Below, piece by piece: positions 1 to 64,000 of a stretch of DNA of 64,000 bases. Source of the DNA: Raja brachyura (taxonomy: Eukaryota). The position numbers and the translations under genes are program-made. The first letter of the stretch is position 1. Every line of letters starts with the position of its first letter. Below the pieces are notes generated by a model. It was given only the letters and a program-made list of their open reading frames with translations. It did not search any database and had not been told where the DNA came from. The stretch lies in contig OY740801.1 of the NCBI GenBank assembly GCA_963514005.1, positions 16,554,001 to 16,618,000 on the forward strand. The letters are read 5' to 3'.

Positions 1-129
1 GAATAACTCCGCACAATTCCGCACGGCTCCGGCGATCGAAGTGGGACCGGCCCCGCGACGCTGGACGGCTCAAGCGACCACGTTAGGTCGCGCTAATCGC
101 ATAGAGTTGCATGCTGGTGGGACAGGCCC
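1..129. mobile_element. Right end of a probable PIF/Harbinger-type non-autonomous DNA transposon (left end outside window)
   Basis: A CpG-rich segment ends abruptly in ...GTGGGACAGGCCC followed by TTA. GGG...CCC termini with TWA target sites are typical of Harbinger MITEs. The partner TIR is not visible. Confidence 0.5.
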
Positions 130-130
130 T

Positions 131-230
131 TAACATCCTTGCTAATCAGGAATCTGCAAATCCTCCACTTAAAAATATCATTGACTTGGCCTCCACAGCC
201 GTCTGTGGCAATGAATTCCACAGATCCTCC
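131..230 (-). mobile_element. CR1 LINE 3' fragment
   Basis: 'gacttggcctccacagccgtctgtggcaatgaattccacagat' resembles the minus-strand CR1 3' region at 33170-33220. Confidence 0.65.
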
Positions 231-859
231 ATCATATCAAGCTTCCTCCAACAACATTTAATGTAATATAACAAATGTTGACACTTGCACCCTGACTCCT
301 TCCGCAATGTTCAATATTCATTAGATTTATTACCCCAATTCAGCCTGTATCTGATACATGTGCTGTCTTCCTTAATAAAGCAAGGTGCAACTATTATGGT
401 GACCTCTTAATCGCTGATTGCAAACAGTAATTGCTTGAAAGTAAAACATCAAGGTAAAAACACTACACATATTGAATAGAGCTCCCTAAAATAACTTTGC
501 TTGGTCTTCTTCCAGCAATTAACACCAATAATGATTGAAGCATTCCACCTTTCCCATCTTATGTCACGTGTTAGTAATTCAGTCATGAATGGAGGAATGT
601 GGCACCGTCAGAGGTTTATCATCTTTCGAAGAAGGAGTTACCCTAAGACTTAGATGTAAAGATCTCATGGATTGATTTAAAAGAAGCCAATTATTTCTTC
701 CTTATTTTCAGACCAATATTTATCCCTCACCCAATATTCCTAAAATAATTCAAGTTGGAGTTGCCTGTGAGACCTTGGTGTGTTCAGACTGGCAACCAGA
801 GTTCATTAGTCTAACACAACTGAACGTATAGCGGTGTATAAAATAATGTGGCAGAGATA

Positions 860-1395
860 GAATGAAAACACACAGTATTTTCCTAGCATAGGGGAATAAA
901 GAACTAGATGATATATGTTTAAGTTGAGAGGGGAATAATATAATAGGGAACTGAGGGACAACTTTTCACACTGAAAATAGTGGGTATATGGAACAAGCTG
1001 CCAGAGGAAGTGGTGAAGGCAGGTACCATAACAACATTTAAAAGACTCAGCGGGTGCTATGGAGCAAAGGAAATAGGGTTGAAGTAGGGTTTCAGCCCGA
1101 ATTGAAGAATAGTTTGAAGAAGGGTTTAGACCCGAAACGTTGCCTATTTCCTTCACTCCATAGATGCTGCCGCACCCGCTGAGTTTCTCCAGCACTTTTG
1201 TCTACCTTCGATTTTCCAGCATCTGCAGTTTCTTCTTAAACATTTAAAAGACATTTGCACATGAATAGAAATGATTTAGATAGACATAGATCAAATGCAG
1301 GTAAAATGGGACTAGCTTAAATGGAACACAATCAACATGGACTAGTTGGGTCAAAGGGTTTGTTTCCATGCTGAACGACTATGACTTTATGACTG
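860..1395 (+). mobile_element. CR1 LINE 3' fragment, interrupted by a Penelope-derived repeat
   Basis: Degenerate CR1 ORF2 C-terminus (ggaacaagctgccagaggaagtggtgaaggcaggtac) and a (ctatga)n-like tail at 1375-1395. Confidence 0.75.
1047..1238. mobile_element. Penelope-derived hammerhead-bearing fold-back repeat (subfamily B)
   Basis: Flanked by the direct repeat AACATTTAAAAGAC (1033-1046 and 1239-1252). Degenerate hammerhead core ttgaagaagggtttagacccgaaacgtt at about 1114-1141. Confidence 0.75.
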
Positions 1396-1582
1396 CACTT
1401 GATAGCCTATTAAACACTTTGGGGCGTACTGAGATGGTGATGTGCACTATGTAGAGGGGTACCAAGTCTGTCTGGATCTATTATGGAAGGCTTTAGCCTA
1501 TGACATCATGCTTTGAAACAAATGTTGTCACATCACTGAGTGAGACCACATTAATGACTAATCTCCATTCAAGAGCCATATG

Positions 1583-2044
1583 AAGGGGTAGCTGGGCTCA
1601 GCATTGAAACTCAATGAGTACCCGGTGGAAAGATCAAACAAAAATGTTTAAGCTCAGATTTATATACTTGTCTCTATATATTATAATTAGAAAGTGTTCC
1701 ATTCATTGATAAGATGTATACCGTTTTCTTTTTCACAAGTATTTTTTTTTTTCGTTTATTTTATTTATTTATTTTTTGTTGTTTAAATTGTATTTATTTT
1801 TTATTTTATTTTTTTTAAATTATTTCTCTCTTCTTTATATTAATCAACTATAAGCATACTCTTATAATTATTCACTATTCTTTCTTTATACTTTTTTCAC
1901 TCTATAAAAAAAAGTGAGGCCAATATATATATTTTGTTAACATTTATATAATTTTGGAAAGATGTATTAACTACATTTGGAAAAAAATGCTATATTATTT
2001 GTTATATGTATGGCCTCTAATAAAAATATATTAAAAAAAAAAAA
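1583..2044 (+). mobile_element. 5'-truncated polyadenylated retroposed insertion (L1/Tx1-like 3' UTR or retrocopy)
   Basis: 12-bp TSD AAGAGCCATATG (1571-1582 and 2045-2056), AATAAA at 2019-2024, A-tail at about 2033-2046, T-rich body. Confidence 0.75.
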
Positions 2045-3286
2045 AAGAGCCATATGGGAGGATAGCATGTTCAGAGCAGTTCCTGGGCAGGTGGAAGTCC
2101 CATGTAAGAAGGATCCTGAGTTGTAGGGGGACCCATGCAGAGAGGGTGAAGGGATCCCATGTGGGAACGGCTCCTCTGTGGAAGAGGGTTACAAATAGCT
2201 GGGGCTTCCCAACACAGCCTTTAATTTGAGTGTGACACCGGCTTCACGCCTTGATTTCGGACCTTGCTGGTGGTGGGGGATTATCTCTTAATTATCTCTC
2301 TGGTTCCTCTATGTGCCAGCCCACACCGGGTGCGAAGGAAGGTTATTGCCACATCCAAACAGCTGCTCTGCTCCTTGCTTCAGACTGGAACATCTGATCC
2401 CACTGTGAACATTGCTAGTTGATTCCCTACACTGGCATCCTCTGGGCTGGCTCAGTCTGTGCAATGACTGCGAACAATCTCCTCATGCTGACAGAAAGTC
2501 ATCTCCTGGGTTGCTCCCAGCAGACTCCTGGAGATTTAATGAATTCCCCCCTACTATCTGGGAGGGTTGGCAAACCTAATTATACAAGTCCGTCTAAGTA
2601 GCACATTGTCTCTGTCTCAGTGGTTAAATTTTATATATATTGAGAGTCCGGGAGACCGCATTTACATTGTCACCGCAATTAAATTGGTTGCAGATGGACA
2701 AACCTCGGGCATTTCAGTTGGATGCCACACTGAAGTTCTACCCCATGCATGCCAAGCTGGTTTGAGAATGCTCTCTCCATTCATTTCAAGATATAATGAT
2801 GGCTTTCAAATTGCATTAAAGCTGGCCCTCTCACTCTCCATGGGGTCTTCTCCTATCTATAATCCTGTGAGATCTCTTGGCTTTTTGCAATTCTGACCTC
2901 TTCCATTACACAGTGAATTTCATTTCTCCACCATTCACAGCATTCTCTTCACAACCCCCCCCCCCCAAAACCTTTCTCGACCGCCCCCCCCCCCCCCCCC
3001 CCTCCGTCTCTCTTCTCTTCAACCATGATTTATGTCAGCTGCCTGTGGCTCAAGGGAACAAGGTTTTGCGCAATAATATATGAGAGGCTTATGCCAACAC
3101 AAGATTTTTGGGCAAGAATTCAAAACCTCTAGCAGAAAACAGATAAGGTTGTTTATTTTATTCCACTGTTAAATTGACAAAAGCCGTGATTCAGGAAATG
3201 GTTGGTTGTAATAGGTGTGACGGAGAGGCAACAGAAAAGCTGGGTGTGCGAATGAAATCTAAAACGTGCCAACACATAAAATGCAA

Positions 3287-3545
3287 AGGACAGCACAGTG
3301 GTGCAGCAAGAGGAGGCGTTGCCTCACAGCTCCAGAGACCCAGGTTCAATCCCGACTTTGGATGTCAGCCGTTAGCGGGTAGAATTTGCACCTTTGCCCT
3401 GTGACCATGTGTGTTTCCTGTAGGCACTCTGCTTTCCTCCTGCCTCCTATAAGTGTGCAGTTTGGTAGATTAATTGCCCACTGTAAATTGCCCCTAATAG
3501 ATCGATGAACCGGGGGAGTGGTGATGTGTTTGTGGGCAGAATAAA
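3287..3545 (+). mobile_element. tRNA-derived V-SINE (HE1-like)
   Basis: A-box-like 'cacagtggtgcagc', B-box 'ggttcaatccc', and V-domain-like 'tttgcacctttgccctgtgaccatgtgtgtttcc...ctttcctcc', then 'tgtaaattgcccct'. Confidence 0.75.
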
Positions 3546-5319
3546 AATGGGTTCCAAGGGAAAGAAATAGGAAGGTTGGGGGATTAAAATGACAATGTTA
3601 TGATTTGGAGGAAGCAAATGGGACTAAAGGCAAGCATTCAAAACTGTGTATTCACAAGCAAGGAAAAAAGGCCTTGGATAGGGTAGGAAAGCGTCATAGA
3701 GGGTTATTTGTGATAGTGGTGGTGGTTTTTTTGCAGAGGGCAGGGGAAGGTGATTGAAGACCATAGTTTGTAAACAAAAGAGAATGTAATTATATCAGTG
3801 GTTGTAATTAAAGAAGTTATATCACTTCTCAGTTCAGTTGGATAAAATCCTGAAAATGCACAAATAACTATCATTCCCAAGGCCACTTTAAAAGTTGGTA
3901 ACATAAAATAGGGCAATATTTGGAAAAAGAGGAAGATTTAAATGAATATCTAATTAATTTGTTGGTTTTAGCAATACACATCCCAAATGAAATAAGAGCA
4001 TTCTTTTGTACATTTATAATAGTTTGCAGTCAAACTAATTGGAATTTATTTTGGCCTGAGAAGCATTGGCAAATCTGGTAATACGCAGTGTTGCTGGTTC
4101 ACTGTTTCTGATTAAAAGAATAAATAGCTAATGTTATATTGAATGGCAATTTGTATAAATATTGAGAGCTTTTGTTTAGTTCCATAAAGCCCGCAGTAAT
4201 TAATGATTGAAGCTACATATTTTGGCTCACTAGATGCAGATATTTATGTAAATCCACAAATTTGCATGACGGTTCTATCCAGTTAATAAACTGGAGCATT
4301 TTCGGCCCTGTCAGATGAACATAAAATGTACGAGGTACTAATTGAAAGCATAGCAGGGAATTCTCAGTGTCCTCGTCAATATTTGATATTTAGCCAACAT
4401 GACTAAGAATCATGATGTTTTATCATTATCGCACTCATTGTAAAGTCTTTCTGGATGCAAATTTGGCCTTGCATGTTTCCAACATTTAAATAGTAATTGC
4501 TCCAAAAAGAACTTGCGTACTGTGAATGTTTGGGTTACTCTGAGATCATGACAGATGATATAAAATGCATCTTTCAACTTACTTCGGATTACATACTCGA
4601 AGATAGCATGTGTGACAATCACGCACAGCTCCTGCAACATGTTTTCAATAAGGTCTTTGCGAATAACATGACACTTGTTGCAAAATATTAGCAGCCGGTA
4701 ATTCACAATGAGCAATTGTGAGAATCTCCAGTATTGTATACATCAGCTCCGTGTCTGATGAGATTTAGCCAGCATAGATGTTAAAAATTAGGCCTCCAAA
4801 AAAACTCAAGATGTCAGAGTTTGCTTTCCATTGAATTAAACATCTCTGAGTAATCACCGAGTTTTCATATTTTTTTTAGAGGTATTTAGAGATACCTTTA
4901 TTTTATATATTTTAGAGGTATTTAGAGATTTTTTTTACTTGCTCAAACTTAGTAACTTTATAAAAGTCCTATTCTTTTTCAAGTGAGTGTTGGAATGTAA
5001 ATGAAGGTTGTGAAGGGTACTTTGTTGATGAGAACCCTGTCTTTTTTTTTCCACAGCAAAGATGAACAAGTTTTCTTGATTATTTTCCCCGGCTCTTCAA
5101 AAATTAAAAACATTGTTATTGAATAAAATATGTCAAACCATTGCTAATAAATTTTGTGTTTTTGGAAGATGTTTCTGAACCTCAATGCAATCGACATGGT
5201 CCTTTCCAAAGTAGAAATGATCCAACAGGGGTCCATCAAAAGTAACTCCCTTTGTCTTTAAATCTTAAACTGCGTATTTAATCAATGCAAAAAACAATCT
5301 TTAGCTTAATTGTTCAGAG

Positions 5320-5565
5320 TCCTATTCCCTCATTCCAGGGCATAGGTTTAGAATATGGGATAAAAGGATTAGAGAGGATCTGAGGACGATTTTTTTCACC
5401 GTGAGAGTGGTTGCAATTATTTAAAACAAAGTTAGATGAGCACTTGAATCACCAAGGCAAATAAGCTTACAGGCTAAGTAAACTTCTTAGCTTTTTGTTG
5501 GTGGGTATTTGCTGGTCAGTGTAGACACTGGGGTCAAAGGGGCTGTGTCTGTGCTGCATGTCTGT
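5320..5565 (+). mobile_element. Degenerate CR1 3' fragment
   Basis: 'ccaggggcataggtttagaat...tttttcaccgtgagagtggttg' matches the CR1 3' region seen elsewhere in the window. Confidence 0.6.
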
Positions 5566-5575
5566 GTCTTAACAT

Positions 5576-5581
5576 TTTATT
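5576..5581 (-). terminator. Candidate SOX8 polyadenylation signal (distal AATAAA)
   Basis: TTTATT on plus = AATAAA on minus, at the end of ~1.3 kb of repeat-free AT-rich 3' UTR-like sequence. A second, proximal AATAAA lies at 6014-6019. Confidence 0.45.
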
Positions 5582-6875
5582 GTCTAATCCATGAACTAAT
5601 TATTTTTCTTAAAATTAGATGCCCCAACATACAGTAAAAAGCTTTGTTTTTAATCTTGACATTTTATCTGTACAAAAGTTAACATTGCTTAGTCAGAAAT
5701 TATTCTGCATTCCTCTAAGAGAGGACTCTAGCACAAACAGAATGGTTAAGTTACAATTGATTTCTCAAACTTTATACAGTAAACAGTTTGCAAAAAGGAT
5801 TTGCCAAGAATATCTTTTTCAAAACAAACATTTTTTTTCCAAAAATAGAAGTAAAAATTAACATAAATCTTTTTACTCTTGCAAACATTAAGGCACAAAT
5901 TAGCATTTAAATGGAAAACAAGTTTATATGCTCAGCATACAATTGAAACTGGAGACAAAAGACAGTATTAGACTACCCTATTCATCGACAGCATTTGTTA
6001 ATATGGGTTCGGTTTTATTGTGGTGGAGAATTAAAAGATTCACAGCTTGTTGGCTAAAATATATGGTCCCCAATAGTCCAAGTTGCCAAGGAACAAACTT
6101 TTGAAACTTCTCTGTTGGAAAAATTTACCATTTTATCCAGAAACTGTGACAAAGACATGATTTCAAAGCGTGTAATATGTTTAGTAAGATATGGTTTTCA
6201 CTCTGATTTAGAAAAAAAAAAATTGGCATGTCATTCAAAAAACTACCTCCCAAACCCATGGGAAATAAGTCAACTGATTCATTTTCCTTCAAGACACCCT
6301 TTCCATTATCACATGAATTCTTGATCGCACAAGAAAAAGACTAATTTTTTTTGCTTGAATTGTTCCAAGTAAAAAATGTAAAAATACATAAGATAAATAC
6401 ACACTTCAACAACTACAGTTCAGAAACAACACGTTTCAAAATTTTAGATATCCTCAACGCTTACATAACCTCTTTTCATAAACTTAGAAAATAAAACAAA
6501 CTAGGGAAAGAATAAAGATTTGCGGAGTCTGACCTATTTCATTCAAATGTAGTTTGTCCTCACAGAGGATCTCAGAGGTTTTCATTTCTCTCCGTCTTCG
6601 TGCTGGTAATCACTTCAGACCAAAGTTTTTGCCTTTTTCAAACAAAAAACGAAGTCACTGATGGTTGTCACTGGTCAGAATTGGCATCATTTGGATCAGC
6701 AGGCACTTAAAATGGAATGGTACAGTGCTCCACTCATTCAGTCTTTCATTAGTGCATAATGCCATGGAAGACTGATTAAGTCTCAAGGGTTCTTGAGATC
6801 ATGCATCTCCTAAACCTGCATCCCCACCCCCCCCCTCCCTCCCTCCCAATATGTATCCTGGGAAATTACCACTTC

Positions 6876-7603
6876 CTATGGCCTAGTCAGGGTTGTGTAG
6901 ACAGGTTGGTCCCAGTTAGTCGGGCTGTGGGCTGGAGGAATGGAGAGGCTATTCAGAAGGGGTGATGCATAAGGACGGCGAGATGAATGAAAATAAGGGT
7001 ACTGGTAGATGGTTGAAGGGTATCCGGAGTAAGGGTTGTAGTAATTGGGGCCTTGGACGTCAGAATAGTCACATTGGGAGCCAGGGAAGGCAGCAGCACT
7101 GGCACTGATAGGACTGCATCCCTGGCTGCTATAGGAGCTATAATCGGTTTGTGGCGATGAGCCGTGATGTTGGTCGTTGTAGTGAGTTGGGCTCAGCTGT
7201 TCGGTCTTAATGTGCAGCCTTTGCTGGCTGGGTTCGCTGGAGACTGATGAGGAGGACGAGGAGGATGAGATGCTCTTATGGTTCCAGATGGCTTGGGCGG
7301 TGCTGCTGCTGGTCAGGTAGGAAGCGCTGTAGGAGCCACTCATGTTCGGTCCGTGGCTGTGGTCGGAGGGGAGAGGCAGAGCGTGGCCATTCAGCGGTAG
7401 GTACTGGTCAAACTCGTGGACGTCGAAGGTCTCTATGTTATTGATGACCTCGCTGCTCAGCTCGCTGATGTCCACGTTGCTGAAGTCAATGTTCTGCCGG
7501 CCGTTCTCCGGCATGGAGCGCCCCTCCCTCTTCAGCTCATGCTTGCCTGTGTGGAGGTCAGTTTTGGGAGTGGTGGGTGGAGTTGGGGGCCCTTGTGCGT
7601 GGC
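6876..7603 (-). CDS. SOX8: SOX8 coding exon 3 (K2/TAM region, IKTE SUMO motif, C-terminal transactivation domain)
   Basis: Acceptor taatcag|GC at 7604/7603. Encodes GHAQGPPTPPTTPKTD...NIDFSNVDISELSSEVINNIETFDVHEFDQYLP...IKTEQ...WDQPVYTTLTRP*. The C-terminus is SOX8-type (SOX9 has WEQPVYTQLTRP, SOX10 has WEQPVYTTLSRP). Confidence 0.95.
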
Positions 7604-7778
7604 CTGATTAAGAACAAAAGGACAGGCCTTTACTACAGAAGTCAGAAATAGAGCAATCAATTACACGACAGCCACGGGCGAGCAGTGTTAACACTTTTTT
7701 TAAAATCACACAAAGCATTAGGAGGTCCCTGGGCTATTGGACCCGTGCAAGAGTTATCCAACCAGCCACTTCTTCATG

Positions 7779-7904
7779 ATGTTTAAGAAGGAACTGCAGA
7801 TGCTGGAAAATCGAAGGTAGACAAAAGTGCTGGAGAAACCCAGCGGGGTGCAGTGGTATCTAAGATGCTGCTGCACCCGCTGAGTTTCTGCAGCACTTTT
7901 GTCT
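7779..7904. mobile_element. Penelope-derived fold-back repeat in SOX8 intron 2 (no ribozyme core)
   Basis: Perfect 18-bp TSD ACCAGCCACTTCTTCATG (7761-7778 and 7905-7922). Internal inverted repeat gtagacaaaagtgctggagaaac.../...gtttctgcagcacttttgtctac. Confidence 0.85.
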
Positions 7905-8149
7905 ACCAGCCACTTCTTCATGCTCTTTCACCCTGGCATTACAATCCTCCCCCAACTCCACTACCCATTCCAACGTATCTCAAATACCCTTCAGAAGTCA
8001 CCGCTGAACACGTATTCAAGAGAGTCAAGAGTGTTTTATTATCATATGTCCCTGACAGAACAATTAAATTCTTACTTGCAGCAGCACAACAGAAAATGTA
8101 AATATAGTACACTGTAAACAATATAATAAATGAGAAAAAAAAGTTCAGT

Positions 8150-8325
8150 GTGCATATATACACACACATACCCATATATATTATAAATGCACATATACAT
8201 TATATACATTTTATGTAATAAATATATAAATATATATAAAATGTAAATTAAATATAAAATGTATACACATATATATATGTGCGTGTGTGTGTATATATAT
8301 AAAATTAATGTACACGCACACATTC
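8150..8325. repeat. Compound (TA)n/(CA)n/(GT)n microsatellite
   Basis: Directly visible dinucleotide runs. Confidence 0.85.
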
Positions 8326-9274
8326 CACAAACAATACGAAAGAGTACCGGCCCTCAGTGTCCCGAGACTGCTGCTGAATCTATTTTCCGCCGTCTCTTGT
8401 AGTAAGCCAAGCTGCACTGAACTGTCGGGAAAAAAACCCGTCTCCTCATCCCCGCTCTTCCAATAAGCCTCCCTGCCAACCGAAACCATTCACTTCATCA
8501 CCCACATTATTGACCGTCCCCTTTAACCTTCTCTGCTGGTAGGAAGACAACGTCGGTTTCTCTCATCTTCCCGCCTAACTTTACGCCACCAGTTGGAAAC
8601 TTTTTGGCAATTATGCAAAAAGTGTATTGAAAGCGCAAATAAATGAAAAGCCCCAACAATTGTTTTTGTACACGGGGTTAATGTAAGTTAGAGGGTCCAA
8701 ACTGTCTCTTTCGTTAACTCCTACCGTTTTGTCCCGAGGGCCAAATCCGTGGTGAATCGGGTACAGGTGACAGTATTAGGGAAGGGAAGTGGACCTTTTG
8801 ACCCAGGTAGGTGGATGAAAATGTTCAGAAAAGCGAAGAATCTTCCACCTGAAACGTGAACTCTGTCTCTTCCCACAGATGCGGCCTGGCCCGCTGAGTA
8901 GTCCCAGCATTTTCTGTTTTTATTGCAAATGGGGACAGTTTTTTTTTGTCTCTCAATGGACAACGCAACCGGGCCAGAAACCCCTTAACCCAAACCAATC
9001 ACTGTGGTTTCTCTTGGATAAAGACTGGGCACGGTTAACTTTGAGACCAGGGTCTGATAAACTCAGGAGTTCTTCGGTGTAAGATGCTTAAGCAACGTGA
9101 CCAGGGCGTTAAATGGTTAAACGACCAGTTAGTCGATGTGACTCCACGTTGGCCTCAGACCTGCGCTGTTATCCTCGCCCGCTTTCTTGTCTTTGTCACT
9201 GGAGTAGCGCGCCCCCTCCAACTCCCACCACGCCGCTCCCAAGACCCCCAGCCCTCCAACTCTCGGCTGCTCAC

Positions 9275-9516
9275 CTGCGTGCTCGGGCGGGTGTTGACCG
9301 TCGGAGGTCACCCTCGCCGCCGACAGGCTCTCCTTGTACATCTGCCCGACGGCCAGGTGGTTCTGATCGGCGCCCTGCTCCGAGTCGGCCGGGCCGTTCT
9401 TCACGCTCTTCCTGCGGCGGGGCTGGTACTTGTAGTCGGGATGGTCCTTCTTGTGCTGCACCCGCAAGCGCTCCGCCTCTTCCACAAAGGGACGCTTCTC
9501 GCTCTCGCTCAGCAAG
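9275..9516 (-). CDS. SOX8: SOX8 coding exon 2 (C-terminal half of the HMG box)
   Basis: Acceptor cccatag|C at 9517/9516, donor GCAG|gtgag at 9275/9274. Encodes (R)[37 protein letters not shown]. Phases 2 and 1 join exons 1 and 3 in frame. Confidence 0.96.
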
Positions 9517-9639
9517 CTATGGGAGGAAGGCAAGGGGATTGGGTCAGTGGCGGCTTGGCAGAAACCCCGGCCAGCAGAACCCTCTCTCTATCCCCCTCCA
9601 ACCCCCCACCCCCCACCCCTGGGATATTCTACCTTTTGA

Positions 9640-9786
9640 AATCTCGACCCGAAACGTCGCCTATCCCTTCTCTCCATCGATGCTGCCTGACCCGCTGAGT
9701 TGCTCCAGCATTTTATGTCTATCTTCAATGTAAAACAGCGTCTGCTGACAGTTCCTTCATACGCATCTGCAGTTCCTTCCTACACA
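9640..9786 (+). mobile_element. Penelope-derived repeat in SOX8 intron 1 (5' part of hammerhead missing)
   Basis: tctcgacccgaaacgtcgcc...gatgctgcctgacccgctgagttgctccagcatttt...gcatctgcagttccttcctacaca. Confidence 0.8.
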
Positions 9787-10174
9787 TAACTCCACCTCGA
9801 GTCCACCCCGTCACCTTGACCGAGAACGAAGACTAATAATGAACGATTTGGGGATTTAACACCGGACAATCGTTCCCCCCACATAACACTTGTATGATCT
9901 ATATCAGTGTCCAAAGAGGTTTCAATAGGAAAGCCTATCTTCCTTCCACACAGGTCCCCGTGAATCTCCAGTTGCAGTGTTTACATGCTGAGCACGTTAG
10001 CTTCCCGCTCGCTGCATCTCTCGCCTCGCAGGTCCTTGCAAGCCGTGCGAAGGGGTTAGAGGGTTCGACGGCCGCTCCGCCCGCTAAAACCGGCTCAATG
10101 TCGAGGGAGAGGGAAGTTGGGGGGGGGGGGGGGGAGGGGGTTCAACGGAGGGGCCACCAACCAGCTCGATGGGC

Positions 10175-10262
10175 TGAAGATAGACACCAAATGCTGGAAT
10201 AACTCAGCGGGACAGGCAGCATCTCTGGGTGCCGTTTCGGGTCGAGACCCTTCTTCAGACTG
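10175..10262 (-). mobile_element. Penelope-derived repeat with hammerhead core in SOX8 intron 1
   Basis: Minus strand 10258-10231 reads CTGAAGAAGGGTCTCGACCCGAAACGGC (cleavage triplet GUC changed to GGC). Confidence 0.8.
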
Positions 10263-10835
10263 GCTGAAGCCTTCTCGCCCACCAATCTCAAGACGGACCC
10301 ATATTCGAGCGCTGCGGAGTGGGGTTGGGATCGAATCAAAGACAGTCGCAGAGCCGAGGGGTTCTTGTCTCGTTATCCCAGCGGATTCAGCCTGACGGAG
10401 TGCGGTCCCTGGGCGAGAGAGATTGCCGCCGACAAAGGCACGAATCAAAAATAAACAAACGTTGTCCTCAAAATTAGGGTGTAGTGGTTCTAATATATTT
10501 TAATACGGCAGAGAAATGTTCCATTTTTTTAATTTGTAAAGGTACTTAGGTGAGCCCGTGGATGGGGAAGGAGAGGAGGGGATGGAGGTGGTGGGGATGG
10601 GGGGGAGAGGAGGGGGAGAGAATGCCACACCGGGCCGTTGTGGAGGTGGGGACGGCAGGCACTGCTCCTGGGTCGGGATCAGGAGCCGGCGAGCTCCCGC
10701 GGACCATGTCCACTCGCCCCCAGGTTTCCACCGATTCCCCGGGGGGGTGGTGGAGGGAATCCGCGTGGATGCCTCACTCAGACCGTGGTGCAAACCGCAA
10801 GCACACAGCGCGGCACAAGCCGGGCGCGACCCTTA

Positions 10836-11378
<543 letters not shown>

Positions 11379-11599
11379 TTAATGTTCAACTCTGCCGTTT
11401 CAAACTCGATCCCTCCACATTAAAGAAAGCCACGTGCTTCGATTCGGGGGGGGGGGGGGTTTAAACGAGACAATGCTGGAGAAAGAATTCGCTGAGCATG
11501 GAGATAAGGAGGCTGCTGTGGACACACTCAGTGTCAAGTCGCCTTCTCTACGCGCCGGGCGGCTGCTCAGGAAAACTTGGGAAAAGAAACTTTTGTCAG

Positions 11600-11760
11600 A
11601 AGTTTGTTTACGGCTGCTATATCAGTCCCGGGCTACGAATCCCTGATTGGCCCGAGTGTACCCACGTCTCTGGGATTGGCTCCACTCGTTAAAGAGAGGA
11701 GGTAGTCTCTTGAATGAGCGACCCGGTTTGGGTTTTTTTTTTAAGTCCCAACGCCCCGCA
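11600..11760 (-). promoter_or_regulatory. SOX8 proximal promoter: two CCAAT boxes and a GC box
   Basis: ATTGG on plus (CCAAT on minus) at 11646-11650 and 11675-11679, CACGT between them, CGCCCCGC at about 11752-11759. Paired CCAAT boxes are known in the paralogous SOX9 promoter. Confidence 0.6.
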
Positions 11761-12289
11761 GTCCTTTTAAAACAAAAACTATTTAAATATTAAACGGCCG
11801 CCCTCACCAAGAATCTTCTGGCAAGATGGAAGATATTTTCATCTTGCAAAGTCGATTCACGAAACATTTCGATGCATGTGCTGCCTCAATTAGCCTATAT
11901 TTCTCTGCGAACTGAAACGATAGCTGAAATCTCAGCGGTGTGGATATTTGTGTATGCTCGGAGACATGCATTATTTTTGTTTAACAAAACGTTTAGTTGC
12001 AGTGTGCATTTTCCACACTATGCGGCTCGCTTATCCTGTCGCCCGACCTTTACAGCGAGTGAACACACCGAAGGCGTCGGTTATGAATCCGACCCTTCAG
12101 AAATGAATGGCCAATTATTTATCATTCGATGTGTAGACCGGACAGTCGCGATGTGCTTTCTAAAGTGGATATTTCATCTTTGAATTGAATTAAATGGGGC
12201 CTCAAGGAAAACTGCCACTAAACTTTCGACCGTATCGATTGCTTCTTTGCTTCTCAACATGGTAAGTTACTTGCGCGCGTAAGAACTCA

Positions 12290-12515
12290 ATTTCTCTCTC
12301 CCGCTCTCACTCTCTGTCTGACTATCTCTCTCTGTCTCCATCTCTCTCTGTCTCCATCTCTCTCTCTGTCTATCTATGTCTCTGTCTGTCTCTGTGCGTC
12401 TCTCCCCCCCCCTCTCTCTCTTTCTTTCTCTCTCTGTAATCTCTCCCCCTCTCTGTCTATATCTCTTTCTCTCTCTCTCTTTCTGTCTATCTCTATCTCT
12501 CTCCTCCCTTTCTCT
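12290..12515. repeat. Degenerate (CT)n/(CTGT)n polypyrimidine microsatellite
   Basis: Directly visible. Confidence 0.85.
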
Positions 12516-13146
12516 GTTTTATGACCCACTGCAGCATTTAAACCTGCATTAAGTGTTTCCCCGGGGTAGGCAGGGAACCTTTGTGAGTGTTGGTGTTACC
12601 CGTTGCGAGGGTTGGCCCGGTATGTGATCGCCGATTCCCTCTCCCCTGCTCCCACTCGTTTACCAAACACCAGGCAATGTTTCCCAAGGCTTGAAGCTGG
12701 GTTATTATATAGCGGAGGAGCTGATGTGTAACCTCTCCCTGACGACTAAGCAGCTTAGTGATTTGGTCTACTGTTGCAAAATTATTAACGCTCTATAGTC
12801 TGAATGTGGACAGGTTATTATTTATGTTTACAGTACGCATTCGGTTCGGTAAGAACGCTTTAATACATGGATTGTTTTCTAGACTGGAGTCTTTATGAAG
12901 CTAATATAAAAAAAGAGTTTTTCCAGATAAGTCGAAGACATGATAATTTTATTATGTTTGATGTTTATAATTTCACGTTAATTTCCAAAGAATTGATTCC
13001 AGAGAGTATTGATGGATTTCTCCCTTCCCATTACAGTTCACTTTTCTTCTCCTCTGTCCTATGACATGGGGTCTCGTCATATCCATCTGTGGAAGGTTAC
13101 ATCCAGAAACATTGTGAAGGTGTGAATGTTGGTGAATCCAAAAATT

Positions 13147-13230
13147 GTCTCGACCCGAAAGGTCACCCATTCCTTCTCTCCAGAGATGCTGCCTGTCCCG
13201 CTGAGTTATTCCAGCTTTTTGTGTCTATCC
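13147..13230 (+). mobile_element. Penelope-derived repeat fragment
   Basis: gtctcgacccgaaaggtcacccattccttctctccagagatgctgcctgtcccgctgagttattccagctttttgtgtctatc. Confidence 0.8.
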
Positions 13231-15316
13231 AAAATTATGACTTGCTACAACGTTTGACCAAAGGTTATAAATAGCGAGGGGTCAGCAAAACTGTATAGGA
13301 ATTAATTTTTCAGAATATCTTTGAGCTTTCCTTTGGGGTCATTTTTCCCCCTTGCCACCTGTCATATAATTCGAGTAAAACTCCAAGGGTTTGCATCGGA
13401 GAAGTGTTTGCACATTTTTTTTGCCACTTTCCACAATACTTACATTCTGATTTTTTTTTTTGTTATAGTCTGGAGCGAGGGCGTCTGCTATGTGGCTTAG
13501 AAATCTTGTGTTGTTTAACACAAACCCAGAGGACCTTGGGGGTAACTTGAATGGTATTAATTGCTAAGCTGTTTACAAGCGTGTAAACGAAACTCGACTT
13601 AATGGTGCGGCTTATAATGTTGATCTCCACATTAAATATGTTTAATGCAGAGGTTATGCATCTCCTTATAAACACGTCTCGAAAAATATATGGACTAAAC
13701 CATTGGGGCATTTTATGCTGAAATTATCAAACATTACACTCACTCTCGTTACCTGAGATGGAAGGCGGTAAGAAGTACTTTTAAAAAAATAGATTAAAAT
13801 GTGAGAAAATATGAACGTCGATTGATCCCGGCTAACTGCTTTGTTCAGGGGTGAAAATGACAATCAGATGATGATCGATTGGTGTCCGGCGAGGTGATGT
13901 TTGATGGACGTTCATGACAACTGCCCAAATGCATTCTAATATAAGTGTGTTGCCTTGTCTTTGGTACTACGTTTAAGAAAAAATGGCAAAATCGACAAAA
14001 CTTATTTAAAAGACACCAGAATCCGTTGGCATCGTTTGTTTTCTAAACGATGGGGACCGGGTGCTGCTTTTTCCCGAATTGAATTATGAACCAAATTAAC
14101 ACCAAGGCGAAACGACCTTGGGGACTTTCTTCGGATATACAGTAGCTTTCTGCGAGGATTGGCGTTTGATCTGGACTGATACTGAATGTTGTCAGGTTTT
14201 GTTAAAGTGAAACAGGATTAATTACGAAAGATAACACGAGTGCAGAAGGTCCTGGCGGATGTCGTTGTCTTAGTTTGCCAAGTATATATATATTGGTTTG
14301 ATTGTTAATGTTTTCACAAGATGGACTTGGGTAGACTATCGATCAAAGGCTCGCCCGGTTGGTTTTCGGAGTGAAAACCAAAGACCAGGAACGATGTTGC
14401 GTATCGTTGTAGCTGGGATGAAGGGTGGAATTATTTTGATATTTTACTCAACTGGGATCTGATTGTCTGCGAGATCCTTAACGAATCCCAGGCGGCTGTA
14501 CAGCCAAACAAAAATATCGAAGTGGTCTTAATTGATTCTGTATGGGTCTGGGGCAGTTTATCACAAAACATGAAGGTTCACGGCAGAGAATTGGGAGGCA
14601 GAGAGTTTAGTTTTAATCGGGAAGTGAGTGGGGCCTGAACACCCAGATGCGAACCGTAGATTTCCTGCTTCTGGGTTTCATGGAAGAATTGTCCAGTGTT
14701 CAACTGTGGGCAGGTTACCTTTCACGGTTTATCTTTCGCTGCGCTTTCTGCTTTATTGTTAACGGGGAATGGTGATAATTTAGGATGGTCTAGTTAACAA
14801 TCTTGTCAACAAAACTCAGGTACGCTGCAGGTCTGTGGCCCCATGCACTGCCTAGACACACGGAAGTTCGGGTTGTCTGATCACACGGCGAGTGTGCTCT
14901 CTCGGCTGCACACTGGCTGGAACGTCTGAAGAGGCCCATGGAATGTTTTGATCTGCATACACGTCTAATTATATACCTTTGCGCCGACAGAAGTGCTTAA
15001 GATCTCGTGTCAGTTAAAAAGCATATAGGCAGGTCTACAGTTCAACAGAAATCCACACACGTGCTATTTTGTCAATGCTGCGGTTATGTGGAAAAAATTT
15101 GGATTAATGCATACAAATTAGCAAACGAAAAGGCAGTTATGGATTAATAGAAACTAATGCGATGTTATTCTTCTGATCAGGTTCCAGGCGGAATTTTCGC
15201 CAGTTCTTCCACCCAGCACGCGAAATATCAGAGCGCAACGACTGCATACAGTTCGTCCATCTCCTCCTCCCTTGCACTGAGCAACATCGGACCAGGTCAA
15301 AGCTCCTTAAAGGAAA

Positions 15317-15420
15317 TCAAAGGTAGACAAAAATGCTGGAGAAACTCAGCGGGTGAGGCAGCATTTATGGAGCGAAGGAAATAGGCAAAGTTTCGGGCCG
15401 AAACCCTTCTTCACACTGAA
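15317..15420 (-). mobile_element. Penelope-derived repeat (subfamily B, UUCG-loop hammerhead stem II)
   Basis: Reverse complement reads tgaagaaGGGT-TTCG-GCCC-gaaac. Shares a body with the 1047-1238 and 7779-7904 copies. Confidence 0.8.
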
Positions 15421-16595
15421 CTTCGTTTTTATACATCACGTTTTATACGGCCGTGCTCTTGATATTTTGGAGTAGTTTCTGAATATAATCAATCAGTTAA
15501 TCAATGTCCCACTTCTGTTCTAATTGATTAATTGTACAATGACGTTAACTAACAATCACTAGGTACGCTCTGTGCATTTTGCTAAACATTAAAAAAATTA
15601 CTGCAATGTATTATTTTTGCATTTTATAAATAAATAAGCCACCCATGTGAAAAGTACGGGGATGCCTGCCTGCTAGTTTATTCTTCATGTTGGTAACGAC
15701 ATTATATTCTCCAAAGAACGTTGTTAGAGTAACAATGATCCATGTTACAAACTTAATGCAAGCAATTTTCCTCGATGTTTCCAAATTTGGGACGCATATT
15801 TTAAAGGTTTAATTTCTCTAACTGGAGGGGAAAATATACAAAAAGCAGAGTTGAGAGTTTACTCGGCGCCCTGTGAATATTGTGCGACTACATGTTGGCG
15901 AAGATACCCATGAATAAATTCACATCGGTTTTATAAAAGGCGCGGGAATTTCAACAAAAACATATCCGCCCGCTACAAATTACCCATTAAAATTTATTTT
16001 ACATTGCAGATATAAATGTTATTCTTAACCTCACAACCATAGTATGCGGGTCTGTTGTGATGGACATTCGGGTGGACATGGATGCGCCAGTTGTCAGGCC
16101 CCCTTGAACTGCTCGCGATTAATTGCTGGTATTTCGTTTTGAACGATAGTCACTTATTGAAACAACTACATTTTGCACGGCGCATACACGCCTCCTTGCA
16201 ACTCATACCCCCAATAGTAGCCACCAGTTGATTCCATTCTAGTTCCCGATATTATTGACTTGGATATGTCGGGTATCGATAGCTGCCCAATATCTGGAAT
16301 GAACCAAGTACTGCTTACGTATATACAGAAAGCATTCCTTTCCGAATGAAAGACATAAAATAAAACAATTTTGTCAGCAACAGACGTGTTTATTCATGTA
16401 TCCAGACCTTTTTCTGATGTATCAATATTTTCGCTAGTATCGGAATTTAACGCGATGTAAACCTATTAAAACAGCATAAAACAACACAAAAGACTAGAAA
16501 TACACAATAAATGACTGGCTTAAATTCTCATAAAATTATAAACATGGGCAATGAACGCCATGTCGTCCTGTACCTAACTTACACAGGCAATGTAA

Positions 16596-16952
16596 GGCAG
16601 ACACAAAATGCTAGAGTAACTCAGCGGGACAGGCAGCATCTCTGGGTAGAAGGAATGGGTGACGTTTCGGGTCGAGACCCTTCTTCAGACTGAAGAGTTC
16701 CAGCATTTTGTGTCCACCTTCGGTGTAAACCAGCACCAGCAGTTCCTTCCTACACATTTAGTCTGCCCCACCGTGAAATCTCCTCAAGGTATGCCTACTT
16801 TGAAGAGGTTCTACTCCGAGTCTGAAGAAGGGTCTCGACCTGAAACCTCGCCCATTCCTTCTATCCAGGGATGCTGCCTGCCCCGCTGAGTTACTCCACC
16901 ATTCTGTGTCTATCTTCGGTGAAAACCAGCGTCCGCAGTCCCTTCCTGCACC
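16596..16952. mobile_element. Penelope-derived compound fold-back repeat with two hammerhead cores
   Basis: Intact minus-strand core at 16688-16661 (CTGAAGAAGGGTCTCGACCCGAAACGTC), mutated plus-strand core at 16822-16849, inverted arms. Confidence 0.85.
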
Positions 16953-17730
16953 AGTTATATATATGTAACCATGCCTATCTTTCGATCAAAAGTACTTCGT
17001 TTTTTGTTGCAGGGAGAGCCGTCGATGAATTCATTTTCTAAAATGTCTTTACACAGCGATTGAGCTGTGCGCCATGCATGCGGACTCTCAGCTGTTTTTC
17101 ACCTCTTCAGTAGCTATCCTCTTTATTTTGTTCCGTGTGCCTAATTAAGTTATATTAATATATTAAATAAATACGCACGCTATTTAACTTTTTTGTTCGA
17201 TGTTAAGCTCAGGTGTGTTGTCGTATTTGGATGCCAGATAATTGCAAAACCTCATTGACCGACCGACCGACCCGCTACATTCCCACGCAGTTATAATATA
17301 TAAACACCGTAGATTTGATGTTTGTCACGATAATAATTAATACTAGTCGGGTCACCTCACCTACTAGTGACCGGGGCAGATTGACTAATTTTGGCCCATT
17401 AATCATTCGGACTTGAAGGCAATCAAATGAAACAAACTAGGGGGCAACAGAACACGCCAGCTGACTGGCCGCTGTAATTACCGTATTACATTTCTAAGGA
17501 TACGGATGCACAAATCTTTTCGTTCTTAACTTTAGAAGTGGCCAGGCCAATTAATGTCCATTTCGGTCAATATCGGCGTTGAAGTCGTGTATTTCTTTCT
17601 AAAAGTTCCAATCCTAAAAATATTGAAAAAAAATGTTGCAAATGTTGAGTACGGGTTGCATGAATGCGTGTAAATTGACAGTTCTAGTCGCGGACTCGTC
17701 GTGTTTTAGACCACGGGGATAGTTTCGTCC

Positions 17731-17896
17731 AAGATAGACACAATCTCTGGAGAAAAGGAATATGTGACGTCTCGATTCTCGACCCGAAACGTCACCTATT
17801 TCTTTGCTCCAGAGAATCTGTCTGATCCGCTGAGTTACTCCAGCTTTTTGTGTCTATCTACGGCTTAAATCAGCATCTGCAGTTCTTTCCTACACA
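17731..17896. mobile_element. Penelope-derived fold-back repeat
   Basis: Flanked by AGTTTCGTCC (17721-17730 and 17900-17909). Body matches the family. Confidence 0.8.
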
Positions 17897-17919
17897 AACA
17901 GTTTCGTCCGATTCGTCCA

Positions 17920-18135
17920 CGCTGACCTAACCAAGCTCCTCTCATTTGCCGGCGCCTGACCCATAGCCTTCCAAACTTTCCCAATCCGTGTACCTGTCCA
18001 AGTGTCTTTTAAATGTTGTAATTGTACCGGCCTCTGCCACTTCCTCTGGCAGCTGGTTTCATACATGCACGACCCGGTGATGAAACAGTTGCCCCCCTGG
18101 GACCCATTTAAATCTTCCCCTCTCACCTTAAGCCT
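17920..18135 (-). mobile_element. CR1 LINE 3' fragment
   Basis: Reverse complement has CR1 ORF2 C-terminal features (gaggggaagatttaaatggg...cagctgccagaggaagtggcagaggccggtacaattacaacatttaaaagacacttggaca). Confidence 0.75.
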
Positions 18136-19004
18136 GTGCTGTTGAAGTTTAAATTATGTAATTCAGTCCGCCCTAAACAAAGCAGGCGAGTCTATCCTCT
18201 CAAATATCATCTTACATTACCGGGCGGGTAACTGTCAGCTCAGATACGTTTGAAGGGTTGTCATTCCTGCTTTGCTCAGAGTCGTTTGTTCCCCCCAACT
18301 ACTCCCCCCCCCTCCCCTTTCCTGCTACATTCTCCCGCCTACTCGCCTTAACAAGATCTCTACTAATTACATCCTTTCAGAGAGACGGTAAACTGTACTC
18401 GACGCTGGCGCCTTGCAGTTAAAAACGTTTGCCCAATGCAGTCGAAACACTCAGTGTTGGCAAAAGAGCGAATGCGGGGCCTCATCAATTCGGCGACTGT
18501 GGTAATCTTAAACCAGACAGGCCTAACACACAGAGATGGAAATATTGTATTGGGGACACAACATTTAAACAGGACGTTTCAAAAACTTAAATTCAACCAG
18601 CCCCATAGAAAACAGTCAGCTCATCGTTCCCACACCATGCGACCGTTGAGGTACAAGAGGAAACCTTTCGGCCCTTCGATTCGTCCTAGCTCATTGTAGA
18701 ATCAAAATAGAATTACGTTTTGTTGAAGTATATCTTTGAGCGGAGAAGAGAAATTGTCAGAGTTGAACCATATATCTGATCTGCACTGTTCGAACGAGGA
18801 GCCGTGGGATAGGTTTGAAATGGATTACATTAGTATTAGCATAATTAATACAACACACTATATAGGCATTGCAAGGAAATCTAGTTAATTAATTTGAGTG
18901 AACCAATGCTTCCCGTTGACGAATGTTCGACACAAGGGTGCATATATCATACCAACACATTGTACGACAATTGAATAGACTCTGTGTGGGTTTATAAAAT
19001 GTTA

Positions 19005-19090
19005 GACCGACCCGAAACGTCACCCATTCCTTCTCTCCAGAGATGCTGCCTGACCCGCTGAGTTACTCCAGCTTTTTGTGTCTATCTTCT
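19005..19090 (+). mobile_element. Penelope-derived repeat fragment
   Basis: cgacccgaaacgtcacccattccttctctccagagatgctgcctgacccgctgagttactccagc. Confidence 0.8.
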
Positions 19091-19432
19091 TCCATTTCTG
19101 CTCGTCCACCTAAAACATGAAGGCTGCCTCTCTATCCAATGCCTGCCGAGCATTTCAACATCATTTTTTCTAGCGCCCGTAGTATTTTGATTTTACAATG
19201 AGATGTGTATATAATGCTCTCGTTATCCATTCCGCCAAGCCATCACATTCGCTCCTACCCAAGAAGAGCTGCTAGTTTTGTAACATAGCTCGCTGACTAG
19301 CCCGCTGAAGTCAGTAAGGTTGATAAGCGCGCCTCTGTTCATTAGAAACAAATTCGAGCATGGGTTAGTCAACAGAAACCCAGTCGGTGTCTTTTTTCTG
19401 GTGTCGAAAGCAACCCAACAAATTTCCTGAGA

Positions 19433-19560
19433 GTAGGAAGGAACTGCAGATGTTGGATTAGACCGACGAGAGACAGAACATGCTGGAGTAGCTGAGCGGG
19501 ACAGGCAGCATCTCTGGAGAGAAGGAATGGGCAATATTTCGGGTTGAGACCCTTCTTCTG
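19433..19560 (-). mobile_element. Penelope-derived repeat
   Basis: gtaggaaggaactgcagatg...ggagtagctgagcgggacaggcagcatctctggagagaagg...tttcgggttgagacccttcttc. Confidence 0.8.
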
Positions 19561-20305
19561 GTTTGTGTTAGTTTAGATACTTTAAACGTGTCGTTGGATA
19601 TATGTATCACGCCCTGAAACATTGAAGCACAAATTGGGGCATTGCCGCTTTCGTTTATATAACGCATTACAATCTCAAACACACTGTATCAAACGCATTA
19701 CAATCTCAAACACGCACCAACATTTCCTGCATTACTCTCGGCTAACAGGGGACAGGCTACACTTGATGCAATCTCGCTCAATAAGTTTTAACGCTGCCGA
19801 AATCTCGTCTCATCCATTTTATTTACGCTTCGGGAAACAATATAATTCTGAGAAATAAAAAGGGATTTGTATTGACACAATTCAGTCAGATTTGGAATAT
19901 TCACTGTACAGTATTTAATTTTTCCGCGGTACAGTTCATACCTGACTGGCAGGGGAAGATGCGACAATGAGATATCGTGACCTCAGTGAGTCTGGACATC
20001 GTGTTCTCTTTAGCCCAGTGAGCAAATAATTGAAAAAAACCATAGCCAGAATAAAAGTGGGAAACGCATTAAAGGGAGTGCCTGGCTGTTGGATTCCTTT
20101 AAAACGGTTATATTGTTGTCTGGCCCTTAACTCTTCCTTTAAAATAAAACTTGTTATTTCCTCGTGTAATTTAAATGTTCTCCCCGGGTGCTTGCAGTTT
20201 CTAGCACAATGGCATTGCATCCAGACAGTCCGTGATGTTACCAGGACTCTGGCACAGTCCTTGAGAGTCAGTTTGAAATAAATACACAGCCAACAATGTA
20301 CAAAG

Positions 20306-20582
20306 CTTCGGTAGCTTACAACCCAACAGGCAGAACATTGACTTCTCCAATGTTAGGTTAACAACAACCCCCTCCCCCCTCCACTCTATCCCCCACATCC
20401 ACCACCCCCTTCTCCCCACCCCTCCCCTGCCCTGTGCCCCACCTGCCCCACTTTGTTTTGCTTCTCCTCTCTCCCAGAATTCCTCCTCTCCCTCCAATCA
20501 TTCTGAACAAGGGTCCCGACCCAAAATGTCACCTGTGTTCTCCATAGATTCTACCTGACCAACTGAGTTACTCCAGAACTTT
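20306..20582 (+). mobile_element. Penelope-like element 3' fragment: ORF C-terminus, pyrimidine tract and decayed hammerhead
   Basis: Encodes GSLQPNRQNIDFSN (Penelope-like GIY-YIG C-terminal pattern GxLQPxGMNIxFSNF), then a C-rich tract, then ctgaacaagggtcccgacccaaaatgtc. TSD AATGT(A/G)CAAAG at 20295-20305 and 20583-20593. Confidence 0.7.
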
Positions 20583-21474
20583 AATGTGCAAAGAGCTCCT
20601 CACATTAAAGCATAATAAAAGTCAGTAGATCAAAGTGCTTTTGTGTATCATGTGCAATGCAATTTGACTCGGATCATTTCACAATTCAGTTTGCTGGTTG
20701 AATTATTCCCCCTCGACAGTGAGCATCTGCTGCATCCAGGTTGATCTCCCATCTAAGTACTGACCAGGATTGAAATGTTTGGAGATGACATTTGGGTTGC
20801 CAGTTCATGGGTATGTAAACTTCTCCAAATTCCTCTCCAAGTCACATACTATCCTGGGTTGGAAGTATTGGATCTAAGTACTGGAATTGTCATCCTAATT
20901 TCACAGTAAGTGTACATTAATCAGATGGACTCTAATGATCTCAAGATCCCACTGCCACCTTCTCAAAGTATGAGTAGTAACTGTTGGCCTTGTCACCACA
21001 CACAGCCTGAGAAAAGAGGGTTACATGTACCCAGAATGCTTCCAATAATTGCACTTCAATTCAATCTCAGTTCAACCCAAAAACTTGTAATTCAAAAGGT
21101 TAATCACCACTCATAAAGGATGGGTTATAATTAACATGCATATTTGATGTTTAAGTAGGATTTACAGCATGGAAACAGGGCACCAGGGCCATTGAACTAT
21201 GTGGATGAACTTTCTACCCATATTAATCTGACTCCAATACCATATCACTAATTTCATATCTTGCAGCTAGATTCACATTAAATACATCCATGGTTTTCAC
21301 ACATTAATGGGACTTTACAGTACAGAAGGGGGCCAATCAACATGTGTGTCAGTGTCGGAAAATGAGCTATTTAGATGAAATCCATGTCAAGAGTTCTTCT
21401 CTGTATTTTTTTTAATGTGATGAACAGCTCACCCTTCGCTATTCTTTCAACCCTTGTGTTCAAGAAGAGCTCTG

Positions 21475-21847
21475 ACCGCCGGCCTGTGGCCTATAACATC
21501 TTGAAGCTGCGATCTCCGGTAAGGAGGTGGCCGATTTGGGAGCTCCGGGCCGCGGGGTGTGCTTGACCTGTCCCGATGTCGGCATTCCGACCATCCCGAC
21601 CAGTGGGATTGACCATCGGGCCGTCCGTAGCAGCAACTACCGAGGGTCAGGACCCCGACCACGGGTGAATAAGGGAGGAGGACTGTCTGAACTGTATTGC
21701 CTTCTACCACAGTGAAGAATGCTGTGGTGGATGTCTGTGTTGAATTATGTTGTGTATTATGTCCTTGTTTAATTGTAACGCTGCATGTTAAATTACATTC
21801 CACTGCACCTCATGGTGCATGTGACAAACACATTTGAACTTGAACTT
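21475..21847 (+). mobile_element. GC-rich non-LTR-type repeat with (GAACTT)n tail
   Basis: The 3' end 'ctgcatgttaaattacattccactgcacctcatggtgcatgtgacaaacacatttgaacttgaactt' is related to 37220-37280 and to the LINE tail at 47800-47855. Confidence 0.55.
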
Positions 21848-21849
21848 GT

Positions 21850-23100
21850 CCCACATCCCAACAGTCTCAAGATGAAAACCTTTACCTCAACTCCTGTTCC
21901 AATCTTTCCTCAATATTTTTATGTTGTCTTGATATTGTCCTTTCTTCTCAGGAAAACAAACTTTTTATCTGTACTCCCTTCCTGGATGTTTCACAAATGT
22001 ACACATTCTAATTAAATCTCCCTTCGGCCTTCTCTATTCCAAAGAAGATAATCTTAGCTAGGCCAATCTGTTCCCATAACTAAATTTTCCATGACTCTTC
22101 TCTGCACGTTCTACTTAGCTAGCCCATAATTACTGTAGCATAGTGACCAGAAATGTACATAGAAATCTAGCCAATGCCTAACCTGTGCTTTTTACAGTTC
22201 CAGTATGAGCTCTCTGCTCTTTTGTTCTATATCTTATCAAAAACAGGCCTGTATCATCCTAACATCATATCTCTTCCTTTCTAACTTCAAGGATTTATGG
22301 GTTTGCACTACCAGTAGTCTTAGCCATTCTTCTCTGTGCCTTACCATGTCTTGTACATCCCTCTTATTGTGTATCATCCTTAAAATCATTTGTTCACATT
22401 TCTCCAGCTTGAAACTTGGTTGCTTTACTGCTCAGCCACTCAACCATTGACATCTTTTTGCAATATGTAACTTTCATCCTCACTTTGAAGTGTCTGGCCA
22501 ATTCTGGTACCATCTGCAAATTTCTTAACAATGCCTTGCAATTAAAACCCAGTCCATTGAAATATCCAACAAGAAGCAAGGAACCTAGAACTGTCCTTCA
22601 AAGCCACCAATACAAACCTGTATACCAGACTCTAAAACACTAGTTGATTATTACCCTTTGCTTTGGCAATAAGCTAATTTTGGATCCCTCGTCCCTTGAA
22701 CACATGGGCTAGTACTGTTTTGTGTGTGGAAACTTTTCAAAAGCCTTGTTGCAATCCATGTAGTCACGATTAACTGTTGTACTCTCATGAGCCCACGTTG
22801 GCACTTCCTCAAAAATATTTGTCAAACAATTATCCAATATGATCTTCCCTCAACAGATCTTTGCTGAACTTTCCTCATTATTAAGTGCCTTTCTAAATTA
22901 TAATTATTTATTCACTTATTCACTGATTTTATACAGACTGGTCTGCATCTATTCAATCTGTTCTATTCTCCCTTTTAAAACAACATTAGCAATCCTCTGA
23001 CACCATGCTTGCAGCCAAAAAGAAAAGGAAAATAATTGTAGTAGCCGTTATTTCCTCTCAGCATCCTGGTCTGGTGACACATTTACTTTTAAAGATGCCA
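21850..23100 (-). mobile_element. Old degenerate CR1 LINE
   Basis: Scattered CR1 ORF2-like segments (cttttcaaaagccttgttgcaatccatgtag; ggtaccatctgcaaattt = reverse of KFADGT). Confidence 0.55.
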
Positions 23101-25452
23101 GCAGTTAAATAGGCAAATGCAATTTTCTTCTGGTCTGCATGTGGTAGCCAGTTCTATACTGAAGCTACACTTCGGGGAAGAGAAATGAAAGAAATAAACT
23201 TTTGCATACTAAAGATTATCGGTATAATTTTGATACTTCAGCAACAGGTGATTTGGCAGAACAAATTTAGAATGCAGGGTATTTAAAAAATATAGGTCAT
23301 TATGTTAATAATTTATCAGAAAGAGTTTTGTCTGTTGGTTTTCTTTTGAAAAGAAAATAGATTTTATAATCCACTCTGCTCTGCAGTAACATATATATTT
23401 TATTATTGCAAAACAGAAGCTGGCTCAGGGCCAGTTTTGTAAATCTTCACTGATGGTGGTGCCCATAATGACAGGGTCCTGTGTGTGACTAGAATTCTGA
23501 ACAAACATGTTTTCAGTCGCATGGACAAAAACGTTAGGGAAAGGCAAAACTAATTTGCATCTGAAAACAATGGCATTAGAATAAATTTTGCCTACACTTT
23601 CCATAGATCATGACAAAATGGAAGTGTACAGTTTGAAAATTTTGTTTTGGTTCTGGGTGGGAGAGGTGGATGTGATGGAAAGAAGATTAGAACGTGGAAT
23701 CTCAATAAAAGTTGCTTAATATTTTATTTAATGTTACAGCATTTTGGAGTGTTTTTATTTTAATGCAGATGTTTTCTGAAAGTATTGTGTGCAATTGCTT
23801 TCTCTTCAAGAGATGATATCTGTCTAAACTGGACTCAAAATTATACAAGTGTATCAGTTTCATTATGGTGATCCCTTAATAAAGTCATTAAATTGATTAT
23901 CGCCCATCTCTTTCATTCTAAGAGTTTCTAAATATGATAATAGAAAAGATTTTCTCTGATCATTGAATCCTGTAATCCAATAAATGTTGAATTATTAACC
24001 ATTTAGTTTTCAAAATGTATTTCATGTGTTTTATTGCCCATCATGTAAGCACCTTAAAAAAGGTGCTTACATTATGGTACAAAGGGTTTTGTAAACCAGC
24101 ACTTGCAGTTCCTTTCTTCCATTACCAGCACTTGCAGTTCCTTTCTTCCATTGCTCACATGATGGGATTGGATAGAGTATTTGATAACTTTATTATGATT
24201 AGCACAGTAGTAACAGTCAAAACCAAGATAACATGGAACTTGGAGAATCATTGTATTTTGACAAATTGCTCCCTTTCTATTAATATCCATATTTCCAATA
24301 AAACATCCTGATAAGTTTCACAGTAGAGTGTACATACATTGAAGTTGTGTGAAATTAAATGACTGAACTAACTATTGGAAAGTTGCATTCCTGTGCTGGG
24401 ATCTATCATGTATTGGGATAGATGCTTTCTCTATTGCCCATCTGAACAGATTTGAGAATTAGTTTTCTTTGGGATATAGAAAAATACCGGGCAAAAACAA
24501 TTGTTGTTGTTTCTATATAACCTATGTTAAATGCATTAAAATTGGGTTGGTTCAGTAAACAGATTGCATAGGAAACCATCAACAATTGGCATGGGGTGTG
24601 ATCTGCCTAAATATGTTTTAAACCCATAACATCAATGAGAAATACTGAATAAATCATCTGCCCTCTGTTTAGACTGGGGCTGACGTGAGAAAAATTATTT
24701 TAGGTTAAGGGAAATAATTTTCAGAAAGTGGAAAGGAGAGAAGAAGTGTGCCTGGTAGTGAAATCTATTAGAAGGTGTTGGAAATTATGGAGAATGATCA
24801 ATGAATGTGGAACTGGTGGCATGAAGAGATCATGGGGAACTACAGTGCCCCTCCATAATGTTTGGGACAAAAACCCGTCATTTATTTATTTGCATCTGTA
24901 CGGCACAATTTGTGATTTGTTATAGAAAAAAATCACATGTGGTTAAAGTGCACATTGTCAGATTTTATTAAAGGGTATTTTTACACATTTTGGTTTTACT
25001 ATGTAGAAATTACAGCTGTATTTATACATAGCCACTCCCCCAATTTCAGGGCACCATAATGTTTGGTACACATGGCTTCACAGGTGTTTGTAATTGCTCA
25101 GGTGTGTTTAAATGCCTCTATAATGCATGTATAAGAAAGCTCTCAGCACCTAGTCTTTCCTCTAGTCTCTCCATCACCTTTGGAAACGTTTATTGCTGAT
25201 TATCAACATGAGGACCAAAGTTGTGCCAATGAAAGTCAAATAAGCCACTATGAGGCAAGCAAGGCAACTTTATTTATATAGCACATTTCATACACGAGGC
25301 AGACTCAAAGTGCTTCACATAAAAACATGTCATACAATAAAATGAAATAATTAAAAAAAGAAATAAAATAGAAGAATTAAAAGAAAATAAAAGCAAAGTA
25401 AAAAATGCATTATAGAAAAGTGCAAAAGTTAAAAGTGCAATGTAGTTAGGAT

Positions 25453-28260
25453 TTAGCTAAAAGCTAAAGTAAACATAAAAGTTTTCAGTCTTGTTTTAAA
25501 AGTGGTCAAAGTTGGGGCAAGTCTTAAATCTTCAGGAAGTTTATTCCAGCTATTTGATGCATAGTAACTAAATCCGGCTTTCCCATGTTTTGTATTTACT
25601 CTGGGAATCACTAACAGATTGGTCTCTGAAGATCTTAGCGGTCTAGAAGACTTATATAGTGGAAGCATGTCAGTGACATACTTTGGCCCTAAACCATGTA
25701 GTGATTTATAGGTGAGCAGCACGATTTTGAAATCAATTCTCTGACATACAGGGAGCCAATGTAAGGATTTAAGAATTGGTGTAATGTGTTCAAATTTTTT
25801 GGTCTTTGTTAGAACTCTAGCAACAGCGTTCTGAAATGGCTGTAGCTGCCTGACAGTTTTTTTCGGAAGACCTGCAAGGAGACCATTACAATAACCTAGC
25901 CTACTAGTAATGAAGGCATGTACAAGTTTTTCTAAGTCTTGAGCTGACATGAGTCCTCTTAGTCTTGCTACATTTTTGGGGTGATAGTAGGCCGATTTTG
26001 TTACTGATTTGATGTGACTGTCGAAATGTAAATCTGAATCCATAATAACCCCTAGATTTCTGACTTTGAGGTTTTCAGGGATAAAGAATGAAGGTGTTGG
26101 GTTACTTCAAGCCTTTCTTTTTTAGCACCAAAAACAATGATTTCCGTTTTGTCCCTAGTTAGTTGAAGGAAATTTTGGCACATCCAATCTTTGACTTGCT
26201 CAACGCACTGGCACAGCAGATCTATGGGCGATAGTCATTTGGTGATAGCGCTACATCGATTTGAGTGTCATCGGCATAGCAGTGGTAGTCAATATTATTA
26301 TTTTGCATGGTTTGCCCTAGTGGGAGCATGTAGATGTTGAATAAAGAGGGTCCTAAGATCGAACCTTGTGGGACTCCACACGTCACGTTGGTTGGTTCTG
26401 ATACAAAGTTGCCAATGGAAACAAAATAGTTCCTATCTTGTAGATATGACCTGAACCAACTTGAAACTGTGCCTGAAAGCCCCACCCATTTTTCCAACCT
26501 GTCCAAAAGTATTGAGTGATCAACAGTGTCGAATGCAGCACTGAGGTCTAATAGCATTAATATTGAAATTTTGCCAGAGTCTGTGTTAAGATGGATGTCA
26601 TTTACAACTTTAATAAGGGCGGTCTCGGTGCTATGAAGGGGTCGAAATCCTGACTGGAAGTTGTCATAGCAGCCAGTTGAAGCCAGGAAGTGATTACGTT
26701 GCTGGAGGACAACTTTCTCAATTATTTTACTTATGAAGGTAGGTTTGATATTGGTCTATAGTTGTTAATAACTAGAGGCATCTAGGCTCCACTTTTTAAA
26801 AAGGGGTTTAATAACTGCAGTTTTCAAGGCTTTTGGGAAATTGCCTGATTGAAGAGAGCTGTTAATTATTTGCAGTATGTCTATTGGTAGGCAGTCAGAA
26901 ACATTCTTAAAAAAGTTGGTGGGTAAAACATCAAGGCAGCAGGTGGTTGGCCTTGGTTGTGTCACCGTTTCCACAAGTGTTTTAGCGTTTATGACATTAA
27001 AGCATGTCATCATTGCCACATTACTTTTGCCTAAACAGGGTGGTGATCCAACATTTTTGTTTGAAGCGGAGATATTGATGGCACATCTGATGCCTTCAAT
27101 TTTATCAGTATAAAAGAATGCAAACTCATTGCATTTCTGCGAGGAATGGAGTTCAGGTGGTATTTGTGTTGGGGGGTTGGTCAGTTTGTCAACAGTTGCA
27201 AATAGGGTCTTTGCCTTATTAGTGTTGTTAATGATATTGGAGAAAAATGTTTCTCTAGCATTTTTTAAGTCTAAACTGTAGGCATGGAGGCTCTCTTTAT
27301 AGATGTCATGGTGAATATGAAGTTTTGTTTTCCGCCAGATGCGTTCAGCTTTCCGGCATTCTCTTTTCTGGGCTGTTACAAAAGCAGCTTTTCTCCAGGG
27401 TGCCGTTTGCTTACCAGAAATCATTTTAACCGTAACAGGTGCAACGACATCTATAACTTTCATAATTTTGGAATTAAAGTTATCTACAAGATCATCAGCA
27501 GAACATGGGTTTAGAGGTGGTAACAAGGAGATGGCATTTTTAAAGAGTACATTAGAATGTTCATTTATATACCGTTTTTTGACAGTATTTGATTTTATCT
27601 GTATGTCGGGAATAAAAAATATATTAAAAAAAACCACAGAAGTGGTCAGACAATGAAGGATCAGTCACAAAAATATCAGAAACATTGAGACCCTTTGTGA
27701 TAATCAAGTCCAGGGTGTGCCCCTTACAATGAGTAGCCTCTTTCACATGTTGAGACAGTTCAAATGTGTCTAAAATAGTAAAAAGTTATTTTCCACCCAT
27801 ATCATTCAAATCATCAGTATGAAAATTAAAATCACCAGTTATAACTAGACAGTCAAAGTCAGTGGTGATGCTAGACAATAATTCTGTAAAGTCATCAAAA
27901 AAGTTTGCATGATATTTAGGTGGCCTGTAAATAATTAATAGGAGAACTCTGGGGGAACATTTCAATGCAGCACAAAGGTATTCGAATGATGGAAAATCAC
28001 CAAGTGACATCTGTTTCCCCTGAAATACATTTTTAAATATAGCAGCAACCCCTCCACCTCTTTTTCCAGATCTACATACATCAAAAAAGTTATAGTTGGG
28101 AGAAGCTGTCTCGGTCAGAATGGTTGCACTGTTATTTTGTTCTAGCCATGTTTCAGTTAAAAACATAAAATCCAGTTTAGAGGTGGTAATAACATGATTG
28201 ACTAAAAATGATTTGTTATTAAGAGACCTAACATTAAGCAGACCCATCCTGATGGCATTA
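25453..28260 (-). pseudogene. L2 ORF2 (APE endonuclease + reverse transcriptase), frameshifted
   Basis: GLLNVRSL, FLTETW, IIYRPP, GDFNFH (APE). LLDLSAAFDTVDH, GVPQGSILGP, YADDTQ (RT). HITPILKSLHWLPV (L2 C-terminus). Seen in ORFs 27786-28388, 26765-27637, 26222-26557 and 25453-26043. Confidence 0.9.
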
Positions 28261-28351
28261 TTGATAGGCTTTGTGGTTGGTTTTGGTTTGGAGGGAATAG
28301 GTATTGTTAGGTGAGCAGTGTGTCTAAGTTTCCCTTTGTTTCCTCTCTTAG

Positions 28352-29385
28352 TAGCAATGTTACAAAATTTTGAGATTTTAAAAATCAAGTCTGCAATTTA
28401 TCCCATCAGATAAAGCATAAAAAGAAGTTTAATTTGACACCTAATTCACTTTCATATCTTCAGTATTAAGAAAGTTATGGCCATTTTCATACTCGGAAAT
28501 TAGCACATTGTTCCCCATTGCCTTTCAATTGACTTAACTCAAAAGCTGTGATCTGGAACAGTTAAAAGCCCATAACTTTCTTAAAAATTAAGAGAACTCA
28601 ATGGAATTTTCAGTTATTATAGATTGAAGCATTCTGAAACAAATATGAAACAATCTTACTTGGATTACCTGAAATTAAAGCATATAATTAGTTAGTTATC
28701 TAATTGTAGCTAATTACAAAATTCAATGAGTAGATCTAAACATCTATCCATTTCTTAAGAAAAGATAAACTTTTTTAAAATTGCCTAAGTGTCCAAATAA
28801 CATTCACACAATAATGCACAATATAACATAATTTTTAAATCTAATTTTCATGAATTTCTGGGCCAAATGGAAGGAATTTAGTGTTTGATTCCTGTAAATT
28901 AATGGCCATTTAAATCAACTAGCGAGTGGGTTTTAGTGGAATGCGGTGGATTGAAACGTTGCGGTTAACGGTGAAGTCGGGAGGAAAAATACTGTTTGTT
29001 CATACATTTTTTTGGACCCCATTTCGCAACATGAAAATGTTATTAAAGCCTCCCGAAAAACCAACTTTTAATATAAAAATAAACTATTTACCTTTTTTTC
29101 TCCCCTACGCAAAATCCTTCCGGTTGTCGGCGCTCACGGCTTTTGAAGGTGATTTTTAAATTACTCTAGTTAATAAATAATTTAGAGTAATTTAAAAATA
29201 CCTTCATTCATGAAATGTCGGAGCGATTTTTCTTCTGCAACGAAATCGCCCGACATTGATCGATTTTCCCTGCCTGTGGAAAAACGGCACTTTAAGCCCG
29301 CCCCCCTCTGAAAGGCGCCAAAGTCACGCACACGGGGAGCGGCAGAACTGCAGCGCTGCTCAAGGTAAGTTTTGTAACATACCTA
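28352..29385. mobile_element. Non-autonomous TIR DNA transposon (~1.03 kb, TAG...CTA termini) nested in the L2
   Basis: TIR TAGCAATGTTACAAAA / TTTTGTAACATACCTA (14/16 match). Flanking direct repeat CTCTTAG (28345-28351 and 29386-29392). Removing it restores continuous L2 sequence. No ORF. Confidence 0.85.
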
Positions 29386-29879
29386 CTCTTAGTAGTCACA
29401 ACAGGAATGCAGAAGGTGCCATACTTTGACGTAGGTGACCTTGGGTTCAGCTGATTATGCAGAACTTCCTTCGCACTGTGTCTACAGCTGAACCCTTTCT
29501 TGTCTCAGTAATATTCAGAGCTGCTATCAATACAAGGGGGGAGGGGGGGGCTGTGACACCCTGCGCTTGGTTGTTATCTCCCTGCGGCCGTGACGTGGTG
29601 ATTGTACTGATGTGGGGCGTGGGCTGGGATTCATAGACACAGATGCAAGTTTAATGCCACCTTTTTCCTATTTCTTCAATTCATGTGGAAAATCATAATG
29701 TGAGGAGACAGTGGAGCTGGAGTTGTTGTGGCTATGGGAGAGATAAGGAGGTTTAATGCAAATGTTCGAGGTAGATGTGTGGGGGGGGGGGGCTGTTGCC
29801 TCACTTCTCTACCTGTGGTCTGACTGCGGCCTGTGTGTCGGACCGTGGCAGAGTAGATTTGTGGGAAAGCGAGAAGAGG

Positions 29880-30174
29880 AGATTGTCCCTTAACAGTCTT
29901 GAGCCGAACCTGTTTGGGTGTAGACCATCTGCTTTGAAAAGATATTTGCGCCCCTAAAACAAGTTAAAGTTGTCAATAAAGCTCCTTCCTCTTTCATTGC
30001 AGACTCTGGAAAGCCATGTATTCAGTGCAAGTAGCCGACTAAATATGTTTATTCCCCTGTCAACTGCTGGTACGGGACCACTGATGAATGACTTAATGTC
30101 TAATTTGTCCAGTATATCTAATAGTTCAGTGAAATCCCTCTTTAAAAGTTCTGATTGTTCTTTTTGAATATCAT
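29880..30174 (-). pseudogene. L2 ORF1 SGNH-esterase domain remnant
   Basis: NDIQKEQSELLKRDF...FISGPVP...FSRLLALNTWL...FIDNFNLF, then after a frameshift ADGLHPN. This is the esterase pattern known from L2/CR1 ORF1 proteins. Confidence 0.8.
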
Positions 30175-31439
30175 TATGAGACTGAGAAACAAGAATAAAA
30201 CAGACAGAGACATCAGCCAAACTTTAGGCTTACCAAAATCAACTATTTGGAATATCATTAAGTAGAAAGCGAGCACTGGTGTGTTTATTAATTACAAAGG
30301 GACTGGCAGGCCAAGTAAGACCTCCACAGCTGATGATAAAGAATTCTCTCAATAATAAATAAAAATCCCAAAATACCTGTCTGACAGATCAGAAACACTC
30401 TTCAGGAGTCAGGTGTGGATTTGTCAATGACCACTGTCTGCAGAAGACTTCATGAACAGAAATACAGAGGCTACACTGCAAGATGCAAACCACTGGTTAG
30501 CTGCAAAAATAGCATGGCCAGGTTACAGTTTGCCAAGAAGAGCAACCAGAGTTCTGTAAAAAGGGCTTGTGGACAGATGAGAAGAAGATGAGCTTATATC
30601 AGAGTGATGGCAAGAGCAAAGTATGGAGGAGAGAAGGAAATGCCCAAGATGCAAATCATAGCACCTCATCTGTGAAACATGGTGATGGGGAATGTTATGG
30701 CCTGGGCATGTATGGCTGCTGAGGTACTGGCTCACTTATCTTCATTGATGATACAACTGCTGATGGTAGTAGCACAATTAATTCTGAAGTGTACAGACAC
30801 ATCCTATATGCTCAAGTTCAAACAAATGCCTCTAAACTTATTGGCTGCCGGTTCATTCCACAGCAAGACAATGATCCCGAACATACTGCCAAAGCAAAAA
30901 AGGGGTTTTTCAAAGCTACAAAATGGTCAATTCTTGAGTGGCCAAGTCAATCACCTGATCTGAACCCATTTGAGTATGCCTTTTATGCGCTGAAGAGAAA
31001 ACTGAAGTGGACTAGCCCCCAAAACAAGCATAAGCTAAAGATGGCTGCCATACAGGCCTGGCAGAGCATCACCAGAGAAGACACCCAGCAACTGGTGATG
31101 TCCATGAATCGCAGACTCCAAGCAGTCATTTCATGCAACTAAACATGACTCTTTTCATTTACATGACATTGCTGTGTCTCAAACATTATGGTACCATGAA
31201 ATGGGGGGGACCATGTATAAACACTGCTGTGATTTCTACATAGTGAAACCAAAATGTATACAAATAGCCTTTATTAAAATCTGACAATGTGCACATTAAC
31301 CACATGTGATTCTTTTGTATTACAAATCTCAAATTGTGGAGTGCAGAGGCAAGTAAATAAATGATGGGTCTTTGTCCCAAATATTATGGAGGGCACTGTA
31401 TGTTTTTCGGATGCTGACACAAGGAACTTCAGAGGAACT

Positions 31440-31780
31440 GGACTAATTCATTGGGTCAGGCAGCATCCTTGGAGAACATAGGTAGGCGACGTTTCGGGTC
31501 AGGACCCTTCAGTCTGCGAAAAGTCACCTATCCATGTTCTGCAAAGATACACATTGGAAGGAACCGCAGATGCTAGTTTACACAGGAGATAGACACAACG
31601 TGCTGGAGTAATTCAGCATCTCTGGAGAAAAGGAAGAGATGCTGCTTGAGCAGCTGAATTATTCCAGCATTTTTGTGCAGATCATGAGTTGGATGATCAG
31701 CCATGATCATATTGAATGGCGGTGCTGGCTCGAAGGGCCGAATGGCCTACTCCGTACCTAATTTCTATGTTTCTATGAGC
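31440..31780. mobile_element. Cluster of Penelope-derived repeat pieces plus a CR1 3' tail
   Basis: gggtcaggcagcatccttggagaac...gacgtttcgggtcaggacccttc. CR1 tail ggatgatcagccatgatcatattgaatggcgg...tttctatgtttctatg at 31690-31777. Confidence 0.7.
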
Positions 31781-31929
31781 TTTTGAGTTACTCTCGCACT
31801 TTATGCTTTTTAGAAAATTGTGCAAACTTAACACAATTCTGCTCTCCAGTCTTGTGCAATCTCCAACATTGTCATTCTGTTTTCGTGTGCAATGAATGCG
31901 GGGTTAATAATGAAAAATGTTGTCCCGTT

Positions 31930-32041
31930 TTCCTGACGAGAGAGAGGGCGTGCACTCGCAGCCCGACAGACGTGGGAGATCGCAGCAGGTCCCGGGGCAG
32001 CGGCACGGCGCGCATGCGCGGGCGCGGGGGAAGATGGCGGC
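31930..32041 (+). promoter_or_regulatory. LMF1 CpG-island promoter with NRF1 and YY1 motifs
   Basis: GCGCATGCGC (NRF1 consensus) at 32010-32019. AAGATGGCGGC (YY1 motif overlapping the ATG) at 32031-32041. No TATA box; housekeeping-type layout. Confidence 0.65.
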
Positions 32042-32202
32042 GCCCATGGTGGGGCTGCGACTGAGGCGGGTGGATGGGGAGCCGCAGCCCGGCAAAGACG
32101 GCCAGAGACAGGGCCACGACATGCCCGAGTGCGCCGGGCTGCAGCCGGGAACCTTCTGGCTCACCAGGATAGTTCTGCTGCGCTCCATAGCGTTCATTTA
32201 CT
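32034..32202 (+). CDS. LMF1: LMF1 (lipase maturation factor 1) coding exon 1
   Basis: MAAPMVGLRLRR...LQPGTFWLTRIVLLRSIAFIY matches the LMF1 N-terminus (GTFWLTRIVLL). Donor TAC T|gtgagt at 32202/32203 (phase 1). Confidence 0.92.
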
Positions 32203-33003
32203 GTGAGTGAAATGATGGTGGAGGGAGGGTGAATGAGAGAATGAGAGCCAGGCGAGGGTGACCTCCCCCCCCCCCACCCCACTTCTGATGACTACACCCA
32301 CACTTCAGGTTGCACCAGCTCCCACCCCGGACTGCACTACACCCGGTCACATCATCCCCATAGTCCTCCACCCTCTCCACACTTCTGCACAATCCTCCAC
32401 TCTCACATTGCACCCCAAATGCCCAACTATCCAAATGCATCTTTCACAATCTTCCAGCTTGCACATCCCCACAGCCCCCCCCAACTGAACCCACAAATGC
32501 ACCCCCCCATAACCCCTCAAAACTCCCCATATGCACTAATCACAACTTTCCAGAACAGCCATTAGACTGCACCAAAACCTCCCAAATGCACCCATCGAAA
32601 CCCTAGACTGCACATTCGCCCATACTGCACCACCCACCAAACCTATAACCCCCAGATTTCCACAATCCCCCCCCCCTACATTCCTCCTGCGCCCACCATG
32701 CACTGTCGTCGTCTCCAGACCCCCACACTCCTCTGCAGATCCTCCTGTTCTCTGCACCCCATGTGGTTAAATTGGTTTACAGTGATCCTTAATATACAGT
32801 TTTAAGTATTTTGCTACTGATTTTGGAATAAAAAGAGAAAATGCTACCAACACTCAGTGGGCACATCAGCATCCATCGAAAAAGAATAATGTTTCAAATC
32901 AATGACGTTTCAGCATAACAGTTTGTGTGGACTGTGACTATTACATTATAATTGCCATTTCATCCTGACTAACTTTCTCATGATTATCACAATTGAAGCT
33001 GTA

Positions 33004-34137
33004 CATAGAAACATGGAAAATAGGTGCAGGAATAGGCCATTCAGCCCTTCGAGCCTCACTGCCATTCAATATGATCATGGCTGATCATTTAACTCCTGGA
33101 CCTGCCTTCTTTCCATACTCCCTGATCCCTTTACCCACAAGGGCCACATCTAACTCCCTCTTAAATATAGCCAATGAACTGGCCTCAACTACCTTCTGTG
33201 GCAGAGAATTCCAGAGACTCACCACTCTCTGTGTGAAAAATGTTTTCCTCATCTCGGTCCTAAAGGAATTCCCCCTTATCCTTAAACTGTGACCCCTTGT
33301 TCTGGACCTGCCCAACATCGGGAACAATCTTCCTGCATCTAGCCTATCCAACCCCTTAAGAATCTATAAGATCCCCCCTCAATCTTCTAAATTCTAGCGC
33401 GTACAAGTCGAGTCTATCCAGTCTTTCCTCATATGAAAGTCCTGACATCCCAGGAATCAGTCTGGTGAACCTTCTCTGTACCCCCTCTATGGCAAGAATG
33501 CCTTTCCTCAGATTTGGAGAGTAAAACTGTACGCAATACTCCAGGTGTGGTCTCACCAAAACCCTGTACAACTGCAGTAGAACCTCCCTGCTCCTATACT
33601 CAAATCCTTTTGCTATGAATGCTAACATACCATTCACTTTCTTCACTGCCTGCTGCACCTATATGCCTACTTTCAATGACTGGTGTACCATGACACCCAG
33701 GTATCCTTGCATCTCCCCTTTTCCTAATCAGCCACCATTCAGATAATAGTCTACCCTCCTGTTTTTGCCACCATAGTGGATAACCTCACAGTTATCCACA
33801 TTATACTGCATTTGCCATGCATTTGCCCACACCCAGCGTATCCAAGTCACCTTGCAGCCTCCTAGCATCCTCCTCACAGCTAACACTGCCCCCCAGCTTT
33901 GTGTCATCCGCAAACTTGGAGATGTTGCATTCAATTCCCTCGTCCAAATCATTAATATATATTGTAAATAGCTGGGGTCCCAGCACTGAGCCTTGCGGTA
34001 CCCCACTAGTCTCTGCCTGCCATTCTGAAAAGGACCCGTTTACTCATACCCTTTGCTTCCTGTCTGCCAGCCAGTTCTCTATTCACATCAATACTGAACC
34101 CCCAATACCATCTGCTTTGAGTTTGTATACTAATCTC
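33004..34137 (-). mobile_element. Young CR1 LINE, 3' ~1.1 kb
   Basis: RT and C-terminal motifs [64 protein letters not shown]. Tail catagaaacatgg. Confidence 0.92.
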
Positions 34138-34212
34138 GTATATAATTCCCTATAAAGTTTGTATACTAATTGGCTGACCATGCTTCTCAAGACTAGATCC
34201 AATGATGTCTGA

Positions 34213-34950
34213 TGTAGGAAGGAACTGCAGATGCTGGTTTCCACCAAAGTTGGACACAAAAATGCTGCAGTAACTCAGTGGGTCAGGCAGCATATATGGA
34301 GCAAAGGAATAGGTAACGTTTTGGGTCGAAACACTTCTTCAGACTGAGTCAGGGGAGAGGGCAACTAGAGGTATGAAAAGGTTCAAAACAAATCAGAGCC
34401 AGCACCGATGACTAAGGAAAGGTGAAGCCCACAGTGGTACATTGTTGGATGTGGAAGAGGTGATAACATCAATATTCATACTGCAGGGTTGCTTGAAATT
34501 AGAATTCAATATTCATACCACCGGGTTGCTTGAATACCCAGCTGTATGAATATTGATTTCTCTCATTTCAAATACCTTTTGCATATCCTCCCTCTCCACC
34601 TCTCCTCCACCCTAGTCGTCCTGTCTGTTCCACTGTTCGTATCCATATATCCTTTTGTTATCCACAACAGTGGGGGGAACCATGTTTAATGAAGTAAGAG
34701 GACATATTGGAAAGCCTCATTTTGGAGCAGATGCGACGGGGACAGAGAAATTGAGAGTAAGGGATGATGTCCTTGCAAGAGGTAGGGCGAGAAGAGGTGT
34801 ATCCACCTATCACTTGCCAGGCATTGTCTTGCCTTCAGACCTCTTTTTCTATCTTTCATCCCGCTACACTATCAGTCTGAAGAATGGTCCTGTCCCAAAA
34901 TGTCACCTGTCCATTTCCACAGAGATTGCATGACCTGTTGCGTTCATAGA
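34213..34950. mobile_element. Rearranged Penelope-like element (terminal repeat, ORF-end duplications/inversions, RT fragment)
   Basis: Minus-strand terminal repeat at 34213-34345. ORF-end motif gtatgaatattga in both orientations (34470-34570). Minus-strand DIIPYSQFL...RRICS-like RT thumb motif at about 34725-34775. Decayed plus-strand core at 34877-34904. Confidence 0.75.
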
Positions 34951-35239
34951 GCACTGTGCATTTTACTTGAAGCAATTCATTGTCAATGTCATTATTACAT
35001 TTCCTTGTCATATAATACTGAAACAGGTCCTATTGCCAACCATGTCTATGCCAACAATCAACTGCCCATCTGTAATAATCCCACCTTTTAATCCATAGCT
35101 TTTAATGCCTTGACAAAGAAAGTGCTTATTAAATGCAGCGACAGCACCTGCCTCCTCCACCACTTCAGGCAGTGTGTTCCAGATCTCAACCACACTTGGT
35201 TAAAGAAAAAGAGTTCTTCCATGGATCCTCGCTTCCCAG

Positions 35240-35385
35240 ACGTCTTTGGGATATGGGAGGAAACCGGAGCACCCGGAGTAAACCCACGCACTTACAGGGA
35301 AAACGTGCAAACTTCACACTGACAGCATCCGAGGACAGGATCGACCAATTGCGCCACTGTACTGCTGTAGTGCAGCCTGCTAAAC
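35240..35385 (-). mobile_element. V-SINE (HE1-like)
   Basis: gtctttgggatatgggaggaaaccggagcacccggagtaaacccacgcacttacagggaaaacgtgcaaact is the reverse complement of the V-SINE core. Confidence 0.8.
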
Positions 35386-35403
35386 TAGAACAGAGCTCCC
35401 ATT

Positions 35404-35720
35404 CATAGAAACATAGAAAATAGGTGCAGGAGTAGGCCATTCAGACCTTCGAACCTGCACTGCCATTCAATATGATCTTGGCTGATCATCCAACTCAGTA
35501 TCCTGTACCTGCCTTCTCTCCATACTCCCTGATCCCTTTAGCCACAAGGGCCACATCTAACTCCCTCTTAAATATAGCCAATGAACTGGCCTCAACTACC
35601 TTCTGTGGCAGAGAATTCCAGAGACTCACCACTCTCTGTGTGAAAAATGTTTTCCTCATCTCGGTCCTAAAGGAATTCCCCCTTATCCTTAGACTGTGAC
35701 CCCTTGTTCTGGACCTCCCC
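35404..35720 (-). mobile_element. Young CR1 3' fragment, nearly identical to 33004-33313
   Basis: Direct comparison shows long identical runs. Tail catagaaacatagaaa. Confidence 0.9.
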
Positions 35721-36489
35721 AATTCCATCGAGGACCCTCTATTCTGCACAGTGTCTCAAGCTGTACATTGATTTAAGCATGAATCTGACACCCTACTTTT
35801 AGGATTCCTACAACTACTGCATTTCAAACTTTTGTTCTTCTTCCCAGCACAATTCCTTATCCCATGAAGCCACGTTTCAGATCGAAATCCTACAGGCTTG
35901 CATCAGTCTCTGATAGTTTTTTTATTAATTCACTTTTCCGGATTTGGGCATTGCTGACAGGGCCAGTGTTTATTTGCCATTCATCATTGTCATTCAGTAG
36001 AGTTACCAGTAGAGATACTTTCTTGAGCTGCTGTGGGCCTTCTAGTGAAGGCACCAATATGATACTATTGGACAGGATTGCATGCTTTAGACTCAGCGAT
36101 GAAGAAACTATTAGTGAGTGACACACACACTGAAGATTCCTGGACTTAATGGTTGTTCCTGGCCTCTCGGAAGGCCACACATTTACTATATAGAATCATA
36201 CAGCGTGGAAACAGATCCTTCGGCCCAACTTGCCCACACCGACCAACATGTCCCATCTACACTAGTGCCACTTGTATGTGAGCTCTCTCTCTGTGGTTGT
36301 GGGTTGATGCATATAATCCAGGAAACAAGCAATTTTCTTAATTCTCTGTACATAATGCATAAACCCTAACTGTTAGTGTGATCATTTGGAGACTCATTTT
36401 TGGTAGTTTTCAGATAGTGTAGAACTTAGAGGCATTTTACCTCAGCTGTCTTCTAAGAAACCTCGTATTTCTTCTCTATTTCACCTCCG

Positions 36490-37280
36490 AGTGGTGACGC
36501 CATCGAGTGTGGCAGCCTCGCCAGCAGCTGTCTGTTCTTTCATCCTTTTTGTTATTTTCAGTCTGTCTAAAAGTTTGTTTTTGGAGGTCATTTAGTCTCT
36601 TTTTATGTGGGGGGAAGGGGAAACCATCTTCTCAGTCACTTCCTGGTCGAGGATGCGCCTATTCTCCGAGCCACATCTTTGCCCCCCCCCCCCCCCCTCA
36701 CGGCCTACCATCTGGATTGGCCAGAGACTGGCCAGAGCTTCAGCAGCGGCGCAGCACTGAATTACCATCGCGGAGCGGGCGATGACTTACCGGGGATCGC
36801 CGTGTTGGAGCTCCGGAGGGCTTGCCGACTTTAACACCGTGGAGCTGTGGTTTGCGGAGCTTCCAGCCGCGGGCGGTGCTGACTTTAACATCGCAGAGGC
36901 CTGGGATCTTTCGCCGAGGATTGCCAGCGTTGGAGCTCTGCCCTGCTCGGCCTGTGGACTTCGGAAGCTGCGTTCTCCGGTAGAAAGCAGCCGATTCGGA
37001 ACTCCAGGCCGCAGAGAGTGTTCTTCTGACGCTGGAGCTCCGATCATCCTGGCGAGAGCGCCTGAAACATCGGGCCGCCGTTGCGGCGACTGCGGAAGCC
37101 TCAATAGGCCCTGACCACGGGTGAACAAGAGGAAGATGACTGAACTTTGTTGCCTTCCCTCACAGTGGGAAACGTTGATTAAATTCTACAGTGTTTGTTT
37201 ATTTTATTTTATTTATGTGGCTGCATGGTAACTCAAATTTCACTGCATCAATTGGTGTATGTGACAATAAATGAACTTAA
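36490..37280 (+). mobile_element. GC/CpG-rich non-coding retroelement with LINE-like tail
   Basis: Shares 'gcct(t)c..cacagtg' and the 3' tail 'ctgcatggtaactcaaatttcactgcatcaattggtgtatgtgacaataaatgaactt' with 21475-21847. CpGs are retained, suggesting a young insertion. Confidence 0.55.
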
Positions 37281-38039
37281 ACTACTTCCAATTTTTAGGT
37301 AGGCTTATATATTTGTCACTTTAATTGAACTATCTCTGTACTGTATTTTCTTTGTCAATTTGCCTTCCCAGTTTAAGTCAGAGAACTTTTTAATATAGAA
37401 TACAGAAAGTATCTCTACTGGTAAGAACATTTTCCTGCAATATTCTTTGGTTCCATGAATATTCAGAAATATATCACTTTGCTCAGAACACATGTATTAA
37501 CTCAGGCGTTAAGTACAAGCTTCTACAGCCTTCTTGGGTCGAGAATTACAATATGTCACCACCCACTGTGTGAAGAAATTTCTCCTAATTTCTACGTTTT
37601 ATCGACTATCCATTACTTCGAGATTATAACCTTTAGCTAAATCAGCACAATCTAATAACGTGAACTAAGTTGAAAGCATGAAATCATAATCGTTGTCTGA
37701 ACAAAATCATTCTACATTTCTGCCATCTGAATTTCCAGGAATAGAATTTGTTCAGCAAAAATAACCCCATAGGACTTCAATTACATGCAGTCATGCATTG
37801 CTTCTATGCTCTTGATGTTGCCCAAGTTAAGTTGAAAACGCAACTGGTTTGGATGTAGTTCTATTGTGCGGGCAGGGCTGAAAGCTCATGAGGTTTTGAT
37901 TCTTTCTATTTTTTAAATAGCATGATTTCATTAAATTGAAGTGATACATTATGCCAATTTAATTAACATTTACAGATAAACATAACAGGTGTGAAAATCT
38001 GTTGTTAATTAAAGTATGTGAACGAGTGTATTTGATTGG

Positions 38040-38170
38040 GGTGTTCTCATTTTCTACCACATCCCAAAGATGTGTGGGATATGAAGTTTGTTGGCCATTG
38101 TAAAATTACCCCTAGTGTGTGGGTGAGTGGCAGAATCTGGGGACTGTTGCTGGGAATGTGGGGAAAATAA
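38040..38170 (+). mobile_element. V-SINE 3' fragment
   Basis: cacatcccaaagatgtgtgg...tgtaaaattacccctagtgtgt. Confidence 0.6.
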
Positions 38171-38219
38171 AACGGGGTTAGTTCAAATTACCTACTTGAT
38201 GATTGGCATGGATGTTAAT

Positions 38220-39415
38220 CTTTACTCTTTATTTCCGGTCTGCCAACCAATTTTTTATCTACCCCCAGTACCATGTGTTCTAATTTTGCCCACAAATCTC
38301 CCATGTGGGACCTTATCAAAGGCTTTCCGAAAGTCCAGGTACACTACACCCACTGGCTCTCCCTTGTCCATTTTACTTGTCGCATCCTCAAAAAATTCCA
38401 GAAGATTAGTCAAGCATGATTTCCCCTTCGCAAATCCATGCTGACTTGGACCGATCCTGTTACTGCTGTCCAAATGCGCTGCTATTACATCTTTAATAAT
38501 CGACTCAAGTATCTTCCCCCACCACCGATGGCAGGCTAACTCGTCTATAATTCCCTGATTTCTCTCTCCCTCTCTTAAAAAGTGTGATAACATTAGCTAC
38601 CCTCCAATCCGCAGGAACTGATCCAGAGTCTCTTGAACATTGGAAAATGATAACGAATGCGTCCACGATTTCTAGAGCCACCTCCTTGAGTATCCTGGGA
38701 TGCAGACCACCAGGCCCTGGGGATTTATCAACCTTCAGCTCATCAGTCTACCCAACACCATTTCCTGCCTAATGTGAATTTCCTTCAGTTCCTCCGTCAC
38801 CCAAGCGCCCTCTGGCCACGAGTACATCTGGGAGATTGTTTGTGTCTTCCTTAGTGAAGACAGAACCAAAGTACCTGTTCAACTCATGTGCCATTTCCTT
38901 GTTCCCCATAATAAATTCACCTGTTTCTGTCTTCAAGGGACCCCACATTTGTTTAACTTATTTTTTCCTCTTCACATACCCAAAGAAGCTCTTACTATCT
39001 TCCTTTATCTTCTTGGCTAGCTTACCTTCGTATTTTATCTTCTCTCCCCGTATTGCCTTTTTAGTTGCCTTCTGTTGAAGTTTCCCAATCCTCTGGCTTT
39101 CCACTCATCTTTGTTATGTTATACGTCTTCTCTTTCATTTTTATACTATCCTTGACATCCCTTGTCAGCCACGGTCGCCTCTTACTCCCCTTAGAATCTT
39201 TTTTCCTCTTTGAAATGAAATGATCCTGCATCTTCTGGATTATTCCCAGAAATACCTGCCATTGCTGTTCCACTGTCATCCCTGCTTGGGTCCCTTTCCA
39301 GTCAACTTTGGCCAGCTCCTCCCTCATGCCTCCATAGTCCCCTTTGTTCAACTGCAATACTCACCCTTCCGATTTTACCTTCTCCCTCTCAAATTGCGAA
39401 TTAAAGCTTATCATA
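38220..39415 (-). mobile_element. CR1 LINE ORF2 internal fragment
   Basis: QHGFAKGKSCLTNLLEFFE, VYLDFRKAFDKVPH (38255-38593). KGDYGGMREELAKVDW (39061-39357). Confidence 0.88.
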
Positions 39416-39429
39416 ATTGAATAAAATTA

Positions 39430-41200
39430 TGATCTGATCTGATCACAGTTTCAGACCCACTTTCTTGCCTGTTTATGTTTCTCTTGACTCATCAAGCATC
39501 TGTCTCACAGTTGAATATATATTCAATGATTCAGTCTCCATAGGTTTCTGAAATGGAGAATTCAAACAACACACCTTTGAGAGAAGGAATTCTTCCAGTA
39601 TTGTCTTGTTTAAGTAACCTTCATTAGGGAACAATGCTCCCTAGTTCTGGACTCCGAGAAGCAATATTTTCACTGCATTTGTACTGTCAGGTAATTTCAG
39701 AATCATGTATGTTTTAATTAGATTACCTTTCATCCTTCTGAACAATGCATATAAGGCCACAAGCTGTTATCCTGTGCAGTAATATTTATGTAGCATCTTA
39801 TCATATGCTCTTTGGAAAATCCAAATGCACTGTTTTTGTGGTCTTTTTTTTAACCACTCTGCTGGTCACATCTTCCTATCATTCTAATGTATATTAATCA
39901 CAATTTTCCTGTTATACTCTGTTATACGTGTTTACTCTGCTTAATCATGTTATGCCCTTGAAGTGTTCTTTATCACTTCCTTCATAATGGTTTCCAGCAT
40001 TTTACCCAACCACAGATGTTAGGTTAACTGGCCATTAGTTCCCTGATTTTTTTGTCATCTTTTGAACATTTACATCTACCAATTTGAAAGACTTTTAAAG
40101 AATCTAGTTAATTTTGGAAAAAAAAAATTCAATTCATCCAATATCTCTGTAGCCACCTCTTTTGGACCTTTGGGCACAGTTATCAGTGGCAAAGGATTTG
40201 CCAGACACAGTCATATTAATTTGACAAGTATTTTTCTTCAGTAATATTGTTTCAAGTCCTCACTGTGGCCCCTTGGTTACCTACTGTTTTTGGTATGCTG
40301 TTATTATCTTCTACTGTGAAGACGGATACAAAATATTTGTTTAAAGTCTGCACTATTTCCATATCCTGCATTATTACCTACTCTCTTGTAGTTTTAAGGC
40401 ACCAATGTGGACATTTTTATACTCCTTCACACATCTTTTTCTTTGTATTTCTTCCTTCTTCATTCTCATGTTCCATTTACTCTGCCCTTATCAATTTTAA
40501 TTATCTGTTGCTCGTTTCTAAAATTCACCTTATGTTCAGGCCTACTTTTATTCTTTGCAAATTGTTCATTAATTTCAATATAATGGGTTCATAAGCTGTG
40601 AACAATCATGTTCCTGGTCATATGTACCTTTTTCAGTGGAATACCTATTCATTCAGAAGTACGATAAATATTTCTCGGTGTATGCCTTTACTGTTATACT
40701 TTTCAATTAATTTCTCAATCTAGCAAACTTGCTCTCTGTACTCATGTAATTATTTTCATTAAACTTAAGGCTCTAGTTTTGGACATTCACAAATCCTCAG
40801 CAGCAAAGTGCTTAATTAATTGCATTGCCACATTAAACCCCATTGTTTCTTGATTGATAGTCCAACAATAGAGCATCTGCGACGAGTGTTATATATCAGA
40901 CACATTAGTTCTTTCTTCTCCTTGTACCTTCTTGTTCTTCTGATCTTTGAGCCATGGTCCTTCTCACTACTGCCATGTTTTATCAAAGCTACCTCGCTCA
41001 TCACCTTCCAATCTCATTTTTCATTCTGCCTTTTTCCTTAAATGTCAAATACCCTGGAATTTTAATTTGCTTGCCTCAATCCGTTTGTAACCATGTTCTT
41101 CTAATGGCTGTTAGCTCAGATCTGTGTTTGTGCCAGTCATTCATCAATCTTGTTCCAAATGCTTTATGGATTTAGATGAACAGTATTAAATTTTGACATT
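39430..41200 (-). mobile_element. Older degenerate CR1 sequence
   Basis: Fragmentary similarity to the adjacent CR1 (e.g. cttctactgtgaagacggatacaaaatatttgtt; gatgttaggttaactggcc). Confidence 0.55.
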
Positions 41201-42384
41201 TTTATCATTTGGTCTTTGATGTATTTGCTGCCACACTATTATTGTTGTGTACACTGTCTCTTCTTGTTACATTTAAATTCTTTATATTGCTCCTGGTGTT
41301 ATTACCATTGCCTATTACATCTGCTTATTACCTGGTGCTATGCATATTTCTTACCTGAACCCACTACCACATCTATTTAATTTAAGGTCATATCTGCAGC
41401 CAAGTTGTTTAATTCCTACCATTTCTTGGGAGGAGGTTTCCTTTGCCATGTCCCCTACCTTACCATAGTGACTATTTTTTTTAAAGTACTTCACAGTTCC
41501 TAAAATGCTTTGGGGTAATACACAGTTGTGAAAAGTGCTTTCAGGTCGCCTGCCAGGAGTGGGTATGAATGTTAAGAGAAAGTCGAGGCACTTCCTATTC
41601 TGTGCAATAATTGGCAGGTGACTTTTAATAGGTCAGGAAACTTGCCTGGTTAGAAATCTGAGGCCATTAGAAGTCAAGAAACAGTAGAGGCATTCAGAAG
41701 GTCACGGAGCATCCACTGGGAGACCACGCTGATGCTTTGAATTTTGAATCCTTCCTAATTCTGAGGATTTGTTGAATATCTGTGAAGTTGACATGTTCTT
41801 GTGACAGATGGTTCCTGACCTGCTGAGTGTCTTAGCGCTTTACTTTTCCTGACTGGCTGAGATGGGCCGGTTTTGGTTTCAGGAAGTGGAAGCTAAACAT
41901 TCACCCGCAGGGAGGAAGACGAGAAAATGTGATGAGGAATTCACAGGATTCTACAGCAAACGGGGTAAAGAATGATCTTGACAGGGTCTTGGGAAACGGC
42001 TATGGGAGCTTGACGGGTGATTTGCAATAATGTGAGCAGGCATCACCTCACAAAGAGTGTAAGACGTACAGAGGTTCTCTTCAGAATTTATAGGTTGGCC
42101 ATTTTTACCACAGGGACATTCCTTTCATTCTGAGTGATTCAGTTGATGATGTTGGGTTTTCTCTCTGCGGGAAACAGACTTTCCCTTGAGCTATCAATTA
42201 ACATGAGCACTAAATTGTTCTTTGTTTTTCTCCAAAACAAATCCTGAAAATTGTCTTGGTACGTGGCCACACTGTGATAGCCAAAAGGTTGCAAGAATGG
42301 ATGTTATCATTGTGCCAGCACTAATTCCGGTTTCGCATTAACACCTGGTTAGATAAAATTTAAAAAAGTGAAAGTTGACAAGTT

Positions 42385-42810
42385 ATAGCGAGAGGGTGGA
42401 TAAGCTGGATTTTTTCCTCTGGCGCGTATGAGCCTCAGGGATGGCATTATAGAGGTATATTAAATCATGTGAGGCATAGATAAGATGCATGGTCACAGTC
42501 TTTTTCTCAGGATAGAGGAGTCCAGAACAAGAGGGCATAGGTCTAAGACGATAGGGGAAAGATTTAAAAGACTTGAGGGGCAATTTCAACTCATAAACGG
42601 TGGTTTGTGCATGGAATGAGCTGCCAGAGGGACTGATAGAGGTGAGTACAATGGTGGCATCTAAAAGATAATTAGACATCTACATGGGAAGGAATGATTT
42701 AGAGGGATACGGACCAAACACATGTAAATGGGACTTGCTCAGTAGAAACACCTAGTAAACATGGACGGGTTGGGCCGAAGAGTCTGTTTTGGTGCTGCTT
42801 GTCTCAATAA
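42385..42810 (+). mobile_element. CR1 LINE 3' fragment
   Basis: tatagcgagagggtggataagctgg...tccagaacaagagggcataggtctaag...tggaatgagctgccagagg...gggccgaagagtctgttt. Confidence 0.75.
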
Positions 42811-43109
42811 CTGATGTTCAGAAGTCTTCTAGATTGACTGTGATGTTGTTAGCTCAGCATTTTAATGCAAAACATAAATCAGGGAATAGAATGAAATGGA
42901 GAAATGCAGTTTAACTCATTGATTGTGGATGATCAGCCATGATCACTTTCATTCAAGTGGCAGCATGGCAGACCTTTGCTTAATAAAATGGCAAAATGAG
43001 TTGTTCTGTATAAATGTTATATGAGCTAGGTTACCAATAATTGTTATACAGATCCCAGTTGTCCCAGGGAGAATGCTAATGTAGTAAATATTAATAGTTC
43101 AAAGATATT

Positions 43110-43375
43110 CCCTTATTGAAAAGCTTTTGTTGCGTGCTAACCAGTTAGCGGAAAGACGATACATGATTACAATCAAACCACCCACAGTGTAAAGATACAT
43201 GAATGACATTTATTGCAAGATAAAGCCAGTAAAGATCCATCAAAGATCGTCTGAGGGTCTCTATTGAGGGAGATAGTAGTTCAGGACTGCTCTCTAGTTG
43301 TGGTAGGATGGTTCAGTTGCCTGATTACAGCTGGGATAAAACTGTCCCTTAATCTGGAGGTGTGCGTTTTCACAT
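43110..43375 (-). mobile_element. Rex1/Babar-like LINE 3' fragment
   Basis: Reverse-complement homology to 47560-47810 (cagctgggataaaactgtcccttaatctggaggtgtgcgttt). Confidence 0.65.
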
Positions 43376-46300
43376 TGAATTGGAAACTTTTATTACCTTT
43401 GTTGCCACTTTCCTCCTTGCTCTCACCGTCATATGCTCTAGCATCTTCTTTCCCATTCTCAACCTCGCCATCTCAATTTGAGAAGCTGGACTAGTGATTA
43501 GTATCTTCTGAAAACCTAATAATACCTTTAGCTACTTGGACCATTTTTTCCATCTTACTTCTTACAAGGATTACATTCTGTTGTCCCAGTTTCTCTGCCT
43601 CTGCTCCTTCTTCTTCCACTTGCACCTCCTCCTAACCAATTAATTGCTACACTCATCATTTACTATTTTTTATCACCTTGCATTATTATCCCTTTTCTCA
43701 CTTTCTTGTCCCATCCTATCAGATTTTCCCTTTGGTTCTCTTCTCCCTTCTCTTGGTCTCATTCTGTGTCTTTCAAATATTCCTCAGTTCTGACCAAATA
43801 CATCAACTCGAAACATTATCGCGTGGATTCCATTGATGCAGCCTGACCAGCTGTCTGTTATTGCATTTTCTGTTTCAATGAAATAAATGCTCAGGCAGTT
43901 GCTTTGAAAAATAAACATACTCTGGTGCATAACTTATGATTTTAGCTGGATTTCAAATGCATACACCACTCTTAAAAAAAAAAGTATAATTATAGGTTGC
44001 ATAAACGCTTTGAGTAGTGAGGAAATATAAAGGTAGATGGTGCTCAGTTAAGTTTTTCCACACGTGTTTCAGTAAGGTAGTTATGAATCAATTTATTCAA
44101 ATATTTTATTAAAAGCAAGCCTCACACACAACCTATTGTATTTTGTACCTGACATACATCGAATTGAATATTTTGCAGAATATGTAGGTTTCCTTTCTTC
44201 CAACTTCTATACTGCAGCTGGAAGAGGTTGTGCTGTTTATTTTGCAACTGTAGCCTCTGTAATCTTGCACTTGGATTCGTTACATAGGAAAAACTTTTGA
44301 GTTATCAACCACGCAATTATCTCGCTGCTTTTTATATCAGCTGAGAGAACAATAGCAGTACACATACTGCACACGATACGTAATAAGCTAGTTTTACTAC
44401 TGTACTTTTTATTGAATGGTCCTGCCAGTTAAAAGTAACCTGTCATCTGATACAAAACAGGAGTTGTTTGCTGATCTTCCGTGTAAGTTAATGGATCCTA
44501 TTAATGACTGACACCTCTTTGTGTAGGGTTGGTCACTGCAGATAAAAATCTTTTTTTCACATTTCCCTTTTGTGTCTCTTTCGCACGTTAACAAAAGAGG
44601 CTATAAGAAAAGGTTCTGAATAAAAAGAAAGCAGGTTTGTGGAAAGGTGAAAGTGGCAAGAACAGTCGATGGAACTGATTGCTCATATTGGAGAGCCACG
44701 GTTGGTTTTGAAAATATCTGCAAACGGGAGGAGTGTAATTGTCAATAAAAGGACCGATTATAAATTTGGTTTACAATGAAAGTTGAGACGTTGAAGAAGA
44801 GTACTTACAGGAAAAGAAATTTATTTCCAGCTGGGTAAGAAATGTTTTAATTGAAATGGTTGTGATTAATCAATAAGATATGCGTACTACAGGTATATAG
44901 ATTGTATTTAAAATCCCTGCAATTGTTTTTATTGCAAACTAGCATGCTTCAGTCCTAATATTCTCTGAGATGTAGTGAGAGAATGCAGAGGGTTAGTATG
45001 ATGCATACAGTTATTTCAGGAATTTGCATCCAGTGTCTTAGTAACTAATGGTGTAGGATGGTTATTAAAATTGATGTACAAAACTTAATTGTTGTTGACC
45101 CTTGGAGTTTGGTTATTAAATGATCTGGTGGATTAAATCCATGATCTCTAACTAATGTCATAGAAAGACAGCGGAATGGATTCAGCCTTGATCGCTCCTT
45201 TTCTCTCTCTTATGTTAAATTATTACCTTGTAAATTTTTTTGAAAAGCTTTTGAATGTGCAATATCTGCCAAGCCCGGAGTAATTTGTCATGTCATTCGC
45301 TATTTGGCTCTCTTCAGGTTTTACAAGTTTTTACACTTGCAAGGGTTTAGGTATTTGGCACATTGGCATTCTGTCCTTGTCCACCTCAGGCTTGTTGAAG
45401 TTACACAAGTTGTTCTACTGTCGCTATGGTTTGTATCACTGGAGTCTCTAACCTGGTCCCACATGTTTCAGTGAACCCTTGTAATGCCTACAGCGACATC
45501 TTATGTTCCTGTATGTTCACATATGGAGTGTCCAGGAAATGTACATTTTGCCTGCTAGTGTTTCTTTTCTGGATACATTCCATTGATAAAGCGATTGCAA
45601 ATACGGCAACATATGAAATGAACAGCATAGTCACTTTTTACATTGTAAATAAATTCAGCAGCTCATTTGTGCTCAGTGGCCTCCTCGGCAAATGCAAGAG
45701 ATTTCAAGAGAAATAAATCACTGGTGTGAGTTGTCTGTAATCCGCTTTATAGTTACAGATTATAAACCTGAAAGTAATGGGTCGTGTAAGAAAGGTACTT
45801 CAATCATCATGGGCAGCTGTAATCATCAAAAAGATTGGATAAATTAAATTGCGAAGGGTGATTTTGAGGATGATTTCAAGGAATATATTTAGGATGCTTT
45901 CTTAGAACAATAGGTTGTGGAACCAAGCAGGGAGTAGGATTAATTAATGATCAGTTAGTGAAGGATCCTCTGAGGAAGAGTGATGATATGATAGAATTTC
46001 AAATTCAGAGTGAGAAGCTGAAGTTTGAAATAAATATCTGAAATACAAATAAGGCAATCACACAAATATAAAGGTAGTAATGGCTAAGGTAGATTAGAAA
46101 ATATTAAGATGATACATAACCAGTGGTAGACATTAAGGGGAATATGTAATAAATCTTAAGAAATATATATTTTATTCTGAAGTTAGGGATAAGGTGGCGG
46201 GACTGATTGCAAAAATTGTAAAAACCTGCTAAGAGTGAAGGGAGGAGATAGGTTGAGAATAAGTTTGAAAGAATTATAAAAACAGACAGTAAGATCTTCG

Positions 46301-46454
46301 GTGAATGAATAAAGAGGTAAAGAAGAGTTAAAATAAATTTTGATTCCTTGCTGGAAGATATATGCAAATTAACAGGAATATGGAATGGTTGAAACACTGA
46401 ACCACTACTTTGAATATATTCCTACAGTAGGAGATGCAAGAGTATTCCATTAAC

Positions 46455-46660
46455 AGAGCCAAGGGAGGAGGAGGAGGGAATATCTATGAGAGGGAGCGGA
46501 AGTTGTTCAATTTGATATTGAGTTTGGAACCCGCTGCATGCCCACATGGAGGATAGGCACAGTTCCTGCAGCTTGCCTTAAGCCTTGTTATAACAGTACA
46601 GGAAGCCACAGAAGTTTCAGAGTGGGAATGAGATGGAGAATTAAAGTGATGGTCAAGTGG
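46455..46660 (-). mobile_element. Penelope-like GIY-YIG C-terminal remnant
   Basis: ORF 46484-46666 contains HFNSPSHSHS...LNIKLNNFR, the pattern of Penelope-like ORF ends. Confidence 0.6.
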
Positions 46661-47289
46661 AAACAAAGGACTATTTTTACTTTCCCAAGCAGAAGATACA
46701 GACGCTTCAAGATTTGTGTAAGGGTTACGTCCCTGGGGCCCTTGTGTAAGTCAGATGTTAGGTAAGTCAGGGATTGCCTGTACTTGCCCTGGTGGTACTT
46801 TTTTGATAAGGTATGGGATTACAGTAAAACTCCTGTAATCCTGCGGTTTTGGGACTTCGGTGCCTGAGCCATAGATTTTTCAGATTATTGGATGTTACTA
46901 TCAATATCAAAATGCACTATTATTTCATTAGTATTTTTACACATTACAAAGTAGTAATATAATACATTTTTCAGTGACCCAGTGACTAAGGAGAACAGGA
47001 AATGTACTTAATACCTGCCTCTTAGCACAAACCTACTGACATTCCCGACCCCTTGTGTTCCAGACCAGAGCCCTGGCAGCACTCCATACTCCCAGCTCTG
47101 GCTGCACACCTTCCCTCCTTGCACTCAGGGAGAAACTTGAATGAAAATTGTTGACTTTGTGAAACACACAGTAAGTCTCCTACTTTCCTTTTGTGAATTT
47201 ATTTACAATTGGAAGTGATTTGTGTACTGTTGCAAAGGGTGATCTAACTGACTGCTTCACTATGCAATAATGTTAAGTTTCACAATATC

Positions 47290-47855
47290 CCCAACTTCTA
47301 CAGATGCACCATAGAAAGCATTTTATCAAGATGAATTACAGCTTGGTTTGTGAACAGCTCCATCCAAGACCGCAAGAAGTTGCAGCGAATTGTGGACGCA
47401 GCCCAGACCACCACACAAACCACCCTCCCTTTTATTGACTCAATTTATACCTCATGCTGCCTCAACATGGCCAGCAGCATAATCATGGATGAGTCGCACC
47501 CTGGCCACTTCCGCTTCTCCCCTCTCTCATCAGGCAAAAGGTATAAAAGTGTGTAAACGCACACCACCAGATTCAGGGACAGTTTCTTCCCAGCTGTTAT
47601 CAGGCAACAGAATCATCCTAACACAACCAGAGAGCTGTGCTGAACTACTATCTACTTCGTTGGTAACCTTCGGACTATCATTGATTGGACTTTGCTGGCT
47701 TTATCTTGCACTAAACAGTATTCCCTTATCATGTATATGTACACTGTAAATGGCTCGCTTGTAATCATGTAATTATCTTTCTGCTGACTGGATAGCATGC
47801 ACCAAAAGCTTCTCACTGTACCTCGGTGCACATGACATTAAACTAAACTGAACTC
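47290..47855 (+). mobile_element. Rex1/Babar-like LINE 3' fragment
   Basis: NFYRCTIESILS...AWF..SSIQDRKKLQRIVDAAQ...HPGH.RFSPLSSGKRY. Tail attaaactaaactgaact. Confidence 0.8.
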
Positions 47856-49156
47856 TCCATTTTGTAACCTTTGCTCAATTATTTCTTCAGAAATGTTGCC
47901 ATTGAGATATTGAGGGAAAAAATGTTTAAATATTTCTGATACATGCAATGTACTAAATTAATCTTTAACTAGGTTGTGATTCACTTTTCAGTGTGATTGC
48001 ATAGTTTCAGAAAAAAAAGTATTTTTGTGAAAAGCCAAAGGCAAGAGAAGGTATTTGCAATGGATGTTCGACTTGATTCCCCGATATTAAATCTGTTTCT
48101 CCTACTGAAAGTGTGTCTGGCTTGCTGAGTGTTTCTAGCATTTTGTGTCTTTATTTCAGATTTACACCATCCACAGTTTTTTTATTTTTGTAAGGGTGTT
48201 TCATCCACTAAAATGTGTTTCCTAGTCCCAGTTTAGCTCACCCAGCCCAGGATTGACATGGTGTTCAAATACCCTTAATGCTTCTGGTACGACTCTAAAC
48301 TGCTTTAATTTATCCAGAAGTATCAATCGATGAATTGAGATCAGTTTAGAATTTACCTAGCTTTAATTTTACAGAAAATTATATTCATAGTAATGCCCAT
48401 GTTACAGGTGATTTAAATTTGGATTTAATTTTGGAAGAGGTAAAAGTTTGCTCTAACCAGTTTGTCTTTTTTATTTATGGATGACCAAATGAAGCAGGGA
48501 GGCTTGGAAACTAAATGACACCTGTAAAAAAAAAAGAAAGAAATGACACTAGGAAAGAAAATCCCCATGATGTTTCTCTCACTTAAAGATTTAACTATGT
48601 ACTGGAGGTGAATAGGAACAAGAGTTTCCGGGGTTCCCGGAAGGGATTCCTTTAAGTTATAACAAAGTGAGCTTGACAAACATTGTCAAGGCTTGCTTCA
48701 ACATCAGTGGCTCTTGCCTTTGTGGACCATGCATGTGTTCTCCATGTACCCATTGTACTGCATGTCTGGCTCATCCCTGTATTGGTGTGTGAGACATGAT
48801 GAAACCGGTACAAAAAATGTTGACTTTGTACAACTCGTAGAAAGTTTCCTACTTTCCTTTTGTAGTGGACTTATTTTCAATTGGAAGTGATTTGTGTAGT
48901 GTTGTAATTCTTGATATTTGTTTCTTAAACCAAAATCCAATCTAAGAACACGACTTTGAATCTGGCAATAGTACTAGACAGACATTTTTGGCAAGATAAT
49001 TTTTATTTTGACCAAAGTGTTGAGCAATTGTTATCACCAACCGTCTTATATAATGTCAAGTGTGTCAGTGTTCCAAGAGGTTAAGATAAATTTACGTGTG
49101 ATTTATGTTGTGGTTCATTCAATGTTATTCACTAATAATTCTCTTTTTTTTTTCAG

Positions 49157-49466
49157 TCATGGCCTTTTCTGTTGCTTACCACCAAAACAGGCAGTTACTG
49201 GGAAAGGAAGGATTGCTACCAAGCCATCTGTATTTAAGGAAGGTTCAACAATATGCTGGGGGTAAAGTTGGCATTGAAGCTTTCAGTTATGCACCAACAA
49301 TTCTGTGGTTCCTGGATTGGTCTGACATGGACATACATCTAAACAATATTGCTTTGCTGGGAATGGGACTATCGGTGTTTGTATTGGTCACGGGATGTGC
49401 CAATATGATTATCATGTTCATCTTATGGATCCTGTATCATTCGTTGGTGAACATCGGTCAGATTTG
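49157..49466 (+). CDS. LMF1: LMF1 coding exon 2 (310 bp)
   Basis: Acceptor ttttttttttcag|TC. Encodes (F)MAFSVAYHQNRQLLGKEGLLP...APTILWFLDWSDMD...GCANMIIMFILWILYHSLVNIGQI(W). Donor ATT TG|gtgagt. In frame with exon 1. Confidence 0.95.
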
Positions 49467-49766
49467 GTGAGTGATGCGACTACTTTATTGTACAGGCCTA
49501 GTGGGATTTTTTTTTGTTTCTCTTTCTAATTAGTTAATTACTACTTTCTGTTGCATGGAGAAATGCTGCCATGTTAAAAAGCCAGATAGCAGTAGAATTC
49601 AAAATTTGGTGTTGAGGTTTGACGTGACGTGGATAGAAAGCTTCATGAGAACTCCTGCAGAGGATAATCTAATTTAATTATATCCTTCAGTTTGTTCAGT
49701 CTATTGCATCTAGTTTGTATTCAAGCTGAGACTACAATTGTGGGCACATCTCCAGTACATAAATAT

Positions 49767-49981
49767 GTAGGAAGGAACGACAGATGCTGGTTTGAACCGA
49801 AGATAGACACAAAAAGCTGGAGTAACTCAGCAGGACAGGCAGCATCTCTGGGGAGAAGGAATGGTGACGTTTCGGGTCGAGACCCTTCTTCAGTCTGAAA
49901 AAGGGTCTCGACCTGAAACGTCACCCATTCCTTCTCTTCAGAGATGCTGCCTGTCCTGCTGAGTTACTCCAGCTTTTTGTG
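49767..49981. mobile_element. Penelope-derived near-perfect fold-back element with back-to-back hammerhead cores
   Basis: TSD TCCAGT(A/G)CATAAATAT (49751-49766 and 49982-49997). Palindrome centred on 49894. Minus core 49893-49866 is intact; plus core 49895-49922 has CTGAAAA. Confidence 0.9.
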
Positions 49982-50459
49982 TCCAGTGCATAAATATATT
50001 GGCTTCTTAGCCCAACCAGAGGGCTCCTCCCTAAAGTTTGATGAAAAATGAAAGGCTGCATGCAGTTCTAGAGATTCGTAAAATGTCTTGTCATCAAACT
50101 CCCAAACCCTGACTACACAAAAAAATGTACGTATTGTCTTTCACCTGGCTGTGGTCTGCAATAATGTAATGTGATGACTGCTTTTTACCAATGTGAAAAG
50201 GGAAAAGATATGAGCCTTAACTTTCGATTAGTTAAATGAGATTCATTGGATATTATAAATATGGGCACAATACACTTTGTCCATGTTAAAAAATTGAGAT
50301 ATTAATCTGCGACCACTCAAAAAACAATGCCATGAAAAATATATTCAATCCCTGAAGATAGCTTGCAGTAGAGCCTTGGGCTGACCTAAGAGCTTAACAA
50401 ATAGAATTTGGAGAAACTCATTCAGTGGGCTCTACCATTCATTAAGAGCATGGTTAATA

Positions 50460-53030
50460 TTTTACCTCTGTGCCGCTTTCTTGTACTACCCATATTCCTT
50501 GGTTATCTTAGTTTCCAAAATGTATCAGTCCCAGACTTGAATATATGCAATGACTGGGTCTCCATATAACTAAGGATCCATGAAGAAATTTTCCTCATCT
50601 CAGTTCTGAGTGGCCAGCCATTTATTTTGAGACTGTGATCCTTACATTTAAACATTCCAGCAAGGGGAAATGCCACCTCTACGTAATCCTGCCAGGTTCC
50701 ATAACGAAATATACAACATTCTTGAGATTTTCTCTCATTCTTCTTAACTAGGGGAATATTGGCCACTGTACTTAACCTCTTCTCAAAGGGACAACTTGTT
50801 CAATCCTAAGGATCAATCTGATAAGCCATTTTGTCACAAACATGTCATTTCTTAAGAAGGAACACTAGACCTATGCACGATATTCGAAGTGCGGTTTGAA
50901 TAAGGCCCTTATAAATGCAGTGAGATTGCTGTACTTAAATTCTCTTACAAGAAAGGGCAATGTATGGTTTGCCTTCCTAATTGCATGCTATAACTGCACA
51001 TTCACTTTTGGCAATTCATGGACAGTAAAAACTTTAATAATCTGCTATCCGATTGTTTGGAAATCCAGATGGTTTGGCAGCTCACGAGATGCTGATGCTT
51101 GTGCTCCTTTCAACGCATTGGGCTCCAGGATTCATGAGCTCCCCTTAAACTTACCAGATTCTCTGAAATATTTACTCTCCTACTGTGTAAATCTAATTTA
51201 AAGTGTGTTCAGATATTAATAGGAATAACATACAATAATCCAGAGAACTTTTCAGTCTGTCACCATCAATAACCCAAACATGCCAGATTAACCGAGCTTT
51301 ACTGCAGAAGGATACATAAGTCCTCCTAACAATCAACACCTTTTAAACTCTCACTATTAGAATCAAACACTTTGGTTTACTGCTTTTACTACCAAAGTGG
51401 ATAAACTCACATTTTTTTACATTAGGCTCCATTTGCCATATCCAGGACTTGCTTAGTCTGTGTTTCCTGGGAGCTCCTCTGCATCTTCAATCCTACAGTG
51501 CAGCCCTTTATATGGAAAATAATGAGGGAACATATGACGTTATCCACCTGGGAAGGAAAATAAATGCCGTGTTTGCATGGACTGAGGCTACAAAATGTTG
51601 TGATGTAGAGTGATCTGGAGTCCTCGTACATGAAACGAGAATTGATGTGAAAACTCAGCAAGCAGCAAGAAAGCGTAATGGAACAATGTAGAAACAAGGA
51701 ACTGCAGATGCTGGTTTGTACAAAAGATAGACACAAAGTATTGGAGTAATATGGGGTCAGGCTGCATCTCTGGAGAAAACGTCTGGCAGCATCATTCTGA
51801 AGAAGGGTCCTGACCCGAAATGTCATCCATCCTTTTTCTCCAGTGATGCTGCCTGATACACTGAGTTATTCCATTTGGTTGTGTCTATCTACTGGAACAT
51901 TGGGTTTCACTGTGAGGCATGGACATATATATATGAAAATATACACCGCAAACTATTGAAGTCCCAGCACTGATCCCTGTGGAACACCACTGGTCACAGA
52001 CCACCAACCAGAATGACAATCTTCTGGATCAGTCTATCATGGGGGACCTTGTTGAATCATTTACTAAAGTCCATGTAGGCAACGTCCATCTCCCTACCTT
52101 CATCAATCACTTTTGTCTGCACCTCAAAAGAAACTCAATTAAGTTTGCAAGGCGGGTCTTATCCACATTGAAACTCTTCAAGAAACCCAACCCCACCTCA
52201 TTATGATTGCAAAATGCCCTAGCATAATAATATACTGATCTCAATCTCCTCCATGTCATTCTCCTTGGTGAACACCAGTGCAAGGTACACGTTTAATACC
52301 TTGCCCACATCCTCTCATTCCAAGCATCCCTCCTTCACTCTTGAGTGGTCCTACCCTCTCATTAGTTACCCTCTTGTTCGTATAAAATGGCTCTTTAGCC
52401 CTAATTGCAAAGGACATTTCACGGTCCCCTTTGTCCCTCTTATTCCCTGCTTGTTCTTTCTTGCTTTCTTTATATTCCTCAAAGGCCCTGTCTTTTTTTT
52501 CTCTTCCTAAACCTTACATATGCTTCTTTTCCTTTTTGATCAAATTGGATTTTCATCCAAAGTTCCCTTACCATGCCATTTTTGTCCCACCTCCTTACTG
52601 GAACATGATCAGCTGGTCTTTAAATGACTCACACATGTCAGATGCGTACTTACCCAATAACAGCTGCTCCCAATTTACTCATCCGGGCTCCCGCCTAATA
52701 GTGTTGTAATTTTCCCTCCCCCAATTTAGCATGTTCTCCAAAGTCCAGACCTATCCTAATCATAACTATTTTAAAACTTCTGGAGTTGTGATCACAGTTC
52801 CCAAAATGCTCTTCCATTTAAAGGTTAGTCAACTGACCAGGCTCATTTCCCAATACAAGGTCCAATATGGTCTCCATTGGTGATAGGACTCTCCACATAC
52901 TCATTCAAGTAACCCTCCTGGATATCACCGACACGTGCTGTCCTGTCTTGTATGAAGGATACCCCAGTCAAAATTGATGTTAAAGTCACTCAGTATGAGT
53001 ATGACAACTCTGTTGCTTCAGTTCTGTCTG
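50460..53030. mobile_element. Degenerate CR1 fragments in both orientations
   Basis: DHSLKINGWPLRTEMRK (50503-50766), plus other CR1 ORF2-like stretches (e.g. catttactaaagtccatgtagg). Confidence 0.6.
51688..51890. mobile_element. Penelope-derived fold-back repeat with a near-intact plus-strand hammerhead core
   Basis: CTGAAGAAGGGTCCTGACCCGAAATGTC at 51797-51824, with inverted arms. Confidence 0.8.
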
Positions 53031-53259
53031 TAATCATTTGCAATATTAAATGTGCATGAAGAACATCGATGGCACTGTAGCTATAGTTCACTTTGGTTGA
53101 AGAAGTAATCTAAAACATAGATCTCCAAAGTTTTTGAGCAGGGTATAATGTCTCGGATGAATCAATTAGATGATTGATTCATTTACATGGATTAATGCTA
53201 TGCTAGAATACTAAAATCAGGCCATAATTCAAGGAGTTGCAGATCAGAATTTGTATGCA

Positions 53260-53580
53260 CGGTATGAATATTGATTTATCTAACTTCAACTAACCCCGTC
53301 CCTCCCCCATGCTAGATCTTCGTCTAGTTCTACTGTCCTCCTGATTTGATATTACCGATTGTATGCCTCCTTGTCACATTCCCCTCAGCTAACAATGAAC
53401 CATTCTACATTTCTTTATCAGCATCGGCTGTGATCTGTCTTTTTATCCTTCCATAATCTCTAGAGTCCCTCTCCCCTGACTCAGTCTGAAGAAGAGTCTT
53501 GACCCAAAACATCACCCATTCATTCGATCCAGAGATGCTGCCTGTCCCGTTGTGTTACTCCAGCATTTTGTGTCTATCCT
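53260..53580 (+). mobile_element. Penelope-like 3' fragment (ORF end GMNIDLSNFN*, 3' UTR, decayed hammerhead)
   Basis: ggtatgaatattgatttatctaacttcaactaa, then a pyrimidine-rich UTR, then ctgaagaagagtcttgacccaaaacatc at 53486-53513. Confidence 0.75.
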
Positions 53581-54004
53581 TTTGTATCCGTGCCAATGGC
53601 TCCAATTATAGGAAGTTTGCCTTTTTCTGTACTTTTTGTAAGCTCTTTTGGCTCATCTTCCTTGGAGCTCCTGACTAATTGACCCTGCTCTCAGGCCTGT
53701 ACAGTCATCAAGTTCATCCAGCGGCCAGTAGAATTACCACAGAATAAATTATGGAAGGCAATTTACATTTGTGAATGACAGTGCATCTCACCAAGTCACT
53801 GGTCAGAAGGAGTGGGTTCACAAGCCAGCCTCAGAGTGTTTTGCAACAAACCACTGAGATCTATTAAAATTTGTGACAGCACATAATATTGCACAGGTTC
53901 AAAGATTGCAGTGCTGAAAAGTTGTGTTTTTTCTTGGAATGACAAATCTGAATTGGAACGATGTGGCCCACTTTCTCCTGGCAACTCACTAAATGAATGG
54001 TACT

Positions 54005-54165
54005 CCCATGACCTGCGTGGGTTTTCTCCGGGAAGATACAGTTTCTTCCCACAATCCAAAGAAGGTTGTAGGCTAATTGGCTTGGTATAAATGTAAATTG
54101 TCCCCTGTGTGTGTCCGATAGTGTTAGTGTGCGGAGATTGATAATGGCCGTGGACGCGGTGGGCT
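54005..54165 (+). mobile_element. V-SINE fragment
   Basis: tcccatgacctgcgtgggttttctccgg...tttcttcccacaatccaaaga...tgtaaattgtcccct. Confidence 0.7.
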
Positions 54166-54278
54166 AATAGTAAGCCACCTGGCTGAGGATACTGTCTATG
54201 AAATTACACTTCTAGTTTCTGTTTAATCATTGAGGCTGTGCCAATAAACAACCCGAGGTGACCAACTAAGAATAGCTG

Positions 54279-54463
54279 AAGATAGATACAAAATGCTAGA
54301 GTAACTCAGTGGGACAGGCAGCATCTTTGGACAAAATGCTGGAATCCCTCAGTGGGACAGGCAGCACCTCTGGATGCTGAGATGCTGCCTGTCCCGCTGA
54401 GTTACTCCTGCATTTTGTGTCTATCTTCAGTTTAAACCAGCATTTGCAGTTCCTTCCTGCACA
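54279..54463. mobile_element. Penelope-derived fold-back repeat with internal duplication
   Basis: TSD AACTAAGAAT(A/G)GCTG at 54264-54278 and 54464-54478. Confidence 0.85.
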
Positions 54464-56414
54464 AACTAAGAATGGCTGTCTTAAACTGTATGGGATTTTG
54501 TGGCTTACAGATAGAAAAACATAAACAAACTTAAAGCGTGATCAGTAATTCTAACAATTATATAAATAATTAGAGTTTGGCCATAACAGATTAGTGGTTA
54601 CTAAATGGTACTGATAACACTTCTTTTGCTCTTGTTGGATGCCCTCAGTCGGTGCTGCCTACCGTGGTTCCACAGCCTTCATTCGTACTTCAGTCATACT
54701 TTGAAAATCATGATTTGGACTTTCCTAAAATTGCCTCATTTTCTCTTATGTTTTCTTTTTATTGTGTTAGTATTTTTGCTGTGTGCACCTATGCCTCAAT
54801 ATTAAAGCTTACTCACAAAGAAAGAAGGCAATTGTTTGGAATTATTTCTGGATTGTATCTGTATTACATCTGCAAACGGTAGCGCACTAGGCTAGGTCCA
54901 ATTGCAGGGAAGTGAATATTATAGTTACCATAGCTACAACTTCCACTGGCATAGTATCCGTAATGCAGCACTGTCAACCAAAGCAATTTCCACAGAGCAA
55001 TGTAAGAAGTTGATTTGATTTGATTTCCTAATGGGAATTTTCTTGCTGAAGCTAACGTCATTTTCTTCGATGAGGTCCTAGGCAGTTTATTGTGGAAATG
55101 GAGTGGAACAAAGAAGGCGAGTAGCAGGTTTTGACAGCTTGTGAAACCATTCTTTCTCCCTCTCTATTTTGGCTCTATTTTAACTTCATCCAGCTGATTT
55201 CCCATCAAAAGTGTTGGGGATCTGTGAGAAATTACCACCTCATTTTGAGTAGTCCAGCAGCAGTGTGATCTATAAAAAACATCCAAGGAGATGAGCTGTG
55301 ATCGTAAGTGACTCATCACTGCCAAATTCCACAATGTAGGATAGCCAGTGAATCTGGGCCAATAAATATTTTTTGGTTGAGTTTATTTTTGACATTGGTA
55401 ACATTCTTTTTTTAAATACAGAGATTTACATTGATGTGTGCAGTTCTTGATCTCCTCCTGAGTCACTAGATCAAACAAATTGCACATTCTAGTATTGTGC
55501 TTTCTTTTCAATCTAGAATCAACATTATGCGCTGGTGGCCCAAATGCAACGAGCTGAGCAGAGTATTTAATTCATTACTCCGTAAAATAATAAGTGGGTT
55601 TGATGTCAGTTTATTGAATGAATAATGGGATTTTATATTTTGCTTCAGTGGATTTGCAGAAGCAGGAAAAATGGAAGCCTTGGTCCCAAAGTTTGTTGTA
55701 TGCTACCTATGATTTCTTTTCAACAACAAATGTGAGACTTTTTATACTCAGTTCTAAAGATAATCTGAACAAAATGGATCATTGGGTTGATGGAGGCAAT
55801 TGGAGATGACGTCACTTGTAAAATTGAGACTTTTTAACATTTATTGATTACTTTTATCGTGGTTTGTTTTGCCATCCATTTTTAAAAGTAGAAAATGCTA
55901 TTTCAAAACTATAAATGCAACTTGGTTGGGTTTGGAGTTTTTGCCATGATTGTCATCAATCAGAGTTGGAGAATTGGGACAGGGCAATGGGCTAGAGAGA
56001 GGATCACAGAGAACGGTTGGGTGCTAAGAGGATTGGGAATGAGTTAGAATATCAATTTTGGCCTGTGCTTGTTAATTTGTTGTGTACACTTCCAATTTTC
56101 ATACTACGGTTAACTTGGAATTCATTTCACACTCAATCTAAAAAGGAATCATTGAGTTGAATAGCGTGGATGTGTTTTAAGAGAAGCTACGTAACCCCAT
56201 GAGGGATAAAGTAAGAGAAATACATTGAAAGGGTGAGACAAAGTTGATTAGGATAAGATTCAAACACTGCATAAGCAGTGATCTTGTAGGTTCTTTCAGC
56301 CTCTATTTGGTCTTCTGAGTAAATACAGAACTTTCTGCATAAATTAAATGGCCTGTTTGTTGCTCCATGTGCAGAGTCACTTTTATAAATCTGAGCCCAT
56401 GTATTGAATGGCAG

Positions 56415-56505
56415 GACAAAAAAAAGCTGAAGTAACTGAGTGGGTCACTCAGCAACCCTGGAGAACATGGATAGGTGATGTTTTGGGTCGGGACCTTTCT
56501 TCAGA
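56415..56505 (-). mobile_element. Penelope-derived repeat (CpG-decayed)
   Basis: ggataggtgatgttttgggtcgggacctttcttcaga. Confidence 0.7.
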
Positions 56506-56714
56506 TCAAGATATTGAAAGACAATTCTTTTGCTCCTGAAGAAGAAATCTTGAACTGTGCAGCAACTCCTCTGGCCTTGTTTGTCACTGATAACACATTT
56601 ACATAGTCTTTTGAATTATTTGGCAATTCTACCTTGAAGTAAATCATCAGTCCTCTTTAGCTTTGTTTCAGGAGTTGTTACTGACTGCTTGTAATGGTGT
56701 CCAGTCGTGACGTT

Positions 56715-57585
56715 GAGTGTCAAGAGTTAAGGGTGTTTAATTGTCATATGTACCCGGAACAGAAGAATGAACTTACTTGAGGCAACGGAAGCGGTCTGTA
56801 AATCCAATAAACACAGAGAATATATGTAATGAACAAAAAAAAAAAGAATTGATAGTAACAATACTAGTGCAATGACCAGTAGTCTTTAGTTCAACCAAAG
56901 GTGCTCCATGCCATTCAATCACATTTTCCATCTCCCTCCTAAACTCTGGCTTACCATTACCCAATATTCATCGAACAGTGGTGGCATCATCAGGGTAATG
57001 ATGGCATTGGAATGGTGTCTGGCTACACAGTAATGAGCATTGAGTGAGTAGAGCAAGTGATTGATTATATAGCCTGGAGATACACCTGTGCTGATGGATA
57101 TAAAGGAGGATGTGTTGTTGCCAATTTGTACTGTTTGTGGTCTGCCAGTGAGGAAGTCAGCGATACAGTGCACAGGGATAAGTAGAAATCCGTGAATTTG
57201 ATAACAAATATGGAGGGGATGATGATGTTGAATTGTAGTCGATGAACAACAAACAGGCTGACGCACATGTCCCTATTGTCCAAGTGGTCCAGAGTGGAGT
57301 GCCAGCGAGATGGCATCATTGGTTGATCTGTTGTGGAGGTGAGCAAATTGTAATGGGTCCAGATCCTTGCCAAGGTAAGAGTTGATATGAGCCATAACCA
57401 ACCTCTTAAAGCACTTCATTACTATGGACATGAGTATACCAGTCAGTAGTCATTGAGGCATGCCACCTTGCTCTTCTTGGGCACGGTGAGAACATTGGAC
57501 ATTAGTAACTAGAGGTTGAAGATGTCCGTAAAATCTCCACCCAGTTGGTTCGCGCAGGTTTTAAGAACGTGGCCAGGTGCACCAT
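56715..57585 (-). mobile_element. Rex1/Babar-like LINE RT fragment
   Basis: DFLTGRPQTVQIGNNTSS.ISISTG (56919-57266) and LDHLDN.D..V..LF (57065-57373), frameshifted. Confidence 0.7.
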
Positions 57586-60252
57586 CAGAGCCATCGTGCT
57601 GCGACTTAATACAGAATCAGGAATGTGAATCAGACATATCTCACCATTTCATGGTCATGAACAATGTGAAGCATCACTTTATACTTAACCTGGGTTCATA
57701 GGTTCAAAGTAATACAGTGTCAGTGTTTAATACGGCATATTTAGTTACAATTGTCTTCAGCTATTCCCAGATTTTGAATTTATGCAGATTTAAAATTTAT
57801 AAGGCATTAATACCAAATTGTGTATCATTATGCAATTTCAGGAACTCAAAAGGTTGCATTCAAACATATTTGAGTGCGTTCAGAGCCATTCTATACTCTT
57901 GTGAATTTGGAAGCAATTTTGCTCTGTTCACCTTTTTAATTTGATCTAAATCCTGAGAATTGATCAGTTGTCTAGCAAAGAATTGATACACAAATGCACA
58001 AAAAACATAACCACATTTTGAAAAGCATGACTGACAAGAGTTTGATGATCGGTTCTTAATTGGGAGATGTAATTGTCATGTATTTTTATGTTTGTATCAC
58101 ATTGATCCTTCAGTGCTTTTTGCCAGATGGCAGTACAAACTTTTGCATCTTGAAAACTGCCTTGAGTTTGTTTGAAAAATTGCTGTGAAATGACAGTGTA
58201 TTTTGTTGTAAAACAGATGTTATGGATGATGCTCATAGCTTGCATTTTAGGTTTTAGTGTCTAAAGACGTTTTTACACACTGCCAATTGAATTATTCTTG
58301 ATCAGAGTGAAAACTGGTCGCAAGATAACTGCAAGATTCCGAATTGTAGCACTACTGCCAGACATTTTTGTATTATGTTATATTAAATGAAAAATATTGA
58401 GAAAGCTCCCAGACTCTTTCTTCATATGTTGCTGCTCTAAATGTACAAGCTCTGTAATTAATTTGTCGAGGATAATTGTGTGAGATTTACATTGTTGTGA
58501 ATCTTGATTGGGGCGCTGTAAATTGGATATCAATCCTCGGTTATTGAGCATTGTAACCCGAGGTCGGTGGAATTCTGAGTCGCTTCCTGTTTAATGTATT
58601 GCTACATGGTTTGTAGACAGTGGTGGGGTGTGAAAGTTTTATTATATAATCTGAGAGGGTTGAGAAGATGTCTTTCATGGACATGTTTTAAACAGACCCA
58701 GAAATTATTTAAATGTGCCAAGAAAGTGGATTCAGCCATCTGCATTCTTGATTACTTAAGATTCATTGGCATAGCAAAGATATTGGCATGTAAACTGACT
58801 CCTGTATCCTGTGGTCCAAATTAAACCCAGACAACATAAATCAGGTACTGTTTACTGCACATGGTAACAGTAACTTTTAAAACCTGTGGTTACTGTGCAA
58901 CTGCACCTTGAAAATACCATGTGTAACCTGACAGTATTCTGTGCTGGAATTCCTTTCACTTCCACTGATGCTGTACTTAACAGTCTGGAAATTGCACACT
59001 GTTTTCATCGCCAAAGCAGCTGAATACAATGTCGATTCTGACCTTGCTCAGGCAACACATGATGAAATAATCCAGAGATTTAAAGCATAGCAACTTTTGC
59101 CTTTGAAATTTGACCTAAGATATAATTAATCCAGGAAAATTAATGAATGGAAAAACCTGCAGTTCTGCTTTTATGTGTGTTTACATAATATGAATTTGAT
59201 ATAATGTGATCGATGAACTAGGGAACACTATTTATTTTATTTGGGTTGAATTGATTGCAATGTGATTTTGATCAGTAGTCAGAGAACCATTTATAAGTTA
59301 CTTTGGAGATTGACAAACAAAAAAAAAGCTGTCTTGGAAAAAAAATTCAGTGTTGGAAGAAACCGTTTTACATGTAACCTCCCTTCAGCAATCAGACACC
59401 ATTGTCTCTAAAGAACACAGTTGCTAGTTTCACCGCAGAAGGCCATTGAAATTGACAAGCAATCGCTTCTATTGATGCTTGTGCAATGATACTCTTTTAA
59501 ACAATGTAACAAACAACCCACCTTATTTTAGGCTTGCAGTAACAAATCTGAACTTGAAACTCTTGCACGGAAAATAACTGATATAACGAATCTGACACAG
59601 GTCCCCATTGACACGATTGTCTTCAGAACATGGTTTTCTATAATACAAGGTTCTTTAGGAACGCAAGTATCACGTTGTACTAGCGCTACCCATACTATGG
59701 GTAAAGGAGGTGCTGTAAGAGGCTTTCTCTCGTCTGGCTTACCTACATTTAGGTTCCCAATGTTGTAATTATGACCAACATCGTCCTCTTCCTCATGTTT
59801 ATTAATTTTAGTTTCACTCCTGATATGTGACCTCGGCATTTCTTCAGAAGTGAAAACTGGATTTTGCATTTTATGGACAATGCAGTGTGAAGGTGCTATG
59901 AAATCCTACACGTTGTATTGGAGATAACCATAGAGAGGACAACTCTGTGCTACCTTTGAGCTAATTCAGCTATCCTCTTCATTATTTCCCCGACATGATC
60001 TTCATTTTCCATCGTGTAATCTTGTAAATCTCTTTTATGCTACACTTTTGCCTTTTTTGCCACAATCAGCATCAATAAATCAAATATACTATTTGAAAAC
60101 CAATTGTAGAATTTTGAAAGAAAATTTAAATTCCATGTGATTGACATTTATTGGTAGTATGGAATAATATCTGTAGTCAAAAACATGATTTTTACATTTT
60201 AAAAATGGATCCGTTAAAACCAATAATTTCAAGCCCCAAGATTAATTTAACA

Positions 60253-60420
60253 GGACACAAAATGTTTGGGTATCTCGGTGGGTCAGACAGCATCTCTAGA
60301 GAACATGGTCCTGACCTGAGACATCACGTATCCATGTTCTCCAGAGATGCTGCTTGACCCACTGAGTTACTCCAGTACTTTGAGTCTTTTTTGTAAACCA
60401 GCATCTGCATTCCTTGTATC
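60253..60420. mobile_element. Penelope-derived fold-back repeat
   Basis: gacacaaaatg...cagcatctctagagaacatgg / ccatgttctccagagatgctgc...gtaaaccagcatctgcattcctt. Confidence 0.75.
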
Positions 60421-62417
60421 TCCATAATCAGAATAGCGATGTGTTTCAACCGTGGTTTGCCTTTGAATGCTCAAGCTTGTAATGATATGGGAATCATTTC
60501 AAATGGCATTTATGTAAAAACTCATAAACCTTGGAACTCTACCTTAACTCACAGTAAAAATTCAAAGATGATGATTTTCGTCTACTCATTATATTTTTCA
60601 ACTAATATAATATACTCAAATAAAGTCATTTTGGCTCAGATTTGGATTTCCAGATTTGGTAAAATACAATCAATACAGTAAATGCCATAACCTGGAGATC
60701 CAGGAAGGTTCAGGAGCTCGTAAATCCTAGTTCAATCCTTTGTAACATTGGATTGAATTCTGCGTTTCTCATTTTTAAAGATTTTTCGTTCTTATCCTAC
60801 AATTTGAATATATTTATTTATTTTTGTGATTGCCCCAGTTTTTCCTCTCTGAAGCATTTTCTTGTCACGATAGTGGCTGGAGAGCAATGTTGTACTCACT
60901 ATTATAATTCCAGATTTATTGGGAAATATTTAGTAAATTAGAGGAAAATTCTACGCTCACATTGAAAACAGACTAGGTGGAAATGTGATTATGGAATATA
61001 TACACAGGCATATAAAAGTCTAGCATTTGCCATGGATGAACTAAGGACACATGTTCTCAGTCCATTCTTAATGAAAAACAGCAAAACCAGAATCGTTATA
61101 ACTGTGTGGTATTTAAAAGGCAATTTTGTATTCTGTTTGATATGATGGATTACAGCGTGGTAATACTTTTAAATAAGACAAAAAGACTTATTTATTGAAG
61201 CTTATTTGCACGGATTGACATGATGATGTACGGTAATTTGCGGGTTTTGTTAGATCTAAGTAATTCGAGTAAATGTTAAATCGTCTGCTTGCCCTATGTA
61301 TTCAGCATGTGGCATTCAGGCTTCATCGTTGGTGATGGATGTTAATGTTGAAAACATTGACCTGAATCTTCCCTTAAATTATGAGTTGTCTGAGCTTTCT
61401 GGCTGTTTGTCTTCTAAACCTGGTGTTATACCGAGCAGGATTCCTGGATATGAAGCTTCTGTGGTAAGTAGGCACCACGCTGGTTGGTAAGGCCCTGCAC
61501 AAGGCAGGTGCTTGTCAATTACGTGGAAATCTCCACCCGAATTGCTTTGACGGCTAAGATAGCCAAGCCCTAGGCTTGACATTCACTGCCTTTAGATATT
61601 TACAGACATTCAAAAGTATTCACGCTTTCAAAAATGAAGCATCGTTAATATTAAGTGTTCTCAATATTTTTAAATAATTAAATTTTGCTTGCCCATACAC
61701 CTCACCACTCTTCTTTGCCATTCAAAAATTGGCTGGTCTCCCTGGAATAACATGCGTCTGGCCTGCCAAACCATGCAGAGTAAATGCAAGGAAGTCTGAG
61801 GAAGTTCACCCTCCCCCTTGGGCGTGCAAGAGGAGTGCTGTGCTGATCAGCCGTGGGGAAGTTCAGAATTTCTGCTTTTGTAAGGGTGCCCATATTCTCC
61901 ACTTAGTTGCGGAGGTAAATGCCGGGAGTTAGACCCCTGAGGGTGAGCAGTGGTTAGGCAGAGGAAACTGAAACTTTAATCTCCATGGTGGTCAGATTTA
62001 TCTTTGCAAGAGAATGGATTCTGATTTGATACGTTAGCAGTTGATGAAAGCCATAATTATTTTGAAAAACATTTTACAACCAAATGAAATGATTTAGCAC
62101 ACTGTGCCTTTGCTGGATTTGAGCTGTCTGTTTGGTTCTCAAATCTGCCCTTTACTGCAACATGTTGGTAAGTGCTCTTGTAAATTCCTCTTCCATCACT
62201 GATATTGGTGAAATATTTCATGCTCTGGAACTTTATACGTAGCAGTGTTATGCTATCTAGTTCTCATTTGTGGATCTTGGGTTCTTCTTTCAACTTTGTA
62301 TTATTCTGATTTGTAGTGGATTAACTCTCATAATTTTAAATATCCAGTTAGACCTCCACTTAATCATCTTTGCTGTAATGATATAATTTCTGATAACAAC
62401 AACTCTAATTTATATAG

Positions 62418-62742
62418 TGTAGGAAGGAAGTGCAGATGCTGTTTTTTATTGGAGATATACACAAAGTGCTGGAGTAAATCATCGGGTCATGCAGCAGAGG
62501 CAATAACGAAGTGATGCAGGGATGCAAACAGTGGAACAGCTCCACCCCAGCCAACAATGTGCCATTATGGACTCCACCCTTCCTTGGTCATCTGTTACCG
62601 GCCCTGACTTGTCTAGCCTTTTCCTACGTCCCCTTCCCTCCCCGCTACTTTCAGTCTGAAGAAGAGTTCCGACCCAAAACGTCACCCAGCCTTTTTCTCC
62701 AGAGATGTTGCCTGACCTGTTAAGTTACTCCAGGACTTTGTG
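62418..62742. mobile_element. Penelope-derived element with inverted terminus
   Basis: Perfect 14-bp TSD TCTAATTTATATAG (62404-62417 and 62743-62756). Decayed plus-strand core at 62656-62683. Confidence 0.85.
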
Positions 62743-63384
62743 TCTAATTTATATAGCATCTGTAATGTAGAAGAATGTCCCATGACTTCAAAAGAAAATT
62801 ATAAAGCACAACTTGCTACTTGCGGGCAGAGGTAAATGTTAGAGCAATTATCCAAAAGCTTGGCAAAAGCTAGGCTTCAAAGAATGTGCAAATTCTCACA
62901 ACACAGGCAAAGACATCCAACATCGTTCCGCATCCAAGAAAGAAAAACAGTTATGATGGTCTAAAAATTAATAACCTCAGAATAAGTTAATCTGCTCATT
63001 TTACCAGTGAATGTACATAACAAATCTGTGATTTATGTAATGAGATCAAACAATTGAGTCAAATAAATATTTTTTTACATTTGCAGTAATATGGTGAGCT
63101 GCATATGAAATCAATATTTAGCACTTGTGGAAATTAGCTAACACATTCAACAGCACCAACTGCAGCAAAGCTAATTTGTAAATATATTTAAAATATTTGA
63201 TAGTTCTATTTACTTATGAAATGTTAATTGGTTAATAATGATTATTTGGGAAGTAAATATTAGATTAAAAATGATTATCCTTTTGTACTATATTGATGTA
63301 ACACTAATTTTATTATTGCTTGTAGGAGCCCCATGCTATGTTTATGTCCAATTGTTAGATAAGAGGATATTGCATTTTGTGATG

Positions 63385-63545
63385 TTGGGCAGCATCTCTG
63401 GAGAAAATGGATGCATGATGTTTCAGAAATTTTCCCAAAATGTCACCTGTTTTCTCCAGAGATGCTTCCTGTCCCTCTGAGTTACTCCAGTATTTTGCGT
63501 TTATCTTTGGTATAAACCAGTATCTGCAGTTCCTTTTTATTACAT
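63385..63545. mobile_element. Penelope-derived fold-back repeat
   Basis: ggcagcatctctggagaaaa / tttctccagagatgc...gagttactccag...taaaccagtatctgcagttcc. Confidence 0.7.
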
Positions 63546-64000
63546 GTTACCCATTTTATTACATGTTACCCTGTATTTCGTTGAGTCTCAGCGTTCAAAG
63601 GTGCACACAAGTGGTTTCATGAAATAAATGTATTGCTGGACTTTTTGTCATTAATAAGGAAGATTGCACTTGTAATAGATGTATAATTTAACCAGCAGTA
63701 TTGGACACTTTTGATGTTAGATTAAATGTAATCTCGGTTACTTCATGAATTTTAAAATAGTAAGTATATAATTAATGGTAAATAAAATCTAGCATATTAA
63801 ATACATCGAATTATAGAATGATGGGATAAAACCTGAAACAACAACAGAAAGTGCTGGAAACACTAAGCCAATTAGGCAGCATCTGTGGAAATAGAAACAG
63901 TTAATGCTTCAGGTCAATTATACTTTTGTCAAATTTAAATGAAGTGCTGTTCAAAGTTGGTGTGCATTATCAGGTTATTTTGTATTGGATAGAAACATAG

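Follow-up and report, generated by a model that had tools for sequence, protein, structure and literature searches.

Among the repeats in a 64,000-nucleotide stretch of Raja brachyura DNA (contig OY740801.1, positions 16,554,001 to 16,618,000; hereafter the window), one is a palindrome that carries two hammerhead ribozyme cores back to back. From which element does it derive, and how did its mirror image arise? We put a probability of roughly 85% on the following answer: the repeat is the end repeat of a Penelope-like retrotransposon (PLE), and the palindrome is a single insertion in which two short copies lie head to head, probably the work of the PLE enzyme on uncut RNA that likely starts just before the core.

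The focal palindrome and its hammerhead cores

The 28-nt core is found without mismatch at both sites named in the preliminary description, 49893-49866 and 16688-16661 on the minus strand. It fits the consensus of the minimal hammerheads (min-HHR) of PLEs as given in the available text of PMC4209133: C3-A9, G12-A15.1 and the NUH triplet are present, as are the unpaired base after A9, G10.1-C11.1 and a helix II of 4 bp closed by a 4-nt loop. Positions 15.2-16.2 are palindromic and allow a dimeric helix III, the dimer fold not being the predicted minimum. With this helix III and the one extra base after A9, the motif is, as the preliminary description recognised, a minimal type I hammerhead like those of Penelope elements. 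The proposed Rfam check returned no hammerhead family among its 11 matches (E up to 5), which are hairpin look-alikes; the motif call is therefore based on the published min-HHR descriptor. The weakness of helix I, suspected at about two pairs, is borne out: in each of three subfamily copies, taken together with the native upstream sequence, it measures 2 bp, and in none of the three does direct continuation lengthen it.

The whole insertion spans 49767-49983, of which about 180 nt are paired in the predicted fold (-171 kcal/mol), in agreement with the two-core palindrome of ~190 nt reported earlier. It is bounded by a 16-bp target-site duplication, whose left copy (49751-49766) matches the right one (49982-49997) at 15 of 16 bases, the first two bases of the latter being common with the arm end. 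The long arm (49767-49893, minus strand) runs from the hammerhead C3 through the body and a tail of ~35 nt to the second of two 3' ends, in the +99 to +107 class of young copies described below. Its core (49866-49893, minus strand) has intact catalytic positions; the A at position 2.1 lies opposite another A, and the first helix I pair (2.1-1.1) is thereby broken. A single base, 49894, forms the centre of the junction. Beyond it lies the short arm (49895-49983, plus strand), an end repeat without tail that stops at the first 3' end, with a core (49895-49922, plus strand) that carries G8A and C11.1U and is predicted to be dead. A 16-bp target duplication and a tail on one side only accompany this single head-to-head PLE insertion; an inverted pseudo-LTR (pLTR) with these attributes is a typical PLE layout in the available text of PMC3846280 and PMC8557442.

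Since the two cores occupy opposite strands, no dimer is possible within one RNA, and the notion that their back-to-back placement matters for dimer cleavage is not supported: they fold into a single hairpin. Fold prediction assigns hammerhead helices I and II a pairing probability of 0.00 on both strands of the palindrome, and both cores are predicted to be sequestered in the hairpin and inert.

The palindrome has many relatives in the window. The ~20 repeats counted at first were rightly read as a multicopy family and are an undercount, BLAST finding 37 repeat pieces and a profile built from the repeat body alone 34 matches. Seventeen cores are recognisable with at most 7 mismatches, against 0 in each of 5 shuffled controls, and helix II and the full set of catalytic positions survive in 4 of the 17; besides the two exact cores, that at 51797-51824 (plus strand) also has every catalytic position kept. 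The second exact core belongs to a copy at 16599-16692 (minus strand) with a 2-bp helix I, which is the short arm of a composite insertion. The arm opposite, 16699-16947 (plus strand), was read by side-by-side alignment with a whole element, L115, and consists in this order of a tail, the PLE 5' leader with the first ORF codons (about 16754-16812) and a further end repeat (core 16822-16849); the leader and codons tie the copies of the window directly to where the ORF starts. Two older copies, at 34214-34346 (minus strand) and 53482-53578 (plus strand), retain upstream 3' UTR sequence.

The window also holds a three-exon SoxE-group gene (11378-6876, minus strand) with Sox_N and HMG domains, the termini of which look to us like those of Sox8. 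Exons of LMF1 follow about 100 kb past the window on the same contig. The palindrome lies about 38 kb upstream of the SoxE-group gene, and several repeat copies lie in the introns of the latter. The endonuclease and RT frames of a disrupted LINE lie at 25453-28397 (minus strand); the element is presumably L2/CR1-like.

The parent element and its abundance

Seven of the first 30 exact copies sampled are preceded, in the same orientation, by the end of an RT/GIY-YIG ORF; this end contains an RT active site, a CX4CX2C linker and a GIY-YIG domain. The window's own subfamily (2,466 exact genome matches to a 54-nt pattern) is likewise joined to ORF remnants. Twenty long-ORF loci were fetched, three of them with a complete ORF of 1192 aa, and a whole copy consists of an end repeat, this RT and GIY-YIG ORF, and a second end repeat. 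In L115 a hammerhead core stands at each end in direct orientation, with 3971 nt from one to the other, the length of the unit; 163 nt separate the core from the start codon, and 229 nt the stop from the next core. ORF linkage and the paired end repeats of L115 together identify the repeat as the hammerhead-bearing end repeat (pLTR) of an autonomous, endonuclease-bearing (EN+) PLE. The separate non-autonomous element of the preliminary description gives way to this reading, the short copies having the sequence and both 3' ends of the autonomous one.

Pfam recognises RVT_1 (E 2e-4) and GIY-YIG (E 2e-3) in the ORF, both weakly and below the curated cut-offs. There are 515 homologues, with identities up to about 53%, many of them annotated as RT plus GIY-YIG. 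The linker between RT and endonuclease falls within the CX2-5CxxC pattern of Neptune and is common to Nematis; by this linker, rather than by a tree that fixes the clade, the PLE would be of Neptune type (PMC8557442, available text). A long proline-/histidine-rich insert at residues about 170-470 of the L115 ORF separates the helical N-terminal part from the RT and accounts for 1192 aa as against 700-950 aa in most of the homologues listed. The family is young and has intact ORFs: all 109 scored matches to the C-terminal 376 aa of the ORF are free of stops and 98-100% identical to it.

The high copy number proposed at the outset is amply confirmed. Across the 2.7 Gb of the genome there are 50,608 occurrences of the exact 28-nt core and 0 of its reversed control. 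With the body-only profile, 62 stretches of 10 kb chosen by position gave 273 matches (reversed DNA, 0), which extrapolates to a family size of about 1.19 million (bootstrap 0.97-1.41 million). The core is catalytically intact in 42 of the 254 position-chosen copies that could be placed.

Copy ends, the template RNA and the mirror image

Where the copies begin and end was read at 100 exact-core loci; the counts are confined to the 85 of the young subfamily and leave out the remaining 15. The 3' ends of 79 of the 85 fall at +60 to +68 or at +99 to +107 past the cut site, so that there are two fixed 3' ends separated by about 35 nt. At the other side, 50 of the 85 begin 0-5 nt before C3, and 31 reach as far as the 3' UTR or ORF.

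The position-chosen set was restricted to copies of at least 85% identity (159 of the 254 placed). Here 64 of 159 begin at -7 to 0 and 32 extend upstream; a further 47 begin inside the core and 11 beyond it, which makes the 5' edge a peak with a long tail. Starts within three bases of the cut site number 5 of 159, with only 2 exactly at the cut, so this position-chosen DNA holds no fossil peak there, and the counts are compatible with rare cutting as well as with none. Two sets of placed copies (172 and 90), both biased toward intact cores, contain 0 starts at the cut site each. In five solo copies (L005, L006, L010, L025 and L026), the target duplication and the 5' edge are separated by 5-16 additional bases, which do not match the element by an 8-base test.

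The base before the break is a G in 11 of 20 solo copies against 6 of 37 ORF-truncated ones (Fisher p 0.005); position-chosen copies show it in 15 of 30 cases (p 0.017). Genome-wide, G precedes the 5' edge in 3,188 of the 50,608 exact copies; as this is the sole base class counted genome-wide, the G excess rests on the samples, with their small numbers. Such an excess at the junction is the trace expected of cap copying, as established for LINEs; it could also stem from tailing by the enzyme. The starts just before C3 and the junction G together suggest that the short copies likely come from uncut, capped RNA that begins at the ribozyme. The bases at the 5' edge resemble the initiator-like site described for Adineta pLTRs (PMC3846280, available text). 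In contigs of four other organisms, loose ends lie at -4, and in two of these also at -2 or -3; the ends at -4 may reflect only differences between subfamily 3' UTRs. Positions -3 to -1 also resemble a splice acceptor after a pyrimidine tract, and in D. virilis an intron is reported to end at helix I (PMC4209133, in part). None of the 33 solo junctions inspected is a spliced product in which the ORF end runs into the core.

Could the short repeat instead be a non-autonomous element in its own right, akin to a retrozyme or SINE, with solo copies as the source of its RNA and the PLE protein mobilising it in trans? Of the 159 copies, 127 are short and 32 have upstream sequence, internal promoters are described in PLE end repeats (PMC2377424, in part), and animal retrozymes are said to derive from pLTRs in the accessible part of a preprint (bioRxiv 10.64898/2026.07.22.740005). 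Against this, the short copies match the end repeat of the autonomous element and have the same 3' ends, the tandem units that typify retrozymes are seldom seen (1 of 85 and 3 of 167), and no diagnostic sequence restricted to short copies was seen among those compared. We regard such an element as improbable.

The palindromes themselves have a regular build. One arm is short and the other long in 13 of 15 palindromic insertions, the remaining two being a composite and an indel case. Two long copies in L028 / L081:8453-9700 stand tail to tail with a short spacer between them, and each ends at a different one of the two 3' sites. A MITE-like unit, in which the ~217 bp of the palindrome would move as a whole, could explain why the arms are inverted, why a target duplication is present and why inverted pairs hold 20 of 85 young copies. 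It is very hard to reconcile with centres that vary between insertions, with unequal arms, with target duplications that are variable (about 10-16 bp where clear) and with the predominance of single arms and ORF ends among the copies, and we consider it highly improbable.

The element layout, the two fixed 3' ends, the clustering of 5' ends before C3, the target duplications and the unequal arms are direct observations; the start site, the cap, twin priming and the part played by the ribozyme belong to a proposed mechanism. Under the preferred reading, the RNA would start 2-4 nt before C3 at the initiator-like site and be capped, a step that we hold to be somewhat probable. The protein would bind its own RNA and start reverse transcription internally at one of two fixed sites: use of the site pair in the front end repeat would give stubs of 95-135 nt, and use of the back pair ordinary 5'-truncated copies. 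In support of this scheme, the anole PLE enzyme is reported to cut and extend both strands, with two internal start sites flanking the tail and uncut RNA as template (PMC11167929, available text). Both strands of the target would then be primed, one per site, and the cDNA ends joined at the near-palindromic start of the RNA, creating the mirror image; we give this last step slightly better than an even chance.

Fold-back copying is its closest competitor. Here either a cDNA that has reached the start of the RNA would prime its own copying, or an antisense template would act as its own primer; self-priming is proposed for Adineta PLEs (PMC3846280, in part). The arms of the palindromes have private variants in common, which fits fold-back as well as twin priming. 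Long head-to-head pairs that break at nearly the same position of the ORF speak for fold-back: the breaks upstream of the core lie at 980/982 and 43/43 nt in L142 and L154. A third such pair, L158, breaks at 19/32 nt, and likewise bears on the choice between fold-back and twin priming. The 13 of 15 insertions weigh the other way, as their second arm ends at the other start site of the enzyme and not randomly, and so does the priming of both strands by a PLE enzyme in vitro (PMC11167929, in part). We rate fold-back at somewhat below even odds.

What, in this scheme, is the hammerhead for? Five cluster consensuses, from copies found and clustered by the repeat body only, vary at 2 of 28 core columns against 22 of 62 body columns (p 0.0045, the body alignment being noisy), which points to a more conserved core in the comparison with the flank suggested in the preliminary description. 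No catalytic position varies. The changes between subfamilies lie in the loop or keep the pair (G-C to G-U, U-A to U-G); compensatory double changes in helix II were looked for between subfamilies and none was found, the helix changes being one-sided only. In predicted folds, a competing hairpin lowers the probability of helix II from 0.93 to 0.14-0.52 in a 37-nt RNA and to below 0.01 in a 130-nt RNA. Further on in the end repeat, about +20 to +85 past the cut site, near-invariant segments of the body are predicted to pair with the tail, a candidate structure for protein binding and the choice of start site.

With a helix I of 2 bp and an intermolecular helix III of 4 bp, the ribozyme would be weak alone. 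It would need a partner RNA and the PLE protein, and it would not be required for insertion; we consider this quite probable. Published min-HHRs cleave weakly as dimers (PMC4209133), and the anole PLE hammerhead cuts only with protein and is dispensable for insertion (PMC11167929), both in the available text. A core kept mainly as a promoter or protein-binding element, no longer cleaving, would suit its place at the inferred RNA start, the competing hairpin that prevails with only a few added bases, the missing fossil peak at the cut site and the failure of 8 of 9 Xenopus dimers to cleave (bioRxiv 10.64898/2026.07.22.740005, in part). The sparing of all catalytic positions by subfamily changes argues against it, as does the same catalytic pattern being kept across metazoan PLEs (PMC4209133, in part); we think it doubtful. 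Slightly less so, and still tentative, is the idea that the hammerhead forms the first 31 nt of a capped RNA. Its cut would then remove the cap instead of freeing the element from a longer transcript and would act as a protein-triggered off switch, with the roughly one million stubs recording twin priming on uncut RNA from the two internal start sites.

Comparison with known systems

This kind of hammerhead is already described (Cervera and De la Peña 2014, PMC4209133), and the family found here is a very abundant further member. In the available table of that paper, the nearest row is Acropora Neptune, with a 4-bp helix II and an identical helix III; a 2-bp helix I also occurs in D. virilis, Culex and Oikopleura, within a published range of 2-6 bp, and cartilaginous fish are absent from the 56 rows. 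Titles and abstracts yielded no published account of a PLE hammerhead family in this host; the family may already have a name in Repbase or Dfam. As the kind is known, the ribozyme itself is no news, and the value of the family lies in its scale and regularity: 50,608 exact copies far exceed the 4,000-9,000 reported for coelacanth and Xenopus (PMC4209133). The stubs, about a million in a young family, preserve in fossil form the start points of PLE RNA and of reverse transcription and the way in which mirror-image insertions arise. On these matters, and on the purpose of PLE hammerheads, the available text of PMC8557442 and PMC11167929 still poses questions.

Animal non-LTR retrozymes share the type I hammerhead and an origin in PLE end repeats, and are reported from one chondrichthyan (bioRxiv 10.64898/2026.07.22.740005, in part). 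They form head-to-tail tandem units, whereas the copies here are dispersed and single or head-to-head. Assignment to the retrozymes is disfavoured by the rarity of head-to-tail hammerhead tandems noted above and by the head-to-head arrangement of the focal pair.

Other EN+ PLEs likewise have an RT followed by GIY-YIG, with a CX4CX2C linker as in Neptune and Nematis, and also show partial tandems, a head-to-head inverted copy, a tail of 30-40 bp at one end and a target duplication (PMC8557442, PMC3846280, in part). The present family differs from them in that most insertions consist of the end repeat only, and in the long proline-rich N-terminal part of its 1192-aa ORF. Poseidon PAc of Anolis (Frangieh et al. 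2024, PMC11167929, available text) also has a hammerhead near the start of the ORF and two internal start sites bounding the tail; priming of both strands on an uncut RNA template is common to PAc and to our proposal. No start site at the core is given for PAc in that text. The ORF of PAc begins inside the hammerhead, whereas the start codon here follows 163 nt after C3.
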